From NCBI GenBank assembly GCA_965116905.1, contig OZ220732.1:3584001-3648000 (forward strand): a DNA stretch of 64,000 bases, written 5' to 3'. This stretch comes from Longimicrobiales bacterium. GTDB lineage: Bacteria; Gemmatimonadota; Gemmatimonadetes; Longimicrobiales; Gaopeijiaceae. The notes beneath the pieces are model-generated. The model had not been told where the DNA came from. It saw only the letters and a list, made by a program, of their open reading frames with translations, and made no database searches. The translations under genes and the position numbers were made by a program. This document shows positions 1-64,000 of this stretch, one piece after another. The first letter of the stretch is position 1; every line of letters starts with the position of its first letter.

Positions 1-1247
1 ATGCCCAGGAGGCGCGGCGGCGGTGGGAGCGCATGTGCCAGATCCGCGCGGAGAAGTTCGATCTGGTGCTGCCCGGCGCCATGCACGACAACGACCTCGA
101 CATGTGGATCGTGGTCATGCGCGAGGGCCTGCTCGACCCCCTGTGGGACGCGCTCGGGCGCGGCTACGTGGGCGACTGGGCGTACTACGTCTTTACCGAC
201 CGCGGTGAGCGCACCGAGCGCGCGGCGCTGGGCGTGGGCGGCTACATGCTGGAACAGTGCGGCGTCTACGATCACTTCGGGAGCGCGGCGTCGCTGGCCG
301 AATACGTGGCCGAACGCGACCCCGAGCGCATCGGCGTGAACATGGCCGCCTCGATCGGTGGCGCCGACGGGCTTTCGCACACGTCGTATCTGCACCTGCG
401 CGAGCTGCTGGGGGCGCCGTGGGCGGACCGGCTCGTGTCGGCGGAGCGCTTCGTGTCGGACTTCCGCGCGACCCGGACCGCCTCCGAGATCGCCGCCTTC
501 GCCGAGGCGGGCGAGATGAGCCGCGAGATCGCCGAGCGAGCCTTCTCCAACGAGGTCATCACGCCCGGCGTAACCGCCCTCGAGGACGTCGCGTGGTGGA
601 TGTGGGACCAGCTGCTCGCGCGCGGGCTCGATTCATCCTTCGACATGCCGTCCGTGTACATCACCGGCCCGGCCGGGATCGAGGCCACCTCGTCGGACCG
701 CATCATCCAGCGCGGCGACCTCCTCATGATCGACTGGGGCGTCGGATTCCTCGACTTCTATACCGACATGAAGCGGGTGGCGTACGTCCTGCGCGAGGGC
801 GAAACCGAGGCCCCGCCCGGGATCCAGCGCGCCTTCGACCGCGCCATGGAGGTGCGCGACGTCATGAAGGCGTCGATCAAGCCCGCCCCGACCGCACAGC
901 AGGCCCTCGACGCCACCTGGGCCGCAATCGAGGCCGCCGGCTTCAACCGGATCGGCTTCAACCAGCCCACCGACGACCCGGAGGTCACGGATGTCGTGAT
1001 CGGACCCCACTCGGTCGGCAACTGGGGCCACGGCATCGGCCCGTCACTGGCGTTCTTCAACCCAACGCAGCTCACCTACGAACTGCGCCCGGGCACCCTG
1101 ATCTCCGTGGAGCTATTCGCCTACACCGCCAACCCCGAGTGGGACAACGCCAAGGTGCGGATCCCCCTGGAGGACGACGCGGTCGTCACGGAGCGCGGCG
1201 TGGAGTGGCTGTACCCGGTGACCCAGCGGATCCTGCTGGTGAGGTAG
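1..1247 (+). CDS. M24 family metallopeptidase (Xaa-Pro aminopeptidase-like), 5'-partial
   Basis: The frame stays open upstream of the ATG at 33 to the window edge (AQEARRRWERMCQ...). M24 metal-ligand motifs: IDWG...YTDMKR, PHSVGNWGHG, ISVE, LEDD. Confidence 0.85.
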   Translation, partial: AQEARRRWERMCQIRAEKFDLVLPGAMHDNDLDMWIVVMREGLLDPLWDALGRGYVGDWAYYVFTDRGERTERAALGVGGYMLEQCGVYDHFGSAASLAEYVAERDPERIGVNMAASIGGADGLSHTSYLHLRELLGAPWADRLVSAERFVSDFRATRTASEIAAFAEAGEMSREIAERAFSNEVITPGVTALEDVAWWMWDQLLARGLDSSFDMPSVYITGPAGIEATSSDRIIQRGDLLMIDWGVGFLDFYTDMKRVAYVLREGETEAPPGIQRAFDRAMEVRDVMKASIKPAPTAQQALDATWAAIEAAGFNRIGFNQPTDDPEVTDVVIGPHSVGNWGHGIGPSLAFFNPTQLTYELRPGTLISVELFAYTANPEWDNAKVRIPLEDDAVVTERGVEWLYPVTQRILLVR

Positions 1248-1259
1248 GACACAGACCCC

Positions 1260-1299
1260 TCAGCGCAACGGCGGCACGGTCAGCGCAGCGGCGGCACGA
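1260..1299. repeat. 20-bp tandem duplication including the stop codon of the M8-like gene
   Basis: tcagcgcaacggcggcacgg followed by tcagcgcagcggcggcacga. Confidence 0.8.
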
Positions 1300-3481
1300 T
1301 CCGCACCAAACGCCCTTTCTGGTCGAACACGCGGACCGGGATCCGGGCGATATCGTTGCTCAGATCGATCACCGGCCCCGTGGCCTGGGCGGCAGCGTCG
1401 GGCGCTCCCGACCCAGTGACCCGGTAGGATTCCGCCGCGCTCAGGTTAACCCCATAGCCCAGGTCGGCCATCGACTCGATCGTGATCCTGCTCAGCGGTT
1501 CCCGGCCAATGGTAAGGAAGGGCGTCATCAGCTCAGCTTCGAGGACCGATTCCCTCCAATGTGAATCCGCCGAGCCCTGGCGTCCTCCACTCTCGACGGG
1601 AACCTTGGCCCCCCTGTACGACCGGCCTCCGCTCGCGTCAAACGCCGACCGCGCAAGCGGCCCGACGAAGTGGGTATCGGCGTTCGAGTTTCCGGAGCGC
1701 GAGGGGTTGCGAAGGAGATCATGGTCGCCCCACAGCGTGCCGAAGCCCAGGACGTGCGCGTATTCGTGAGTGACGGTGTTGACGAGCGCGCCCTGGGCCT
1801 CCAGGCGGTTGACGTCGTCCTCGTCCAGTTCGATGAAGCCTCTGAGTGCCTCCTTATAGATCGTGTCGGACGCTTCAAACCGGATTAGACGCTGGCTGCA
1901 GGGAGCCGCCCGTCCGAGAATCCCACCCGCCCCGTCGATCGAGTCGATCGTGATGTAGATGCGAATGTCGTCAATCACTTCGCCCGCCGCGATCGCAGGT
2001 GATCCCGGCCCGCAAGCACCGGCAGGAACAGCCTCCTGGTAGGTGAGATCGTCGGCGCCTCGCACGATGACCGACTCCCATCGCTTGGCCGCATCCCGCA
2101 TCACCTGGTCCTGCGCGGCCGTTCCGCCGTCGAGGAACACCAGTTCGATGTCGAAGGGCTCCACAGGCTTTCCGCCGACCGTCACGGTGAGCGTCGAGGG
2201 ACCGAATTCGGTGAACGCGTGAACCGCGACGTGATAGGTCCCCATTCGCGTCGGCACCATCTGGCACAGTTCATCCGAAGCGGCGTTGCCACTCAGGCAC
2301 CGGTACTTGTAGTGGTGGTCCGGCCGGGAATCGTAGTGGACGAACATGTCGGCATCGCCCGACCCTCCCGACAACTCGACATTGAGGGCTTCGTCGGAGG
2401 CCTCGGTGATGTCGATCCGGAAGAGGAGCACCTCGTTCACCGTGGACGAGGAAACGGTTACGGCCTGTCCCAGCGCAATCGCCTCCTGGTGCAGGACCGT
2501 GAGCTGCTTTTCGCCCGTGTTGTTGGCCCTCTCCCACTCGTCGATACCGCCGTCGGGGTCAATGACGACCGCGAGACGGCGCGTCCCCTGGTCGAACGGA
2601 CCCGCCGCCGCAAAGCTCACGTGCACCGTGTCCTCCGACTGCAGTTGCGCCACCTGAACCGTCTCGAGGACAGCTCCGTCCACCAGAAGACTCACGGCGA
2701 AGCTGTCCGGACTCTGGCCATCGCCCTTGTTTCCGATGAGCGCGCCGACCTCGATCATCTCGAGCGTACTGGGCTCCTCCCGCGACACGTCGAACCGCTC
2801 GACGCTCAGATCCGGCAGCGGGTTGTCCGACGTGGCTCTTGCGGCGGCGATGTTCTGGACGCCTCCCGGGGCCCAGATCGTCAGGGACTGCGCGCCGAAC
2901 TTGCCGCCGAGCGTCCATGTCGTCGAAGCCTGCCCCTGGTCGTCCGTCACCACCGAATCCGGGCTTGCCGAACCGCTCTCCGCACTGGGCCTGAAGACCA
3001 CGGGCAGACCCGACACGCCAAAGCCTCCCCGGTCCTCCACCTGGACCACCAGCGGCTCGGGCAGGGGTTCGTTCCTCAGCGCCTCCTGGTTGTTCCCCGA
3101 CACGATCCCGACCGCCGATGCCCGCTGCTGCACCGTCACCTGGGCCGTCGCGCTGATGTCCGCAGTGCTGGCCGTCAGCGTGGCCATGCCGTTCCCCACG
3201 GCCGTCACCGAACCGTTGGCGTCGACGGTGAAGACGCTGTCGTCGGAACCCGACCACGTCACCGTGACCGCCATCGACGAGCCAAACTGGTCGCGCACGT
3301 TCGCACTGAATGGCGTGGCCTGGGTGATGTAGGTGAGCGTCGCGGACGCCGGCTCGATCGTGATCGTCGCGGGGCGCGGAGGCTCGGGCGGCGTTACCGG
3401 ACCCGTGTCCCCACCGCCGCAACCCGCAACCGCGGCCAGAAGGAGCGTGCGTGCGACGAGCGTGGGCGCGGAGGTCTTCAT
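1280..3481 (-). CDS. Lipoprotein zinc metalloprotease: Ig-like/CARDB/PPC domains plus leishmanolysin (M8)-like catalytic domain
   Basis: Lipobox LAAVAGC; Big-like repeats; CARDB-like PDLSV...IDEWERANN; PPC-like GGSGDADMFV; HEYAHVLGFG, SHWRE and ELMT motifs. ATG at 3481 follows GAGG. Confidence 0.8.
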   Translation of the reverse strand: MKTSAPTLVARTLLLAAVAGCGGGDTGPVTPPEPPRPATITIEPASATLTYITQATPFSANVRDQFGSSMAVTVTWSGSDDSVFTVDANGSVTAVGNGMATLTASTADISATAQVTVQQRASAVGIVSGNNQEALRNEPLPEPLVVQVEDRGGFGVSGLPVVFRPSAESGSASPDSVVTDDQGQASTTWTLGGKFGAQSLTIWAPGGVQNIAAARATSDNPLPDLSVERFDVSREEPSTLEMIEVGALIGNKGDGQSPDSFAVSLLVDGAVLETVQVAQLQSEDTVHVSFAAAGPFDQGTRRLAVVIDPDGGIDEWERANNTGEKQLTVLHQEAIALGQAVTVSSSTVNEVLLFRIDITEASDEALNVELSGGSGDADMFVHYDSRPDHHYKYRCLSGNAASDELCQMVPTRMGTYHVAVHAFTEFGPSTLTVTVGGKPVEPFDIELVFLDGGTAAQDQVMRDAAKRWESVIVRGADDLTYQEAVPAGACGPGSPAIAAGEVIDDIRIYITIDSIDGAGGILGRAAPCSQRLIRFEASDTIYKEALRGFIELDEDDVNRLEAQGALVNTVTHEYAHVLGFGTLWGDHDLLRNPSRSGNSNADTHFVGPLARSAFDASGGRSYRGAKVPVESGGRQGSADSHWRESVLEAELMTPFLTIGREPLSRITIESMADLGYGVNLSAAESYRVTGSGAPDAAAQATGPVIDLSNDIARIPVRVFDQKGRLVRIVPPLR

Positions 3482-3500
3482 GTTGGCAATCCTCAAGACG

Positions 3501-3538
3501 AGCGATGGTTCCCGTCAACAGCGATGGTTCCCGTCAAT
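3501..3538. repeat. 19-bp tandem repeat x2 upstream of the metalloprotease
   Basis: agcgatggttcccgtcaac / agcgatggttcccgtcaat; each copy contains TTGACG on the minus strand. Confidence 0.85.
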
Positions 3539-3610
3539 ATAGTGCGCCATGGGGACTACGGACGAGAACTTGCGGCGCAGGATCCGGGGTCAGCGGGCCC
3601 GGCGGAAGCA

Positions 3611-3638
3611 AGATACTTAACCAAAGTGTTTAGTGTTG
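3611..3638 (+). repeat. Left 28-bp dif-like/tyrosine-recombinase-type site (11-6-11)
   Basis: agatacttaac-caaagt-gtttagtgttg; an inverted copy lies at 5182-5209. Confidence 0.7.
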
Positions 3639-3798
3639 GCCTGGCGAGCGCCCCGTGAGTCGGCTCCTCGTTCCCCAGCCGACCGGTTCCGTCCAGCCAG
3701 GACGCCTTGCGATACGCTACCCGAACATTTCCCGAACTGTGGGGTATAAGGAGGTGAGAACACAACGCGCCCACCCCTGACCTCGGGATCAGACAAGC

Positions 3799-5190
3799 AT
3801 GCCTACTTCCTCTACTTCCCCCGCCGCCGGCCAGCCCGCCCCTTCCCCCTCCTCCAACCCCAACTCGCTCGCCGATCCGCTCGGCGACGAGATCGCCACG
3901 CTCTGCGCGCACATCAACGCCGCCACCTACCGGCTCCTCTGCCTGCTCAGGACCTACGACGAGGAGGGGCGCTGGCAGGGCTTCCGCTCCTGCGCCCACT
4001 GGCTCTCCTGGCGCACCGGCATCTCGATCGGGCCCGCCCGCGAGAAGATGCGCGTCGCCCGCTGCCTCGCCTCCCTGCCCCGGATCTCCAAGGCTTTGTC
4101 CAGGGGGAAGCTCTCCTACTCGAAGGCGCGGGCCCTGACCCGCGTCGCCACGCCCGAGAACGAGGAGGAACTCCTCACCTTCGCCGACCACGGCACCACC
4201 GCCCACGTCGAGCGCCTCGTCCGCAACCTGCGCAGGCTGAGCCGGAGCGAGGACGACCAGGCCGAGAGCGCCGAGCGCCGGCACCTCTACCTCTACACCG
4301 CCGACGACGGCAACTACGAGATCCGCGGCCGGCTCAGCCCCGAAGTGGGCAGCATGCTCCTCCGGGCGCTCGAGGTGGCCGAACGGAAGCTCTACCGCGA
4401 GCAGCGCGAGGCCGGCACCCACAAAAAGACCACCGCCAACCAGCGCCGGGCCGACGCCCTGGGGCTGTGGCTGGAGGAGCAAGTGAAGCCCGAGGTCCAG
4501 CTTGTCGTCCACTCGTTCGAGGGGGGTGGCGCCAGCGACGGCGTGGCGGGAGGCGCGCCGGGAGGCGCCGCGGCCGGCGTGGTCACGGAAGAGGGCGTGC
4601 GCGTTTCAGCTGAAACGTCTTTGCGGCTCGCCAGCGACGCGGAAGTCGTGCCGATCAGGCGGGATAGGAGAGGCTGCGTGCTCGACGTGGGACGGCGGCG
4701 GCGGACCGTGGACTGGCGGCTCCGCAAGGCACTGGACGCGCGCGACGGCGGCTGCCGCTTCCCCGGATGCGGATCGCGGCTCCGCACCCACGCCCACCAC
4801 ATCCTCCCCTGGGCCAAAGGCGGCGACACGGCCATGGACAACCTCGTGCTGCTGTGTCCGTTGCATCACCGCGCGGTCCACGAGGGGGGTTGGCAGGTGG
4901 AGATGGACGAGGGGGGCGTGCCGCGGTTCTTCAATCCGCTGGGGGTGCGCATGCCTGTGGCTCCCGAGGCCCCGGACATCGGCGGCTTGCTGCCCGACGG
5001 CAACGGGGAGGCGGCCCCGGCGAACCGCCCGCCACCCGCACCGCAGGACTTCGGGCTCACCCGCTGGCACGACCGGCCGGACATCGAGGTCTGGCCCGGA
5101 ACCACCCTGTGGCACGGCGAACGCATCGACTGGAACTGGGCGCTCGACTGGTTCCTGAGTGAGGAGGGCGGCGGCGCGGGCGTACGCTAA
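3799..5190 (+). CDS. DUF222-domain HNH endonuclease (13E12-repeat family-like)
   Basis: N-terminal G.RSCAHWL...ARE.MRVAR.L; QRRADAL; C-terminal RDGGCRFPGC...HAHHI.PW..GG.T.MDNLVLLCPLHHRAVH. Confidence 0.9.
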   Translation: MPTSSTSPAAGQPAPSPSSNPNSLADPLGDEIATLCAHINAATYRLLCLLRTYDEEGRWQGFRSCAHWLSWRTGISIGPAREKMRVARCLASLPRISKALSRGKLSYSKARALTRVATPENEEELLTFADHGTTAHVERLVRNLRRLSRSEDDQAESAERRHLYLYTADDGNYEIRGRLSPEVGSMLLRALEVAERKLYREQREAGTHKKTTANQRRADALGLWLEEQVKPEVQLVVHSFEGGGASDGVAGGAPGGAAAGVVTEEGVRVSAETSLRLASDAEVVPIRRDRRGCVLDVGRRRRTVDWRLRKALDARDGGCRFPGCGSRLRTHAHHILPWAKGGDTAMDNLVLLCPLHHRAVHEGGWQVEMDEGGVPRFFNPLGVRMPVAPEAPDIGGLLPDGNGEAAPANRPPPAPQDFGLTRWHDRPDIEVWPGTTLWHGERIDWNWALDWFLSEEGGGAGVR

Positions 5191-5209
5191 ACAATATTGT
5201 TAAGTATCG
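5182..5209 (-). repeat. Right 28-bp dif-like site, overlapping the HNH stop codon
   Basis: Reverse complement is cgatacttaac-aatatt-gtttagcgtac; arms match the left site 10/11 and 8/11. Confidence 0.7.
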
Positions 5210-5224
5210 ACCCCGGCCACTCCC

Positions 5225-5923
5225 TCAGCTCCGCCGCCGCCTCTCCAGGTACACCGGCAGGTAAAGCAGCCCGAAGAAGACCGCGGCCGCCGCCTCCAGC
5301 TTGAGCAGATACCACGGCCAGGGCAGGAAGATGAAGGGTGACGCGGTGTCCGGGACCGCGCACAGGTACATGTAGTTGCTGTCCAGCAGCAGGTTGACCG
5401 GCGTCAGGACGGCGGCCATGACGTTCAGTGCGACGAACGCTCTGACCAGCGACCTGAAGTTGGGCCGCATCCCCAGCCCGAAAGTGGCGAACAGCGCTGC
5501 GACTACGATGGCCCCGTGGGAGATGAAGTACTGGAAGAAGAGGTAGTGCGGAAAGCCCTCGGACAGCTCCGGCGTCACCATTGCGTTCGTGGCGCCCGCG
5601 AGTCCCCAGAAGTAGACGAGATCGAAGGTCCACCGCCGGCGGAAGAGCAGCATCGCCGCCGACAGCAGGATGGTCATCCCACAGACGTGGAGCGGCAGGT
5701 GCTCGCGGACGAACACCTCGCCGCCCTCCGTGGCGTACCGGTAGATCCAGCCCACGGACTGGTTGGCCAGCAACACGACGGCCAGACCGATGCACAGCCC
5801 CCGCGTGACCCGGCGCGAACCGGAACGCCGCGCCACGGTCGTCACGACGGCGGCAACCGCCACCATCAGCACCATGGCAGCGATGTGGGGCGGGCCAAAA
5901 AGCTGAAAGGGAGGGGCGGACAT
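5225..5923 (-). CDS. TIGR02206/YwaF family integral membrane protein
   Basis: FQLFGPPH, LPLHVC, YFISHG and NYMYL motifs; multiple TM helices. Confidence 0.8.
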   Translation of the reverse strand: MSAPPFQLFGPPHIAAMVLMVAVAAVVTTVARRSGSRRVTRGLCIGLAVVLLANQSVGWIYRYATEGGEVFVREHLPLHVCGMTILLSAAMLLFRRRWTFDLVYFWGLAGATNAMVTPELSEGFPHYLFFQYFISHGAIVVAALFATFGLGMRPNFRSLVRAFVALNVMAAVLTPVNLLLDSNYMYLCAVPDTASPFIFLPWPWYLLKLEAAAAVFFGLLYLPVYLERRRRS

Positions 5924-5986
5924 CGGCCCAAGCTAACGGCCCGGCTCGCGCCCGCGCACGGACGCTGGACGCCACTGCGGCTGCAG

Positions 5987-6715
5987 CTACTGCGGAGTGG
6001 GTGTCGGATCCCCCACCCAGGTACCCCGTCCGCCCATCGCGGCCACGCGAAACCTCAGCCGGTGGCGGGCGGCGAAGCGCAGGGCCTTGTCCTGTACCAC
6101 GCCGCCGCCAATGCATCGTGCCTGGTCCCAGCTCACGGTGCGGAGCGGCGTCAGGCCCCTCTTGCGCTGCGGATCGGCGGGGAACACCCCGTCCACGTCC
6201 TTGACCAGGCGGATTTCGGACGCGCCGAGAGCGTGACCGAGGAAGAGCGCGGTCAGGTCGGAGCCGCCGCGCCCGAGCAGCGAGGGCACGCCGGTCACGT
6301 CGACCCCGACGAAGCCGGGGACCACGATCACGTCCGCACACGCGAACGCCGCGGCGATTCGGCGGGTGTCGACGGCCACGGGGTCGGCGTCCCTGATCGC
6401 GCCGCGGGTGCGCACGCACAACTGCGCGGCGGTGAATCCGGCGGACGGCACACCGACATCCGCCAGCGCGATCCGCAGAAGCGCCACCGACGCCTCCTCG
6501 CCCGTGGCGAGAAGTGCGGCCACGAGGGCGTCCCGGGGCTCGGTCGCCACGGCCTTCGCGGTGGAAAGCAGAGACTCGGTCGTGTTGCCCATCGCCGACA
6601 CGACGGCAATCACCTTGCGGCCGTGGGCCACCTCCTGCCTCACGTGTTCAGCGACGCGCCGATAGCCCACCTGCCCCGCGAGCACGGAGGAGCCGAACTT
6701 GACCACCGCGGTCAC
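5987..6715 (-). CDS. Aspartate kinase-like protein (amino-acid kinase domain only)
   Basis: VVKFGSS, VVSAMG.TT, LGRGGSDLTA and KDVDGVF.ADP; no ACT domain; GTGA overlap with the metB stop. Confidence 0.8.
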   Translation of the reverse strand: MTAVVKFGSSVLAGQVGYRRVAEHVRQEVAHGRKVIAVVSAMGNTTESLLSTAKAVATEPRDALVAALLATGEEASVALLRIALADVGVPSAGFTAAQLCVRTRGAIRDADPVAVDTRRIAAAFACADVIVVPGFVGVDVTGVPSLLGRGGSDLTALFLGHALGASEIRLVKDVDGVFPADPQRKRGLTPLRTVSWDQARCIGGGVVQDKALRFAARHRLRFRVAAMGGRGTWVGDPTPTPQ

Positions 6716-7890
6716 GCCGCCTGGCACACAACCTCCTCCACGCGGGCGAGGGCGCGCTCCAGGTCGGCCACCAGGTCATCCGCCGACTCGATCCCGACCG
6801 ACAGCCGCAGCAGGCCCTCACGGATCCCGGCGACGATCTGGGCGTGCTGGTCCATCGACGCGTGCGTCATTGTCGCGGGATGCGCGATCAGGCTCTCGAC
6901 GCCCCCGAGCGACTCGGCCAGCGCGAAGTGCTCGAGCCCGCTGGCGAACGTCTCGACCGCCTCGCGACCGCCGCGCAGCTCGAACGAGATCAGGCTGCCC
7001 CATCCCAGCTGCTGCCGGCGGGCGGTCTCGTGGCCGGGATGCCCCGCCAGACTGGGGTGGTTCACGCGGGAAACGACGTCGCTGCTCGTGAGGAGATCGA
7101 CGACGCGAAGCGCGTTGTGCTCGTGGGCGCGGACGCGGGCGTGCAGCGTGCGGATTCCGCGCAGGGTCAGGTACGAATCGAAGGGCGCGCCGGCCACCCC
7201 CATCGCGTTGGTCCACCACGCCACGTCCTCGAACAGCTCCTCGTCCGCCGCGATCACCGCGCCTCCGACCACGTCGCTGTGTCCGTTCATGAACTTGGTG
7301 GTCGAATGGACGACGAGATCCGCCCCGAAGTCGAGCGGCCGCTGGTTGACCGGGGACAGGAAGGTGTTGTCCACCACGCAAACCGCGCCGATCTCCCGTG
7401 CCAGACGGGCCCACGCCGCGATGTCGGTAATCCGCAGCAGCGGATTGCTCGGCGTTTCGATCCAGATCATGCGCGGCCGCATCGCCCGCGCACGCGCCTT
7501 GGCGCCCGCCGCCGTCTGGTCCACGAAACGCACCTCGTACGACCCGCGCGCCGCCTCGGCCGAGAACAGGCGATGGCTGCCCCCGTAACAGTCGTGCGGG
7601 GCCAGCAGCAGATCACCGGCGCTCAGCAGCCGCGTGACGACCGCAATCGCCGACATGCCCGAAGACGTGACCACCGCGCCGCATCCGCCCTCCAGTTCGG
7701 CGATCGCGTCGGCGGCGAGGTCGCGGGTGGGGTTGCCACTCCGAGTGTAGTCGTACTTGGCGTAGACGCCGGGCGACTCGAATTGGAAGTTCGACGACAG
7801 GTGGATGGGCGGCATGACGGAACGGTGTCCCGGGTCGGCGCAGAGTCCGGCGCGGACCGCGCGGGTGACAGGGGAAGGGCTGCGGTTCAT
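6712..7890 (-). CDS. metB: Cystathionine gamma-synthase
   Basis: YDYTRSGNPTR, ETPSNPLL, DNTF, HSTTKFMNGHSD (PLP lysine), AESLGGVESL; ATGA overlap with metX. Confidence 0.9.
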   Translation of the reverse strand: MNRSPSPVTRAVRAGLCADPGHRSVMPPIHLSSNFQFESPGVYAKYDYTRSGNPTRDLAADAIAELEGGCGAVVTSSGMSAIAVVTRLLSAGDLLLAPHDCYGGSHRLFSAEAARGSYEVRFVDQTAAGAKARARAMRPRMIWIETPSNPLLRITDIAAWARLAREIGAVCVVDNTFLSPVNQRPLDFGADLVVHSTTKFMNGHSDVVGGAVIAADEELFEDVAWWTNAMGVAGAPFDSYLTLRGIRTLHARVRAHEHNALRVVDLLTSSDVVSRVNHPSLAGHPGHETARRQQLGWGSLISFELRGGREAVETFASGLEHFALAESLGGVESLIAHPATMTHASMDQHAQIVAGIREGLLRLSVGIESADDLVADLERALARVEEVVCQAA

Positions 7891-8957
7891 CGGGGTGCCT
7901 CCTCTTCGTCGAGGCCCAGGGTGATTTGCCGTGCGACTTCCCCGGTTTCCTTGAGGAAGGCGTCGTGGCCGAACAATGAGGGAATGGTGACGTGGCGGAC
8001 GGGACTGCGGCCGTGACGCGCGGGGGGCCGCGCCCGGCGTTGAGCGAGTTCGTCGACGAGCCAGGGCGGGACGATGACGTCGGTGTCGAACGAGACGACG
8101 AGCGCGTCGGCCGGGAGCGATTCGGGACGCGTGCCGTGGAGGTCGATCGACTCCGACAGCGCCAGGAATCGGTCGGTGTCGAAGACTTCGGCGAAGGCCG
8201 CGCCGCGGGAATCCAGGTACTCCTCGACAGGGAACCGCGACGGTGTATGGCCGGGGGTCGCCGGTGCGAGGGCGAAGGGGGAGAAGCGCGCTTCGAACTC
8301 GTCGATGCTTCGGTAGGTGGTCATCGCGAGGGCGCGGGCGAGGGCCAGGCCGCGCGCTGGCTGACCGGTCTCGGCGCCCAGGGTGGCGGCCGCGCGCTGT
8401 ACCGTGCGCACCGCGGTGGCCATGGGGTGGGTCCGATGGGCGGCGCCGAGGATGACGAGCTTCGAGGTGCGCGCGGGGAAGAGTTCGGCGAACGCGAGGG
8501 CCACCATGCCGCCGTAGGAAGCGCCGACCAGCGAGGTCGCCGCGATGCCGAGGTGGTCGAGCACGGCCGCGAGGGCCCGGGCCTGATCGTGGGTGGTCAC
8601 CGGGCGGAGGACGTCGTCTCCGCACGGGCCGCCGAGGAAATCCATGCCGATGAGCAGCCGGCGTGCCGGGTCGAGAGCGCCGCCCTGCTCCACCACTCCT
8701 CTCCACCAGCCCGGTTCCGGGTGCGCTGACGTCGGCGCGAGGTGCCTGCCCGCGGAGATTCCGCCCAGCACGACAGTCGGGGCGTGGTCGGGGCCCACCG
8801 CCTCGAAGTCCACCGGCACGCTGCGTGGCCCGAGGTGATCGAAGTCGATGCGGGTGCGGAGCGTCGCGCGGGTGGCAGGCGTCGGACGGGTGGCGGATGC
8901 CGCGCGAGCGGGAGCGGGAGCGAAGGAGAGAGCTGCGCCGGCGGGGAAACTGGGCAT
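7887..8957 (-). CDS. metX: Homoserine O-acyltransferase (MetX family alpha/beta hydrolase)
   Basis: LGGISAGRH, GWW, GASYGG nucleophile elbow, FGHDAFLKE. Confidence 0.85.
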   Translation of the reverse strand: MPSFPAGAALSFAPAPARAASATRPTPATRATLRTRIDFDHLGPRSVPVDFEAVGPDHAPTVVLGGISAGRHLAPTSAHPEPGWWRGVVEQGGALDPARRLLIGMDFLGGPCGDDVLRPVTTHDQARALAAVLDHLGIAATSLVGASYGGMVALAFAELFPARTSKLVILGAAHRTHPMATAVRTVQRAAATLGAETGQPARGLALARALAMTTYRSIDEFEARFSPFALAPATPGHTPSRFPVEEYLDSRGAAFAEVFDTDRFLALSESIDLHGTRPESLPADALVVSFDTDVIVPPWLVDELAQRRARPPARHGRSPVRHVTIPSLFGHDAFLKETGEVARQITLGLDEEEAPR

Positions 8958-9046
8958 CTTCGGTTCTCCGGGTCTGGACCTCTCATCGGACTCCGGAGAT
9001 TCGACACCCTGGTACTTCCGGCTACCGCTCCGAAGAGCGGTGGGCG

Positions 9047-9194
9047 GTCATCTTTGCGGCGCGACGCGGGGCTCGCCGGACATGGTCCGCCGGACACTCG
9101 GTCCGCCGCAGGAGTTGGCACCTTTGCGGGAATGCCACTTCCCGCAGGTTGCCCCGGCTTCACAGGGCCTGTCCCTCAGCCGGTCTCGATGAAT
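9047..9194 (-). ncRNA. SAM-I riboswitch
   Basis: Minus strand reads TTCATCGAGA-CCGGCTGAGGGACAGGCCCTGTGAAGCC-GGGGCAACC...GGTGCCAACTCCTGC...GCAAAGATGA, directly upstream of metX. Confidence 0.92.
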
Positions 9195-9232
9195 TGTCGT
9201 TGAACGATAGCTACAACGGTTTGCGCCGGACG

Positions 9233-10069
9233 TCAAGCACTTTCGCGGGCATTGGGCCGCGGATACGACCCCAGGACCCTGAACAGGGCGGCGCGATTCC
9301 GCACGCCGCGCAGCGCCTCCCGGACGACCACGTCCTTGCGATGGCCTTCGATGTCGATCAGGAAGACGTAGCGGCCAAGGCTCCGCTTGTCGGGGCGCGA
9401 CTCGACCTTGAGCATGTTGATTCCGCGGCTGGCGAGCTCGCCGAGGGTGGCGTGGAGGGTCCCGGCCGCGTCTTCCGTGAAGTCGAGGCAGAGGGAGGTC
9501 TTGTCACGGCCCGTCCTCTCCGCGTCGCTGCGGGCGAGCACCACGAAGCGCGTCTTGTTGTTCGCGGAGTCCTCGATGTTGTGGTCGAAGATCTTCGCGC
9601 CGAAGATCTCCGCCGCGCGCCGGCTGGTGATCGCGGCGGCCGGAAGGGTGCTCGACCCCATGTCCTTGACGGCGCCCGCCGTGCTCAGGGACGCCAAGGG
9701 CTCGGCCTTGGGAAGGTACTCGGCGAGGTAGCCGCGGCACTGCGCCAGCGCCTGCGGATGCGAATACACCACGCGTACCAGGGGGAGCGCGAAGCCGGTC
9801 TGGATCAGGAGGCAGTGGTGGATGGGCAGCACGATCTCCCTTCGGATAAGAAGATCCGTGCTGTGGATGAGCAGGTCTGCGGTGTGCGTGACGGAGCCCT
9901 CCAGGCTGTTCTCGATCGGCACGACAGCCTGCTCGGCCGCGCCCTCCTCCACTGCCCGGATCACGGCCGCAATGGTACCGAACGGCACGAGTTGCGAGGC
10001 ATCGCTCGCGTGTTCGAGGGCCGCCTCTTCGCTGTACGTCCCGCGCGGACCCAGAAACGCCACACTCAT
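9233..10069 (-). CDS. pheA: Prephenate dehydratase
   Basis: AFLGPRGTYSEEA, VPIENSLEGSV, SHPQALAQC, NKTRF, and an ACT domain with ESRP. Confidence 0.95.
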   Translation of the reverse strand: MSVAFLGPRGTYSEEAALEHASDASQLVPFGTIAAVIRAVEEGAAEQAVVPIENSLEGSVTHTADLLIHSTDLLIRREIVLPIHHCLLIQTGFALPLVRVVYSHPQALAQCRGYLAEYLPKAEPLASLSTAGAVKDMGSSTLPAAAITSRRAAEIFGAKIFDHNIEDSANNKTRFVVLARSDAERTGRDKTSLCLDFTEDAAGTLHATLGELASRGINMLKVESRPDKRSLGRYVFLIDIEGHRKDVVVREALRGVRNRAALFRVLGSYPRPNARESA

Positions 10070-10088
10070 AAGTGGGAATATAACGCAC

Positions 10089-13000
10089 CTATCGCACTTC
10101 CCCGATGGTCACCAGGTATGGTGTGACGGCGCTGCCCCCTTCCACCACCAACGCCAGGTACGGCTCCCGCCCGGCGGCGTGGGCCGCCAGCGCCGTCCAG
10201 GCGTGCGCGGTAGTGGTCCAGCGCGCATCCGGCGCGCGTTCCTGGGGCATGTCAATGGCGCTGACGGTCCCATAGGCCGGGTTGAACACGACGTCGAGGT
10301 ACCGGTAGGCCACCTCACCCGGCACGCTGGCCGCATCCACGACCACCTTCCACATCCCGGCGGCCGGGTCGTGCACGACCACCGATTCGTCGCCCACGGG
10401 ATCGCCGTCGGTGCGGACGCCGGTGCACTCGTCGCCCGTGCAGTCGAACACGTAGACGTCGAGGTCGGCGCCGGCGGCCCCGCCCGCCGCGGCGTCCGCG
10501 CTCTCCACCTCGGTGCGCACCATCAGCGCCGACGACCCGGGCAGCACCTCGATCTCGTAGACCTGCTGGCCCAGGGGCGCGATCGTGCCGGACACGCGGC
10601 GCGCGCTTCCCACCGGCGTGTTGACCGCGCCGCCCGTGAAGGACGCCATGCGGTTCGTGATCCACACCTGGTGCGTCCCGGTGCCGGCCGCCGCCGCGAC
10701 CGCCGGGCCCCCATTGTCAGCGGCCATGTCCGCGGCAACGACCTCGACATCGGCCGCGAGCGCCGACACGGTGAGCGTTGCGGCCGTGGGCGGCACGGGT
10801 TCGTGCTCCTTCGCCTGCTCCCAGTCGAAGGTGCGCGTGTCGGCGATGTCGCCCAGCCGCACCTCCCAGGTGCCCGCCACCGGGTTCGCCACCACCTGCG
10901 TGATGCCCCCGGCGTTGTTGCGGACCATCTCGCCGCGCTGGCCGCGGGTGTCGGGACGGAAGACGCCCAGGGTGACGGGGCGGTCCTCCCACGCGACGTC
11001 GATCTTGAGCGCCCGCGTGCCCTCGGGCACGTCGAAGAAGTAGCTCTTGAGCCCCGGACGCGGGACTTCCGCCTCCTGTGTGGCGGTGTACCCGTTGGCC
11101 GCGTTCAGGGGCTCGGGCGCCACAATGGCCGTATGCAACCGATGCGCGTACCCGGCCACGTCGTCGTGGTGCAGCGTCAGGTGCGCGGTGTGCACCCCGT
11201 GCCCCGCCGGTGTGACGGTCACGGGAAAGTCGACCGGCGTGTTGAGCGGCAGCGTGACGGTCAGCGGCGAGGAGTAGGTGCCGTGGTCGTTGCCGGCCCA
11301 GGTGACGTCGAAGGTCATGTTGCCGGAGGGACCGGACGTGCGCGTGAAGGTCACCGTGCGTTCGCCGCGCTCGCCCGCCTTCCAGCCGCTCCGCTCGTAG
11401 AGGCCGAAGCCCACGTGGGGGGTCGGGAGGAGGTGGCTGTACGGCGTGACCACCGAGGAGCGCGCCTCGATGTCGACGGCCAGCGCGCCCGACTCGAGCT
11501 GCTGCAGGATGTCCCACGCGCCGGCGACGCTCACCACGCCGTTGCCCTGCTTGTACGCCGCGATGTTGGGCACCCAGCGCGCGCCCCGGGTGATCGCGTA
11601 CTTGAGCCGGTAGGGGTCGATGGGAATGCCCGCCTGCCGCGCCGCGCTGATCAGGAGCGCGCCGGCTCCGGTGGCGGTGGGCGTGGCCGTCGAGGTGCCG
11701 CCGGCAATCGTGTAGCCGGGGGGCAGCTGGAAGAGGCCGGCCATCGCGCGTCCCTCGATGAACCCCAGCCAGGTGCTGACGTAGTTGGAGGGCGAGATGA
11801 CGTCGGGCTTGAGGGTGCCGTCGCCCATGGGCCCGTAGCCGCCGGTGATGAGCAGGTTGTCGTCGTGCTCGACGCGCACGCCGTGGTTCATGAAGAAGTT
11901 GTCCTTGCTCTCGTGGCCGCCGATGCCGATGACGCCCCGTCCCATCACGATGTCGTCGATCGCGCCGAGGATGGGGAAGTTGTGGGTGGGCGAGAAGATG
12001 GAGACTCCGTACCGTTCCACGAGCCGGTCGCCGATCACCGAGGGGACAAGCCGGCCGTCGCGCAGCAGGTAGTTGCGCGTGATGTTCGAACTCTGCTCGA
12101 AGTAGATGAGGTCGGCGTCCGCGTCCCGCGCGGCGACGATCGTGGCCTCGGTCTGCCCGTACGCCGATCCGCCCTCGCCGACGCTGGCGAGCTGCGCCCC
12201 GGGGGCGACCCCCTCGAAGCGCCCGCTCTCGCCCCGGCTGGCCAGGATCGCGCCGACCACCAGGGTCCCGTGCGACGCAATCCCCAGGTTGAGCGCGACC
12301 CGGCCCTTGTCACGGTCGATCTGGATCCCGAAACCGACCGATTCGCGCACCGGGGTGTCCGGGTCGTCAGTGCCGAAGACGCCGAACACGGGCCTCTCGT
12401 CGTACTCGCCCAGCGTGGTCTCGTCGGTGAAGTCGAGGTCCTGGTCCGTGTCGACCCAGACATCGCCCGCGCCCTCGTCCCAGAGCACCGCGAAGAGGCG
12501 GCTCGACCCCTCCGGATTGCCGTCCCGGTTGATGTCGCGCTCCAGACTGGAGCCGTACACGCCCATCGTGTCCGCCCTGACCTCGTCGAACAGCGCGATC
12601 CGGAAGAGGCCGTCGCGCGGGGCCGTGTACGAAGAATCGCGGTAGACGAAGGAGCCGCCGCTCGCCTCGACCATGTCGTCCATGTCCACCCACCAGCCAT
12701 TGTCCTCGATCTCGGGGTCGAGGACGTTCCGGTAGACCGCGATCTTGGGGATTTCCGAGCCGTCCATCGCACGCGCGGTTTGCAACTCGGGCAGGAGCAT
12801 GTCCGGCAGCATGTCGATCATGGCGACCACCACGCCCCGTCCGTCCCACGTCGGGTTCTCCTCCCGGAACTCGAGCGCGCGCATGTCGCCCAGCGGGCTG
12901 TAGCGGTTGCTGAGCGGCTGGTCGCCGAGGACGGGCGGCCAGACGGTGTCGGCAGGCAGCGCGGGAGCTTCCGCCTCTCCACCGGCCAGCCCGAACGAAC

Positions 13001-13382
13001 GCGGGCGTCTTGTGATCGACACGTCCACGCTGTGCACGTCGCCAAGCGCAACCACTTCCTCCACGCGGTCCACCGGGACCCACGCGCGGAGGTAGTCGAC
13101 CTCGTCGGCCCGGAATCCCACGCGCCCACCCATCCCTTCGACCGCCGCCGCCACCCGCGCGTTGCGCCCCGGCATCGAGGCGATCACCAGCACGACTTCG
13201 CTCTCGCCGCGGGCCCGCGCCTGCGCAAGTTCGCCGCGCGCGTCCTTGAACAGGTAGGGGCGCCGTTCAGGCTGGGCCGCGGCGGGGGACGGCAGGGCCG
13301 CGACGGCGACGGCCGCGACGGCGACGGCCGCGAGTGGGATGATCAGGAGAAGACGGGCGGAAACTGCGGCCTTGGGTCGCAT
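10089..13382 (-). CDS. Secreted S8 (subtilisin/TPP-II-like) serine peptidase
   Basis: Signal peptide; GRGVVVAMID, HGTLV and GGTSTATP triad motifs; LKPDVISP; C-terminal beta domains. Confidence 0.8.
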   Translation of the reverse strand: MRPKAAVSARLLLIIPLAAVAVAAVAVAALPSPAAAQPERRPYLFKDARGELAQARARGESEVVLVIASMPGRNARVAAAVEGMGGRVGFRADEVDYLRAWVPVDRVEEVVALGDVHSVDVSITRRPRSFGLAGGEAEAPALPADTVWPPVLGDQPLSNRYSPLGDMRALEFREENPTWDGRGVVVAMIDMLPDMLLPELQTARAMDGSEIPKIAVYRNVLDPEIEDNGWWVDMDDMVEASGGSFVYRDSSYTAPRDGLFRIALFDEVRADTMGVYGSSLERDINRDGNPEGSSRLFAVLWDEGAGDVWVDTDQDLDFTDETTLGEYDERPVFGVFGTDDPDTPVRESVGFGIQIDRDKGRVALNLGIASHGTLVVGAILASRGESGRFEGVAPGAQLASVGEGGSAYGQTEATIVAARDADADLIYFEQSSNITRNYLLRDGRLVPSVIGDRLVERYGVSIFSPTHNFPILGAIDDIVMGRGVIGIGGHESKDNFFMNHGVRVEHDDNLLITGGYGPMGDGTLKPDVISPSNYVSTWLGFIEGRAMAGLFQLPPGYTIAGGTSTATPTATGAGALLISAARQAGIPIDPYRLKYAITRGARWVPNIAAYKQGNGVVSVAGAWDILQQLESGALAVDIEARSSVVTPYSHLLPTPHVGFGLYERSGWKAGERGERTVTFTRTSGPSGNMTFDVTWAGNDHGTYSSPLTVTLPLNTPVDFPVTVTPAGHGVHTAHLTLHHDDVAGYAHRLHTAIVAPEPLNAANGYTATQEAEVPRPGLKSYFFDVPEGTRALKIDVAWEDRPVTLGVFRPDTRGQRGEMVRNNAGGITQVVANPVAGTWEVRLGDIADTRTFDWEQAKEHEPVPPTAATLTVSALAADVEVVAADMAADNGGPAVAAAAGTGTHQVWITNRMASFTGGAVNTPVGSARRVSGTIAPLGQQVYEIEVLPGSSALMVRTEVESADAAAGGAAGADLDVYVFDCTGDECTGVRTDGDPVGDESVVVHDPAAGMWKVVVDAASVPGEVAYRYLDVVFNPAYGTVSAIDMPQERAPDARWTTTAHAWTALAAHAAGREPYLALVVEGGSAVTPYLVTIGEVR

Positions 13383-13397
13383 GATGGCACTCCGGGA

Positions 13398-15158
13398 TCA
13401 AGGCGTCGGGACGGTATGCACACTGCGCTCCACGCGCAGGCTCAGGATGTCGGCGTCGTGGTACTTCTGGTGGCGCACGGAGGTCGCGAGGTGACGGAGG
13501 AGCCGCAATGAGAAGTCGTGTTCCGTGGGAACCTCGACCGAGTGTTCTCCGACCAGCGCCATGCGGTCCTCGATGTTCCCTTCTCCCGACGCGGCGAGGA
13601 ACTCCAGCTCCGCCGCCCCGGGAACCGAGCGCACGCTGAGGCGCAGGCGCCTCCCCTCGCCCCCATCGTCGCCCTCCTCCCCCAATAGACTCAGCAGTCC
13701 TTCTTCGGCCGCGAGCGCGACCCGTCCGGCCATTGCGTCGTCCCAGCCCGCGCGCTTCGCGAAGCTGGCCAGGAACGCCTGGATCTCGGGGACGGCATTG
13801 ACGCCGAGGTCGGTGACGAGCCGTTTGCGCCGCGGCCCGGAGAACTCGACGAACGCCGCCAGCAGGAGCGCGACAAGGCCGCCGGAGGTCATCCCGTTGC
13901 CCAGCATTTCGGCGAAGAAGGGGCTCATCTGGCTGGTGAAGAGGCCGCCGGACTGGAAGCCCGAGCCGATCCAGAACGAAACGCCCACGATCGCGGCCTT
14001 GCGGTAGTTCATTCCGTCGCCGACGACAATGCGCATGCCCAGCACGAAGAGGATGGCGATCAGCACCAGCCCGTAGGCGCCGATGACCGCGTTCGGGATC
14101 GAAAGGACGACGGCCACGAACTTCGGGAGGAAGGCCAGCGCCATGAACCCGACTCCGATGCAGATGCCCACCCGCCGGGCGGCGACGCCGGTGATCTCGA
14201 CAATCGAAACGCTGCTCGAATACGTGGTATTGGGCACGGTGGCAAGCAGTCCCGACAGGAAATTGCCCAGCCCGTCGGCCATGACCGCGCCCTGAACCCC
14301 GCGGAAGTCCGTGGCCCGGCCGTCGCGCCACGAGACGCGCTGCACGGCCACCGCGTCGCCCACGGTCTCGATGGCCCCGACCAGGGTGACGAACACGAAG
14401 GCGGGGAGCAGCGCCCAGAAGGTCGGGCCGAAGCTGAAGTCGAAGCCGGGCCAGCCGGCCACGGGCAGGCCGGCCCACGGGGCCGCGGCCACCTGTTCCC
14501 AGGAGAACAGGTCGTAGTAGCCGGCGACGATGCATCCGGAGACGATGCCGATCACGGGACCCCAGAGCCGCATCGCGCCGCCGGCTCGGAGGATGATGAC
14601 CATCGTGATGGCGAGCGTTGCGACCGCCGTGACCGGGCCGGCCGCGGGCGCCACGCCCGGGGGCACCTGCTCGATCAGGTCCAGCAGGAGCGGCATGACC
14701 GTGACCGCGATCAGCATGATCACGGTTCCGGCAACCGTCGGCGTGATGATGCGACGGAGCAGGGCAAGCCGCGACGCGAGCAGGAACTGGAAGAGCGCCG
14801 ACGCCGCGACCAGGCTCGCCAGCATCCCGGGTCCTCCGCGCGCGAGAGCCGTGACCGCCACCGCGATGAACGCCCCCGACGTGCCCATCAGCAGGATGTA
14901 GCCCGAGCCGAACCGCCAGACCCGCCTGGCCTGCACCATGGTGGTGATGCCGCTGACGAGCAGCGCCGCGCACGCCGCCCACGACAGGAACAGTTCGCTC
15001 TCGCCGGCGGTGCGGACCACGATCGCGATCGTGATGACGATCGGTCCGAGCGTGAGGATGCAGTACTGCAGCGCCAGTCCGATCGAAACGGGAAACGCGG
15101 GCCTCTCGTCGGGCTCGAAACGGACGCTGGTGCCGGCCTGGGTCGGCGGAGGGGACAT
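13398..15158 (-). CDS. NCS2 (xanthine/uracil) permease with a C-terminal RsbW/HATPase-like domain
   Basis: About 12-14 TM segments with TPTVAGTVI, IETVGD and ADGLGN motifs; soluble ~150-aa C-terminal extension. Confidence 0.8.
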   Translation of the reverse strand: MSPPPTQAGTSVRFEPDERPAFPVSIGLALQYCILTLGPIVITIAIVVRTAGESELFLSWAACAALLVSGITTMVQARRVWRFGSGYILLMGTSGAFIAVAVTALARGGPGMLASLVAASALFQFLLASRLALLRRIITPTVAGTVIMLIAVTVMPLLLDLIEQVPPGVAPAAGPVTAVATLAITMVIILRAGGAMRLWGPVIGIVSGCIVAGYYDLFSWEQVAAAPWAGLPVAGWPGFDFSFGPTFWALLPAFVFVTLVGAIETVGDAVAVQRVSWRDGRATDFRGVQGAVMADGLGNFLSGLLATVPNTTYSSSVSIVEITGVAARRVGICIGVGFMALAFLPKFVAVVLSIPNAVIGAYGLVLIAILFVLGMRIVVGDGMNYRKAAIVGVSFWIGSGFQSGGLFTSQMSPFFAEMLGNGMTSGGLVALLLAAFVEFSGPRRKRLVTDLGVNAVPEIQAFLASFAKRAGWDDAMAGRVALAAEEGLLSLLGEEGDDGGEGRRLRLSVRSVPGAAELEFLAASGEGNIEDRMALVGEHSVEVPTEHDFSLRLLRHLATSVRHQKYHDADILSLRVERSVHTVPTP

Positions 15159-15353
15159 GGGGATCTCGCGGCGTCGGGATGCGGGTGTGTAGAGGCAAGT
15201 ATCGGGAACGCCGCGCACCGGCGCAATGAAGCAGGCGCCTTGGGTCGCGGCCACCTTGCGGCCCTGTGGGCGGAGACCGAACCTTGGAGCTGACTGCGGG
15301 CGTGGCGGGGCCCCGGCCGCACAGCCACAGGACACACCCCTGGAGGGACTGCC

Positions 15354-15974
15354 ATGAGATCGAATCAAGACACGTTGCGACAGCCGCTGTTCGCCGCCCT
15401 GCTGGCCCTGACGGTCGCGTGCACGGTGCCGGAGCAAGCCGGCGACGGGGCTTCCGCGGCCGCCGAATCCGTGGCGGCCATGGAAGTGGAGATGCCGCCC
15501 ACGCCGATGGCCGACCCCGCCGACGTGGAGTCGGTGGAAGCGATCGTGACCGCCGTGTACGAGTCCATTTCGGGCAATGCCGGCGTGCCGCGGGACTGGG
15601 ACCGCTTCCGCTCCCTCTTCCTGCCGGGCGCGCGCCTGATGCCCGTGGCCACCGAACACCTGGAGAACGGCCGCCGGAGCTCGATCAATTCGGTGTCCCC
15701 GGAGGAGTTCGCGGAAGGGTCCGACGGGTTCTTCGAGGAGCAGGGCTTCTTCGAGGTCGAGATCGGCCACGTCACCGAGACCTACGGCGACATCGCGCAC
15801 CGCTTCAGCAGCTACGCGTCCATGCGCACCGACGACCCCAACGAGGAGCCCTTCAACCGCGGCATCAACTCGTTCCAGCTCCTGCACGACGGCGAGCGCT
15901 GGTGGATCCTCACCATCTTCTGGCAGCACGAGCCGGACGCGGGTCCGATCCCCGACCGGTATCTGGACGGCTAG
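15354..15974 (+). CDS. Hypothetical lipoprotein, NTF2/SnoaL-like fold
   Basis: Lipobox LTVAC; RDWDRFRSLF...RGINSFQL...RWWI; GGAGG RBS. Confidence 0.7.
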   Translation: MRSNQDTLRQPLFAALLALTVACTVPEQAGDGASAAAESVAAMEVEMPPTPMADPADVESVEAIVTAVYESISGNAGVPRDWDRFRSLFLPGARLMPVATEHLENGRRSSINSVSPEEFAEGSDGFFEEQGFFEVEIGHVTETYGDIAHRFSSYASMRTDDPNEEPFNRGINSFQLLHDGERWWILTIFWQHEPDAGPIPDRYLDG

Positions 15975-16017
15975 CGGAGACCGCTCGGCACTCCGGTCCC
16001 GCCACGAGCTGTCCGGC

Positions 16018-16059
16018 TGCCGGTCTACGTCAGTATGCCGGTCTACGTCAGTACGCCGG
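16018..16059. repeat. 18-bp tandem duplication spanning the DUF1684 stop codon
   Basis: tgccggtctacgtcagta x2 plus a partial third copy. Confidence 0.85.
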
Positions 16060-17031
16060 CTCCGCCGGACGCTTCTCGCCCGCGGTGACGGCGACTTCCA
16101 GCCGGTTCTCACGCGGCGGCAGACTGCACACCGAGAAGGGGGTGAAGACGCAGGGCGGGTTGTAGGCGCGGTTGAAGTCGATGACCGTCCAGCCGTCGTC
16201 GTTTGCGAGGGGGACGCGCATGTAGCGGCCGCCCTGGTAGGTGTCCGAGACGGCGGTGGAGTCCCACAGCGAGACGAAGTAGGTGCGGCTGGTGACGCGC
16301 GCGAAGGCGACGAGGCGGTGCTCGCGGCCGCCCACTTCGAAGACCAGCTCGCCGGGCGACTCGTTCTCGACGGTGCCGCCGCGCACGTCCGCGAGGGGGA
16401 CGATGCGGGGCTCGGGGTAGGGGTCGAACCGGGCCGGGAGCCGCCAGTCTGTGCTCACCGGGAAATAGTCGGGGAGCTCGAAGGCGGCGAGGCGGGGTGC
16501 GTCGCGGTCCCAGATGCGCAGCCAGAGGCGGTCCGTCCCGCGCTCGGAGTGGATGCGCAGGCCGAGGGATCCCAGGGCGAGGATGGTGGTATTCTCTTCG
16601 CGGTCGTTGCGGAGAGGGAGTTCTTCCGTGACGGCCGACGCGCCGTCGAGGGTCAGGCCGCTCTCTGCCTCCGGCACCAGACGCACCTCACCGTTCTCGA
16701 GGTGGAGGACTCCTGCGAAGGGAGGGGAGTCCTCGGGCGGCAGCACGATCGCCAGCGAGGAGTCGGAACCGAAGCGGTTGGCGCCCTCGGCGAGCGCCCA
16801 GAGGCCGGCCCAGCTGATGACGCCGGCAGCCGGGTTCGTGAGGCTGCGGTGGCGGTTCGCGCGCCAGTCGGCGTGTTCCTCCGAGAGGACTTCGGGCGAG
16901 ATGGGGTCGAGGTCGGGATCGGGGCCGGGGTCGGGGTCGCCCGCGCATCCGGCGGTGAGGGCGGTGACGGCGGCGAGGACGGCCAGGACAGGGAAAGCGC
17001 GGATTGTAATGAAGAGTTTACAGTTTGTCAT
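16048..17031 (-). CDS. DUF1684 family lipoprotein
   Basis: TYQGGRY, IDFNRAYNPPC.F..F..C.LPP.EN.L...V.AGE; lipobox LTAGC; start uncertain (17031 or 17055). Confidence 0.85.
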   Translation of the reverse strand: MTNCKLFITIRAFPVLAVLAAVTALTAGCAGDPDPGPDPDLDPISPEVLSEEHADWRANRHRSLTNPAAGVISWAGLWALAEGANRFGSDSSLAIVLPPEDSPPFAGVLHLENGEVRLVPEAESGLTLDGASAVTEELPLRNDREENTTILALGSLGLRIHSERGTDRLWLRIWDRDAPRLAAFELPDYFPVSTDWRLPARFDPYPEPRIVPLADVRGGTVENESPGELVFEVGGREHRLVAFARVTSRTYFVSLWDSTAVSDTYQGGRYMRVPLANDDGWTVIDFNRAYNPPCVFTPFSVCSLPPRENRLEVAVTAGEKRPAEPAY

Positions 17032-17069
17032 GTTTAGTTTCCATTTCGTGGCCATTTGGCTTCGTTATC

Positions 17070-17098
17070 TTGACGTCTTCGGGTCAAGGAGGTATCAT
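17070..17098 (+). promoter_or_regulatory. Sigma70-type promoter for the ncRNA-DUF3800 unit
   Basis: TTGACG (17070-17075), 17-bp spacer, TATCAT (17093-17098). Confidence 0.75.
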
Positions 17099-17102
17099 TA
17101 GC

Positions 17103-17166
17103 CCGAGACGCAGGTCCATTGGACTTGCCCTCTTTCCGAGGCCCGTGCTCCGGCACGGGCTTTCGT
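17103..17166 (+). ncRNA. Putative small structured RNA upstream of DUF3800, ending in an intrinsic terminator
   Basis: Hairpin gcaggtcc-att-ggacttgc (17110-17128); hairpin gcccgtgc-tccg-gcacgggc followed by tttcgtgtt. Confidence 0.55.
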
Positions 17167-17169
17167 GTT
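17139..17169 (+). terminator. Intrinsic terminator between the promoter and the DUF3800 ORF
   Basis: Perfect 8-bp GC stem, 4-nt loop, T-rich tail. Confidence 0.7.
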
Positions 17170-17185
17170 ATCTGGAGATCCGTGC

Positions 17186-17929
17186 TTGACCTACTTCGCC
17201 TATCTCGACGAATTCGGCCACATCGGCCCCTACATTAGCAGGCACGACTCCAAACACAACGACAGCCCGGTCTTCGGCCTGGCGGGCTTCGTCCTGCCTG
17301 CCGAAGCGGTACGAGGTTTCGGCACTTGGTTCTTCCAGCGAAAGTGTCAGCTTCTTGCTTTCGAGATCGAGCGGTCAGGCCAACATCCCGCGCAGTGGGA
17401 AAAGAAGGGCTCGGCGCTCTACACGATCCCGAATGTGACCCGCTACCCTCAACTCAGAGTCTTCACGAACCGCCTCTTCAACAAGATCGAGCGTGTCGGG
17501 GGCTTCGTCTTCTATGTTGGGATCAAGAAGACCAAGTCGCCAGCCGACCACGACCCTAACCGGCTCTACCTGCGGGTCTTCCTGGAGGCAATCAAGCGGA
17601 TCGACGGCTTCTGCGCCGAGGACTGCCTGCCTGTCGCCGACTTTGTTCTGATTCTCGACGAGCACGATCAACGGCTGGCGCTCGTCACTGCAGCCGCGCA
17701 GAGCATGTATGCGAAGACTGATCGGCGCCGACGCCTCATCGAGCCTCCGTTCCATCTGGAGAGCCACCGCTACCAAACACTACAGGCGGCGGACTGGATC
17801 GCCGGGCTGGTCGGTCGTCTCGGGGCAATCTGGGCCGATCCGGCCGCATATCCCGAAAACGAACTGTTCCTTCGGTACTTTGGGCAACGCCTCATTGCGA
17901 TCAGCCGACGCAGCGGCGTTCGAACATGA
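17186..17929 (+). CDS. DUF3800 domain protein
   Basis: AYLDEFG, PVFGLAGF, ILDE and S......Q.ADWIAG motifs; TTG start 8 nt after GGAG; codon usage less GC-biased than neighbours. Confidence 0.85.
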   Translation: MTYFAYLDEFGHIGPYISRHDSKHNDSPVFGLAGFVLPAEAVRGFGTWFFQRKCQLLAFEIERSGQHPAQWEKKGSALYTIPNVTRYPQLRVFTNRLFNKIERVGGFVFYVGIKKTKSPADHDPNRLYLRVFLEAIKRIDGFCAEDCLPVADFVLILDEHDQRLALVTAAAQSMYAKTDRRRRLIEPPFHLESHRYQTLQAADWIAGLVGRLGAIWADPAAYPENELFLRYFGQRLIAISRRSGVRT

Positions 17930-17945
17930 GTTCCGAGGACAGCCG

Positions 17946-19967
17946 TCAACTCGCGGCTTCCACCTCCGCCTCCACCGATTCCCACTCACGCATCAGTCGT
18001 GCGATCCGGCCGGTCAACTCGTTGCGCTCGGCCTGCAGCGTCTGGACTTCTTCGGGCGCCGATTCCTCGTAGAATGTTGGCGACGCAAAGACTGCGTCAA
18101 TTTCGGACACGCGCGCTTCGGCCGCGTCGACCTGCTCGGCGAGCTTCGCTCCGGCGGCCTCCAGCTCGCGCAGCTTGCGGTCACGGCGGGCGCGGGCGCG
18201 GCGGTTCTTTCCCCAGGTGTCCTGGCTGGTGCTGCGGGGGGAGTCGCCCTCTTCGGCTCGGGAACGACGGCTCTCGGCCCTCGTGTGCGCCAGCACGGCT
18301 TCGGTGTCCAGGTGGTCGTCGCCGCAGTGGTGCACGTATTCCTCGTAGGTGCCGCGGTAGTCGCGCATGCCGTCTTCGGTGATCTCCACGATCCGGTTGG
18401 CCAGCCGCCCGACGAACCAGCGGTCGTGCGAGACGAACACCAGCGTCCCCGCGAAGTGCTTCAGGCCTTGGACCAGCGCCTCGATCGACTCCAGGTCCAG
18501 GTGGTTGGTCGGCTCGTCGAGGATGAGGACGTTGGGGGCGCGGATCATCAGGCTGCACAGCACCAGGCGCGCCGATTCCCCGCCGGAGAGGGCGCCGAGG
18601 CGCTTGTCCGCGTCGTCGCCGGTGAAGAGCACCATGCCCATCTTGCCGCGCGCGAAGCCCGTTCCCTTGCCCTCGCAGTAGTCGCTGATCCAGGCCTCGG
18701 CGGTCCGCCGCTCCGGCGGTCCGGCCATGGCGCCGCCCCCGGCTCCGGCCGTGCGTCCGCCCGCGGCGCCGCCCCCAGCCAGGTGGTCCTTCGGGTCCTG
18801 TGCGAAGTACCCGGGCCAGGTCTCGTATCCCCACTCGACCGATCCCTCGTCCGCCTCCAGCCGTCCCACGACGATCTTCAGCAGCGTGGACTTGCCGATG
18901 CCGTTGGGGCCGACGATCGCGAGCCGGTCGCCCCGGCCCACCCGCAGGTTGACGTCCTGAAGCACCCGGTTGTCGCCGTACGACTTGCCGACTCCCTTGA
19001 CGCGCAGGACCTCGCGGCCGCTGGGCCGCCGCTGCTCGAAGCGGAAGGTCGGGTAGCGCCTGGAGCTCTTCGGCAGCTCCACGAGCGCTTCCGTCCTCTT
19101 CTCGATCAGCCGGAGCTTGCTCTGCGCCTGGCGCGCCTTGGACGCCTTGGCGCGGAAGCGGTCGACGAACTTCCGGTGGTGCGCGATCTCGCGCTCCCGC
19201 ACGGCGATCTCCTTCTCGCGCCGGTCCCGCTCGGCCGTCTTGGCACCCACGAAGCTCGTGTAGTTGCCCGGGTACCCGATCACCGTCTCGTAGTCGATGT
19301 CGAGGATCTGGGTGGCCACGTTGTCGAGGAAGCGGTGGTCGTGGCTGATCACGACGACGGGGCCGCGGAAGCCCCGCAGGAACTTCTCCAGCCAGCGGAT
19401 CGAGACGATGTCCAGGTGGTTGGTCGGCTCGTCGAGCAGGAGCGCGTCGGGGGCGCTCGCCAGGACCTGGGCCAGCAGCACCCGCAGGCGGAAGCCGCCG
19501 GAGAGGGTGGACAGCGCGTCGTGGTGGACCTTGGCGGGGAGCCCGAGGCCCTCCAGAATCGCCGCCGCGCGCGGTTCGGCCGTATATCCGTCGTGCCGTT
19601 CGAAGACCTCCTCGACACGTGAGAAGCGTTCGGCGTCGAAGTGTTCGCCGGCGCTTGCCAGCACCTCGTCCCGCTCGGCCATTGCGTCCCACAGCTCCTC
19701 GTTGCCCATGAGGGCGACCTGGAGGATCTGCTCGTCCTCGTACAGGAAGCGGTCCTGCCGCAGCACGCCGAGACGGATCCGCCGGGGCATGTCGACCGAC
19801 CCCTCGCTCGCCTCCATGTCCCCGGCCAGGATGTTCAGCAGCGTCGTCTTCCCCGATCCGTTGGCGCCGACCAGTCCGTAGCGCTCGCCGGGATTGAGGC
19901 GGAACGACGCGCCCTCGAAGAGGACCCGTTCGCCGAAAGACCTGGAGAGGTGGGTGGCGGAGATCAT
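17946..19967 (-). CDS. ABC-F family ATPase
   Basis: Two NBDs (GANGSGKT and GPNGIGKS, LDEPTNHLD x2), PtIM linker RFRAKASKARQAQS, C-terminal coiled coil, no TM segments. Confidence 0.92.
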   Translation of the reverse strand: MISATHLSRSFGERVLFEGASFRLNPGERYGLVGANGSGKTTLLNILAGDMEASEGSVDMPRRIRLGVLRQDRFLYEDEQILQVALMGNEELWDAMAERDEVLASAGEHFDAERFSRVEEVFERHDGYTAEPRAAAILEGLGLPAKVHHDALSTLSGGFRLRVLLAQVLASAPDALLLDEPTNHLDIVSIRWLEKFLRGFRGPVVVISHDHRFLDNVATQILDIDYETVIGYPGNYTSFVGAKTAERDRREKEIAVREREIAHHRKFVDRFRAKASKARQAQSKLRLIEKRTEALVELPKSSRRYPTFRFEQRRPSGREVLRVKGVGKSYGDNRVLQDVNLRVGRGDRLAIVGPNGIGKSTLLKIVVGRLEADEGSVEWGYETWPGYFAQDPKDHLAGGGAAGGRTAGAGGGAMAGPPERRTAEAWISDYCEGKGTGFARGKMGMVLFTGDDADKRLGALSGGESARLVLCSLMIRAPNVLILDEPTNHLDLESIEALVQGLKHFAGTLVFVSHDRWFVGRLANRIVEITEDGMRDYRGTYEEYVHHCGDDHLDTEAVLAHTRAESRRSRAEEGDSPRSTSQDTWGKNRRARARRDRKLRELEAAGAKLAEQVDAAEARVSEIDAVFASPTFYEESAPEEVQTLQAERNELTGRIARLMREWESVEAEVEAAS

Positions 19968-19991
19968 TCGGTTAAGCCGGACCCCGATGGA

Positions 19992-20093
19992 TCAGCCGTC
20001 GCCGCCGAGTCGCCTGGCCGATTCAGCGTCGGAGCGGATCGCCGAACGGTCGTAGAGGGCCTCTCGCGGAACGTTGTCGGTGGTGTTTTCCAT
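19992..20093 (-). CDS. Possible 33-aa small ORF/leader upstream of ABC-F
   Basis: MENTTDNVPREALYDRSAIRSDAESARRLGGDG; GAGG/AGGAGG upstream and TATACT just beyond. Confidence 0.3.
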   Translation of the reverse strand: MENTTDNVPREALYDRSAIRSDAESARRLGGDG

Positions 20094-20140
20094 GGATACA
20101 GCCTCGCAGCCTCCTGGTCATACAGTATAGTCACCCCGGG

Positions 20141-21115
20141 CTACCCGAAGTCCTCGTAGAACCTCGCCACGGCCCCGCGGCCAGCCGACTCCCCGCGGCT
20201 GTAGTACGCGGGCATCCTCTCCGACTTCCAGCGCCCGGCAACCATGATCGCGGTCAGGCCCATCCCCTTTGCGGTGAGGTCCTGCGCCATCCCCACGCGC
20301 GGCGAATGGCCGGTGAAGCCCTCGCCGAGGCCCGCCGCGCGCGCCATCGCGGCGATTCGGTTGGAGATCGTGCGACCCGTGGCGATGCCGAAGACCCGTG
20401 CATCCGGATCGGGGTTGGGCGGCCGGATGTAGCGGAGCGCGATGGCGGCCTTCAGCCCGACGAACTGTACCGCCGAGGTCGCAGAGGTCTTGGAACGCCG
20501 GATCGTGAGGCGTGCGCTTCCATCGTGGACGAACGCGATGTCCCGCCAGCGAAGCTCGGCGGCTTCTCCCCTGCGCAACAACGCGTCGCGCATCACCGAC
20601 ACCATGGCGATGTCGACGAGGCCCCTGCGGTGGGCGAAGCCGGCCGACTCGGTGCGGCCCGACGGTCCGGTGCGCGGCAGACACGCGGTCTCCTCGATCC
20701 GCTTGAGCAACTGCGCCGTCAGGCCCCGCGCCTGGCGCGGATTGTTGCGGCCCTTGTCCGTCGCCTGGTTCCGCAGTCCGGCCAGCGTGTTGCGCACCCC
20801 CTCCGACGACGCCGGATTCGGTTGGCCCGCGGTCCGGTGATAGTAGCCGATCGCCTTGCGGTCCATCTCCAGTGACGACATCGAGAGGCCCTGATCGGTC
20901 CGATAGACCAGATAGGCCGCCACCGTCATCGGGTCGGCCGGCAGCGACTGGAGTCCTTCGCCCTCCGCCCACTCCCGGAACTTCCTCCAGGCCCCGGCGT
21001 AGGCCCGGCGCGTGGCCGGGCGCCGACTTCCCTCGACTGCCGCGAGAATCGCCTCGACGTAGTGGTCGGCCACCTTCGCCGCCTCGACCGGCAGGTCACG
21101 ATCGCGCTGCTTCAT
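20141..21115 (-). CDS. Cre-like tyrosine recombinase/integrase
   Basis: SAM-like N domain (TRRAY...W..F..W), DALLRRGE (R), RSKT (K), GHSPR (HxxR), GRW (W), MPAYY (Y); GGAGG RBS. Confidence 0.9.
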   Translation of the reverse strand: MKQRDRDLPVEAAKVADHYVEAILAAVEGSRRPATRRAYAGAWRKFREWAEGEGLQSLPADPMTVAAYLVYRTDQGLSMSSLEMDRKAIGYYHRTAGQPNPASSEGVRNTLAGLRNQATDKGRNNPRQARGLTAQLLKRIEETACLPRTGPSGRTESAGFAHRRGLVDIAMVSVMRDALLRRGEAAELRWRDIAFVHDGSARLTIRRSKTSATSAVQFVGLKAAIALRYIRPPNPDPDARVFGIATGRTISNRIAAMARAAGLGEGFTGHSPRVGMAQDLTAKGMGLTAIMVAGRWKSERMPAYYSRGESAGRGAVARFYEDFG

Positions 21116-21168
21116 GCTCTTCCTCCACACCGTGAATCCATCGTCCCCAGCACACACGCGAATTATTT

Positions 21169-24100
21169 ACGGGGACGGTAACGGTAGAAGGTGCCGGTCA
21201 GCATGGGATCATCGTTCGCCTCACGGGCATGTCCGACGCCGAAACCACGACCGACGAAAGCGGCCAGTATTCCTTCACGGGACTGCGCGCCGGGACGTAC
21301 TCGGTCGAGATCTCGGGCTTCGACGCGGGCGAAATCGGCTTCTCGAGCACCTCGGGTGCGGCGACGGTCGGCGTCGGCGAATCGAAGGTCGTGAGCTTCG
21401 ACGGCACGTATCTCCGCACCGCGGGGATCCAGGGCCAGGTGAGCGTGGACGGCGAGGGCCTTCAGGGCGTGACGGTTACGCTGATGGGCCAGGGCGAGGA
21501 GACGACCGACGTGACCGACGCGGGCGGGCTCTACTCGTTCGCGAAGCTGCGTTCGGGCACCTACCAGATCGCGATCTCGGGCTACGACACCGACGACTAC
21601 GAGTTCCAGGTCACCTCGGAGACCGTGACCGTCGCGACGGGCGAGACCGCGAACGTGCCGTTCGAGGGAACGCTGCTGCGGACCGCCGGCATTGCGGGCC
21701 GGGTCAGCGTCGAGGGCATGGGTCTCGACGGCGTGACGGTCACGCTGGCGGGCGCGGCCGAGGCGACGACCGAGACGGCCAACGGCGGGCAGTACGCCTT
21801 CGCCGGTCTGGCGGCGGGCACCTACGTGCTCGGCATCGCCAACCCGGACGAGGTCGCGTACAGCTTCGCCGAAGACGAGATGCAGCAGACGGTCATGCTG
21901 GCGGACGACGAGTCGGCGATCGTGAACTTCAGCGGGACGCACACCCGGACCGCGTCGGTGACGGGCATGATGTACCTCGACGAGGCGCCGCAGGACAAGA
22001 TGTACACGGCCAACGAGCCGGCGTTCGCGCACGCGGGCATTCCGGTCGCCCTCCAGGGACCCGGGATCAACGACGTGGCCGTGGGCTTGACGATGGACGA
22101 CGGCAGCTTCGCCTTCGAGGGACTGACCGCCGGCGCCTACCGCGTGCTGGTCAACATGACCGATGAAGTGGCGGCGGCGATCGACACGGCCGGCTTCGCG
22201 TTCGCGGGCGATCTGACCGGCACGATCGTGAACGTCGAGGCGGGCGGCAACGCGCAGGTCAACTTCCCGTTCCGGATCACGATGCAGACGCTCGTGGCGG
22301 GCGCGAGTATGGGCAACGCGGATGAGGTGGGGGCGCCCGTCGCGGGCGTCGAGCTGGCCCTGTACGCCAACGCGGACATGACGGGCATGCTCGGCGAGGC
22401 CACGACGGATAGCACGGGAACGGCCACGTTCGATTTCGCCCGGGAGGACAACACCGGGCCGACCGGCAACGACAACATCGTGTTCGTGAAGGTCAACGCG
22501 ACCGGCCACGACGCGCTGATGGTGTCGGAAAACGATTTCACCGAGGTGTCGTACGCCGCGACGGAGCGGGTCTCGTCGGCTCCGGCGGCGGCCATGCTGG
22601 TCAACGTGATGGCGAACTTCCAGTACTGGGTGAAGAGCGACGCGGACGCCCGCGGCGGCGACATGGGTCTCGGCGGCTGGCACACACACGTGTACATGGG
22701 CGACCCGGAGGCCGAGGACGCCATGCCGCTCATGATGGTCGACGAGGATGGCGACACGGTCAACGCGGCCATGCCCACCGACACGGCGAAGGCCAGCAGG
22801 GGCAGGGCAGGTCTCTCCTACATGGTCGATCCCGACGACCTGCCGGCGACATTCACCGTGATGGTCGGTGAAAAGCAGGCGGGTGCGATGGGCGAGATGT
22901 TCGACCAGAGCGACGCGCTGGAGTACACTCACACCGGCCTCACGCACCCGAACATGAACACGGCCGAGATGAACGACCTCGGGCCGATCTACGTGACCTT
23001 CACCACGCAGACGCTCACCGTCGGCGTGTACCGTGAGGTCGACGACGAGCCCGGCTGGACGGACTACCGCGCCGGGGGGCCGGGTGGTGACGGCCGTCCT
23101 GACGCGGCCGTTGCAGCCGAGATGAGCGCCGAGCTCATGACCCGGGACAGCCGCGGCCGCCTGCGCCCGTACGAGTACGATCACGACGGCAAGGCGGCGA
23201 CCGACCCGATCAGCACGATGGCGATCGGCAAGACCGGCATGGCGTCGTTCCCGAACCTGCCGGCGAACGAGGAGCTGACCGTGCGGTTCCACGTCGGCAG
23301 CGACCGGATGCTCGTCGGCGAGACGGATGTCGGCGATATCGATGCGTTCGGCCAGGATCTGGACATCGGCATGTCCTACGGCTCGTTCGGCGACGAGGGC
23401 GGCGCGATGCCCGAGGTCAAGCTCTGTTCGCTGTCCACGGACAAGGACGACTGCGCGACGTTCGCATACCAGTGGGAGACCGGCTCGGTCAGCGGCAACG
23501 TCGCGGGACCGGGCGGAGCTTCGGTCAGCCTCGCCGCCGAGACCGACAACCACTCGGACGACCGGAACACCAAGACGAGCACCAAGACCGCTTCGCGCGG
23601 GGACTACAGCATCAGCGACATCCAGGACGGCGCATACACGCTGAGCACGCCGAACACAGCGGAAAACAGCTTCAGTCCCAAGGGTGGCCACGAGCTGGAG
23701 ATCTACCACGACGAGACCGAAGACGACGAAGACGAGGATACCGACTACGTCGGAACCGCGTGGTCGAGCGAGGCCGACTTCACCGCGACCAAGCTGCGGC
23801 TGTCCATCAAGGGATTCGTGGCCAACGACAACGGTGACGGGCGTGCGCGCGGCAACGAGGCGATGGCCGGCGTTACGGTAAACCTGCTGCAGGCCGCCAC
23901 GGCCAAGGACACCGCCTTCACGGAAGTGGTCGCGATGGCCGAAACGGACGCCAGCGGTCTGTACTCGTTCGACAACCTGATGGAGGGCGAAGAGTACAAG
24001 GTCGCGGTCGTCGCAACGGACGACTACGCCGGTCTGCGAAGCCTCGACGTCAGCAAGTCGGGGGTGGTCATGCCCGACGAGTACCCGGCGAAGGGAGTGA

Positions 24101-25314
24101 CGGCGGAACCGTTGATGCTGCCGAGCTGGGATCACGCGACCAACATGGCTTCGGACACGGAGGCTACCGCGAGGGCAGAACCGCCCAGCACGGTTTCGGC
24201 GACGCTCCAGAACTTCGCGCTGGTCTACAAGACCTCCAACGTGTCGGGCAACGTGAACGACGTCAGCTCGAATGGCGCCGGAATCATCGTCGAGACCGCG
24301 ATCTGCGGGACGTACACGCCGGCCCAGGATCCCGATGGCACCCCTGGCAGCGGCGATGAAATCGCGGAAGACTGTGATTGGTCCAGGGAGGACTTGTACT
24401 CCACAAGAACGGCCAAGGGCGGCGACTACGACTTCAACGGCCTGATGGAGGGCTACTACTCGGTCTGGTACACGGGCGGCGGACTGGCCGCGGCGGAGTT
24501 GGATGCCGAGGGCAAGCCCGACGACGACGCGACCGGCAACACAAGCCCTACGTCCATCATCACCTCGGTGATGGGCCGGAACCAGTACTCGACCGGCAAC
24601 GACTTCCATGTCTACAACACCCGGGCGGGCACCGACGACGAGCTGACCGAGCTGGTGGTCAAGGAATTCACGGCCGATGGCGACTCGGTGGATCTGGGGG
24701 CCGATATTTCCGGCATAACCGCTCAGAGCGTCGACGGTTCGGATGACGTCATCCTCACCACCACCGCGATCGACTTCGCGTCCGGTGGCGTGACGATACG
24801 GACCAAGGTGAGCAGGGGCGCGTCCGCCAGCGCCATGCTGACCACCGAAGTCAAGGGAAGCTCGCCGTCCAACCTGCCATACAACGAGACCGGGACGCCC
24901 ACTGCAGGAACGGACATTGAAACCGGCATCACGGTCAGGGTTACGGCGGCGAACGGCTACAACGACCACGACTACACGTTCAACGTGACCCGGACCTCGC
25001 CTGTGGGTAACGCGCCGACCAGTGTCACGGCCGATGGAACCAGCGTCACCTGGACGGTCGGCGGGTACCACGACGAGGCTGTCGACGCCGACTCTACCAC
25101 CGCGGATATCGTAGTCGACCTCGCAGAGGCACAGAGCCTCGCCGTCACGGTCGGCGGCGACGCCGTAGACTGTGAAGCGGGCACGGCTGACGCCACCATC
25201 CACACCTGCACGGTTACGACCCCGGTGGGACAGACCTCCGCCAAGGTCGAGGTGACGTCGGAGGACGGGGTTGAGGCGAGCATGCTCGTCAACTTCCGGC
25301 GTCCAAGCAGCTAG
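21169..25314 (+). CDS. Large acidic surface protein with carboxypeptidase-regulatory-like (transthyretin/Cna-B) repeats; 5'-truncated, no signal peptide (first ATG at 21229)
   Basis: Repeats of G.V.V.G.GL.GVTVTL.G....T.T...G.Y.F.GL..GTY; in-frame repeat start TGTVTVEGAGQHGIIVRLTG lies upstream of the ATG; in-frame TGA at 21133. Confidence 0.8.
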   Translation, partial: TGTVTVEGAGQHGIIVRLTGMSDAETTTDESGQYSFTGLRAGTYSVEISGFDAGEIGFSSTSGAATVGVGESKVVSFDGTYLRTAGIQGQVSVDGEGLQGVTVTLMGQGEETTDVTDAGGLYSFAKLRSGTYQIAISGYDTDDYEFQVTSETVTVATGETANVPFEGTLLRTAGIAGRVSVEGMGLDGVTVTLAGAAEATTETANGGQYAFAGLAAGTYVLGIANPDEVAYSFAEDEMQQTVMLADDESAIVNFSGTHTRTASVTGMMYLDEAPQDKMYTANEPAFAHAGIPVALQGPGINDVAVGLTMDDGSFAFEGLTAGAYRVLVNMTDEVAAAIDTAGFAFAGDLTGTIVNVEAGGNAQVNFPFRITMQTLVAGASMGNADEVGAPVAGVELALYANADMTGMLGEATTDSTGTATFDFAREDNTGPTGNDNIVFVKVNATGHDALMVSENDFTEVSYAATERVSSAPAAAMLVNVMANFQYWVKSDADARGGDMGLGGWHTHVYMGDPEAEDAMPLMMVDEDGDTVNAAMPTDTAKASRGRAGLSYMVDPDDLPATFTVMVGEKQAGAMGEMFDQSDALEYTHTGLTHPNMNTAEMNDLGPIYVTFTTQTLTVGVYREVDDEPGWTDYRAGGPGGDGRPDAAVAAEMSAELMTRDSRGRLRPYEYDHDGKAATDPISTMAIGKTGMASFPNLPANEELTVRFHVGSDRMLVGETDVGDIDAFGQDLDIGMSYGSFGDEGGAMPEVKLCSLSTDKDDCATFAYQWETGSVSGNVAGPGGASVSLAAETDNHSDDRNTKTSTKTASRGDYSISDIQDGAYTLSTPNTAENSFSPKGGHELEIYHDETEDDEDEDTDYVGTAWSSEADFTATKLRLSIKGFVANDNGDGRARGNEAMAGVTVNLLQAATAKDTAFTEVVAMAETDASGLYSFDNLMEGEEYKVAVVATDDYAGLRSLDVSKSGVVMPDEYPAKGVTAEPLMLPSWDHATNMASDTEATARAEPPSTVSATLQNFALVYKTSNVSGNVNDVSSNGAGIIVETAICGTYTPAQDPDGTPGSGDEIAEDCDWSREDLYSTRTAKGGDYDFNGLMEGYYSVWYTGGGLAAAELDAEGKPDDDATGNTSPTSIITSVMGRNQYSTGNDFHVYNTRAGTDDELTELVVKEFTADGDSVDLGADISGITAQSVDGSDDVILTTTAIDFASGGVTIRTKVSRGASASAMLTTEVKGSSPSNLPYNETGTPTAGTDIETGITVRVTAANGYNDHDYTFNVTRTSPVGNAPTSVTADGTSVTWTVGGYHDEAVDADSTTADIVVDLAEAQSLAVTVGGDAVDCEAGTADATIHTCTVTTPVGQTSAKVEVTSEDGVEASMLVNFRRPSS

Positions 25315-25330
25315 GCACACTCACCTGAGC

Positions 25331-25400
25331 CGACTCTCTCCCGAGAGTCGTGACAGCACGGGTCGCCCCCGTCCGGTCCACCGGGCGGGGGCGATTCGCT
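25331..25400 (+). terminator. Tandem hairpins after the surface-protein gene
   Basis: cgactctc-tccc-gagagtcg and tcgcccccgtccggt-cc-accgggcgggggcga followed by ttcgctt. Confidence 0.55.
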
Positions 25401-25577
25401 TGGGACAGGCAAGTCGCCCTGGAGGTGGCCGAGCGGTCCAACGCGTCCGGACGCCGGAGCGGCTGGCGGAGCGGCAACCCGTCCGCTCGCCAGGTGGCAG
25501 CCCCGGTGGCACTTTGGTGGAGTACCGCACGCGCCACCGGCGCAACCACCCACGCCATCACCAGGAAAACCCAGCCC

Positions 25578-26543
25578 ATGCGTGTCCTCGCCCCGATCAT
25601 CGCCGCCGGAACCGCCGCCGCAACCGGCATCCTGACAGCCCTCGCGCCGTTCGCGCCCACCGCCGCCGCCCAGAGCCCCGAACCGCCCCCGATTCTCAAG
25701 GTCCACAACTACCTGCCGCACATGACGCGGCCCGAAGTCGAGGACTTCCTGACCCGGAGCGACATGGTCGTCATCCCGGTGGGCGCGCTGGAACAGCACG
25801 GCACCCATCTCCCGATCGGCACCGACCACCTGAACGGCGTCGAGCGGGCAAAGCGGCTTGCGCTCCGCACGGATGTCCTGGTGGTCCCAATCCTCCTTCC
25901 GGGCCAGTCCCCGTACCACATGGGCTTTGCGGGCACGGTCACCCTGCCCTCCACGCTGGTGCAAGAGGTCTACGTGGAGTCCGTCAAGAGCCTCATCCGG
26001 CACGGCTTCAAGCGCTTCCTGATGCTGAACGCGCACGGCGGCAACCGCGCGATCACGACCTTCATCGTCGACCGGATCAACCAGGAGACCGCCGGTATCG
26101 CGGTCGACCTGGGCGCCGCGGCCGCGCCGTTCATGGACCGCGTCGCGTCCGGGCCGCCCCCGGACCGCCCGACCGTGCTCGACCGGCACGGGGGCACCGG
26201 CGAGACGTCCAATTCGCTGTACCTGATTCCCGAGTTGGTGGACCTCGACGCGGCGGTGCCGGCGCAACTCACCCTGCCGCCCCACCTGGAGGCGATGGTT
26301 CCCGACGTGCTTGCCGGGGATCCGACCGCCCTGGCGGTATTCCTGGCCGAGGGATTGAAGGATGAATCGACCGGCAAGGGGACGGCGTCCGATCAGATGA
26401 GCAGCACGGGGGTGTGGGGCGAACGCGATCCGCGCGAAGCGACGGCGGAGCGGGGCCGCCGGGTCACCCAGGCGTTCGAGGACGCTGCCGTGGCGTTTAT
26501 CGAGCGCTGGAACGAACTCCGCCCGCCCGGAACCGGCCGCTAG
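25578..26543 (+). CDS. Creatininase family amidohydrolase with signal peptide
   Basis: PVGALEQHGTHLPIGTD, LNAHGGN, HGGTGETS. Confidence 0.88.
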   Translation: MRVLAPIIAAGTAAATGILTALAPFAPTAAAQSPEPPPILKVHNYLPHMTRPEVEDFLTRSDMVVIPVGALEQHGTHLPIGTDHLNGVERAKRLALRTDVLVVPILLPGQSPYHMGFAGTVTLPSTLVQEVYVESVKSLIRHGFKRFLMLNAHGGNRAITTFIVDRINQETAGIAVDLGAAAAPFMDRVASGPPPDRPTVLDRHGGTGETSNSLYLIPELVDLDAAVPAQLTLPPHLEAMVPDVLAGDPTALAVFLAEGLKDESTGKGTASDQMSSTGVWGERDPREATAERGRRVTQAFEDAAVAFIERWNELRPPGTGR

Positions 26544-26550
26544 CGCTAGC

Positions 26551-27573
26551 TCAGCTTCCCGAGCCGTTTCTCAGGTATTCCTCCGCCAGATCGACGAGGC
26601 TGGACGACCCCAGGAACAGCGGAGTCCGGTCGTGAAGGCCTTCCGGAACGATATCGAGGATGTTTCGGCTGCCGTCCGACGCGCGTCCTCCGGCCGCCTC
26701 GCAGATCAGCGCCAGCGGGGCAGCTTCATAGAGCACCCGCAGCTTGCCGCCGGGCGACTTCGAATCCGGGGGATACATGAAGATTCCCCCCTGCAACAGC
26801 GTCCGATGGAAATCCGATACCAGCGAACCGATGTAGCGGGACTTGAACCCCCCCTGCCCTTCACCGTTGACCCCCCGGAAGTGATCGACCAGACGCTGCT
26901 GTCCACGGGACCAGCGCGCGTAGTACGCCTCGTTGACCGAATACACCTTCGCGGGCGGGTCGGGGATGCGGATGTCGCGGTGGCTCAGCAGGAACTCGCC
27001 GATCGACGGGTCGAGCGTGAATCCATGAACACCCCTCGCGGCGCCGGTCGTGTACACGAGCATCGTTGACGACCCGTAGACGACGTATCCTGCCGCCAGC
27101 TGCCGATATCCCGGCTGCAGACAATCCGCGAGGGTTCCCGCGCCGCCCTTTGGCGTCACCCTGTGATGAATCGAGAAGATCGTGCCGATCGAGACGTTCA
27201 CGTTGATGTTTGACGAACCGTCGAGCGGATCGAAGAGCAGCACGTAGTTCCCGATGTCGAACCTGTCGGGTATGGGGATGATCTCGCCGTCCTCCTCGGA
27301 GACCATGCAGCACAGGTGGCCGGCGTGGTCCATCGCCTTGACGATCACCTCCTGCGCGAACATGTCGAGCTTCTGCACGCGCTCGCCCTGCACGTTGGTC
27401 TCGCCCGTCTGACCGAGGATGTCGATCAGGCCGGCCATGTTCACTTCGCGCGAGATGATCTTGGCGGCGAGGGCGAGATCGTAAAGCAGGGCGGAAAAGC
27501 GACCCGAAGCGTCCGGATAGTTGCGCTCCTGGTCGATGATGTGGCGATCTATCGTGACGACCTTGCTTCGCAC
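26551..27573 (-). CDS. fbp: Fructose-1,6-bisphosphatase class 1
   Basis: [47 protein letters not shown] start at 27573 inferred. Confidence 0.93.
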
Positions 27574-27681
27574 GGCCGATCCTGGACGGAGGTGAGGAGG
27601 TGCGGCGCTCGCCGCTTTCGGGCGGGTGTTGACGGTCGGGAAGATGGTCAAGTCGAGCGGGCGGGACAAGACACCCGACTG

Positions 27682-27725
27682 GTGCCGGACTCGTGCCGGA
27701 CTCGTGCCGGACTCGCGCCGGACTC
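27682..27725. repeat. 11-bp tandem repeat x4 at the comEC stop
   Basis: gtgccggactc x3 followed by gcgccggactc. Confidence 0.9.
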
Positions 27726-30036
27726 AATGCACCACCCTTACCGTACCGTCGCGGCGCGCGACGAACCCCACGGTGCCATCGCGGTCGGTTCTGAGGATGC
27801 GCGCTCCGGCGCGTTCGAGCCGGTCGAGGACTACCGGATGAGGGTGGCCGTAGCGATTGCGCGGGCCGACCGGGATGATCGCGTACTCGGGCGAGACGGC
27901 CTGCACGAATTCCGCGGAGGTCGATGTGCGGCTGCCGTGATGACCGACCTTGAGGAGGGTAACCTCGCCCTCGTCCAGCAGACCGGCCTCGATTTCGGCG
28001 TCTGCGTCGCCCATGAACAGCGCCGAGAAACGGCCGTAGTCCACTCGCAGCACGACGGACCAGGTGTTCGGATCGGTGGAAGCGGCGGAGGGTGGGGCGC
28101 GGGGCCCGGTCGCGGGGCCGGTCGCGGGGCCGTTCGCCGCGCCGTTCGCCGCGCCGTTCGCTTCGGGCGACCTCGGATGCAGGACCTGGAAATCGACCCC
28201 GCCGACGCGCCAGGAATCGCCTGCCAGCGCGCGCCGCCAGGGGACGTTGGCGTCGCGGGCCTGCGTGAGCCCCGCCATGTGACCGCTCTGACCGATGCTG
28301 AGCCCGGGGCCCAGAACGGCGCGCGTCGAGACGTTCTGCAGCACGGCGGCAAGACCGCCCGCATGGTCCTCGTCCGGGTGTGTGAGGATTACCGCCTCGA
28401 GACGGCGGGCGCCGCGCGCATTCAGGTACGGCACGACACGGGTCAGTCCCGCGTCGGAGCCGCCGAAGCCGCGCGGGCCGGCGTCGATGAGGAACCAGTG
28501 TCCGTCCGGGGTCCGCAGGGCGATGGCGTCGCCCTGCCCGACGTCGATCGCGGCGATGTGGAGCGTGCCGCGGCCCGCGAAGGCGAGCGCCGCCTGACCG
28601 GTCCAGAGCACCGCGCACGCCGAGAGCCCCGAGACGGCGGCGCGGACCGCGGGCCGCGTGCGCCACGGGGCGTTCACGAGCAGCAGCGGCAGGAGCGCTC
28701 CGGCGGTGAGGAGCGCGGCCTCGCGCGGCGTCACGAGCAGTACGGTCCAGCGAAGCTCGCCGAGCGCGGCCGCGGTCGCGGTCACGGCCTGCAGGAGTCC
28801 CTCCGCGCCCGCACCTGCCACGGCGGCGCCCGGGATGTGCAGGATGTCCATGACGATTGCGGCGATCACGCCGGGCACCGCGGTCGCGACGAGGGGGGTC
28901 AGCACGATCGAGGAGGGAAGCGAGAGGAGGGGGATCTGACCGAAGTGGTAGGCGAGCACGGGCGCCGTGAACACGGACGCGCCGATCCCGGCCGCCAGAG
29001 GAGGTGCGATCCAGGATCGTCCCGGGTGAGCGGGCCAATGCCGCATGATCCACCGGGTCATGACGAGGATCCCGGCCGTGCCGGTCACGGTGAGCTGGAA
29101 CCCGGCACCCGCCACGACCGAGGGCCGGAGCAGGGCGATCATCAACATGGACAGGCCCAGCGCGCCCAGGCTTCGGGACGGAGCCTGGCGCATCCGGCCC
29201 AGCACGAACGCGGTGGTCATCCAGGCCGCGCGCACGGCCGACGTGGGCGCGCCGATAAGCAGCACGTACGCCCACACGCCGACCGCGACGCCGGCCGCAC
29301 GGGTGCGGGGAGGGTGGCCGGCCAGCGCGATTAGGCCGCTGAGCAGCGCCGCGACCACCCCGACGTGAAATCCCGAAATCGAGAGAAGGTGAGCGCTGCC
29401 CGAGCGCGCGAAGGCGTCCCAGAGTTCACGCGGGATCCCGTCGCGCTCCGCCAGCACCAGCGCCGATGCGACGCCTGCCTGTCCGCCGAGGCGGCGCTCG
29501 AGCGCCTGCGAGGCCCGTCCCCGGATGGCGGCGCGGAGACGGTGGCTTCGCGGTACGCGGGCGCCCGCCTCTTCTTCGATGGACGAGGCGCTCAGGTACA
29601 CCGATACCGAGCCGTCCGGACGCTCGGACCGGAACCAGCGCCCCTCAACCGTCACCGCACTGGCTTCCGGCGGCACACCGGCACGAGTGTACACGCGGAC
29701 CTCGCACCCGTCTCGGCGCCCGGACGTCAGGCGCAGGCTGGATGCCCCATCGGCACTTGTCCGCGTGAAGTAGCCGGTGACCCGCGTTTCATCGCCGTCG
29801 GCGATTCCGGCATGGCAATGCTCGCTGGCGCGGCGGTCCGCCGTGCCCCAGGCGAGTCCGGCGATGAAGCAGAGGAGGAGCGGCAGTAACCGGGTCCCGG
29901 GACCGCGCCATAGCGCGATGGGACAGGTGACGAGCAGGAGTGAGAGGAGGGTTCGGTCGAACCCCAGGGCCGCGCTGGCCGCCGTCCCGGAGGCAAAGCC
30001 CACGGCCGTCCACAGGATCGGGGGCGCACCCCTCAC
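27724..30036 (-). CDS. comEC: DNA internalization competence protein ComEC/Rec2
   Basis: HLLSISGFHV competence domain; MBL domain DVGQGD, THPDEDH, KVGHHGS, NRYGHP. Confidence 0.93.
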   Translation of the reverse strand: MRGAPPILWTAVGFASGTAASAALGFDRTLLSLLLVTCPIALWRGPGTRLLPLLLCFIAGLAWGTADRRASEHCHAGIADGDETRVTGYFTRTSADGASSLRLTSGRRDGCEVRVYTRAGVPPEASAVTVEGRWFRSERPDGSVSVYLSASSIEEEAGARVPRSHRLRAAIRGRASQALERRLGGQAGVASALVLAERDGIPRELWDAFARSGSAHLLSISGFHVGVVAALLSGLIALAGHPPRTRAAGVAVGVWAYVLLIGAPTSAVRAAWMTTAFVLGRMRQAPSRSLGALGLSMLMIALLRPSVVAGAGFQLTVTGTAGILVMTRWIMRHWPAHPGRSWIAPPLAAGIGASVFTAPVLAYHFGQIPLLSLPSSIVLTPLVATAVPGVIAAIVMDILHIPGAAVAGAGAEGLLQAVTATAAALGELRWTVLLVTPREAALLTAGALLPLLLVNAPWRTRPAVRAAVSGLSACAVLWTGQAALAFAGRGTLHIAAIDVGQGDAIALRTPDGHWFLIDAGPRGFGGSDAGLTRVVPYLNARGARRLEAVILTHPDEDHAGGLAAVLQNVSTRAVLGPGLSIGQSGHMAGLTQARDANVPWRRALAGDSWRVGGVDFQVLHPRSPEANGAANGAANGPATGPATGPRAPPSAASTDPNTWSVVLRVDYGRFSALFMGDADAEIEAGLLDEGEVTLLKVGHHGSRTSTSAEFVQAVSPEYAIIPVGPRNRYGHPHPVVLDRLERAGARILRTDRDGTVGFVARRDGTVRVVH

Positions 30037-30383
30037 TCCAGAAGCGTACCTCCCTCCCGTTCCGTGGAACTCCCGCGCTCGGTGGAACTCCGGCGTTCGG
30101 TGGAGCTCCCGCGCTCAGTGGAACTCCCGCGCTCGGCGAGACTTTCCTTCATGTGCCGCTCGCGGAGGAGCCTGCGCACCTTGAGGTCGGCGTTGATCCC
30201 CGCGACAAGTACGACGCCCATCCCGACCACCATGCCCCCGAACGCCACGAAGGTCACGGGGACGCTGTCGAGCGTGATGAATCCGAGGTTGATCGCGATT
30301 TCACGGCCAGCATTCCCCCGTGCGAAGGCGACCCCCAGCAGAATCACCACCGCGAGTCCGGCCAGGCCCGAAAAGCGCCGCAT
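30033..30383 (-). CDS. LapA-like small membrane protein with a repeat tail
   Basis: Two TM segments, FA..N....I.I.LG motif, ERGSST x4 tail. Confidence 0.6.
   Translation of the reverse strand: MRRFSGLAGLAVVILLGVAFARGNAGREIAINLGFITLDSVPVTFVAFGGMVVGMGVVLVAGINADLKVRRLLRERHMKESLAERGSSTERGSSTERRSSTERGSSTEREGGTLLE
30063..30134. repeat. 18-bp coding tandem repeat x4
   Basis: (c/g/a)gtggaactcccgcgctc variants. Confidence 0.9.
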
Positions 30384-30388
30384 CGCAG

Positions 30389-31753
30389 TCAGCAGTCCAT
30401 GGACAGAGCCGCCCGAGCACCGGGAGCGGCGGGCTCGGCGACGAACGTCGCGCCGGTGGTGCGGATCAGGTGCGCGGCTCTGTAGCGCCCGATGTCGGCC
30501 TCACCGCCCGGCATCACCGCGGCCTTGTTCCGGCGCGTGCGCCCCATGACCGTGCCGGGCGTCTTGCCCTTCCGCTCGATCAGCAGCTCTTCCAGGCGGC
30601 CCACCTCTCCCCTGTTGATCTCGGCCTGGACGGCCCGTGTCTCCGCGATGAGCGTCTCGAGGCGCCGCTGCCCCACCTCGTCGGAGATGAACTGGTCCGC
30701 GGGGAGTCGCGTGGCGGGTGTGCCCGCGCGCGGACTGTAGCGGTAGGTGAAGGCATCGTCGAACCTGACCTCCGAGAGCAGCCCGAGCGTCTGCTTGAAG
30801 TCCTCCTCGCTCTCTCCGGGGAAGCCGACGATGACATCGGTCGAGAGCGCAATGTCCGGCACGCCGGCGCGCACCATGTCGACCTTATCCATGAACGACT
30901 CGGCCGTGTAGCGCCGGACCATGCGCTTCAGCACCCGGTCGCTGCCCGACTGGACGGGAAGATGCAGCTGTTCGCACACCGCGGGCTCGTCCGCCATGAC
31001 CTCGACGAGCTCGGGAGTCACGTCGTTGGGGTGCGGCGAAGTGAAACGGACGCGCCGGATCCCCGGAACGCGCGCCACCGCGCGCAGGAGGTCGGGGAAT
31101 GACCAGTCCCCGTGCTCGTACGAGTTGACCGTCTGGCCCAGAAGCGTGACTTCGCTGATGCCCTGGTCGGCGATGTCGCCGATTTCGGCGAGCACGTCGT
31201 GCGGGTCCCGATTCTTTTCGGCGCCGCGCACGTAGGGGACGATGCAGAACGTGCAGCGATGGTCGCAGCCGCGCTGGATGGGGACCCAGGCCGTCACCTC
31301 CGAACGGCGCCGCTGCTCCAGTCCCCGGTAGTTCTCGCCCGGGTCGAGGTCCAGCACCGACAGCCGCTTGCGCGCGCGTCCCGCGGCGGGCTGGACCGCC
31401 CGCAGCGCGGAGGGCAGCCGCCGGTATCCGTCCGGCCCCATGACCAGGTCGACGTACGGCGCCTGCGACAGGAGCCGCTCGCCCATGCGCTGCGCCATGC
31501 ACCCCGTCACGCCGATCAGGACTTCGGGGCGTTCGCGCTTCAGTCCGTTGAGCTGCGCCACGCGCCCCAGCACTCTCCGTTCGGCGTGCTCCCGGATCGC
31601 ACAGGTGTTGACGAGGATCACGTCGGCCTCTTCCGGGGACTGCGCGATCTCGTAGCCGTCTTCCTCCAGGACGCCCTCCATGAGCTCTCCGTCGGAGATG
31701 TTCATCTGGCACCCGTAGGTCTCGACGTAAGCCCGCCGGCGTCCGTTTTTCAT
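30389..31753 (-). CDS. miaB: tRNA-i6A37 methylthiotransferase
   Basis: TYGCQMN, NTCAIRE, CDHRCTFC, RFTSPHP, TRAM domain. Confidence 0.95.
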   Translation of the reverse strand: MKNGRRRAYVETYGCQMNISDGELMEGVLEEDGYEIAQSPEEADVILVNTCAIREHAERRVLGRVAQLNGLKRERPEVLIGVTGCMAQRMGERLLSQAPYVDLVMGPDGYRRLPSALRAVQPAAGRARKRLSVLDLDPGENYRGLEQRRRSEVTAWVPIQRGCDHRCTFCIVPYVRGAEKNRDPHDVLAEIGDIADQGISEVTLLGQTVNSYEHGDWSFPDLLRAVARVPGIRRVRFTSPHPNDVTPELVEVMADEPAVCEQLHLPVQSGSDRVLKRMVRRYTAESFMDKVDMVRAGVPDIALSTDVIVGFPGESEEDFKQTLGLLSEVRFDDAFTYRYSPRAGTPATRLPADQFISDEVGQRRLETLIAETRAVQAEINRGEVGRLEELLIERKGKTPGTVMGRTRRNKAAVMPGGEADIGRYRAAHLIRTTGATFVAEPAAPGARAALSMDC

Positions 31754-31759
31754 GGGATT

Positions 31760-33121
31760 CTAATTCAGCATCGCGCGCGGCGCCTCGTCAACTCTGACGC
31801 GGGATCCGTCGGCCGAGAGCCGGCCCTTGTGCAGGACGGCGGGATCGGGACGGACGGAACCGGCGACCGTCACCCGCAGGTAGTCGCCGGTCAGCGCCGT
31901 GCCTCCGGTTCCCTCCATCACCACCTCGACCCTGGCCCCCCCGCGGCCGCGGGCGTAGAGCGCGGCCTTGTCCGCGGCCAGCTCCCGCAACTCGCGTCCG
32001 CGCTCCCGCGAAACGCGCTCGGGGACGGGGTTGGAAAGGCCGGCGGCGACGGTGCCGTCACGCGGCGAGAAGGGGAAGACGTGCAGGTAGGTGAACGGCA
32101 GTTCGGCGACAAGGTCGCGAGTACGGGCGTGGTCGTCGGCCGTCTCTCCGGGGAAGCCGGTGATGATGTCGGCGCCCAGGCCAACCGGCGACACCGCTTC
32201 CGCAATCTGGTGGGCGCGGCGGCGGTAGTGCTCGCGGGTGTGCCAGCGCCGCATCCTGCGGAGCACGGGGTCCGCGCCGCTCTGCAGCGGCATGTGCAGG
32301 TGTGGCGCAAGGCGGCCGCCCGAGGTGGCCAGCAGGTCGATCATGCCGTCGTCGATTTCGGTGGCCTCGATGCTGCCCAGCCGAAAGCGCGGACCGGGCA
32401 CCTCGTCAAGCAGTCGCCGCACCAGCGCGGTGAGCGTGCCGCGCGGCTCCAGGTCTCTGCCGTAGTGGCCGATGTGCACGCCCGTGATGACCAGCTCGGG
32501 GTGACTGGCCGCGAGGGCTCGGGCCTCGGCAACGACACGGTCGGGATCGCGGCTGCGGCTGCGCCCCCTGGCGAGCCTCGTCGCGCAGAAGGCGCACTTG
32601 CGGTCGCAGCCGTCCTGCACCTTGAGCCAACCCCGCGTGGCCCCGGCGCGGCGGCGCAACACGGTCGCGGCGACTCCCTCCACATGGGTACGGTCGAGAC
32701 GCGCGCGCGAACCAAGCTGGACGAGATCGCGGGCATCCTCCATGGCCCTTGTGGCCTCTGCCAGCACCGCGCGGGGATCGTGGCCCTCGACCACACCGTC
32801 GACCTCTTCCATCCCCCTGTACGCTTCACCGCGCAACACCGCCGAACACCCGGCGACCACGACCCGCGCCCCGGGGTTGAGGCGTGCGGCCCTGCGGATG
32901 TACCGCCGAGCGCCGGCATCGGCCTGGTTGGTCACGGTGCAGGTGTTGATCACGCACAGATCGGCGGATTCGAGCGAGGACGCCCGGGCGCTTCCCCCTG
33001 CCTCGATCAGCTGGCGCATGCGCTCGGTGTCGTACTGGTTGGCCTTGCAGCCGAACGTCTTGTAGTGGACTCGCGCGGCACGGCGGCCCCGCACGGGCGA
33101 GCCGGGGCGACGCTGAGACAC
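31760..33121 (-). CDS. mtaB: tRNA t6A37 methylthiotransferase (MtaB-like)
   Basis: TFGCKANQYD, NTCTVT, KVQDGCDRKCAFC, HVFPFSPR.GT. Confidence 0.85.
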   Translation of the reverse strand: MSQRRPGSPVRGRRAARVHYKTFGCKANQYDTERMRQLIEAGGSARASSLESADLCVINTCTVTNQADAGARRYIRRAARLNPGARVVVAGCSAVLRGEAYRGMEEVDGVVEGHDPRAVLAEATRAMEDARDLVQLGSRARLDRTHVEGVAATVLRRRAGATRGWLKVQDGCDRKCAFCATRLARGRSRSRDPDRVVAEARALAASHPELVITGVHIGHYGRDLEPRGTLTALVRRLLDEVPGPRFRLGSIEATEIDDGMIDLLATSGGRLAPHLHMPLQSGADPVLRRMRRWHTREHYRRRAHQIAEAVSPVGLGADIITGFPGETADDHARTRDLVAELPFTYLHVFPFSPRDGTVAAGLSNPVPERVSRERGRELRELAADKAALYARGRGGARVEVVMEGTGGTALTGDYLRVTVAGSVRPDPAVLHKGRLSADGSRVRVDEAPRAMLN

Positions 33122-34324
33122 CTAGGAGCTCGAGATCCCCAGGGATATCGTCGCCCGCCAGAAGTTCTCGCTCAACGGAGCGCTCACGCGCATGCCCCGC
33201 TCGGCGGCGAAGTCCATCCACCCGAACCGCACGCCTTCGACCTCCACCAGGTTCATCCCGAATCCGAGCGACCAGGAGGTTTCGGTGGCGCCGTTGTCAC
33301 TGTAGCCGAAGGGCAGCGCTGAATGCCGGTAGCCCAGGCGCAGGGGGAAGCTGCGCGTTTCGCGCTGAATCAGCTGTACTTCGAGGCCGGCCCCGTAGCT
33401 GAGCTTGTCGGTGCTCACGACTTCCGCCTCGAAGCCCTGCGCGGCAGACCAATCCTGATAGACGAAGGAGGTGTTGATGTGCAGACGCTGCGACAGTCTG
33501 CTCGTAGCTCCGCCGGACAGCCGCAGCGGTATCGAATAGGAGCGGCTCCGTTCGCCGTTGGCCAGCCTGGGCTGCTGCGTAAGGTCGGCCGACCACTCCA
33601 CGGCGCCAGCCAGGTGGATGAGGTCGTGAGGGTCCGCCATGAAACCGGCGGAAAAGGTATACCCCCCGTACCGCCAGGAGCTGTCCTCTTCGTACGAGCG
33701 CACGTCGCTCCCCACCACCAGCGAGTCGAGCGTGCGTTCGAACTCCTGGTCGATCCGGCCGAGATAGGTGCCTGCCGAGGCGCCGAGCGCGAAGCGGTCC
33801 CCCAGCCTTTGCGCCCAGCCGAGGCGCGCCACCGACGTGCCACCGTTGGTCTCGAAGCGGTCACTGACGGGTACGTCGATTCCGCCCAGACTGACAATCC
33901 GTTCCTGCTCCCCCGCCCAACGCTGCTCCATGTGCCCGCTCAGCGACACGGTGATCGTGCCCTGGGCGCTCGGCACGGGATACCCGATTCCGAGCATCGG
34001 GAAGCGGGTCGTGCGCGAGGTGCCGACCTGGCCGTCCAGGTCGAAGTCCCCCCACGTCGGCTGCATGGACACGCTCACCGTGGGAAACAGGACCTGCGCC
34101 CCCGACGCGGGATCGCTCGCGTTGACCTGCACCCCGGGCAGCCCGATTCCGAGGTTGCCCAGCGCGACGGCCCGTGCCCCGGCGGCGCCAACGGGGAGGC
34201 CGAGCGCGCGAAAGCCCACGAAGGACTGCGCGCCCGCACCGGCCGGGACGAGCGCCACGAGCAAAAGGGCCAGCGGCAGCAGGCGCAGCGGCGGGAAGCC
34301 CGGCGGTGGGATCCGGCGAACCAT
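33122..34324 (-). CDS. Hypothetical outer-membrane beta-barrel protein
   Basis: Signal peptide (AGAQS), amphipathic beta strands; ATG at 34324. Confidence 0.65.
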   Translation of the reverse strand: MVRRIPPPGFPPLRLLPLALLLVALVPAGAGAQSFVGFRALGLPVGAAGARAVALGNLGIGLPGVQVNASDPASGAQVLFPTVSVSMQPTWGDFDLDGQVGTSRTTRFPMLGIGYPVPSAQGTITVSLSGHMEQRWAGEQERIVSLGGIDVPVSDRFETNGGTSVARLGWAQRLGDRFALGASAGTYLGRIDQEFERTLDSLVVGSDVRSYEEDSSWRYGGYTFSAGFMADPHDLIHLAGAVEWSADLTQQPRLANGERSRSYSIPLRLSGGATSRLSQRLHINTSFVYQDWSAAQGFEAEVVSTDKLSYGAGLEVQLIQRETRSFPLRLGYRHSALPFGYSDNGATETSWSLGFGMNLVEVEGVRFGWMDFAAERGMRVSAPLSENFWRATISLGISSS

Positions 34325-34326
34325 GA

Positions 34327-35667
34327 TCAGCCTCCGCTGCCCTGGGCGAAGTTCAGAATCATCCGCAGCCGCGGCGCGCCGGCGCCCACCGCATCCTCGA
34401 ACGACGCGTATTCGATCGTCAGTGGCTCGAAGGTCGAAAGCAGCGCCACCGTGCTGCTCACGGGGTCCCCCTCGCTGGTCTCGCCGCGAAGGAGGTCGCG
34501 GACGACGGTCGTCATCGGGACCTCGACCATCCGGCCGGCCGGCGGCCTGAACAGCTCGGGCGCGAGCGCGACACCGGTGAGGCCGGTGGTTCCCGGACCG
34601 AGGGGCGACTTCGGAAGGATGTCGGGAACCATCACCATGCGCAGATCGACGGTAAGCGTGTCGGACGGTGCGAAGGCGGGCGACTCGGCGTGGCTGGTGA
34701 GTTGCAGGGCGGCATACGATACGTGCGTCTCTGTGATCTCCAGCGGACAGCCCAGGGCCTGGCACAGCTCGGGGGGCCCGTTCAGCGTGCCGGGGATGTC
34801 CAGGTCGATCACGGTTCGCCACGCCGGAGCCCCGCCGATCCTCAGCGAGCCGTCGGGCGCCTGCGGAATGGGGTCGTAGATGAAGCTTGTGGCCTCGGTG
34901 TCCGCAAGCACTTCGACGAGCGTGTCGGGGTTGATGCTGGGCAGCGTCTCGAGCCACATGAGCGCCGAGCGCATCTGGAGGCGGACCCCCGGATGATCGG
35001 TGCTGAGGTGCACCCCGCGGGCGAGGTTCAGGGTGTCGGCCCACGATGCCACGCGCGCCGAGTCGACGGTGATGTGCAGCGAATCCCCATTTGTGGCCGG
35101 ATCCCAGACCGCGCTGCCGATCTCCTCCAGGGCGCCACCCCCCGGCTGCGACCAGAGCACGTGGTGGTCCAGCGTGTCGATGGCGTACTGCCAGTTCGCG
35201 CTGATCCCGTCCCACGGCTCCGTGGTCGCGCGCGCGATGACCTCGACGGGTCCCGGAAGAACGCTGGCCAGCGTATCGAAGCGCGCGGTGATGCGGCCCG
35301 ATAGGAAGGTCAGCGAAGAGTCCGGCCGCGTCGTCCCCGTCGTGTCGTTCACGGACACGACCGATGGGTAGCGTCCAAAGCGGAGCAGCGTGACGGCCTC
35401 CAGCCCTTCCTCGTCCACGCCCCCCGTTCCGGACCCGAACGCGTGGGCGATGAATCCGCCGCCGAGTTCGGAGGCCCTGCCGTACCCGCCGAAGACTCGC
35501 GTGCGCGTGCCGAAGTCCTCGAAGGGCAGGATCACCTCCACCGCCACACCCCCGCGGACGAGGTCGTCGGCGGCGGCGGTCGGCAGCGTCTCCTGGCAAC
35601 CGGCCAGAATCAGCCCGGCGACAAGCGCGGGGCCGCACCGGGAAGCGCCGTAGGGGCCCTCAGTCAT
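34327..35667 (-). CDS. Hypothetical lipoprotein
   Basis: Lipobox LILAGC; overlaps the cdd stop. Confidence 0.7.
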   Translation of the reverse strand: MTEGPYGASRCGPALVAGLILAGCQETLPTAAADDLVRGGVAVEVILPFEDFGTRTRVFGGYGRASELGGGFIAHAFGSGTGGVDEEGLEAVTLLRFGRYPSVVSVNDTTGTTRPDSSLTFLSGRITARFDTLASVLPGPVEVIARATTEPWDGISANWQYAIDTLDHHVLWSQPGGGALEEIGSAVWDPATNGDSLHITVDSARVASWADTLNLARGVHLSTDHPGVRLQMRSALMWLETLPSINPDTLVEVLADTEATSFIYDPIPQAPDGSLRIGGAPAWRTVIDLDIPGTLNGPPELCQALGCPLEITETHVSYAALQLTSHAESPAFAPSDTLTVDLRMVMVPDILPKSPLGPGTTGLTGVALAPELFRPPAGRMVEVPMTTVVRDLLRGETSEGDPVSSTVALLSTFEPLTIEYASFEDAVGAGAPRLRMILNFAQGSGG

Positions 35668-36058
35668 CGGTGAGCGCGAAGACCTCGGGGATCAACTGCT
35701 GAAGCGTCCAACGCTTGTTCTCCTTCCTTCCAATCCCGAATACTTCCAACCCGGTCCCAAACTCGGCGAGCACCTGGCGGCACGCCCCGCACGGCGCCAC
35801 GGCCCGGTCGCCCTCCGTGGCCACGACAAGGCGCCGGAAGCTCCGGTGACCCTGGGCCACCGCCGCCGCCAGCGCCCCTCGTTCGGCACAGATGGTTAGA
35901 CCGTATGAGGCGTTCTCAACGTTGCATCCGGTGAACACCGCGCCGGATTCGGTCTCGAGCGCCGCCCCCACCCGGAACCGCGAGTACGGGGCGTACGCGC
36001 GGCTCGACACTTCTCTGGCCAACTCCTTCAACCGCTCCAGCGGAACGTGACTGCTCAT
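35660..36058 (-). CDS. cdd: Cytidine deaminase
   Basis: YAPYSRFRVGA, GCNVENASYGLTICAER, PCGACRQ. Confidence 0.95.
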   Translation of the reverse strand: MSSHVPLERLKELAREVSSRAYAPYSRFRVGAALETESGAVFTGCNVENASYGLTICAERGALAAAVAQGHRSFRRLVVATEGDRAVAPCGACRQVLAEFGTGLEVFGIGRKENKRWTLQQLIPEVFALTDD

Positions 36059-37191
36059 GTTCGTACTCTGGGCAACCGGGGTGAGAGTCCCGTCAGGATC
36101 TCGTAGCCGATGGTGCCCGCCGACTCGGCGACCTCCTCCAGAGACAACTCGGCTCCGCCATCGCGCCCGACAAACGTAACGATATCTCCGACGGAAACAT
36201 CCCCCGGGATGCGTACCACGGTCGTATCCATGGAGATCCGTCCCACGATCGGCACCCTGCGGCCCCCGGCGATCGCCCGTCCGCGGTTGCCGAGGACCCT
36301 GGGCAGCCCGTCGCCGTAGCCGATGCCGACCGCGGCCCAGCGCTCCGTCTCGCGTGCCGTGTAGGTCGCGCCGTAGCCGAGCGTCGTGCCCGGGGGAACA
36401 TCGCGCACGAGCACCACCCGTGCCCGCACGGCCGCAACAGGCCGCGGCGGGTTGGCGGGATCGCCAATATCGCCTCCGTAGAGGTAGATGCCGGGACGAA
36501 TCGCGTTGGCCGTGCGCGAAAGCAGCCGGAGCGAGCCCGCGCTGTTCGCGCAGTGGACCAGGACATCCGGTTCGATGCCCCCGGCAGCGCGTACGAACTC
36601 GTCGAACCGGGCAACTTGCTCGCGTGCGCTGCCCAGATCGGCGTGGTCGGCGGAGTGGAGGTGCGTGAAGACCCCGAACAGGCGAAGGCCGTCCCCGGTG
36701 ACACGCGTGACCTCGGGCCACCACGCGGCCGCATCGTCGAGGCTGAAGCCGGCCCGGCCCATGCCGGTGTCGACCTCGACCTGAAACGGGATCGCGGTTC
36801 GGGGTGCGGGCGCCGGCACCGCGAGCCGGCTGAGCGCGGACAGGGTCTCGAGGTCGGAGACGGTGGGGACCAGGCCCGCGGTCACGCAGCGGCGCAGGGC
36901 ATCGTGCGTCAGCGGGCTGTAGACCATGACCGGTTCGGGGACTCCGAGCCGCAGCAGCTCGAGCCCCTCGTCCAGCGTGGCCACACCGTAGCCGAACGGC
37001 GCGGCCGGGCGAATCGCCTCCAGGACGTGCCGCACGCCGAGGCCGTAGCCGTCGGCCTTGACCATGGCGACCAGCTTGACGTGCGCACCCGCGACCTCGC
37101 GCACGCGATCGAGATTGCGTCGGATGGCGGCGAGGTCGACTTCGACCCATGCGCGGTCGCGGGGGTGGGTGGGGCGGTGGGCGGGAGACAC
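36055..37191 (-). CDS. alr: Alanine racemase
   Basis: AMVKADGYG (PLP Lys), DTGMGRAG, RPGIYLYG, GYGDG, GRISMD; start uncertain. Confidence 0.93.
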   Translation of the reverse strand: MSPAHRPTHPRDRAWVEVDLAAIRRNLDRVREVAGAHVKLVAMVKADGYGLGVRHVLEAIRPAAPFGYGVATLDEGLELLRLGVPEPVMVYSPLTHDALRRCVTAGLVPTVSDLETLSALSRLAVPAPAPRTAIPFQVEVDTGMGRAGFSLDDAAAWWPEVTRVTGDGLRLFGVFTHLHSADHADLGSAREQVARFDEFVRAAGGIEPDVLVHCANSAGSLRLLSRTANAIRPGIYLYGGDIGDPANPPRPVAAVRARVVLVRDVPPGTTLGYGATYTARETERWAAVGIGYGDGLPRVLGNRGRAIAGGRRVPIVGRISMDTTVVRIPGDVSVGDIVTFVGRDGGAELSLEEVAESAGTIGYEILTGLSPRLPRVRT

Positions 37192-37277
37192 GGGCGCGGG
37201 CTGTGGAGGGTCGAATGTGGTTCGCGAGATAATATGACACGTCGCGCGCCCATGCGTAACTTCGCGCGGGACCGCCG

Positions 37278-37733
37278 ATGATCCGACCCGGGGGGTGCGA
37301 ATTGGACGAAGGGGACAACAACCGCGACGCCATGGCCGACGCCCTGGCGGTCCAGCACAGGGCAAGTACCGTGGGGTTCGATTGGCAGGCGCCCGCCGGG
37401 GCGCTGGAAAAGGTCTTCGAGGAGGCCGGGGAAGTCGCCAGGGCCGACTCCCCCGCAGCCGTTCAGGCCGAGCTGGGTGACCTGCTGTTCGCGGTTGTGA
37501 ATTTCGCCCGTCTCGCGCACGTGGATCCCGCCGAGGCGCTGGACCAGGCAACGCGCAAGTTCCGGACGCGCTTCCGCGAAGTGGAGCGGCTGGCCCGGGC
37601 ACGCGGACTGCCGTTGCCCGGAACCGCCCTGGAAGTGCTGGACGGGATCTGGGATGAGGTCAAGCAGCGGGAGCACCAGCAGCGCCCGGAGCACCAGCAG
37701 CGCCCGGAGCACCAGGAGCGCCCGGGCCGCTAG
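37278..37733 (+). CDS. Single-domain MazG-family nucleotide pyrophosphohydrolase
   Basis: GFDW...KV.EE..E, ELGDLLFAVVN.AR, KF..RF, LD.IW..VK; EHQQRP repeat tail. Confidence 0.85.
   Translation: MIRPGGCELDEGDNNRDAMADALAVQHRASTVGFDWQAPAGALEKVFEEAGEVARADSPAAVQAELGDLLFAVVNFARLAHVDPAEALDQATRKFRTRFREVERLARARGLPLPGTALEVLDGIWDEVKQREHQQRPEHQQRPEHQERPGR
37671..37724. repeat. 18-bp coding tandem repeat x3
   Basis: gagcaccagcagcgcccg. Confidence 0.9.
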
Positions 37734-38776
37734 TAGCCGGCCCGCTTGTCGACCAGGTTGCGCAGAGGCTCGCCGCGCACGAACCGGGCGATGTTGTTGG
37801 TGATCAGGTCGGTTTCGCGGTCCCAGAACCGGCGAGTGGTCGCGGACACGTGCGGGGTCATCACCACGTTCGGGTGCCCATAGAACGGATGCCCGCCGGG
37901 CAGGGGTTCCTTTCGGAACACGTCGAGCCCGGCTCCGCGCAGGTGACCCGAGTCCAGCGCTTCCAGCAACGCATCTTCGTCGAGCAGCCGTCCGCGCGCC
38001 ACGTTGATCAGGACGGCCCCCGGCTTCATCGCGAGCAGCCTGTCGCGGGTCATCATCCCCCGCGTTTCGTCGGTCTCGGGAACCGTCAGCACCAGGTAGT
38101 CCGCCTGTGACAGGACGCGGCCCAGCCCCTCCTGCCCGGCAACCACGTCCACGCCATCTCCACCCCGCTCCGCCCGCCGCCTGCGCACCGCCCGCCGTCT
38201 GCGCACCGCCAGCACCCTGCAGCCCAGGGCAGCGGCCTTGCGCGCCACCGCCCTGCCGATCCCGCCGTACCCGACGATGCCCACCGTGGCTCCGCCCACC
38301 TCCGTGACCGGCGCATCCGCCGCCCAGTACGACGGCGCGCTCCACAGCCCTTCGCGCTGGGCCCGCACGGCCAGGTCGAGACCGCGCGCGAAGTGGAAGA
38401 TCATCGCGAGCACCGTCTCCGACATCGGCTCGGCATGGATGCCCGCCGAGTTGGTGAACAGGATGTCCCTGGACCGCATCTCGGGCCCCAGCGAGGACCC
38501 CACGCCAGCGGCTCCCGAGTGCACCCACTCGAGCCCGGGGGCGGCTTCGAGCACCTCCGCAGGGATCCCGTACCCCATGTACACGCGCGCCGACCTCACC
38601 GCCTCCAGCAACTCGGGTGGAGCGCGCTGCACGCCATCGCCCGAACCGTCGGCCGGCGTTTCCATGAACGTCACCGTCCAGTCGGCCGGCACCGCCGCGG
38701 CAATTCGCTCGCGCGCCCGGTCCGGCAGCGCCCAGATCGGCCGCCGGTCCATGAGATCGATGACCAGCGTGGCCAC
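37730..38776 (-). CDS. D-2-hydroxyacid dehydrogenase
   Basis: GIVGYGGIG, INVARG, LDVF..EPL, TPHVS. Confidence 0.9.
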   Translation of the reverse strand: MATLVIDLMDRRPIWALPDRARERIAAAVPADWTVTFMETPADGSGDGVQRAPPELLEAVRSARVYMGYGIPAEVLEAAPGLEWVHSGAAGVGSSLGPEMRSRDILFTNSAGIHAEPMSETVLAMIFHFARGLDLAVRAQREGLWSAPSYWAADAPVTEVGGATVGIVGYGGIGRAVARKAAALGCRVLAVRRRRAVRRRRAERGGDGVDVVAGQEGLGRVLSQADYLVLTVPETDETRGMMTRDRLLAMKPGAVLINVARGRLLDEDALLEALDSGHLRGAGLDVFRKEPLPGGHPFYGHPNVVMTPHVSATTRRFWDRETDLITNNIARFVRGEPLRNLVDKRAGY

Positions 38777-38778
38777 GC

Positions 38779-40065
38779 TCAGGGCGTCAGGCGGTTGATC
38801 AGGCGCGGGAACGGAACGAGTTCGCGAATATGCGGCCGTCCCGTGATCCAGCCCACCGTCCGCTCAACCCCCAATCCGAAGCCGGAGTGGGGAAAGGTCC
38901 CGAACTTCCGCAGGTCCAGGTACCAGTTGTAGGCCTCCTCGGGAAGTCCCTCTTCGCGGATCCGCGCGAGCAGACGGTCGTGGTCGTCTTCCCGCTGGCT
39001 GCCTCCGATGATCTCGCCATAGCCGTCGGGGGCGAGCAGGTCGTTGCAGAGAACGGTGCGCGGATCGGCGGGGTTCTCCTTCATGTAGAAGGCCTTCGCC
39101 TCCTTCGGGTAGTTGTAGACGAAGACAGGGCAGTCGAACCAGCCTGAAATGAGCGTCTCCTCGACGACCCCCAGATCCCTGCCCCACTCGAACTCCCGTC
39201 CCTCGTCATTCAGCCGCTCGACCGCATCGCTGTAGCTGATCCGGGGAAACGGCGCGACCACCGACTCCAGCCGGCTCCGATCCCGGCCGAGCACCTCCAA
39301 CTCCGGACCGCAGCGCTCCAGGGCGCGTTCGACCATGTAGCAGACGAAGGACTCCTGAAGGGTCATGTTCTCGTCGGAATCGGCGAACGCGACCTCGGGC
39401 TCGACCATCCAGAACTCGGTCAGATGCCGCCGCGTCTTCGACTTTTCGGCGCGGAAGGTCGGCCCGAAGCAGTAGACCTTGCGGAACGCCGGGCAGGCGC
39501 TCTCCACATAGAGCTGGCCGGTCTGGGCCAGGAACGCGCGTTCGCCGAAATAGTCGGTCTCGAAGAGCGTGCCCGCGGACTCGCCGATCGCCCCGGTCAG
39601 GATCGGCGTGTCGATCCGCACGAAGTCGCGCTCGTACAGGAAGTCGTGAATGGCCTGTTCCACCTCCGCGCGCACCCTCAGCCCCGCGCGCTGGCGGCTG
39701 GACCGCAGCCACAGGTGACGGTGGTCCAGAAGGAACTCGACGCCGTGCTCCTTGGGTTGAATCGGATACTCGTCGCTGGCTCCGATGATCTCCACCTCGG
39801 AAACCGTGAGTTCGTATCCGCCCGGTGCCCTGGCGTCCTCCCGCACCACGCCGCCGACCGTCACACAGCTCTCCTGCGTGAGCGAGGTGACGAGTTCCCA
39901 GGTGTCTTCCGACACGGCGGACTTGACGACGACGCCCTGCACCACGCCGGTGCCGTCGCGCACGACCACGAAGGCGACTCTGGCGTGAACCCGGACGGAG
40001 GCGATCCAGCCCGAAACGGTGACCGCCTGTTCGGCCAGGCGGGGCAAGTCTTTGACCAGGGACAT
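38779..40065 (-). CDS. asnS: Asparagine--tRNA ligase
   Basis: RDGTG OB fold, RHLWLRS, FGPTFRAEKSKTRRHLTEFWM, EIIGGSQRE, PHSGFGLG.ER. Confidence 0.95.
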   Translation of the reverse strand: MSLVKDLPRLAEQAVTVSGWIASVRVHARVAFVVVRDGTGVVQGVVVKSAVSEDTWELVTSLTQESCVTVGGVVREDARAPGGYELTVSEVEIIGASDEYPIQPKEHGVEFLLDHRHLWLRSSRQRAGLRVRAEVEQAIHDFLYERDFVRIDTPILTGAIGESAGTLFETDYFGERAFLAQTGQLYVESACPAFRKVYCFGPTFRAEKSKTRRHLTEFWMVEPEVAFADSDENMTLQESFVCYMVERALERCGPELEVLGRDRSRLESVVAPFPRISYSDAVERLNDEGREFEWGRDLGVVEETLISGWFDCPVFVYNYPKEAKAFYMKENPADPRTVLCNDLLAPDGYGEIIGGSQREDDHDRLLARIREEGLPEEAYNWYLDLRKFGTFPHSGFGLGVERTVGWITGRPHIRELVPFPRLINRLTP

Positions 40066-40100
40066 TGGATTCGGAAGCTACCGGAAGCGTGCCGGCCGGT

Positions 40101-42257
40101 TCAACCCAGCCCGAAGAGTTTCAGCCTGTCGCCGTAGCGCCGCTCCAGGAGGAATCGGACCAGCGCGTTGCCGCCATCGGTCAGCAGGGGATCGGCGTCG
40201 ACCAGGGCGCGGGCGCGGTCCCGGGCGGGGGCAACGAGGTCGCCGTGCCTGAGGATATCGGCGAATCGCAGGTCCGTCCGGTGCCCGTGCTGCTCCGCCC
40301 CGAAGAGGTCCCCCTGCCCGCGGATGCGAAGGTCCTCCGCCGCGATCTCGAAGCCGTCGGTCGTCCGGGCGAAGGCCCGCAGCCGTTCGTCCGCCCCCTC
40401 CGCGCCGTCGGAGATCACGAAACACACGCCCCCGTGGTCGCCACGCCCGATCCTGCCGCGCAGCTGGTGGAGCTGGCTCAGTCCGAAGCGCTCCGCGTTC
40501 TCGATGACCATGGCGGTGGCGTTGGGCACATCGATCCCCACCTCGATCACGGTGGTGGACACGAGCACGTCCACATGGCCGGCCAGGAACGCGCGCATGA
40601 TCCGGTCCTTCTCCTCGCCGGGTATCCGTCCATGCAGCAGCGCGACCTCACGCCCCGCGAAGTCCTCGCGCCGGAGCCGCTCGAACTCGGTCTCGGCGGC
40701 GCGCAGCTCCGTCTTCGCGGACTCCTCGATGACGGGGTAGACGACGTACGCCTGCTGTCCCCTGTCGAGCCTTTCCGCGACCTCGCGGAACACCTCGGTG
40801 CGTTCCTCCGGCCCCGCCAGCCGCGTGGTGACGGGCTGCCGGCCCGGGGGGAGTTCGTCGATCACGCTGATGTCGAGATGGCCGTGCATCGCCATGGCGA
40901 GCGAGCGCGGGATCGGCGTGGCCGACATGACCAGGACATCCGGGGCCGGATCGCGTTCCGCGAGGGCCATGCGCTGCCGGACGCCGAAACGGTGCTGCTC
41001 GTCGACCACCACGAGGCCGAGCGCGTGGAAGTCGACCCCTTCCTGGATGAGCGCGTGCGTGCCGACCACGAGCCTGGCGTCACCGCCCGCGATCCGGGCG
41101 CGGGCAGCCTTGCGGCGGGCGCCGGTCATGGAGCCCGCCAGCAGCGCGACATCCAGCCCCAGCTCGCCGATTCGCTGCGCGTGTTGCTCGGCGAGGATCT
41201 CGGTCGGCGCCATCATTGCCGCCTGGTATCCTCCTTCGACGGCCAGCAGCATGGCGAAAAGGGCAACCAGCGTCTTGCCGGAACCCACGTCGCCCTGGAG
41301 CATCCGATTCATGCGGCGCGCGGAGGTCATGTCGGCATAGATCTCGCGCAGGACCGCGATCTGGGCGCCGGTAAGCCTGAACGGCAGCCGTTCGTGAAGC
41401 GCCCTGATGAGCTCGTTGGTGCGCCGGAACGCGATTCCGGGCCGTTCGCGCGTGGCGCGGTAGCGCTCCCTGGCCTGCAGAAGCTGAAGAAAGAAGAGTT
41501 CGTCGTACGCGAGCCGGCGTTTGGCGTCGTCGACCTGCGCGAGGGAGCGCGGGCGGTGCAGCGTCTCGAGCGCGTCGGGGAGTTCCATCAGATCCCCCCG
41601 GACCCGGGGTGGCAGATACTCCTCGGCGCGCACCTGTTTGAGGAGCCAGTCCAGGTTCTGTGAGAAAACACGCCGGAAGATCCATTGGGGCAGTTCGTCG
41701 GACGCGGGATAGATGGCGAAGATCCTGCCGGGCGAGTCGGGCGAGTCGGGCGTGCCAGGCGAATCCGGCGTGCCGGGCGTGTCGGGCGTGCGGGGCGAAT
41801 CCGGCGTGCCGGGCGTGCCGGGCGTACCCGGCCGCCGCGGGCCATCCGACGCTCGCGCCAGGAGCGTATGCTCCCGCGGCTGAATCTGGCGGCCGTGAAA
41901 GAACTTGACCGGGCCGGTGACGAGGATCCGGTCGCCCTCCCGCATTCCGCGCTCGACCCAAGGCTGCCCCGGCCAGGCACACGTCATGATCCCGGTGTCG
42001 TCCTGGATGACGGCCTGGAAGATGCGCAGCCCCGACCGCGTGGGGACCACGCCCTTGCTCCGCACTTCTCCCACCGCCGTCACATCCATGCCGACCTGCG
42101 CGAGCGCAAGGGGCGTGATGGTCGAGGCGTCGTCGTAGCGCCGCGGAACGTGGTAGAGCAGGTCTCTTGCGCAAAGGATGCCCATGCGCGCCAGGGCTTC
42201 CGCCCGCCTCGGCCCGACGCCCTTGAGAAACTGCACCGGTTTGTCGAGGAGGGTCAT
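40101..42257 (-). CDS. recG: ATP-dependent DNA helicase RecG
   Basis: QGDVGSGKT, DEQHRFGV, SATPIPR, QLHQLRGR.GR, DL.IRG.G. Confidence 0.97.
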   Translation of the reverse strand: MTLLDKPVQFLKGVGPRRAEALARMGILCARDLLYHVPRRYDDASTITPLALAQVGMDVTAVGEVRSKGVVPTRSGLRIFQAVIQDDTGIMTCAWPGQPWVERGMREGDRILVTGPVKFFHGRQIQPREHTLLARASDGPRRPGTPGTPGTPDSPRTPDTPGTPDSPGTPDSPDSPGRIFAIYPASDELPQWIFRRVFSQNLDWLLKQVRAEEYLPPRVRGDLMELPDALETLHRPRSLAQVDDAKRRLAYDELFFLQLLQARERYRATRERPGIAFRRTNELIRALHERLPFRLTGAQIAVLREIYADMTSARRMNRMLQGDVGSGKTLVALFAMLLAVEGGYQAAMMAPTEILAEQHAQRIGELGLDVALLAGSMTGARRKAARARIAGGDARLVVGTHALIQEGVDFHALGLVVVDEQHRFGVRQRMALAERDPAPDVLVMSATPIPRSLAMAMHGHLDISVIDELPPGRQPVTTRLAGPEERTEVFREVAERLDRGQQAYVVYPVIEESAKTELRAAETEFERLRREDFAGREVALLHGRIPGEEKDRIMRAFLAGHVDVLVSTTVIEVGIDVPNATAMVIENAERFGLSQLHQLRGRIGRGDHGGVCFVISDGAEGADERLRAFARTTDGFEIAAEDLRIRGQGDLFGAEQHGHRTDLRFADILRHGDLVAPARDRARALVDADPLLTDGGNALVRFLLERRYGDRLKLFGLG
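41727..41831. repeat. 9-bp-period coding repeat (PGT/PDS) inside recG
   Basis: PGTPGTPGTPDSPRTPDTPGTPDSPGTPDSPDSPG. Confidence 0.85.
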
Positions 42258-43129
42258 GACAACAGGCTGCCGACGAAGTCTTCCGGCTCGAAGGGTACAA
42301 GGTCATCAAGGGACTCTCCCACGCCCACGAGTCGGACCGGAATCCCCAGTTCGTCGCGAAGCGCCACGACGATGCCTCCCTGCGCCGTCGAGTCCATCTT
42401 GGCAAGCACGATACCGGTGACGCCGACCCGGCGCGAAAACTCCCGGGCCTGGACCAGTCCGTTCTGGCCAACCGTCGCGTCCAGGACCAGGAGGGTGTCG
42501 TGCGGAGCACCTGCGTGACGTTTGCGGATCACACGCTCCACCTTCGCCAGCTCGCTCATCAGGCCCCGGTGGGTATGGAGGCGGCCCGCCGTGTCCACGA
42601 GCACCACGTCCGTGCCACGGGCGAAGGCCGCCTCGAGCGCATCGAAGGCGACCGCTGCCGGATCTCCACCCGGCTGCCCGCCCACGAAGTCGGCACCCGC
42701 CCGCTCCGCCCAGCGCGCAAGTTGCGGGATCGCGCCCGCCCGGAAGGTGTCAGTCGCGGCGACGACCACACTCCGCCCCTCCGAGACGAAGCGATGCGCC
42801 AGTTTGCCCACCGTCGTGGTCTTGCCCACGCCGTTTACGCCCACGACCAGGTACACCGTCGGAGGTTCGGCGGCCAACACCGGAAACTCGCCCCCGTCTC
42901 CATCGAAGACGGCACGGAGCTGGTCGGCCAGGACGGCCCGGAGCCCTTCCTCGTCCCTCACCCTGCCCTTGCGCGCTTCCCTGTCCACGGCGGCGACGAA
43001 GCGCATGCTGGCCTCCACCCCGAAGTCGGCCATGATCAGCCGCTCTTCCAGGTCCTCGAGGGCCGCGGCGTCCACTCTGCGAAACGACGCGGGAATCGCC
43101 CGCGCGAGCGTGCGCCTCCAAATGCTCAT
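42254..43129 (-). CDS. ftsY: Signal recognition particle receptor FtsY (NG domain only)
   Basis: GVNGVGKTTT, DTFRAGA, DTAGRLH, KMDSTAQGG; ATG at 43129. Confidence 0.93.
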   Translation of the reverse strand: MSIWRRTLARAIPASFRRVDAAALEDLEERLIMADFGVEASMRFVAAVDREARKGRVRDEEGLRAVLADQLRAVFDGDGGEFPVLAAEPPTVYLVVGVNGVGKTTTVGKLAHRFVSEGRSVVVAATDTFRAGAIPQLARWAERAGADFVGGQPGGDPAAVAFDALEAAFARGTDVVLVDTAGRLHTHRGLMSELAKVERVIRKRHAGAPHDTLLVLDATVGQNGLVQAREFSRRVGVTGIVLAKMDSTAQGGIVVALRDELGIPVRLVGVGESLDDLVPFEPEDFVGSLLS

Positions 43130-43131
43130 CC

Positions 43132-45048
43132 CTATCGCAAGCCTGCTCGACGCCGTCCGATCCACTCCGCGCAAAGGAAGCCGAGAACCAGCAGATAGGG
43201 CCACGGCCACGTCCGTAACGGCCGGCCACTCGTGGCCGACGGTCCGCGCTGACCCGCGAGCACGGTCAATTCGGCCGGATCCAGGGCGCGGTGCAGCATC
43301 TCCTCGGTGAAGGGCTCCACGTCGAAGATGCCGTCGGCGGTGTCGGAGGCGGCCACGGCGTATCGGTACCGTCCCGGGGGGAGGGGCGGCGTTGTGAACA
43401 GCGCACCGGGCGGAACGACCGTGACCGTGTCGAGCCTTGTCGTTCCGGCCGAATCCGTGACGCTCAGCGAGATCTCTTCCCCTTCGTACCCCCTGCCGCG
43501 CCAGCGAACCGGGGTGCCCAGGCCACCCACGGCTACGGCCGGGCGAACACCGGGACCGCCAGCAACGGGTTCCTCGGACAGGATCCACCCGCCCACGGCG
43601 GCCCACAGGCGCCGATAGTGTTCACGCGGCTCTCCGTCCCGGAACGCCCAGCGCCAGAAGCCGCGGGCCAGCACGGCGGCCACGCGCCGGCGACCTTCGT
43701 CGCGCAGTACGAGCGCCGCCTCCGGCTCTCCGGCACCCCCGAGACGAACGCTCAGCGCGTCCCCGCCGCCATCGTCCACCAACGGGAGGACGGCGCTCAG
43801 CGGAGGCAGATCGACAAGGCGGCCGGTCTCGCCGGCGATCGGCGACGGAGGCGCCTCGTGCAGATACCACTCCCCGGGCAACGGCGCGCCCGCGGCCACG
43901 CCCGCCAGCGCGGCCCCCGCACCGTCCACCGGGAAGACGATCATGCCCCGGGTACGGGCCGTGGCCCGCTCGAGGAACTGGAGAGACGCGCCGTCCACCC
44001 CCATGGCCACCACCATCTCGGCGCGCCGCAGCATCCGTTCCAGCGTCTCCTGGTCGACCGCGTCGACAACACCCGCCCCCATCATGGGCTGGAAACGCCC
44101 GGGCCCGGCGCGCAGGTATCCCCGCACCGGCAGTCCCGTAACCTGGTCCAGCACGCTGAGCAGGAATCGCGGCTCCCAGTCCGGTGCGAGCGAGACCAGC
44201 AGCACCCCGGTCTCCTCCGGGTCCACCTCCACGACCGCGGTGCGCGCGTCGTCCAGCGGGAACGCGTCCTCCGTCTCGAGGCGCGCCGTCACCCGGTGCG
44301 ACCCCGCTGCGAGCACTCCCAGCGTGAATTCCGCGGTGCTGAACCCGCCCTGCTCCGGAGCGGCCAGCCGGAGCGCGTGTCTCACGCTGCCGTCGACCGA
44401 AACCGTGACGGTGACGGAGTCCTCCGGTGACGTGCCCTGCACGTCCACCCTGCCCCGGATCTCCCCGCCGCTCTCCGCCGTGGGCGGTACCACGAGACGG
44501 GCCAGCCCCAGGTTGGCAGCGGGCGGGCGCAGGCTGTCGACGGACACCCCGACACCGAGCTGTCTCGCGATCCGCGTAATCGCGACCGGGTCGCTGACCC
44601 GCCGGTCGGTGATGAGCGTGACCTCTCGCGCCCCCGCTTCGGCGGCAACCTCGACCGCTTCGCCGAGGACGGACCGAACGGCCGTCGGCGAGACCGCGGC
44701 CAGCGAGTCGGGATCGATCGCCGCTACGGATGCACCTGCCGAGAGCAACCGCGCTCCGCCACCCGCCAGCTGTCGTGCACGTGCCACCGCCGAGTCCCAG
44801 AGCGGCACCCCGTCGGGCCCAACAGCCGTCATGGAGGCGCTCGCGTCGAGGACTACGAAGTGCTCCGGAGAGGCATCTGCGGGCGCCGTCGAAACGACCG
44901 GATTCCAGAGCAGCGCGGCCACGCCGGCGACCGCCCCGATCCGTGCCGCCACCAGCAGCGGGCGTGCGCGTACGCGGAATTCGCGCCGGTAGTAGATCCA
45001 ACCGCAAACGCCGCCCGCAACGAGCAGAAAAAGGAGCGCTGGTACCAT
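43132..45048 (-). CDS. Membrane-anchored vWA-like hypothetical protein
   Basis: N-terminal TMs, LDASASM MIDAS-like motif, TD, C-terminal TM ending EW..RRR.GL. Confidence 0.7.
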   Translation of the reverse strand: MVPALLFLLVAGGVCGWIYYRREFRVRARPLLVAARIGAVAGVAALLWNPVVSTAPADASPEHFVVLDASASMTAVGPDGVPLWDSAVARARQLAGGGARLLSAGASVAAIDPDSLAAVSPTAVRSVLGEAVEVAAEAGAREVTLITDRRVSDPVAITRIARQLGVGVSVDSLRPPAANLGLARLVVPPTAESGGEIRGRVDVQGTSPEDSVTVTVSVDGSVRHALRLAAPEQGGFSTAEFTLGVLAAGSHRVTARLETEDAFPLDDARTAVVEVDPEETGVLLVSLAPDWEPRFLLSVLDQVTGLPVRGYLRAGPGRFQPMMGAGVVDAVDQETLERMLRRAEMVVAMGVDGASLQFLERATARTRGMIVFPVDGAGAALAGVAAGAPLPGEWYLHEAPPSPIAGETGRLVDLPPLSAVLPLVDDGGGDALSVRLGGAGEPEAALVLRDEGRRRVAAVLARGFWRWAFRDGEPREHYRRLWAAVGGWILSEEPVAGGPGVRPAVAVGGLGTPVRWRGRGYEGEEISLSVTDSAGTTRLDTVTVVPPGALFTTPPLPPGRYRYAVAASDTADGIFDVEPFTEEMLHRALDPAELTVLAGQRGPSATSGRPLRTWPWPYLLVLGFLCAEWIGRRRAGLR

Positions 45049-45060
45049 GGTCGTAATGTA

Positions 45061-45147
45061 GGGGCCGCGGGTCTCGTAGGGGGCAGCGGGTCATGTCGGG
45101 GCAGCGGGTAACATCGGGGCCGCGGGTCATGTCGGGGGCAGCGGTCA
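45061..45147. repeat. About 18-bp degenerate tandem repeat x4-5, intergenic
   Basis: ggggc(c/a)gcgggtcatgtc-like units. Confidence 0.75.
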
Positions 45148-46401
45148 GCCGTCCGGGTCCACCACCCTCGTTTCCGTACGCCGCTCTCGGAATGTCTCGG
45201 GACCGGGAAGGCCGAGCAACAGCCGCAGGCGTTCGTCGCGCTCGCGCTGCCAGCGCTCCACATCCGCCGCGGGGACCGGATCCTCTGCGGGCAGGTCGAT
45301 CGCGATGGGATCGATCGGCCGGCCACCCACGTGCATTTCGTAGTGGAGGTGGGGCCCCGTCGCCAGCCCGGTCATGCCCACGTATCCGATCACCTCGCCC
45401 TGGGTCACCCGCGAACCGACGGCCAGCCCGCGCGCCCACCCGCTGAGGTGTGCGTAGCGTGTCAGAAAGCCGTTCGGATGCCGCACGTCGATGACCCGGC
45501 CGTAGGCGTCCGCCCACCCCCGGCGAACGACGACGCCACTGCCGGTAACCTGCACCGGCGTGCCGGAGTTCGCTGCGTAGTCCACGCCGCGATGGGCTCG
45601 CCAGCGCCGCAGAATCGGGTGAAACCGGCTGTTGGTGAAGCCGGAGGAGATACGGCTCAGCTCGATCGGCTTCATGAGAAACGCGCGGCGGACCGACTGC
45701 CCTTCAAGGTCGAACCAGCTCGCCGGCTCGTCGCGCGGCTCGAACCGGATCGCGTAGTAGGACCGCCCGGCGTTCACGAGCTCGGCCGCGAGAAGCTGTC
45801 CGGAACGCATGCTCCCGTCCGGCCGCTTCTCCCGCTCGAGGACAAACCGGTAGGTGTCGCCCTCCCGGATCTGTCGGCTGAAGTCGATCTGCCACTGAAA
45901 GACCCGGTCCAGCCGCCCGACCATCTGGCGCCGGTCCGCGGCCGGCACGCCACCCAGCCCCTCGTTGTCGAGAATGGCGATCCAGAGGCTCGACTGGATC
46001 TCGCCCGCGACGAAGACGGTGTCGGTCGTGGTCACCAGTTCGATGATCGAGGAGGTCCATCCACTCCGCGCACGCTCGAGACGGACCATGCGGTCCCTGT
46101 CGAGATCGACCTCGATCCGATGCGGGTCCTCGCCCCATCGGCGACGGACGATCCGGACCTCGCTGCCGGACCGCATCCGCCGTGGATTCGCCTGCTCCCT
46201 GAAGGCCAGGAGAAGATTGTTGCGATCGGCCCCGCGCAGCTCCGCGTCTTCCAGGAGCTGTCCAAGGGTCACGCCAGCGGACATGGAGCGCACGTCCACA
46301 ACCTCGGGCACGCTCGCATAGACGCCGGGCACGGCAACCGCTTCAGGCACGCGGTCCCGGTTCCACGACGCGAATCCGACGGCCAGGGCCGCTGCCGCCA
46401 C
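45145..46401 (-). CDS. M23 family murein endopeptidase (MepM/YebA-like)
   Basis: ISSGF...RFHPI, HRGVDYAA, YAHLS, TGLATGPHLHYE; true start may lie nearer 46455. Confidence 0.9.
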   Translation of the reverse strand: MAAAALAVGFASWNRDRVPEAVAVPGVYASVPEVVDVRSMSAGVTLGQLLEDAELRGADRNNLLLAFREQANPRRMRSGSEVRIVRRRWGEDPHRIEVDLDRDRMVRLERARSGWTSSIIELVTTTDTVFVAGEIQSSLWIAILDNEGLGGVPAADRRQMVGRLDRVFQWQIDFSRQIREGDTYRFVLEREKRPDGSMRSGQLLAAELVNAGRSYYAIRFEPRDEPASWFDLEGQSVRRAFLMKPIELSRISSGFTNSRFHPILRRWRAHRGVDYAANSGTPVQVTGSGVVVRRGWADAYGRVIDVRHPNGFLTRYAHLSGWARGLAVGSRVTQGEVIGYVGMTGLATGPHLHYEMHVGGRPIDPIAIDLPAEDPVPAADVERWQRERDERLRLLLGLPGPETFRERRTETRVVDPDG

Positions 46402-46451
46402 CGGCAGAGCGGTGCCCCAAAGGCGCTTCGCGGCTTTATCGAGCTTCGGAA

Positions 46452-47747
46452 TCAGGCGTAGTTCCTCCGGATGAAGGTCGGCAGCTCCAGCTCCCTGCGG
46501 ATCAGCGTGCCACGCGTGCCACCCAGACCGCCGTCCGCAGCCGGACGCGGTGACATGGGTGCCATTGTACTACGAGACCCGAGGGAATGCAGGTTCGTTG
46601 TCTCCGCGGTGTCATGGTACATGGCGCCGCCGTGGGCCTGCGGGCCCGCGCCGACCGCCTCCCTGCGGAAAACGGCGGGGGCGTCGGCACCGCCACCCAC
46701 GGCTGCCCGCCTGTGCTCGGTCGCGCGGTTCACCTGGGACGCCCCGAACCGCGGGCGCAACACCTGGCTCTCCTGCCGCCGTTCTCCACCCTCCTTGAAC
46801 CCGGTGGCGATCAGCGTGACCCTCACCTCGCCCTCCATGCTCGCATCCTGGACGTTGCCGAAGATGATCTCGGCGTCCTCGCCGACCTCCTCCTGGATCA
46901 TCATCGAGATGCCCGTGACCTCGTCGATGGTCAGGTCGGAACCGCCGGTGATGTTGATCAGCACGCCCTGGGCTCCACGAATCGAGATGTTGTCCAGGAG
47001 CGGGGAAGTGATGGCGTCCCGGGCCGCACTGACGGCGCGGTTCTCGCCCCGGCCGACCCCCGTGCCCATGAGCGCCGCGCCGCACGACGCCATGATCGTG
47101 CGCACATCGGCGAAGTCGACGTTGACCTCGCCGCTCACCCGGATCAGGTCGCTGATCCCCTGGGTCGCCTGCAGCAACACTTCGTCCGCCTTCTTCAGCG
47201 CGTCCTTGAACGAAGTACCCTTGCCGACAACCGAGAGGAGGTGGTCGTTGGGGACCACGATCATCGTGTCGACCGTGCGCTTGAGCTCCGCCAGCCCCTG
47301 CTCGGCCTGGCGCAGCCGCTTCTTGCCCTCGAATGCAAACGGCCGTGTCACCACGGCGATCGCCAGCGCGCCCATTTCCCTCGCCATCTCGCCGATGACC
47401 GGAGCCGCGCCCGTGCCCGTCCCGCCGCCCATGCCGGCGGCAATGAACACCAGGTCGGCCCCTTCGAGCAGCTCACGGACCTCGTCCGCATCCTCCGCGA
47501 TCGCCTGGCGGCCGATTCCCGGCCTGGCACCCGCACCCAGACCCTGGGTCAGACGCTTGCCCAGCTGGATCACATGCGGCGCCTTGGAGCGGCTCAGGGC
47601 CTGAGCGTCGGTGTTGGCCGAGATGAACTCGACCCCCTCAAGGTCCTCGTCGATCATGCGGTTGACGGCATTGCCGCCGGCCCCTCCCACACCGATCACC
47701 CTCATCAGGGCCCGGTTCTTCGGGGCATCGTCGAGTTCGAAAATCAT
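46452..47747 (-). CDS. ftsZ: Cell division protein FtsZ
   Basis: GVGGAGGNAVNRM, GGGTGTGAAP, NVDFADV, C-terminal LELPTFIRR. Confidence 0.98.
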   Translation of the reverse strand: MIFELDDAPKNRALMRVIGVGGAGGNAVNRMIDEDLEGVEFISANTDAQALSRSKAPHVIQLGKRLTQGLGAGARPGIGRQAIAEDADEVRELLEGADLVFIAAGMGGGTGTGAAPVIGEMAREMGALAIAVVTRPFAFEGKKRLRQAEQGLAELKRTVDTMIVVPNDHLLSVVGKGTSFKDALKKADEVLLQATQGISDLIRVSGEVNVDFADVRTIMASCGAALMGTGVGRGENRAVSAARDAITSPLLDNISIRGAQGVLINITGGSDLTIDEVTGISMMIQEEVGEDAEIIFGNVQDASMEGEVRVTLIATGFKEGGERRQESQVLRPRFGASQVNRATEHRRAAVGGGADAPAVFRREAVGAGPQAHGGAMYHDTAETTNLHSLGSRSTMAPMSPRPAADGGLGGTRGTLIRRELELPTFIRRNYA

Positions 47748-47799
47748 CGTCTCATCTCCTTTCCTGGGATCACTGATCCCGTGGTCTTGACAGTCCGCA

Positions 47800-49026
47800 C
47801 TAGAAGAATTCCTTGAGCCAGGCGCCCATGCGCGTGACCATGCCCGAGGCCACGGTGGAAGCGCCCTCACCGGTATCCATGAAGTAGTCGGCGCCGTGCA
47901 GCGCGAGCCCGGTAGCGGTCGAGAACCCGGGCGCGCTCACGACGTCGAGCAGTCCGGAAAGGCCCTCGCGCGGGACGCCGGCCCGCACGGGCGTGGCGAG
48001 GCACTTCCGGGCCAGCTCGACAATCCCCGGGGTCTGCGCCACCCCGCCGGTAATCACGACGCCCGCAGCCAGCGAGTCGGCGCCGAAGGTGCCGTTCAAC
48101 CTGCGGCTGATCCGCAGGAACATGCTCTGGAGACGCTCCTCCATGAGGCTGGCCACAAACCTGCGCGCGACCTTGCGGCTGTGACCGTTCGCTCCCGGCA
48201 GCTCCACGAACTCCGTCGGATCCACCATGCGTGCGTGCGCGGCGCCGTGGTGCTCCTTGACCCGACTCGCTTCGGCGAAGGGAATCGAGAGACCGCGTAT
48301 CAGATCGCTGGTGACCATGGAGCCCCCCAGTGGCAGCACCTCCAGATCACAGAGCCTTCCCTCCTGGTAGACGGACAACCCGGTCGTGGCCGACCCCATG
48401 TCGACCATCGCGACGCCGAGCTCCTTCTCGTCCTCGGGCACCACGGCGCGGGCCGCGGCCAGAGGCTCGACGATCGCGTCCTGCACCCGGTAGCCCGCCT
48501 TCTCCACCGCGCGCACGAGATTCCCCAGCGCCGTGGCGCATCCGGTCACCAGGAAGAGATCGGTCTCCAGCCGCGTCCCCGGCATTCCCACGGGATCCTT
48601 GATCCCACGCTGGTGGTCGACCTGGTAGTCCTGCGGTATGGCGTGCATGAGTTCGCGATCACGGGGCAGCGGCACGGCCTGAGCCACCTCGTGTACGCGG
48701 TCCACGTCCCTGGGCACGATTTCGCTTGCCGCAACGGCCACGACGCCGACGGAGCGATTCACGTTCACGTGTTCACCCGAGACACCGAGGTACACACGGT
48801 CCACCCGCATCCCCGCCATCAGTTCGGCTTCCTGGACGGCAATCCGAATGCTGTTCGTGGCGCCTTCCAGATCCGTGATCACATCCTTGCGCACCCCTAC
48901 CGTGGGCGTGCGGCCCACCCCGACGATGCGCAGTTCGGGACGGCTGAAGTCCTGCACCAGCCGCCCGATCACCGCACGGGTGGTCGTCGAACCGACGTCG
49001 AGCCCGGCAACCAGTACCGATCTCAT
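47800..49026 (-). CDS. ftsA: Cell division protein FtsA
   Basis: GLDVGSTT, DP.GM.G.RLE, EKELGV..VDMG, C-terminal W.KEFF helix. Confidence 0.95.
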   Translation of the reverse strand: MRSVLVAGLDVGSTTTRAVIGRLVQDFSRPELRIVGVGRTPTVGVRKDVITDLEGATNSIRIAVQEAELMAGMRVDRVYLGVSGEHVNVNRSVGVVAVAASEIVPRDVDRVHEVAQAVPLPRDRELMHAIPQDYQVDHQRGIKDPVGMPGTRLETDLFLVTGCATALGNLVRAVEKAGYRVQDAIVEPLAAARAVVPEDEKELGVAMVDMGSATTGLSVYQEGRLCDLEVLPLGGSMVTSDLIRGLSIPFAEASRVKEHHGAAHARMVDPTEFVELPGANGHSRKVARRFVASLMEERLQSMFLRISRRLNGTFGADSLAAGVVITGGVAQTPGIVELARKCLATPVRAGVPREGLSGLLDVVSAPGFSTATGLALHGADYFMDTGEGASTVASGMVTRMGAWLKEFF

Positions 49027-49838
49027 TGCCGCCCACCTCCCCCCGCTTCCGCGGCGGCCACGGTCCGGACCACCACCTGTTCGTCGAAGCGCAGGTCCAC
49101 CTCCCTGGGAGACTGCTCCGGGAACCTCCTGTCCGCGTCGTTGAGAGCGACCATGGCAGCCCGCAGCCGCGCTTCCGAGAACGGGGGCCGATAGCGCACC
49201 CTCACACCCGATTCACCCAGCAGCAGCGTCACCTCGCGGTCGCTGCCGCGAGCCTCCGAGAGGACCGCGAAGAACTCGGGGGTCTGCTCGGCCATCCGGG
49301 ACACCTCGCGGGCCAGGGTGCGCAACCCGTTGGCGTCGGAGGCGTCCGGCCCGACGAGGCGCAACAGCGGCAGGTCCAGATGGGCGCTGCGCGCATCGAA
49401 CGGCATGCGGTTCCCGGCGCGATCGACAGGCACCACCAGCGGCTGGGCGACCAGGGCCACGGGCCCGGTCTCTTCGACCGCGAGCCGCAGCGTGGACGGC
49501 AGTTCGCGCTCGACCGTCGCCGATGCGACAAGGGCGAGCCCCTCGATGCGCTCCTCGAGCCGCGACCGCTTCTCCCAGACGCTGGTCCCGGCGTCGATCC
49601 CGGCAGCACCCAGGATCTCGGCGCGGGTCAGGTAGCTGGCGCCCGTGATCTCGACGCTTGCAACGCGGAAAACGGGCAGCCGCGCGGCGAGGTCGAGCCC
49701 GGCCAGCACCAGAGCGGCCGCAACACCGACGATCCCGAGCAGGAGGGCCGTGCGGATCGCGATTCTGCTCGCCGTCGCGCGCCGCCTGCGCCACGCGCGC
49801 GTAGGAGACTCCATCGGCTGAATCAGCGGGCGGCTCAT
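49023..49838 (-). CDS. ftsQ: Cell division protein FtsQ/DivIB
   Basis: Single TM, POTRA domain, VDLRF; located between murC and ftsA. Confidence 0.85.
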   Translation of the reverse strand: MSRPLIQPMESPTRAWRRRRATASRIAIRTALLLGIVGVAAALVLAGLDLAARLPVFRVASVEITGASYLTRAEILGAAGIDAGTSVWEKRSRLEERIEGLALVASATVERELPSTLRLAVEETGPVALVAQPLVVPVDRAGNRMPFDARSAHLDLPLLRLVGPDASDANGLRTLAREVSRMAEQTPEFFAVLSEARGSDREVTLLLGESGVRVRYRPPFSEARLRAAMVALNDADRRFPEQSPREVDLRFDEQVVVRTVAAAEAGGGGRQ

Positions 49839-51232
49839 CGGGGGGCCTCCCGGTCGCGCAGCAGGGCGAGAATCCGGGGGCCTTCGCCCTCGATCGAACC
49901 GGCACCCATCACCACGCACACGTCACCGCGCGAGAGTTCCCCGGCCACGGTGGCCGAGAGCGTGGCCAGCTCGCCGTGGTAGCGGGCGTCCGTCTCCGCG
50001 ACCGCGTGCGCGACCAGCTCGCCGGTCACGCCCGGCAGCGGCTGCTCGCGGGCCGGGTAGACATCCGTGACCCAGACGAGGTCCGCTGCGCCCAGGGCGG
50101 CGCCGAACTCGGCGTGGAAGTCGCGCGTGCGGGTGAATAGGTGAGGCTGGAAAACGGCCACGATGCGCCGTCCCGGGTTGGCCTGCCGCGCGGCGGCCAG
50201 CGTCGCCGAGATCTCCGTGGGGTGGTGCGCGTAGTCGTCGATCACCTGGACGCCACCGGCGGTTCCCAGCGTATCGTAACGCCGCCCGACGCCCGGAAAA
50301 CCGGCGAGCCCGGCCCGGATGTCGTCCCACGCCACGCCGAACGACCGCCCCACGCCCGCCGCGGCCAGCGCGTTGCGGACGTTGTGCACGCCGGGGACGG
50401 GCACGGTGACGTTCCCCGCGCTCACGCCGTCCTCGGTGACGTGGAAAACGCTCTCCACTCCGCTGTCCCGCACCAGGGTGCCTCGCAACGACACGCCGGC
50501 GCCGAGCCCGTAGCTGCGCGTACGGGCTCCGCCCTGCACGCCGATCCGCGCGGCGCCCGGGTCGTCGCCGCAGACCCACAGGGTACCCGCCGGGTCGAGG
50601 CGGTCGATGAAGTGGGAGAAGGACGTGCGGACTCCCGCGAGATCGCCGTAGATGTCGAGGTGGTCGGCCTCGAGGTTGGTCACCACGGCCACCCGGGGAT
50701 CGAGATCGAGGAACGAGCGGTCATACTCGTCCGCCTCCACCACGAAGATGTCGGAGCCGCCGGGCCTCAGGTTGCCTCCCCAGCCGCGGACCTCGCCGCC
50801 GACGACGCCGGTGGGATCGACGCCCGCGCGTTCCAGGACGTGTGTGGCCATGGCCGTGGTCGTGGTCTTGCCGTGCGTGCCGGCGATCCCCACGACGCGT
50901 CCCTCGTTCACCCATTGCCCGAGCGCGACCGAACGCTTGAGCACGGGAATCCCCCCGGCGCGGGCGGCACGGAGCTCGGGGTGATCGGCGGGCACAGCGG
51001 AAGTCACGACGACCGCGGCGGCGGACTCGACGTGCGCGGGATCGTGTCCGAGCTCGAAGCTCATCCCGAGACTGGACAACACCACCACCGGCCTCCCGCG
51101 CACCAGGTCGCAGCCGGTCACCGAGGCCCCGCTGCGGAGCACCATTTCGGCAAGAGGCGCCATGCCGGAGCCACACACGCCCATGAAGTGGATGGGACCG
51201 CGGGCGGCCAGGGAGCGCAGGCGGGGCGTCAT
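49835..51232 (-). CDS. murC: UDP-N-acetylmuramate--L-alanine ligase
   Basis: GTHGKTTTT, EADEYDRSF, DHLD.Y, DDYAHHPTEI, FQPHLFTRT. Confidence 0.96.
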   Translation of the reverse strand: MTPRLRSLAARGPIHFMGVCGSGMAPLAEMVLRSGASVTGCDLVRGRPVVVLSSLGMSFELGHDPAHVESAAAVVVTSAVPADHPELRAARAGGIPVLKRSVALGQWVNEGRVVGIAGTHGKTTTTAMATHVLERAGVDPTGVVGGEVRGWGGNLRPGGSDIFVVEADEYDRSFLDLDPRVAVVTNLEADHLDIYGDLAGVRTSFSHFIDRLDPAGTLWVCGDDPGAARIGVQGGARTRSYGLGAGVSLRGTLVRDSGVESVFHVTEDGVSAGNVTVPVPGVHNVRNALAAAGVGRSFGVAWDDIRAGLAGFPGVGRRYDTLGTAGGVQVIDDYAHHPTEISATLAAARQANPGRRIVAVFQPHLFTRTRDFHAEFGAALGAADLVWVTDVYPAREQPLPGVTGELVAHAVAETDARYHGELATLSATVAGELSRGDVCVVMGAGSIEGEGPRILALLRDREAPR

Positions 51233-52443
51233 CGTGGCGTCTCGCGGTTGGCGCGTGGCGTCTCGCGGTTGGCGCGCAACAGGTCCGCAATGGCGGCGGC
51301 AACCTCCCGTGCGGCCTCGGGCCGCGCACGGTCGGCAGCGGCGCGCGACATGGCGTCCAGCCTTCCCGGAGTATCGACGAGTTGCCGGACCTCGTTCCAG
51401 AGCCGCGCCCCGGTCAGTGAGTCGGCCTCGGGCAGGTGCACCGCCGCCCCGGCCGCGGCCAGCGCGCGCGCGTTTGCGGTCTGATGATCCCCCGCGGCCG
51501 TCGGCAGCGGGATCAGGATCGCCGGCAGTCCCCAGGCCAGAAACTCCGAGGTTGCCATCGCGCCCGCGCGGGAAACCACCAGATCGGCCGCCGCGAGCGC
51601 CTGGTACATCGCGTCCGGTTCAAGATAGGGCACCACCGCGAATCGATCGGAAGCCAGCCCGGCGAGCGCGGCCTCGGCCTCCGCATGGTGCGCCCGCCCG
51701 GTCACCCATAAGACGAATTCGCCATCGATCGGCAAATCGTCTTGCAAAACTTCGTTTGTTGCACGATTCATCTTGCGGGCGCCCTGGCTTCCACCGACGA
51801 TCAGCACCAGCGTGCCCGTTTCGGGCAGCCCCAGGGCCCGTCGCGCGGCAGCCCGGCCGCGGGCCTCCACGGGGGGCAGGGGCCGGATCGGGTTGCCGGT
51901 GCGAAACACCCTTCGTCTCGCGCGTCGCGGAAGGGCGGCGCCCGCTTCCGGGTACGCGAGGTGAATCTGGTTCGCCCAGCGGGACAGCAGCCGGGTCGTC
52001 TTCCCCGGGTGCATGTTCTGTTCCTGCACGATCACGGGTAGCCCGAGCAGGCGTCCCGCGATCCCCGCCGGGGCGCAGACGTAGCCGCCGGTGAGGACCA
52101 CCGCGGCCGCCTCGCGCCTCCGGAGATCGGGCAGCAGACGCAGTACGGCTCCGACGAGCAGCCACAGAGCCCTGAGGCTGTCCCCGGCCGCGGAAAGCGC
52201 TCGGCGGGCCCGGACCGGCAATGGCCCGGGCCGGCGCATCTCCCGCACGGGATTGCGGAGTCCCGCCACCGGGAGCAGGCGGTACGGATAGCCGAGCGAG
52301 GGAAGCTCCGCCGCCTCGATGCGCCCCACGGTCCCCACGAAGTAGGGCTCCACACCGGGCATGGCCGCGCACAGCGCCTCGGCGATGTTCCGGGCCGGGT
52401 GGAAGTGGCCCGCGGTGCCTCCGCCGGAGAAGACCACCATCAT
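51229..52443 (-). CDS. murG: Undecaprenyl-PP-MurNAc-pentapeptide GlcNAc transferase
   Basis: GGGTAGHFHP, TGGYV, EQN, TGNP.R, GGSQGA, SRAGA, HQ..NA. Confidence 0.95.
   Translation of the reverse strand: MMVVFSGGGTAGHFHPARNIAEALCAAMPGVEPYFVGTVGRIEAAELPSLGYPYRLLPVAGLRNPVREMRRPGPLPVRARRALSAAGDSLRALWLLVGAVLRLLPDLRRREAAAVVLTGGYVCAPAGIAGRLLGLPVIVQEQNMHPGKTTRLLSRWANQIHLAYPEAGAALPRRARRRVFRTGNPIRPLPPVEARGRAAARRALGLPETGTLVLIVGGSQGARKMNRATNEVLQDDLPIDGEFVLWVTGRAHHAEAEAALAGLASDRFAVVPYLEPDAMYQALAAADLVVSRAGAMATSEFLAWGLPAILIPLPTAAGDHQTANARALAAAGAAVHLPEADSLTGARLWNEVRQLVDTPGRLDAMSRAAADRARPEAAREVAAAIADLLRANRETPRANRETPR
51233..51274. repeat. 21-bp perfect tandem duplication at the murG 3' end
   Basis: cgtggcgtctcgcggttggcg x2 (RANRETP). 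Confidence 0.9.
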
Positions 52444-53711
52444 CCCGACCCCTCCCCGGCGCGCGTGACCTCGCCTGCCGGCGCCTCCCGGGCCACGGCC
52501 ACGAGCATCCCCACGGCCGCCAGCATCGTGACGAGATTGCTGCGGCCGAAGGAGATGAACGGCAGCGACAGGCCCGTCGCGGGCAGGACGCCCAACCCCA
52601 CTCCGATGTGGAGGAAGGCCTGGAACCCGATCAGGCAGCTGATCCCGACGGCAAGGAGTTCGCCGAACGTGTCCCGGGCCCGGCGCGCAATCCTGAAGCC
52701 GAGCACGATCATGGCGAGAAAGCCGAGGATGACGCCGACGGTGCCCACGAGTCCCCACTCCTCGCCGATCATCGCGAAGATGAAGTCGTTGTGGGCCTCG
52801 GGCAGGAATCCGAACTTCTGCTGCCCCTCTCCGAAGCCGACCCCCGTCACGCCGCCGGAGCCGATGGCCACCAGACTCTGGTAGCTCTGAAACGCCGCGC
52901 CGTCCGGTGTCACCCCGGGATTGAGCAGGAGCGAGTCCCAGCGGGCGCCCCGGTATCCGGAAACGAGCATCGGACCGACCAGGGGAATGCAGGCGGCGCC
53001 AAGGATCACAAAGTGTCCCACGCGTGCGCCGGCCACGAAGATGATGGACATCCCGACCGCGACGATCAGGCAGGCCGTGGAGAAATCCGGCTCCAGCGCC
53101 ACCGGGACCATGACGAGCATCCAGCCGACGAGGAATGGTGCCAGTCCACGACGCATGTTGCGCATCAGGGGCTGCTTCCGGACCGCGAGGGCCGCGGTCC
53201 ACACGACCACCGCCAGCTTGGCCAGGTCCGAGGGCTGAAAGGTCACGCCGACACGGAGCCAGCGGCGGGCGCCGTTCACGGGCGGCGCGATCGCCTCGGT
53301 GAAGGGCAGGATGATGATGACGAGGAGTACGACCGCTCCCGCCAGGATGTGGTGCGCGAACCGTCGCCACCACCGGGTGGGAATGCGCGCACACGTCACC
53401 AGGAGAACGATCCCGATCGCGGCGCCGAACCCCTGCCGGGCCACGTAGTGGTAGTGGGGAAGGTCTCCGCGCTGCGCCATCACGGAACTCGCGCTGTGCA
53501 GGGTCAGGAGGCCGAAGAGCAGCAACACGGCCGTCAACGCCATGATCGCCTTCGGCTCCCACCCCTGCCCGAGCCCCGTTTCGGGGAGCGACCTGCGCGC
53601 CTTGGCGGCGACGTCGCGCGCCCACCGGGCCCGCGGGCGGACGGGCCTCGCCCCACCACGGTGGCCACGGGGGCCATGCCCGATGCGCGAGGTGCCGCCC
53701 GGCGCCGTCAT
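52440..53711 (-). CDS. ftsW: Peptidoglycan glycosyltransferase FtsW
   Basis: GARRW, QPSDLAK, EPDF, LPEAHNDFIF..IGEE.G, LPFISFG. Confidence 0.93.
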   Translation of the reverse strand: MTAPGGTSRIGHGPRGHRGGARPVRPRARWARDVAAKARRSLPETGLGQGWEPKAIMALTAVLLLFGLLTLHSASSVMAQRGDLPHYHYVARQGFGAAIGIVLLVTCARIPTRWWRRFAHHILAGAVVLLVIIILPFTEAIAPPVNGARRWLRVGVTFQPSDLAKLAVVVWTAALAVRKQPLMRNMRRGLAPFLVGWMLVMVPVALEPDFSTACLIVAVGMSIIFVAGARVGHFVILGAACIPLVGPMLVSGYRGARWDSLLLNPGVTPDGAAFQSYQSLVAIGSGGVTGVGFGEGQQKFGFLPEAHNDFIFAMIGEEWGLVGTVGVILGFLAMIVLGFRIARRARDTFGELLAVGISCLIGFQAFLHIGVGLGVLPATGLSLPFISFGRSNLVTMLAAVGMLVAVAREAPAGEVTRAGEGSG

Positions 53712-55123
53712 CCGGCGGTCCTCGCGGCTTCCCGCCCCAGAGCCTGGAACGCGGCGCCCCGGGCCTCGTAGTTCTCGAACATGTCGAAGCTGGAACACGC
53801 GGGCGCCAGGAGGAGCGTGTCGCCCGCCCGGGCGAGTCGGCGGCCCGCGGCCACCACCTCCTCGAAGGTGCCGTCGACGTACTCCACCAGGGGTCCCCGT
53901 CCCGCCATCTCGGCAGCCGCCCGCGGGCCCGCGGCGCCATAGGCGACGACGGCGCGCGTCCGTCCCTTCATCGCGTCCGCCAGGTCGCCGAAGTCCTCCC
54001 CCTTGTCGGTACCACCGACGAGAAGGACCACGGGGCCATCCAGGCTCGCGAGCGCGCCCGCGGCTGCCGCGACATTGGTCGCCTTCGAGTCGTTGACCCA
54101 CTGCACCCCGTCCACCGTCCCGACGGGCTCGAGCCGGTGCGGCAACGGCGGGAACGAGCGCAGGGCGCGACGCGCCCCGTCGAGCACGCCCCCGCCGAAC
54201 CCGGCCCCACCGGGCCCGGCCCCGGAAGCGGCCGCCGCCAGGAGCGCGGCGAGCGCGTTGGCGAGGTTGTGCCTCCCCAGCAGCCGGACGTCCGCGGCCT
54301 CGGCGACGCGGCGGGGACCCCGCCCCGTATCCACCGTCAGCCCGCTTCCATCCAGCCATGCCCCGGGTGCGCAGGAGGTCTCGAGCGAGAACGTCAGGCG
54401 GGACCCCGGCACGTCCCGCGCCATCTCGAGCACCGTGCCGTCGTCGCCGTTCAGCACCCAGGTCGTGTTGGCGTCGCCCGCATCGAACAGCCTGCGCTTG
54501 TCGCGGTGGTAGTCCTCCACCGTGGCGTACCGGTCCATGTGGTCGACGCCCAGGTTGGTCATTACGCCCACGTCCGGGGTGAGGTCACGAATGTCGGCCA
54601 GTTGAAAGGACGACAGTTCCAGCACGATCCGGTCGGCCGCCGGGTGCGTGGCGGCCAGGGTGGAAGCCGGCGGGCCCAGGCCGCCGCCGATATTGCCCCC
54701 CAGGGCCACGTCGACACCCGCTTCGCGCAGCAGGTGCGCGCTCAGCGCCGCCGTGGTCGTCTTCCCGTTCGTGCCGGTCACGATCGTCAGTGGACTCTGG
54801 ATGAACCGGCTGGCGAACTCAGGCTCCGATATCCAATCGACGCCCCGTGCGCGTAGGGCGGCGAGCACGGCCGCCGCCGGCGGGATGCCGGGGCTGACGA
54901 TGACGGTGTCCGCCGCGGCGATCTTCTCCAGCTCGTGTCCGCCAAGCCCGATCTCGGCTCCGAGATCCCGCAAAGCGGCTCCACGGGCTGCAACTGCGTC
55001 CTCGCTGCTCGCATCCGTGACATGAACTCTCGCTCCCTTTGCAAGGGCCAGCCGCGCCGCGGCGTCTCCGCTGGCGCCCAGCCCGATGACCGCAATTCTC
55101 TCTCGTTCATTCCCCGATCTCAT
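53708..55123 (-). CDS. murD: UDP-MurNAc-L-Ala--D-glutamate ligase
   Basis: TGTNGKTTT, ELSSFQL, DHMDRY, NDSKATN, PACSSFDMF. Confidence 0.96.
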   Translation of the reverse strand: MRSGNERERIAVIGLGASGDAAARLALAKGARVHVTDASSEDAVAARGAALRDLGAEIGLGGHELEKIAAADTVIVSPGIPPAAAVLAALRARGVDWISEPEFASRFIQSPLTIVTGTNGKTTTAALSAHLLREAGVDVALGGNIGGGLGPPASTLAATHPAADRIVLELSSFQLADIRDLTPDVGVMTNLGVDHMDRYATVEDYHRDKRRLFDAGDANTTWVLNGDDGTVLEMARDVPGSRLTFSLETSCAPGAWLDGSGLTVDTGRGPRRVAEAADVRLLGRHNLANALAALLAAAASGAGPGGAGFGGGVLDGARRALRSFPPLPHRLEPVGTVDGVQWVNDSKATNVAAAAGALASLDGPVVLLVGGTDKGEDFGDLADAMKGRTRAVVAYGAAGPRAAAEMAGRGPLVEYVDGTFEEVVAAGRRLARAGDTLLLAPACSSFDMFENYEARGAAFQALGREAARTAG

Positions 55124-56220
55124 CGCAGCTTCAGCGTGGCGAAGCCGACCATCGCGCAGAGGATTCCCAGGATCCAGAACCGGACCACGACCTGCTCGTT
55201 CTTCCAGCCGATCATCTGGAAGTGATGATGGATGGGGGCACATCTGAACACGCGCCGGCCCTCGCCGTAGCGCCGTCTCGTGTACTTGAAGTACTGGGTC
55301 TGGATGATCACCGACGCGGCCTCGGCCACGAACACGCCGCCCACCGCCACCAGGAGGAGTTCGGCCTTGAGCAGCACCGCCATGGCTCCGATGGCGCCTC
55401 CCAGCGCCAGTGAGCCGGTGTCGCCCATGATCACCCGCGCGGGCTGCGCATTGAACCACAGAAAACCCAGCGCGGCCCCGGTGATCCCCGCCGCAAACAC
55501 GGCAAGTTCTCCGGCGCCCGGCAGGTAGAAGAGCCCGAGGTACGCCGAGGTGTCGACCCGTCCGATCACGTACGCGAAGATCCCGAAGGTCCCCACGGCG
55601 ATCGCGACCAGTCCGGGCGCGAGTCCGTCGAGGCCGTCGGTCATGTTCACCGAATGGGTGGCGCCGTTGAGCACCACGGTGACCCAGAGCAGGTACGCGG
55701 CCGGAGTGAAGACGAGCTGCCACTCGTCGAAGACCGGCAGGTTCGTGGTCGTAGCCCCTACCGGCGCGATCGGGCCCCCCATGATCAGGAACGCCCCCAG
55801 CGCCAGGCCCAGCCCCAGCGAGCCCGCCCACTTGTAGCGCTCCACCAGACCGCGCGGCGTCTTGCGCACGACCTTGAGGTAATCGTCGAGGAAGCCGATC
55901 GCTCCCATCCACAGCATCACCACCAGCGCGATGATCGTGTACGGATTCGTCAGTTCGGCCCAGAGCAGCGTCGAGACGGCCACGACCGCCACGATCAGCA
56001 CCCCACCCATGTTCACCTTCGGCCCCTGACCCCGGTCGAGTCCGTTGCGCGGCACATTGACAATGCCGCGCGCGCGCATGCAGGCGATGAAGGGACGCCC
56101 CAGGATCAGCATCAGTATCAGCGCGCTGGCCATCGCGCCGGCGGACCGGACCGTCAGGTAGTTGAAGAGGTTGAAGACGATGTGAACGTCTTCCAGCCGG
56201 GGGAGCAGGTGGTAGAGCAT
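55120..56220 (-). CDS. mraY: Phospho-N-acetylmuramoyl-pentapeptide transferase
   Basis: GFLDDYLK, NMTDGLDGL, MGDTGSLALG, APIHHHF. Confidence 0.95.
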   Translation of the reverse strand: MLYHLLPRLEDVHIVFNLFNYLTVRSAGAMASALILMLILGRPFIACMRARGIVNVPRNGLDRGQGPKVNMGGVLIVAVVAVSTLLWAELTNPYTIIALVVMLWMGAIGFLDDYLKVVRKTPRGLVERYKWAGSLGLGLALGAFLIMGGPIAPVGATTTNLPVFDEWQLVFTPAAYLLWVTVVLNGATHSVNMTDGLDGLAPGLVAIAVGTFGIFAYVIGRVDTSAYLGLFYLPGAGELAVFAAGITGAALGFLWFNAQPARVIMGDTGSLALGGAIGAMAVLLKAELLLVAVGGVFVAEAASVIIQTQYFKYTRRRYGEGRRVFRCAPIHHHFQMIGWKNEQVVVRFWILGILCAMVGFATLKLR

Positions 56221-57593
56221 CAGGCGCGCACTCCCCCGAAGTCGGCCTCGAGACCCGGGATCACGCGCTCCAGCCGGACCCCGCGGGAAGCCTTGAGGAG
56301 CACCGTGTCGCCAGGGCCGACCAGACCGGGCAGGCGCTCGGCGAGGTCGTCGACGCGGGGAACGGCGAAGATGCGGTCGTCCGCGAGGCCCCCCGCCGCC
56401 CGGGCGAAGGCCCCCGTCAGCACGTACCGGTCGATCTCCGCGTCCAGGATCGCGTCCAGGGTTTCACGGTGAATCGCGGCCGATCGGGGCCCCAGCTCGA
56501 GCATGCTCCCCAGCACCGCCACCCTGCGCCCCCGTGTGTCCATGCCCGCGAGGGTGGCGACCGCCGCCTCGACTCCCGCCGCATTGGCGTTGTAGCAGTC
56601 GATCAGAAGCGCGAGGCCGCCCACGCTGCGCACCTCGCCGCGCAGGGCGCGGGGCGCGACGGCCGAAACACCCGCGACCGCGTGTGTCGGCGCCACGTTC
56701 AGCGAGCGGGCCACGGCGAGGGCCAGCAGTGCGTTGTAGACGTTGTGGGCGCCCGGAATCCGCATGGAGACGGGCTCTCCCATCCAGGTGAAGGAATACG
56801 TGCCGTCGGCCCGCAGACGCGCGTCGAAGGGGCGCAGGTCGCGGTCCGCCCGGTCCGACCAGCCGCTGACCGCAATATCGGGGTGGATCCTGCGGGCCTC
56901 GCGTGCCAGCTCCGGTGGCTCGTCGCCCACCAGCGCGATCCCCGCCGGATCGACGGCCCGGAGCAGGTCGAGCTTTTCCGTGAGTACGCCCGGGAGATCC
57001 CCGAGCCGCTCGACGTGTGTCTCCGAGACGGTCGTGACCACCCCGACCGTGGGACGTGCGACCCGGGCCAGCTCGGCGATCTCCCCGGGCTCGTTGGTGC
57101 CCATTTCCAGGACCAGAGAGGTTGCGCCGTCGGGCATCGACAGAATCGTCAGGGGCGTGCCCACGCGGTTGTTGTTGTTCGCGGACGTCCCGTGCGCCCG
57201 CGGCGTCGACGAGAGCGCCCCCAGCGTGAGGTCCTTCACGGTGGTCTTGCCCGACGAGCCCGTGATCCCCACGACCGGGATGCGCGCGTGGCTGCGCCGG
57301 TGCAGGGCGAGGTCTCCCAGCGCGGTAAGGGTGTCCGCGACGCGATAGACGGGGACGGGCAGGTCGCCGGGATCGCGGCTTGCGACCAGGGCCGCACACC
57401 CGGCCGCGACGGCCGCCGGCGCGAACTCATGGCCGTCGAAACGCGGTCCTTCGAGCGCGACGAACACGTCGTCCCGCCGGAGAGTGCGCGTGTCCGTGGA
57501 AACGCCCCGGTATCGGCGGCCCGGATCGCCACCCGGCAGACCCAGCGCGCGCCGCACCGAGGCGTCGGTCCACTCGAAGGCCGCGTCCGTCAT
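56220..57593 (-). CDS. murF: UDP-MurNAc-tripeptide--D-Ala-D-Ala ligase
   Basis: TGSSGKTTVK, EMGTNEPGEI, DCYNAN, MLELG, LKASRG. Confidence 0.95.
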   Translation of the reverse strand: MTDAAFEWTDASVRRALGLPGGDPGRRYRGVSTDTRTLRRDDVFVALEGPRFDGHEFAPAAVAAGCAALVASRDPGDLPVPVYRVADTLTALGDLALHRRSHARIPVVGITGSSGKTTVKDLTLGALSSTPRAHGTSANNNNRVGTPLTILSMPDGATSLVLEMGTNEPGEIAELARVARPTVGVVTTVSETHVERLGDLPGVLTEKLDLLRAVDPAGIALVGDEPPELAREARRIHPDIAVSGWSDRADRDLRPFDARLRADGTYSFTWMGEPVSMRIPGAHNVYNALLALAVARSLNVAPTHAVAGVSAVAPRALRGEVRSVGGLALLIDCYNANAAGVEAAVATLAGMDTRGRRVAVLGSMLELGPRSAAIHRETLDAILDAEIDRYVLTGAFARAAGGLADDRIFAVPRVDDLAERLPGLVGPGDTVLLKASRGVRLERVIPGLEADFGGVRA

Positions 57594-59068
57594 GGACCGG
57601 CATCCAGGTGGCCGAGCACGATCTCCCGCTCGTCGAAGGGCCGCTTCTCGGTCCCCACGACCTGGTACGTCTCGTGGCCCTTGCCGGCGAGGAGCACGGC
57701 GTCGCCCGGCCGGGCCCGGTCGAGTGCCCAGCAGATGGCGTCGCGCCGGTCCACGATCTCCACCGCGTCGGCGGCCGAGACCCCGCGCGACACCTGCGCG
57801 ACGATCTTCGCCGGATCCTCGGTGCGCGGGTTGTCCGAGGTCACGACGACCACGTCCGCGTGTCGCGAGACCGCGGCCCCCATCTCGGGACGCTTGGTCG
57901 GGTCGCGGTCCCCGCCCGCCCCGAACACCACGATGAGGCGTCCGGCCACCAGCGGCCGGAGCGCCTTCAGGACCTGATCCAGGGCGTCGGGCGTGTGGGC
58001 GAAGTCGACGAATACATCGTACGGCTCCCGCGCGATGCACTCCAGGCGACCCGGCACGGGAGAGGCTTCCCCCAGTCTCGCGGCCACACGCGCCGGGTCC
58101 TGGCCCAGTACGAGGGCGCAGGCGGCGGCGCACAGCGCGTTGGAGACGTTGAAGGCCCCGGGCAGTGGCAGGTCGACAGGTTGCCGGTGGCCCTGCCACA
58201 CGAGTTCGAAGCTCGAGCCCCGCGACGAAAGGCGGAGTCCGGCGGCACGCAGGTCCGCGGATGCCCGTATTCCGTAGGTTACGACCGGGCCCCCGGGACG
58301 GAGGACGCTCCACGCGTCGTCGTCGGCATTGATCACGGCCGTGGAGCCCCGCTTGCCCAGATCCAGGAGCCGCGCCTTCGCGGCCAGGTACCGCTCGCGG
58401 CTGCCGTGGTAGTCCAGGTGATCCCGGGTGAGGTTCGTGAAGGCGGTGACGTCGAAGCGCACGCCGTCGAGGCGGAACTGGTCGAGCGCGTGGGAGGAAC
58501 TCTCGATCACGACACCCGCAGCGCCGGCGCGGACAAGCGCGTCGAGCCACCCCGCCAGCCGCACCGGTCCGGGCGTCGTGAGCCCCTCCGTACCCTGCTC
58601 GACGCGGCCGTCGGGTCCGACCACGCCCAGCGTCCCGATCGCCGCCCACTGCACCTCGCTTGCCAACAGGCCGCGCAGCAGCAGCGTCGTCGTCGTCTTT
58701 CCGTTCGTGCCGGTCACCCCCACCGTGCGCAGCTTCCGCCAGGGCGTTCCCGTCACGAAACCGGAGGCCACGGCCGCCGCCAGCCGCGCATTGTCGACCT
58801 CGATCTGGGGGACGGGCACCGCGGGAACGGGCCGCTCGACGATGGCGGCCGCGGCCCCCGCCGCCGCTGCGCCGCCCAGGAATTCGTGCGCGTCGTGGGA
58901 TGTGCCCGCCCAGGCCACGAAGAGGTCGCCCGGTCCTACGGCCCGCGAGTCCTGCTGCACGCCGGAAACCTCCACGTGGCCCATCTCGCCGCGTGGAGGC
59001 ACCATCCGGCGAACGACAACTCCGGCATCCTCGATCGCCGCCAGCACGCGCGTCATGGCCACGGTCAC
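57590..59068 (-). CDS. murE: UDP-MurNAc-dipeptide--meso-DAP ligase
   Basis: TGTNGKTTT, SSHAL, TNLTRDHLDYH, DFAHTPD, DNPR (mDAP-type), GKGHE. Confidence 0.95.
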   Translation of the reverse strand: MTVAMTRVLAAIEDAGVVVRRMVPPRGEMGHVEVSGVQQDSRAVGPGDLFVAWAGTSHDAHEFLGGAAAAGAAAAIVERPVPAVPVPQIEVDNARLAAAVASGFVTGTPWRKLRTVGVTGTNGKTTTTLLLRGLLASEVQWAAIGTLGVVGPDGRVEQGTEGLTTPGPVRLAGWLDALVRAGAAGVVIESSSHALDQFRLDGVRFDVTAFTNLTRDHLDYHGSRERYLAAKARLLDLGKRGSTAVINADDDAWSVLRPGGPVVTYGIRASADLRAAGLRLSSRGSSFELVWQGHRQPVDLPLPGAFNVSNALCAAACALVLGQDPARVAARLGEASPVPGRLECIAREPYDVFVDFAHTPDALDQVLKALRPLVAGRLIVVFGAGGDRDPTKRPEMGAAVSRHADVVVVTSDNPRTEDPAKIVAQVSRGVSAADAVEIVDRRDAICWALDRARPGDAVLLAGKGHETYQVVGTEKRPFDEREIVLGHLDAGP

Positions 59069-61128
59069 CCCTCCTGCCCCAGCACTCGCACGGTATCTCC
59101 GACCGCGACGCCGGTGCCCGCCGGAGGGACCGTCATCAGCACGGCGCCTCCGCCATCGAGCCACACGCGCAAGCCCATCCTGTGCAGCCTGCGGATCGCG
59201 ACCCGGATCGGTGCCCCATTGAGGTCTGGAACCGACATGCTCCTCGCGGGTGGAATCGGCGCACCGGAGCCGAGCGCGCCAGCGCCCAGCGCATCGGAGC
59301 CCAGCGCATCGGAGCCCGGCACGTCGGAGCCCAGCACGTCGGAGCCCAGCACGTCGGAGCCCAGCGCATCGACCGGCACCCCGTTCTCCCGGCTGGCTGC
59401 CGCGAAGTGCACCACCGGCTCGTTCCCCACCTCCGACGGGACGGGACGCCGCGCCAGTGCCAGGGCCCCGCGGTCCAGCGGAACCCGCCGGGCCGGCAGG
59501 AGACTTTCGAGCATCGCCCGCGTGAGCGGCGCCGCGACGGCACCCCCGTAGTATTCGCCAGACGGGCGGTCCAGCTTCGCGAAGAGCAGGAGCTGCGGAT
59601 CGTCCGCGGGAAAGAATGCTCCAAAGGACGCGAAGTAGGCGTTGCCCTCGTAGCGTCCATCGTCCCCGACCGCGCGGGCCGTGCCGCTCTTGCCGGCGAC
59701 CAGGAACGAAGACATCCGCGCACGCGTACCCGTTCCCTGCTCCACGACATCGACCAGCACCGGCCTCAGGGCCTCGGTGACCTGCCTCGGGACCGCACGC
59801 CGCACGGTGCGGGGGCTGCCGAAGCGAACCGGTCGCCCGTCTCGGTCGCGCACCTCCCTGATCAGGCGCGGCTCCATCAGCCAGCCGTCGTTCGCCAGCG
59901 CCCCGAACGCCATCGCCATCTGCAGCGACGTAACCGAGAGCTCATAGCCGAACGCGAGGGACTGCCCCGACAACGCCGACCACTGATCCGGCCTTCTGAG
60001 CATGCCGGCCGCCTCGCCCGGCAGCATGATCCCGGTCCGGGTGCCGAATCCGAAGTCCCGCAGGTTCGTGTACTGCTGCGCCTCGGTGAGCCCTTCCGCG
60101 AACTTGGCGATGCCGACGTTGGACGAGCGCTGGACGACCTCGTACAGGGTCAGCCAGCCACCGCCGTGGATGTCGTTGATCTGCCGCGTACCGACCTTCC
60201 AGCTGCCCGTGCCGGTGTCCACCGAGTCCGCCAGCGATGCGACCCGGTGCCGCAGGAGGGCAGCGGTGGTGAACGGCTTGATCGTGGACCCCGGTTCATA
60301 GGGGGCGTTGACCGCTGACAGCGAGTTGTTCGACCCGTCGCTCAGGGAGGCAATCGCGAGGACTTCGCCGGTCCGGGGATCGGTAATGACGAGATCCCCG
60401 CCGCGGGCTCCGGTGGAGTCGACGGACATGGCGAGGAGTTCCTCGGCCAGAGCCTGCAGGTGTTCGTCGATCGTGAGCACGACGTCGCGCCCGGCCAGGG
60501 GTTCCTGGACGGTGATGACCTTGCCCGGTATCTCCCGTCCGCGATTGTCCCGCTCCACGATCTCCCGCCCGGTTCTTCCGGCCAGCACCGAATCCATCGT
60601 CTGCTCGATTCCCCCTGTCCCCACACCCTCCTGGACGACTCCAAGCAAGCCACGGGCCAGCTTTTCACGGGGGTAAAAGCGTCGCAGCTCGCCCTGGACG
60701 TGCACGCCGCGCAGTCCGCGGAGGCCTTCGACCTGCGTCATGGAGTACCGGCCGCGTACAACGCGCCACGGTCGTGTATCAACGGACACATTGTGCGCGA
60801 CGTCCGGGCGCAGTCCCAGGTGCTGCTCCAGCGCGGCGATAACCTCTTTCCGGTCCCGGATCTCGCTCGGCGCGACCGCGACGGCAGCCCGCCAGTGGCT
60901 CACGGCCAGCTCGGAGCCGTTGCGATCGAGAATGCGGCCCCTGGGCGCTGGAACGACCCTGCTCATCAACTGCTGGCCGGCGGCGTCCTCCCTCCAGGCA
61001 AACCGCTCGGCGACCTGCACCTCGGCGGCGCGTCCGAGCAGCACGGTCGCGAGGACCACCCAGAACAACAGCATGAAGCGGCGCCGGATCTCGACGCGCC
61101 GGTACGGATCGCGCTGCTTCAGACTCAT
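59065..61128 (-). CDS. ftsI: Peptidoglycan D,D-transpeptidase FtsI/PBP3 with a C-terminal PASTA domain
   Basis: RGRILDRNG, EPGSTIK (SxxK), SSN, KSGTA, PASTA VPDL.G. Confidence 0.93.
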   Translation of the reverse strand: MSLKQRDPYRRVEIRRRFMLLFWVVLATVLLGRAAEVQVAERFAWREDAAGQQLMSRVVPAPRGRILDRNGSELAVSHWRAAVAVAPSEIRDRKEVIAALEQHLGLRPDVAHNVSVDTRPWRVVRGRYSMTQVEGLRGLRGVHVQGELRRFYPREKLARGLLGVVQEGVGTGGIEQTMDSVLAGRTGREIVERDNRGREIPGKVITVQEPLAGRDVVLTIDEHLQALAEELLAMSVDSTGARGGDLVITDPRTGEVLAIASLSDGSNNSLSAVNAPYEPGSTIKPFTTAALLRHRVASLADSVDTGTGSWKVGTRQINDIHGGGWLTLYEVVQRSSNVGIAKFAEGLTEAQQYTNLRDFGFGTRTGIMLPGEAAGMLRRPDQWSALSGQSLAFGYELSVTSLQMAMAFGALANDGWLMEPRLIREVRDRDGRPVRFGSPRTVRRAVPRQVTEALRPVLVDVVEQGTGTRARMSSFLVAGKSGTARAVGDDGRYEGNAYFASFGAFFPADDPQLLLFAKLDRPSGEYYGGAVAAPLTRAMLESLLPARRVPLDRGALALARRPVPSEVGNEPVVHFAAASRENGVPVDALGSDVLGSDVLGSDVPGSDALGSDALGAGALGSGAPIPPARSMSVPDLNGAPIRVAIRRLHRMGLRVWLDGGGAVLMTVPPAGTGVAVGDTVRVLGQEG
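59266..59371. repeat. 15-bp coding tandem repeat, about x7 (ALGSD/VLGSD) in the ftsI linker
   Basis: ggagcccagc(gcatc/acgtc) units. Confidence 0.9.
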
Positions 61129-61415
61129 GGCGCGCCCCCCGATGCGATGATGGTCTCCCGTTCGCTCGCGGGCCGCAGCCCCAGCCTTCCGGCGGCCTCC
61201 GCAACGACCCAGGACCGCCGCTCGATGCCGACGAGCTCGAGCGCCAACTCTTCCCGCCGGTCGGCCAGGACGGCCAGCTCCGTGTCGATCCGGTCCAGCG
61301 ATTCGAGGGTTTCCCGGGTGGTCGATTGGCGCCACTGCACGGTCGCCAGAGAGGCGGTCACTGCGGCGAGCACGACGATCCACCTCCCCCTTCCCCGCCC
61401 CGGGCGGCGCCTCAC
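61125..61415 (-). CDS. ftsL: Cell division protein FtsL-like
   Basis: Basic N terminus, one TM, coiled coil; between rsmH and ftsI with 4-bp overlaps. Confidence 0.7.
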   Translation of the reverse strand: MRRRPGRGRGRWIVVLAAVTASLATVQWRQSTTRETLESLDRIDTELAVLADRREELALELVGIERRSWVVAEAAGRLGLRPASERETIIASGGAP

Positions 61416-62377
61416 GCGGCCCGCCTCCAGGCCCGCAGCCTGGCTGCACGGGCGCGCGGGTTGGTCTCGACCTCCGCGCTGCCCGGCGTGACCGGCTTCC
61501 GCGTCAGCACGGTGCCCCGGCTCTTCAGCTCCGCGGCGCGCACGGGGAGGCGCGGAGGCAGCCCGTGGGAGGGATCGCTCCATTCCCGGAAGGCGCGCTT
61601 GACCACCCCGTCCTCGACCGAGTGATAGGAGATCACCACGAATGCGGCACCGGGCAGCAGGGCGTCCCGGATGGCGGGAAGCGCCTCCTGCAGGGCTTCG
61701 ATCTCCTCGTTCACGCGAATGCGCAGCGCCTGGAAGAGGCGCGCCTTCTCGGCGTGTGCAGCGCGGCGCCCCAGCACCGATTCCAGGACGGCGACGAGAT
61801 CATCGCTGGTCCGAAACGGCCTGTCCGCGCGGCGTCCGACGATGCGGGCCGCCACTGCCGCCGGCCGGGGCGCCTGGCCCTCGCGAAGTGCCCGCAGGAG
61901 TTCGGCACGCGAAGCCGAGGCCAGGAACGCGGCGGCGGTCAGCGGCGCCCCCGGGTCCATGCGCATGTCCAGCGCAGTCCCGCGGCGAAGGGAGAAGCCC
62001 CGCTCACGCGCGTCGAGCTGATGGGAGCTCACGCCCAGATCCAGGATCGCGCCGGCCAGCCCTTCGGCCCGCACTCGGGAATCGTTGCCGGCGCGCCGGA
62101 ACGACATGTGGCCGAACATCACCCGCCCGGCGAACCGGCGCAGGCGTGAGCGGGCGGCCTCCAGAGCCTCGGGGTCGCGGTCGACGGCGAGCACCTGGCA
62201 GTCCAGGCACCGCTCGAGAATGGCCTCCGAGTGGCCGCCGCCCCCTGCCGTGCCATCGAGGTACAGTCCGCGGCCGCCAAGCAGGTGGCTCATGGTCTCC
62301 TCCAGTAGCACGGGACGGTGATACTCCGGGACGCGCGCACGGGGGTCACCCGAAGATCTGGGCCGCGAAGTCGTCAT
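61412..62377 (-). CDS. rsmH: 16S rRNA m4C1402 methyltransferase
   Basis: HRPVLLEE, DGTAGGGGHS, DLGVSSHQLD, FQALRI.VN.E, ISYHSVED, NPRAR; start uncertain. Confidence 0.95.
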   Translation of the reverse strand: MTTSRPRSSGDPRARVPEYHRPVLLEETMSHLLGGRGLYLDGTAGGGGHSEAILERCLDCQVLAVDRDPEALEAARSRLRRFAGRVMFGHMSFRRAGNDSRVRAEGLAGAILDLGVSSHQLDARERGFSLRRGTALDMRMDPGAPLTAAAFLASASRAELLRALREGQAPRPAAVAARIVGRRADRPFRTSDDLVAVLESVLGRRAAHAEKARLFQALRIRVNEEIEALQEALPAIRDALLPGAAFVVISYHSVEDGVVKRAFREWSDPSHGLPPRLPVRAAELKSRGTVLTRKPVTPGSAEVETNPRARAARLRAWRRAA

Positions 62378-62777
62378 CGTCTTCGTCCACCTCGCAGATG
62401 TGATCCTCGAATCGCTTCGGAGGCCACAGCTCGATCCGGTCCAGTGCTCCGACAAACACCACCGACTCTTCGAGCCCCACCTGCTGCCGGAGCAGGGGCG
62501 GAATGCGGATCCGCCCGTGCTTGTCCGGTTCCACCTCCACTGCACTGCCCGTGATCCGCCGTACGTAGGCCCCGCGGTCCCCCCGGGCTCTCCGGTAGCT
62601 CAGCAGATTCTTGCGGATGTCCGCCCAGGTTTCCTCCGGGAAGAGGTCGAGATGCGTGTCCTGCCACTGCAGCAGCACCATCGGATACGAGGACACCGCA
62701 CGACGAAACGCCGAAGGCAAGCTGACCCGCCCCTTTGCGTCGATCTGGTATTCGTGTCGGCCAAGGAACCCAGGCAT
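62346..62777 (-). CDS. mraZ: Transcriptional regulator MraZ
   Basis: FLG.....IDAKGRVSLP, DKHGRI.IP, GALDRIELW. Confidence 0.95.
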   Translation of the reverse strand: MPGFLGRHEYQIDAKGRVSLPSAFRRAVSSYPMVLLQWQDTHLDLFPEETWADIRKNLLSYRRARGDRGAYVRRITGSAVEVEPDKHGRIRIPPLLRQQVGLEESVVFVGALDRIELWPPKRFEDHICEVDEDDDDFAAQIFG

Positions 62778-62784
62778 GGTCTCC

Positions 62785-62812
62785 TATCCCCTGTTATCCC
62801 ACTCTATCCCAC
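62785..62812 (-). promoter_or_regulatory. MraZ-binding dcw box (10-bp-period GTGGG repeats)
   Basis: Minus strand gtgggataga-gtgggataac-aggggata; a further GTGGG at 62849-62853. Confidence 0.8.
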
Positions 62813-62883
62813 GCTAATACACTCGCCCCCCCTTTCGCAATACCAAATCCCACTCGTCCGTGCCTTGATCCCCGTTTTGGGGC

Positions 62884-62923
62884 AAAAAAAGGGCGCCGCG
62901 GGCTCAAACGGCCCGCGGCGCCC
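62884..62923 (-). terminator. Intrinsic terminator after the TPR gene
   Basis: 13-bp GC stem (gggcgccgcgggc / gcccgcggcgccc) followed by T7 on the minus strand. Confidence 0.9.
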
Positions 62924-62949
62924 CCGTCGAGCGCCTACGGCGAGCGGAT

Positions 62950-64000
62950 TCAGCGCCCTCTCTGAATGATCGCTTCCTGGATCTCGATATACTGCTGCGT
63001 GGCGTCCTTGAACTGCTGCAATCCGATGGCGTTGGCTTCGGCGTAGGACGCAACCCTCGGAAGCGCGAAGAGCCGCGCCGACTGCTGGAACTTGGGCAGC
63101 GTCAACTGCGCGGTCTCCAGGGTCTGCGGCCGCTCCTGCTCCAGTGCCTGGTTGAAGAGTGAGAAGCCGTGCCAGAAGTCCAGCTGTCCCCTCGTGCCGT
63201 CGTTGACCTCGTTCTCGAAGGACTTGGCGAGACCGATGACGCGCAGGGCGTGTCCCCAATCCTTCGGGACGACACCCTTCGAGTGCGCGTTGGCCAGGAG
63301 CAGGACCGCCATGGCGTCGGCGGTCTGCTCGCCCTTCTCGACCGCCTCCTGCAGGAAGCCCAGCGCCTCGTCCTCCTGGCCGACCTCAAGCAGCCAGGAG
63401 CCCTGCCGCGCCTTGACGTTGGCGAAACCCGGATCCCGCGTCTCCACCTCGTTCAGCGCCGCGATCGCGTCCTCGACGCGCTCCGCCCGCTTGAGGACAT
63501 CCGCGTAACGGGACCAGAGCGAGGCGTCGTCTCCGTGCGTTTCGAGCGCGCGCGACGCCATGTCGATCGCGTCCTGGAGCTGATCCAGTTCCATGTAGCC
63601 GGCGATCATGGTGAGCACGTGGCTCACCTCCATCTCGTCCCCCTGCACCGCATACACGGACTCGTACGAGCCGATCGCCTTGCGATAGAGTTCGGCAGCG
63701 TCGGCGGCAAGCGAGGCCCCGGGCTCCGCGGTGCTCGTGATGTCCTGCGCGGCGCGGGTCGCGAAGGCGGCATGCCGAAGCAACAGTTCCACGTCGTTCG
63801 CGTCGATCGCGAGACCCTCCTCCGTCAGGAGCATCGCACCCTCGACGTCACCGGCCTGGGCCAGGTCATAGGCGATCTGCATCCGTACGCGCGCGTCACC
63901 CGGATTCAATGCGAGGTAGGCCGAATAGTGCTCCCGGGCCTCATCGTTCCGTTCCAGGTTGGCCGCCACGTACCCGGCGAGCTGAAGCGCGCCCTCGTGC
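62950..64000 (-). CDS. Tetratricopeptide repeat protein, 5'-partial
   Basis: Repeated A...Y..AL..NP / W..YA..L helical units; the frame runs off the window edge. Confidence 0.8.
   Translation of the reverse strand, partial: HEGALQLAGYVAANLERNDEAREHYSAYLALNPGDARVRMQIAYDLAQAGDVEGAMLLTEEGLAIDANDVELLLRHAAFATRAAQDITSTAEPGASLAADAAELYRKAIGSYESVYAVQGDEMEVSHVLTMIAGYMELDQLQDAIDMASRALETHGDDASLWSRYADVLKRAERVEDAIAALNEVETRDPGFANVKARQGSWLLEVGQEDEALGFLQEAVEKGEQTADAMAVLLLANAHSKGVVPKDWGHALRVIGLAKSFENEVNDGTRGQLDFWHGFSLFNQALEQERPQTLETAQLTLPKFQQSARLFALPRVASYAEANAIGLQQFKDATQQYIEIQEAIIQRGR

Follow-up and report, generated by a model that had tools for sequence, protein, structure and literature searches.

Two 28-bp palindromes flanking a DUF222-HNH nuclease gene in a Longimicrobiales bacterium are likely operators of an ArsR/SmtB-type repressor

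Xer/dif and pdif recombination sites are 28-bp, AT-rich dyads with two 11-bp arms around a 6-bp spacer (11-6-11). Among ArsR proteins, Rv2034 of M. tuberculosis, whose gene shares an operon with a polyketide_cyc2 gene, represses its own expression at a 20-bp palindrome, CCGTAAGT-N4-ACTTACGG, according to an excerpt of PMC3338718. In M. smegmatis, the ArsR protein MSMEG_6762 binds the promoter region of the HNH nuclease gene MSMEG_1275, whose expression rises (excerpt of PMC9416677). The 13E12 genes of M. tuberculosis are bound by LexA, as stated in part of PMC3381160. Titles and abstract openings on DUF222-HNH, DUF222-ParB and ArsR-SRPBCC operators contained no description of an operator-bracketed nuclease. 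A search conducted mainly outside subscription papers for ArsR with AHSA1 and a palindrome, or for an ArsR regulon in Gemmatimonadota, returned nothing, and the excerpt of PMC8509827 gives no motif.

In the window (the whole stretch of 64,000 nucleotides that was analysed), a 13E12-like gene encoding a DUF222 and HNH nuclease of 463 aa occupies 3799..5190 on the plus strand (Pfam PF02720, E 2.5e-17; PF01844, E 1.6e-7). Its HNH nuclease domain was assigned to residues about 302-376 (4702..4926, plus strand) by Pfam and structure comparison. The left 28-bp palindromic site, at 3611..3638, reads AGATACTTAAC-CAAAGT-GTTTAGTGTTG and has a matrix score of 40.6; the right site, at 5182..5209, reads CGATACTTAAC-AATATT-GTTTAGCGTAC on the minus strand and scores 41.1. 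Being palindromes, the sites are listed without a strand. With up to 3 mismatches allowed, the site pattern gave these 2 matches in the window, against a chance mean of 0.02, and 0/100 shuffles reached 2.

Several observations of the initial annotation were confirmed. The sites bracket exactly one gene, the single open reading frame at 3799-5190; the arms are conserved (10/11 and 8/11 identical) while the spacers differ (3/6); the right site supplies the stop codon of the nuclease (TAA, 5188-5190); and the 15-16 bases outside both sites show no target duplication. The description of the pair as inverted was only partly borne out: the near-palindromic sites are real, but for the same reason their orientation carries little information, and arms compared as direct repeats are still identical at 6/11 and 8/11 positions. 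The inward-facing arm variant is not constant among relatives. Both neighbouring genes are host genes outside the module and lie on the minus strand, a divergent M8 peptidase gene on the left (1280..3496) and a convergent YwaF/TMEM164 gene on the right (5225..5923); they adjoin each other in relatives that lack the nuclease. Upstream of the M8 gene (window 3503-3539), 19 bp are duplicated in tandem; the same stretch is single in genomes G001, G005 and G050.

Compared with the REP13E12/DUF222-HNH repeats, as described in the excerpt of PMC3381160, the nuclease likewise combines DUF222 and HNH domains, is multicopy and has a LexA-type box upstream. Unlike those repeats, many copies here are bracketed by putative host repressor sites, and the gene has an in-frame parS-like palindrome and a predicted ParB-like N-terminal fold. 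As in the MSMEG_6762-MSMEG_1275 pair (excerpt of PMC9416677), an ArsR-family protein, here the candidate binder, is found with a toxic HNH nuclease gene; in contrast to that pair, the sites lie at both ends and the proposed effect is repression, the opposite sign. The excerpt makes no reference to DUF222.

The genome search that the initial annotation had suggested recovered a whole family of sites beyond the two in the window. The host genome (G000; one contig, 4.21 Mb, 67.7% GC, 97% complete) holds 24 of them, all scoring above 24 on a symmetric matrix for which three locally shuffled genomes gave 0-2 matches at 14 and none at 24. The 28-bp sites are thus not unique to the nuclease gene. The family consensus is ATACTWAAC-N6-GTTWAGTAT, with 19 different spacers among the 24 sites. 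The family occupies 20 loci, of which 7 lie between tandem genes, 5 between convergent and 4 between divergent genes, and 4 inside genes in frame; the enrichment between convergent genes was not significant (5/16, p = 0.086). Single occurrence at many unrelated genes, as expected of a transcription-factor site, had been named beforehand as evidence against a recombination module, and this is what the family exhibits. The strict pattern had 7 matches in genome_contigs, all titled Longimicrobiales or Gemmatimonadota, and there were 0 exact matches to the site in the phage sequences of viral_contigs. DNA nearly identical to that of the uncultured host was found in runs labelled sponge metagenome. 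The tandem sites were also considered for helical phasing, an idea that was dropped because their spacings (42, 43, 52 and 84 bp in the host genome) vary in relatives (34, 36, 37, 45, 54 and 74 bp).

The site in thiI is in frame, with no gap across the 15 codons shown. At this position, 13 motif-bearing genomes have matrix scores of 34-44 and AT-rich codons, G017 scores 15.5, and G045 and G046 score 12.5, while 15/16 motif-free genomes score below -3. The thiI site therefore arose through substitution, not insertion.

An ArsR/SmtB-type gene of 110 residues (G000 1,476,399-1,476,731), the first gene of an ArsR-AHSA1 pair, has its called start 49 bp from one member of the family. The winged-helix assignment was obtained with Pfam (HTH_5/HTH_20) and NF033788, the latter over its cut-off. 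At 18/22 arm bases the left nuclease site is identical to the site preceding this gene, and the right site at 17/22. The arrangement recalls Rv2034-Rv2035 of M. tuberculosis (excerpt of PMC3338718), which also has a small ArsR winged-helix protein with an adjoining lipid-binding-fold gene and a long palindrome with a short spacer before the ArsR gene itself.

Across 53 genomes of the genus, the motif was all-or-none, with 5-37 matches in 22 genomes and 0 in 31. The unpublished genome G223 underlies none of the conclusions. Motif and ArsR orthologue (called at E 2e-45 or better) occurred together in 21 genomes, the motif alone in 1, ArsR alone in 0 and neither in 31; these genomes are kin, not independent. 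The motif-only genome, G013, is fragmented into 190 contigs. A site lies 43-117 bp before the ArsR gene in 20/21 orthologues, and an AHSA1 gene is beside ArsR in 20/21. The exception is G045, which has ArsR and 6-7 sites, none of them preceding the ArsR gene. A 17-genome ThiI clade (support 98/97, internal order partly open) holds most of the positives plus 4 motif-free genomes, and two motif-positive genomes fall outside it, so the match between motif and ArsR is not one single split. Because the genomes are kin, another gene of the same distribution could be the binder; the candidates compared were ArsR and the Cre-like gene of the window.

The dyad is also found at other ArsR genes. Sites of paralogous ArsRs share the AAC-N6-GTT core but differ in their outer bases, and the two such operators examined in the host genome are single-copy at 2 mismatches. 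An AAC-N6-GTT dyad precedes 14/23 other ArsR homologues of the phylum (3 weak or truncated, 6 none), compared to 0/83 control windows. In five genomes of other Gemmatimonadota families, the site pattern occurs 1-3 times per genome; of three otherwise unexplained matches in those families, 2 lie on an ArsR start codon and 1 before an unrelated gene. Unlike these related operators, the sites in the genus reach 5-37 matches per genome and lie inside genes and at gene ends. Co-occurrence with ArsR, the position before the ArsR gene and the same dyad at other ArsRs make it likely that the 28-bp sites are operators of the ArsR/SmtB-type repressor, an identity that we regard as well supported by these sequence comparisons.

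A CCGAAC-N5-CCGAAC direct repeat with an 11-bp period at 3721..3737 (plus strand) is likely a LexA/SOS box; the nuclease unit usually begins with it on the left. The repeat is present upstream of most close nuclease copies, and TTCG(G) repeats of the same period lie upstream of lexA and recA. Its presence at both kinds of gene, together with the LexA binding of 13E12 genes, makes SOS (LexA) control of the nuclease via the CCGAAC repeat likely. The repeat is followed by TATAAG, resembling a -10 element, and GAGGTGAGA, resembling a ribosome-binding site (3745..3759, plus strand). This predicted part of the nuclease promoter is conserved among copies; a consensus promoter scan made no call at 3745-3759. 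Among copies, the left site lies 6-110 bp before the LexA-type box, clear of the nuclease promoter, which rules out simple promoter occlusion as the mechanism. LexA was rejected as the binder of the 28-mer, since neither lexA nor recA is preceded by such a site. A second LexA-like gene, divergent in its C-terminal half, was noted at G000 3,061,600-3,062,307.

The N-terminal part of the nuclease was examined by structure prediction. The helical domain at residues about 38-150 (3910..4248, plus strand; AlphaFold model, pLDDT 84) is predicted to have a ParB/Noc/Spo0J/KorB-like DNA-binding fold, although all matches are sub-threshold. The top Foldseek rows were consistently ParB/Noc, at E 0.055 or weaker. 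VIA gave Z 7.3 to 6s6h (rmsd 8.5, 116 aligned) and 6.4 to Spo0J (rmsd 2.3, 89 aligned), within a range of 5.3-7.3 for ParB-type matches and below the tool's bar of 8. An hhalign comparison of the DUF222 profile with the host ParB was not significant (probability 0.4%). The gene also contains a perfect 16-bp palindrome, CGTTTCAGCTGAAACG, at 4602..4617 (no strand assigned), read in frame as VSAET, which we take to resemble parS. The genome contains 19 copies of its 14-bp core, with none in 2.39-3.58 Mb; two copies overlap an ArsR-type site, and the palindrome is often accompanied by 30-60 bp of nuclease coding sequence. Many nuclease copies of G014 and G073 encode the variants VPAET and VPAGT at this position.

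With a probability of roughly 0.7, we propose that the paired sites are ArsR operators around a probably SOS-inducible nuclease, which would be restrained from both ends by bound repressor. An ArsR dimer would bind both 28-bp sites, under the control of the AHSA1 partner or a small lipophilic ligand, and the toxic, damage-inducible nuclease would be held in check from outside its promoter, by a read-through block or by looping. We infer repressor function at the nuclease; more tentatively, sites away from promoters (at gene ends, inside genes and at the nuclease ends) may serve as loop anchors or roadblocks and so restrict read-through into a toxic gene. The operators of some lineages would have become passengers of a unit copied between loci.

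How tightly the sites go with the nuclease was assessed from its paralogues. The expectation that these carry paired sites held for the only close paralogue in the host genome, 94% identical and bracketed by sites (G000 1,144,388-1,145,761), and for most close copies in G014 and G073, but failed for four distant paralogues of the host (42-45% identical), which lack bracketing sites. Among 34 close copies from motif-bearing genomes, 30 have both flanks, and 18 of these carry two sites, 5 one and 7 none; one of the one-site copies has a left site 5 bp past the cut-off, giving 19/30 if counted. Some of the close copies were chosen for visible paired sites, and together the copies represent about 7 loci with a full pair, 2 with a single site and 6 without any. 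The 8 copies from motif-free genomes have no site, and one of them occupies the locus of the host paralogue. Operators are unnecessary for the nuclease gene to occupy a locus.

The distant DUF222-HNH clade is represented in the host genome at 319,741, 634,054, 1,012,590 and 4,179,054. Three whole copies of this clade are bounded by long inverted repeats with the core GTTTCCGCGGCAAA, resembling the internal palindrome of the window's clade, and similar inverted-repeat ends were seen in L043 and L044. These repeats look like element ends more than the 28-bp sites do.

Three loci were compared with and without the module. Between M8 and YwaF, 7/30 YwaF loci have the nuclease (two only as a contig-end tail), all with the right site, and 23/30, including those of 7 motif-bearing genomes, have neither gene nor site; the insertion at this position is old. 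At trpA, site, gene and site are present as one block, only in G014 and G073, which indicates that sites can travel with the module, and 22/22 empty trpA alleles have no site, 18 of them from motif-bearing genomes. At ridA, the gene is present with one or more sites in 4 genomes; 6 others have 1-3 sites but no gene, and two of these keep the internal palindrome of the nuclease gene. We read the sites in these 6/19 informative nuclease-free ridA alleles as remnants. The idea of a mobile nuclease module is supported in part, by the block at trpA; neither host Xer nor the Cre-like gene fits, and the empty alleles lack a target site (0/22 at trpA, 0/23 at YwaF).

These loci bear on a rather unlikely alternative, in which the ArsR operators double as the working ends of the module and gene conversion or short-repeat recombination copies or deletes it with no dedicated recombinase. 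Conversion induced by a nick or break would start or stop at the sites, since they are the last sequence shared between loci, and deletion would leave one or two sites behind. The trpA block and the ridA alleles agree with this, as does the homology between the two host copies, which extends to the right site's outer edge and no further. In paralogous copies of G014 and G073, homology stops at the left site, as at an element end: on the left, inner flanks show homology (mean local scores of 32 and 22 vs about 11 shuffled), whereas outer flanks do not (12.5 and 12.0 vs 11.6 and 12.3). However, the right outer flanks of the same copies remain homologous past the site (16.9 and 17.5 vs 13.2 and 12.5 shuffled), siteless copies occur in motif-bearing and motif-free genomes alike, and both the empty trpA alleles and the empty M8-YwaF loci of the 7 motif-bearing genomes are siteless. 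Contigs of 3 runs contained no joint skipping or inverting the module, a weak test in view of the loss of rare forms from contigs. A related scenario, which we consider similarly doubtful, is that a local repressor turned into a genome-wide DNA-marking protein, that point mutations created its operator within housekeeping genes and at gene junctions, and that the selfish SOS nuclease captured one of these operators at each end. The pair would insulate the gene and anchor its copying or loss by crossover, leaving solo operators, and the unit would have host-operator ends with no transposase or recombinase.

It is improbable that the family is instead a chromosome-organising site of another lineage-specific protein, with the copy at the ArsR gene being one among many. 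This reading draws on the placement of the sites: 14/24 lie in one 175-kb stretch (2.204-2.379 Mb), only 1/24 lies less than 0.55 Mb from dif, distances from dif are similar in G001 and G014, and some copies are inside genes. However, the region around dif is made up of core genes and is poor in paralogues and in AT islands generally, which may make the avoidance of sites there trivial, and the 175-kb cluster is a single accessory island, found in synteny and likewise rich in sites in relatives. The dyad at ArsR starts of other families, at 1-3 copies per genome, also argues against it. A role as terminus boundary or in nucleoid occlusion was set aside because it is inseparable from core versus accessory territory; the host genome has only one ParB_N gene. 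No cognate regulator was singled out within the island among the 83 of its 146 called proteins that were scanned. The site-rich island also encodes a methyltransferase with a C-terminal sterol methyltransferase domain (PF08498; L004:8812-9912).

The initial annotation had proposed that a tyrosine recombinase, either host Xer or the Cre-like enzyme encoded at window 20141, moves or inverts the nuclease gene; an integron-type enzyme was considered as well. The sites share with dif and pdif modules the 28-bp AT-rich 11-6-11 dyad and the pairing around one gene; ArsR operators meet the same geometry, which is therefore not diagnostic for dif. The host dif is canonical and single (G000 2,929,977, at the GC-skew maximum, 0.66 Mb from the nuclease sites), and the genome encodes a XerD above its cut-off and a XerC-like protein. 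Its arms have only 2-3/11 bases in common with those of the sites, and dif scores -34 on the site matrix. Unlike dif and pdif, the sites have both arms of one type rather than a C arm and a D arm, and occur in frame in genes; at two loci the empty alleles contain no target site. No IntI integrase was found in the 97%-complete host genome (best TIGR02249 score 82.8 bits vs a cut-off of 265, the hits being XerC/D), which speaks against the attC/attI reading, and serine resolvase PF00239 was not found there. The Cre-like gene is present in 21/22 motif-bearing genomes but also in 18/31 motif-free ones, and no 28-bp site lies near it in the window. The Cre-like tyrosine recombinases at window 20141-21157 and G000 3,416,964 are syntenic in close relatives, with up to 7 matches per genome. 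The nuclease has the same orientation at M8-YwaF in the 5 genomes assembled enough to tell. Recombination sites of dif/pdif/attC type are not supported, and the tyrosine-recombinase reading, which could otherwise appeal to varied spacers, site pairs around many copies, the Cre-like gene in 21/22 genomes and one arm that fits RYYYAAC, is largely refuted and very improbable given the unlike host dif, the Cre-like distribution, the missing integrase and resolvase, the gapless in-frame sites in housekeeping genes, the siteless empty alleles and the constant gene orientation.

Other dispersed elements were recorded in the host genome. A second AT-rich family occupies about 25 places (e.g. 178,967; 1,906,825; 2,296,610) and consists of two TGTAAA-N6-TTTACA-like boxes 3 bp apart, with 3 copies in frame in genes; it also adjoins nuclease copies, and in relatives it recurs at the same junctions. 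A third dyad family (ATACGTATTTT...AAAATAC) is present at 453,732, 614,602, 997,369, 1,649,321, 3,790,995 and 4,166,111. One of its copies precedes a 592-aa gene, presumably AlbA/Schlafen-like. Seventeen tRNA genes, a third of the 50 called, lie within 2 kb at 1,296,478-1,298,432.

With the sites read as likely ArsR operators, the recombination story is replaced by a named protein-site pair, a 110-residue repressor and a 28-bp site. Operators of ArsR-AHSA1 pairs normally occur once or a few times per genome; here there are dozens, imposing AT-rich codons on a 68% GC genome. The nuclease family, for whose control and mobility there is so far no explanation, has the putative operators flanking many of its copies on either side. 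Should sites outside promoters serve as roadblocks, loop anchors or conversion boundaries, ArsR operators would have a use for which the literature searched gave no precedent.

Follow-up and report, generated by a model that had tools for sequence, protein, structure and literature searches.

A probable silent surface-lipoprotein cassette of a site-specific head-swap system beside a Cre-like recombinase in a Longimicrobiales bacterium

Why should a gene for a giant surface protein begin in the middle of a repeat, head-to-head with a recombinase gene? We met this arrangement in a Longimicrobiales bacterium, within a stretch of 64,000 nucleotides (contig OZ220732.1, positions 3,584,001 to 3,648,000; hereafter the window). 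An open reading frame (ORF) of 1361 aa (21229-25314, plus strand) lies there divergent to a recombinase ORF that ends at 20141. Our analysis leads us to conclude that the locus is very probably a silent cassette of a site-specific head-swap system, similar to vsa loci and shufflons and built here, in Longimicrobiales, around a Cre-like enzyme.

A first-pass annotation, made from the letters alone, had described the ORF as starting mid-repeat, and this holds. The 20 in-frame codons 5′ of its ATG read TGTVTVEGAGQHGIIVRLTG, and repeat-family homology starts at codon GGG 21172, 19 codons ahead of the ATG, in a frame that is open from 21136 and stopped by a TGA at 21133-21135. Also as described, the body lacks a ribosome-binding motif and a signal peptide at its own start, and a dyad TTAC-GGGGACG-GTAA is located at 21167-21181. 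A scan of positions 20900-21500 for sigma-70-type promoters returned no sites, and an Rfam search of 19500-26000 returned no matches. The reported break in homology near the recombinase start is real and falls at 21172, but the AT-rich patch said to mark it is not conserved (the same position is GC-rich in G001 and G005), and the most likely recombinase start, ATG 21115, lies 56 bp from the site. The features of the locus are collected in Table 1.

Table 1. Features of the recombinase–cassette junction in the window
Feature	Positions	Strand	Basis or remark
Tyrosine recombinase, Cre-like; start likely at ATG 21115 (324 aa), frame open from GTG 21157	20141..21115	-	Pfam, PDB sequence, fold, catalytic residues
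GGAGG, ribosome-binding-like motif of the recombinase	21122..21126	-	Read in sequence; 6 nt 5′ of ATG 21115
Left half of site: AT-rich patch with left arm TTTAC at its end, which partly mirrors the right arm	21161..21170	+	Variable between loci
Asymmetric 7-bp spacer GGGGACG, putative crossover region	21171..21177	+	Identical in the three G000 sites
Conserved right arm GTAACGGTAGA, in rare GTA valine codons	21178..21188	+	GTAAC in 35/36 recombinase-adjacent divergent junctions
Codons before the ATG (19, in frame): rest of first strand and second strand of repeat 2	21172..21228	+	pN/pS, substitution counts, model of native headed copy
Headless body, 1380 codons, of a giant surface lipoprotein with SdrD-B/CnaB-like beta-sandwich repeats	21172..25314	+	PF17210, PF13620
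GC-rich hairpin 3′ of the gene, likely terminator	25360..25397	+	-42 kcal/mol, z -4.6, 0/200 shuffles as stable

The enzyme resembles Cre at every level compared. Its sequence scored above the cut-offs of PF00589 (42.1 bits; cut-off 27.1) and PF02899 (24.4 bits; cut-off 22.3), its top matches among PDB sequences were all Cre or Tre (E down to 4e-16), and a fold search returned Cre first (E 2e-12), with a model that is weak at the C-terminus (mean pLDDT 66.6). The catalytic R, K, HxxR, W, and Y read earlier from the translation are indeed kept and align to those of Cre: R196, K223, H284, R287, and W310 occur in 12 of 12 aligned homologs and Y319 in 11 of 12, the remaining row ending before Y319. 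The ten closest database homologs are 324 aa long. Matches were obtained in 32 of 36 genomes of the same genus (E 0.001, weak ones counted) and in 0 of 24 genomes of other families; a family draw of 250 genomes at 1e-60 gave matches in eight of 15 same-genus genomes and in four others, and the loci with 80-90% identical recombinases belong to Longimicrobiales or Gemmatimonadota MAGs. The locus does not look like an integron: an NCBIfam search with the recombinase at E 0.001 returned no family, and the break is within a coding sequence, with a single gene behind it.

A 15-mer at window positions 21171-21185 occurs only three times in the 4.2-Mb genome (G000), each time at the same junction in a paralog: at the window body (A), at B1, which is also headless, and within C2, a lipoprotein gene that is complete. 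Across the genus, a 14-mer had 75 exact matches in 28 of 53 genomes, compared with three for the reversed control, and all 75 lay at a head/body junction. Both counts argue that the motif sits at the junction more often than chance would place it there. Over 88 sites, the right arm reads GTAAC(G)G(T)NGA, its first seven positions having belonged to the pattern by which the sites were searched; the left arm is a partial, variable mirror, and the spacer is 7 bp long and asymmetric. These sites comprise 55 headless bodies, 24 heads joined to a body, eight heads joined to a short stub, and one recombinase half joined to a stub.

The right arm appears to be conserved as DNA and not just as peptide, because GTA is a rare codon (3.4% of Val codons in G000) and because headed copies picked by protein similarity often do without it: among the 14 of 20 such loci that were readable, six had a GTA-coded right arm and eight used ordinary codons. 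The site also keeps company with the enzyme. Of 23 loci picked by a recombinase with ≥62% identity (own locus counted), 18 carried the 14-mer (≤1 mismatch) at a divergent headless body, two had a headless body with a more diverged site, and three had none; at ≤53% identity, the site was found in zero of seven. This co-occurrence suggests that the window recombinase acts on the site marked by the 15-bp motif.

The first-pass annotation had proposed that the junction is a recombination site fusing the cassette to a signal-peptide segment located elsewhere, and had recommended a search for paralogous repeat proteins and for copies of the junction. That search found a fitting partner, and the proposal is supported. 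Among the five large paralogs of G000 (A, the window body; B1; B2; C1; C2), C2 is a complete lipoprotein gene (G000:C1:3472892-3468021, minus strand) with the 15-mer in frame after 122 codons. Its head (G000:C1:3472892-3472527, minus strand) consists of a positive N-terminus, a hydrophobic stretch, the residues IAAC, which we take to be lipobox-like, and repeat 1, and has AAGGA upstream. Both A and B1 are inverted relative to this head, A at a distance of 132,646 bp and B1 at 54,002 bp on the other side. B1 (3418524, plus strand) is headless, starts at the same 15-mer as A, and has a second Cre-like gene (67% identical) upstream on its own strand. B2 is complete, with its own head and no site, and is therefore likely an always-on copy. 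C1 is headless and frameshifted and, compared with G034, appears to have lost 16 nt including the site. A stretch similar to the hairpin of Table 1 also lies behind B1 and B2. A 34-bp run common to all five bodies was rejected as a second site, since it codes for a conserved peptide with preferred codons.

In G000, G001, and G034, the flank joined to the head is the same. The 133-kb segment between the head and the window body lies within one replichore (the skew turns at ~0.88 and 2.93 Mb) and holds island-like genes. As a side observation, GC skew from the first to the last site is 0.0003, whereas 71 overlapping windows from that replichore range from -0.008 to -0.043; we do not count this flattening as evidence, because it fits repeated flipping but also island DNA.

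The codons ahead of the ATG behave as coding sequence. pN/pS over codons 6-19 was 0.17 (eight orthologs), as against 0.10 past the ATG and 0.93 ahead of the site; over nine genomes, these codons had accumulated 10 synonymous and four nonsynonymous changes (p = 9e-4 in a simple binomial test, few codons being involved). Judged by these substitutions, the 14 codons preceding the ATG are under purifying selection, so ATG 21229 is probably not the true start. No in-frame ATG, GTG, or TTG occurs before codon 20 in the nine closest genomes, and codon 20 itself is ATG in 10 of 12 clade members and ACG in two. The predicted structure of a native headed copy (pLDDT 87.8) puts the site inside the first strand of repeat 2, and translation from the ATG would therefore miss two strands of the domain; in fold comparison, the headed-paralog model resembles pilin and adhesin stalks. 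Fusion to a head would be the simplest route to translating the pre-ATG codons of the window body.

We propose the following mechanism. Tyrosine recombinases bind two sites as dimers and exchange strands across the spacer. Exchange across the 7-bp spacer here, between the site at the first codons of the window body and the matching site in C2, would invert ~133 kb and fuse the shared lipoprotein head in frame to the window body. The left halves of the two sites would be swapped, the head passing to the new body and the recombinase half to the old one, with the promoter presumably traveling alongside the signal peptide and repeat 1. Because the flipping segment has the head and the recombinase at its two ends, the recombinase would always face a silent body. 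B1 could be reached by the same route. Each cell would display one switchable giant lipoprotein beside the fixed copy B2, and varying the outer coat may serve as a defense against host recognition, grazing, or phage.

Bodiless heads, the reciprocal products, occur in relatives, and a single assembly contains both isomers of the inversion. In eight compact units, a head and a recombinase lie between two inverted sites 1.57-1.69 kb apart. Seven of these are off, with the head continuing into a short stub and the body facing the recombinase half. The eighth (G029:C2:2103062) is on, with the head on the body and a stub of the same type following the recombinase half; it is frameshifted near codon 231. 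Partner spacers are identical in eight out of eight pairs and fall into five variants, all unlike the main spacer. More broadly, 38 of 41 headless bodies (39 of 42 with the G014 overhang described below) oppose the nearest same-spacer head on their contig, kin among them not being independent; the exceptions are G014:16083, G034:1600347, and G076. A single G puts the heads of G034 and G036 out of frame.

The two isomers come from G014, a single contig whose end repeats its own start, with identity over 2,098 bp that extends to 36 bp beyond the site. The overhang then continues for 7,202 bp at 99.986% identity into the reverse complement of the head-fused body, that is, into the inverted isomer, which places the crossover between -1 and +36. 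There are 16 differences in a repeat gene upstream, and the overhang could be a chimeric read or a second strain. In a tree of 70 bodies, built after setting aside nine of 79 that have <1,000 codons, no headed body groups with another, and 20 headed bodies require 20 state changes (shuffled mean 17.7). For G023 and G074, in which this query did not find the recombinase, all the matches listed include the head repeat.

Alternative 5′ ends, which the first-pass annotation had suggested seeking at orthologous loci, are present among relatives as these bodiless heads and paired isomers, but not in the clade of the window body, which is headless beside the recombinase in 12 of 12 genomes, unusual given an overall headed share of 20/70. 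Nor did a search for discordant junctions bear fruit: among the matches listed for contigs of sequencing runs X1, X2, X3, and X5, there was no head-to-window-body or recombinase-to-other-body junction, contigs being prone to drop rare variants. The first three runs were compared over window positions 19900-25500 and all four over the head site, leaving X4 and X6-X10 (shares 0.06-0.15) unused. At the head site in X1, two left halves join one common unitig and are not phasable. Contigs of the RNA run X3 cover recombinase and body alike, which as contigs cannot show expression, and an RNA run labeled as sponge metagenome contains 0.80 of the words of the region. We read the window cassette as a phase that is probably seldom in use.

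The main rival to a working cassette, which we regard as unlikely, is that the system works elsewhere and the window body no longer recombines, its site now serving as an operator of the recombinase and the body being made from an internal start or not at all. The uniformly headless clade, the lack of an alternative junction among the contig matches listed, and the ATG kept at codon 20 would all fit, as would a right arm altered in G014 and G073 and a recombinase promoter that must overlap or lie past a site so close to the start. Nor does the cassette have an identical run of >51 bp in common with any paralog, which counts against the main reading. But an internal start leaves unexplained the purifying selection on codons 6-19, ahead of which no start codon is available, and has neither a ribosome-binding motif nor a signal peptide to serve it; moreover, a spacer identical to that of the head, in inverted orientation, is kept at the window-type body in G000, G001, G014, G034, G073, G075, G029, and G030.

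Less probable again is one-way gene conversion, in which homologous recombination copies headless donor bodies into an expressed locus, the recombinase being a bystander. Conversion from donor cassettes operates in Borrelia vls and Anaplasma msp2, and long identical runs here (990 bp between B1 and B2; 672 bp between C1 and C2) could be read in this way, together with the near-identical headed and headless bodies of G030 (99.6% over 3.6 kb) and G005 (99.9% over 1.57 kb, to the contig end). In these pairs, however, identity begins exactly at the site, and conversion predicts no orientation bias, no bodiless heads, and no covariation of spacers, contrary to the inverted majority, the eight heads on stubs, and the matched spacer pairs above. 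Conversion may act on top of inversion.

The first-pass annotation had itself offered another alternative, namely that an integration event truncated the gene: a mobile element would have entered at the site, cut the gene, and left a decaying pseudogene. Cre-like enzymes do occur on mobile elements, recombinase homologs with ≤56% identity sit away from surface-protein genes, and the island-like genes noted above would suit such an origin. We nevertheless consider it very improbable and already largely refuted: the body is intact in 12 of 12 clade members (1358-1412 codons) at 71-94% DNA identity, the flanking ABC-F and creatininase genes are syntenic in G001 and G034, several headless bodies per genome have one head in common, and the sites are mostly inverted, not direct. 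An assembly artifact, conceivable where repeat-rich paralogs meet metagenome assembly, has next to no credibility and is refuted by single contigs spanning the junction in three runs from three studies (X1, 19900-21423, perhaps the source sample; X2, 20755-21293; X3, 20595-21411) and by the same junction in 11 other genomes.

Beyond the silent cassette with a swappable head, a wider picture is possible, and we put it forward tentatively. Sponge Longimicrobiales may run a modular coat-switching network on the scale of the chromosome, in which Cre-like enzymes flip up to hundreds of kilobases and private 7-bp spacers keep the switches apart. The window cassette would then be a conserved, rarely-on phase (e.g., for transmission or life outside the host), its orientation resetting recombinase expression, and a sister genus would perform the same swap at another junction with an unrelated P4-like integrase. 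In all six such loci scanned in that genus (g23), headless copies of the same protein family are broken some ten codons earlier and lie directly 3′ of a P4-like integrase, which is unrelated to the window's Cre-like recombinase.

If the cassette does switch, an uncultured sponge symbiont has a pathogen-style program for varying a giant surface adhesin. Existing long reads would then make it testable whether surface variation of sponge symbionts bears on being eaten or recognized and whether phase follows life stage. Switching would also explain "truncated genes" and broken assemblies in such genomes, and the loci would supply a collection of natural Cre-like enzymes, whose short sites are asymmetric and whose spacer variants may prove orthogonal. 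Our literature search, with most subscription papers outside its reach, found no such switch described in Gemmatimonadota or sponge symbionts; the available part of one paper (PMC10581226) makes no mention of recombinase or phase variation, and the available text of another (10.1101/2023.03.11.532203) none of Gemmatimonad or sponge, while its supplements could bear on the question.

The closest functional parallel is vsa/HvsR of Mycoplasma pulmonis. According to the available portions of the sources, one expression head is joined there by site-specific inversion to silent genes without a 5′ end, the product is a lipoprotein, and the recombinase lies nearby; what is put in front of a silent 3′ part comprises a promoter, a ribosome-binding site, and the first 714 nt (PMC2268961, PMC4534519). 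G000 likewise has a head with a ribosome-binding-like AAGGA and a lipoprotein signal that ends at the site, and headless in-frame genes, two with the site and one without. By this analogy, the window system would work like vsa, and we do not file it as a member, for here the phylum is another, the enzyme is Cre-like, and the bodies are beta-sandwich repeats of 1,350-2,000 aa. Sites here lie 9-200 kb apart, a few >1 Mb, several recombinase paralogs in one genome each sit beside a cassette, and there are satellite on/off units with private spacers.

The R64 shufflon, as far as the available part of its description goes, likewise has a constant N-terminus, a swapped C-terminal part, a site in coding sequence, and mostly inverted sites, and its sfx site combines a 7-bp spacer, a conserved right arm, and a variable left arm, the layout found in our 88 sites, with spacer covariation here in eight pairs (PMC11852207). 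Our sites differ in being chromosomal and dispersed (9 kb to >1 Mb) instead of delimiting short clustered segments beside pilV, and the variable part here makes up >90% of the protein, with SdrD-B-like bodies of 1,350-2,000 codons. The extra C-terminal domain of Rci is missing, since the window enzyme ends where Cre ends (query 336 to Cre 341).

Cre/loxP of phage P1 provides the closest solved relative of the enzyme by sequence and fold, with the same R-K-H-R-W-Y set and an arm-spacer-arm site. In loxP, 8 bp separate two 13-bp arms; the system described here differs in its 7-bp spacer and one degenerate arm, in an enzyme identity of ~20%, and in switching genes instead of resolving dimers.

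The vpma/Xer1 system of Mycoplasma agalactiae and vsp/Mbr of M. bovis, from what the available text gives, also place a recombinase next to silent surface lipoprotein genes switched by inversion, but there the sites are found in the 5′ untranslated region, and what moves is a promoter (PMC2268961). In our system, the site lies in coding sequence, and the signal peptide and first domain would move too. The surprise is limited, because the principle is already known from mycoplasmas and shufflons; the variant with a Cre-like enzyme in Longimicrobiales is new.

The proposed head-swap switch also has an on/off form in compact units that pair a head (signal peptide and repeat 1 of the surface lipoprotein) with a recombinase. 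Seven of the eight units were off; the single unit in the on state carried a frameshift near codon 231. Heads in the relatives G034 and G036 were out of frame owing to one additional G at the site, the 7-bp spacer and conserved right arm at the head/body junction. The extra G was also present in the B1-type site of each genome, and the head-fused body of G034 additionally stopped after 215 codons. This insertion may serve slipped-strand control; otherwise the head may be dead, or the additional base may be a mistake in the assembly.

One headless and one headed body of G030 were 99.6% identical over 3.6 kb, beginning exactly at the site; their spacers nonetheless differed at one base. One variant spacer was common to a head and two headless bodies in G070, with the recombinase found only as broken pieces at these three loci. 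A search with the window recombinase as query did not find the enzyme in the genus members G023 and G074. These genomes had 3–7 complete headed copies, all without the site, which represent gene duplication in place of switching.

Features of the proposed head-swap loci and their coordinates
Feature	Genome	Locus or position	Remarks
Head with extra G	G034	L136 = G034:C4:1686018	
Head with extra G	G036	L046 = G036:C44:114674	
Compact head and recombinase units		L037, L038, L039, L040, L118, L119, L121, L123	1.6–1.7 kb; private spacers
Complete copies without site	G023, G074	L160, L161	
Head and headless bodies	G070	L195, L196, L197	
Headless body	G030	L051 = G030:C7:919978	793 kb from L135
Headed body	G030	L135 = G030:C7:1712668	793 kb from L051
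Gene C1, headless body	G000	L002:7292-11870	
Extra DNA	G000	G000:C1:3481000-3580000	Starts near tRNA-Val
Small lipoproteins		L004:5329-6549; L005:5006-6934	
Headless copies, same family	genus g23	L187:4154-5440, L189, L191, L192, L193, L199	
34-bp run	G000	window 22257-22290	
T/C mismatch	G000	window 21192	

In the source genome (G000), the site of the headless gene C1 appears to have been lost through a 16-nt deletion. C1 also has a frameshift close to its end, and two stretches of it, 672 and 488 bp long, are identical to sequence in the complete paralogue C2. The head-to-recombinase segment spans 133 kb in G000, compared with 47–49 kb in G001 and G034. Judged from translations, the extra DNA contains putative integrase-, transposase-, and conjugation-like ORFs; further large repeat proteins are encoded there. 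Separately, two small lipoproteins have the same repeats as the large paralogues and lack the site.

Within the window, a 34-bp run identical across all five large paralogues encodes a conserved peptide in preferred codons and is probably ordinary coding conservation. A synonymous mismatch (T in the window, C in contigs from sequencing runs X1 and X2) may be a strain difference or a consensus error.

Headless copies in the sister genus g23 break about ten codons earlier than the window-type junction. A P4-like integrase (PF13356, PF22022, PF00589), unrelated to the Cre-like enzyme of the window, was found upstream on the same strand as the headless copy in all six loci scanned (6/6), and one headless copy in G157 faces a complete copy 18 kb off. 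The g23 arrangement is likely a second, independent head-swap system.
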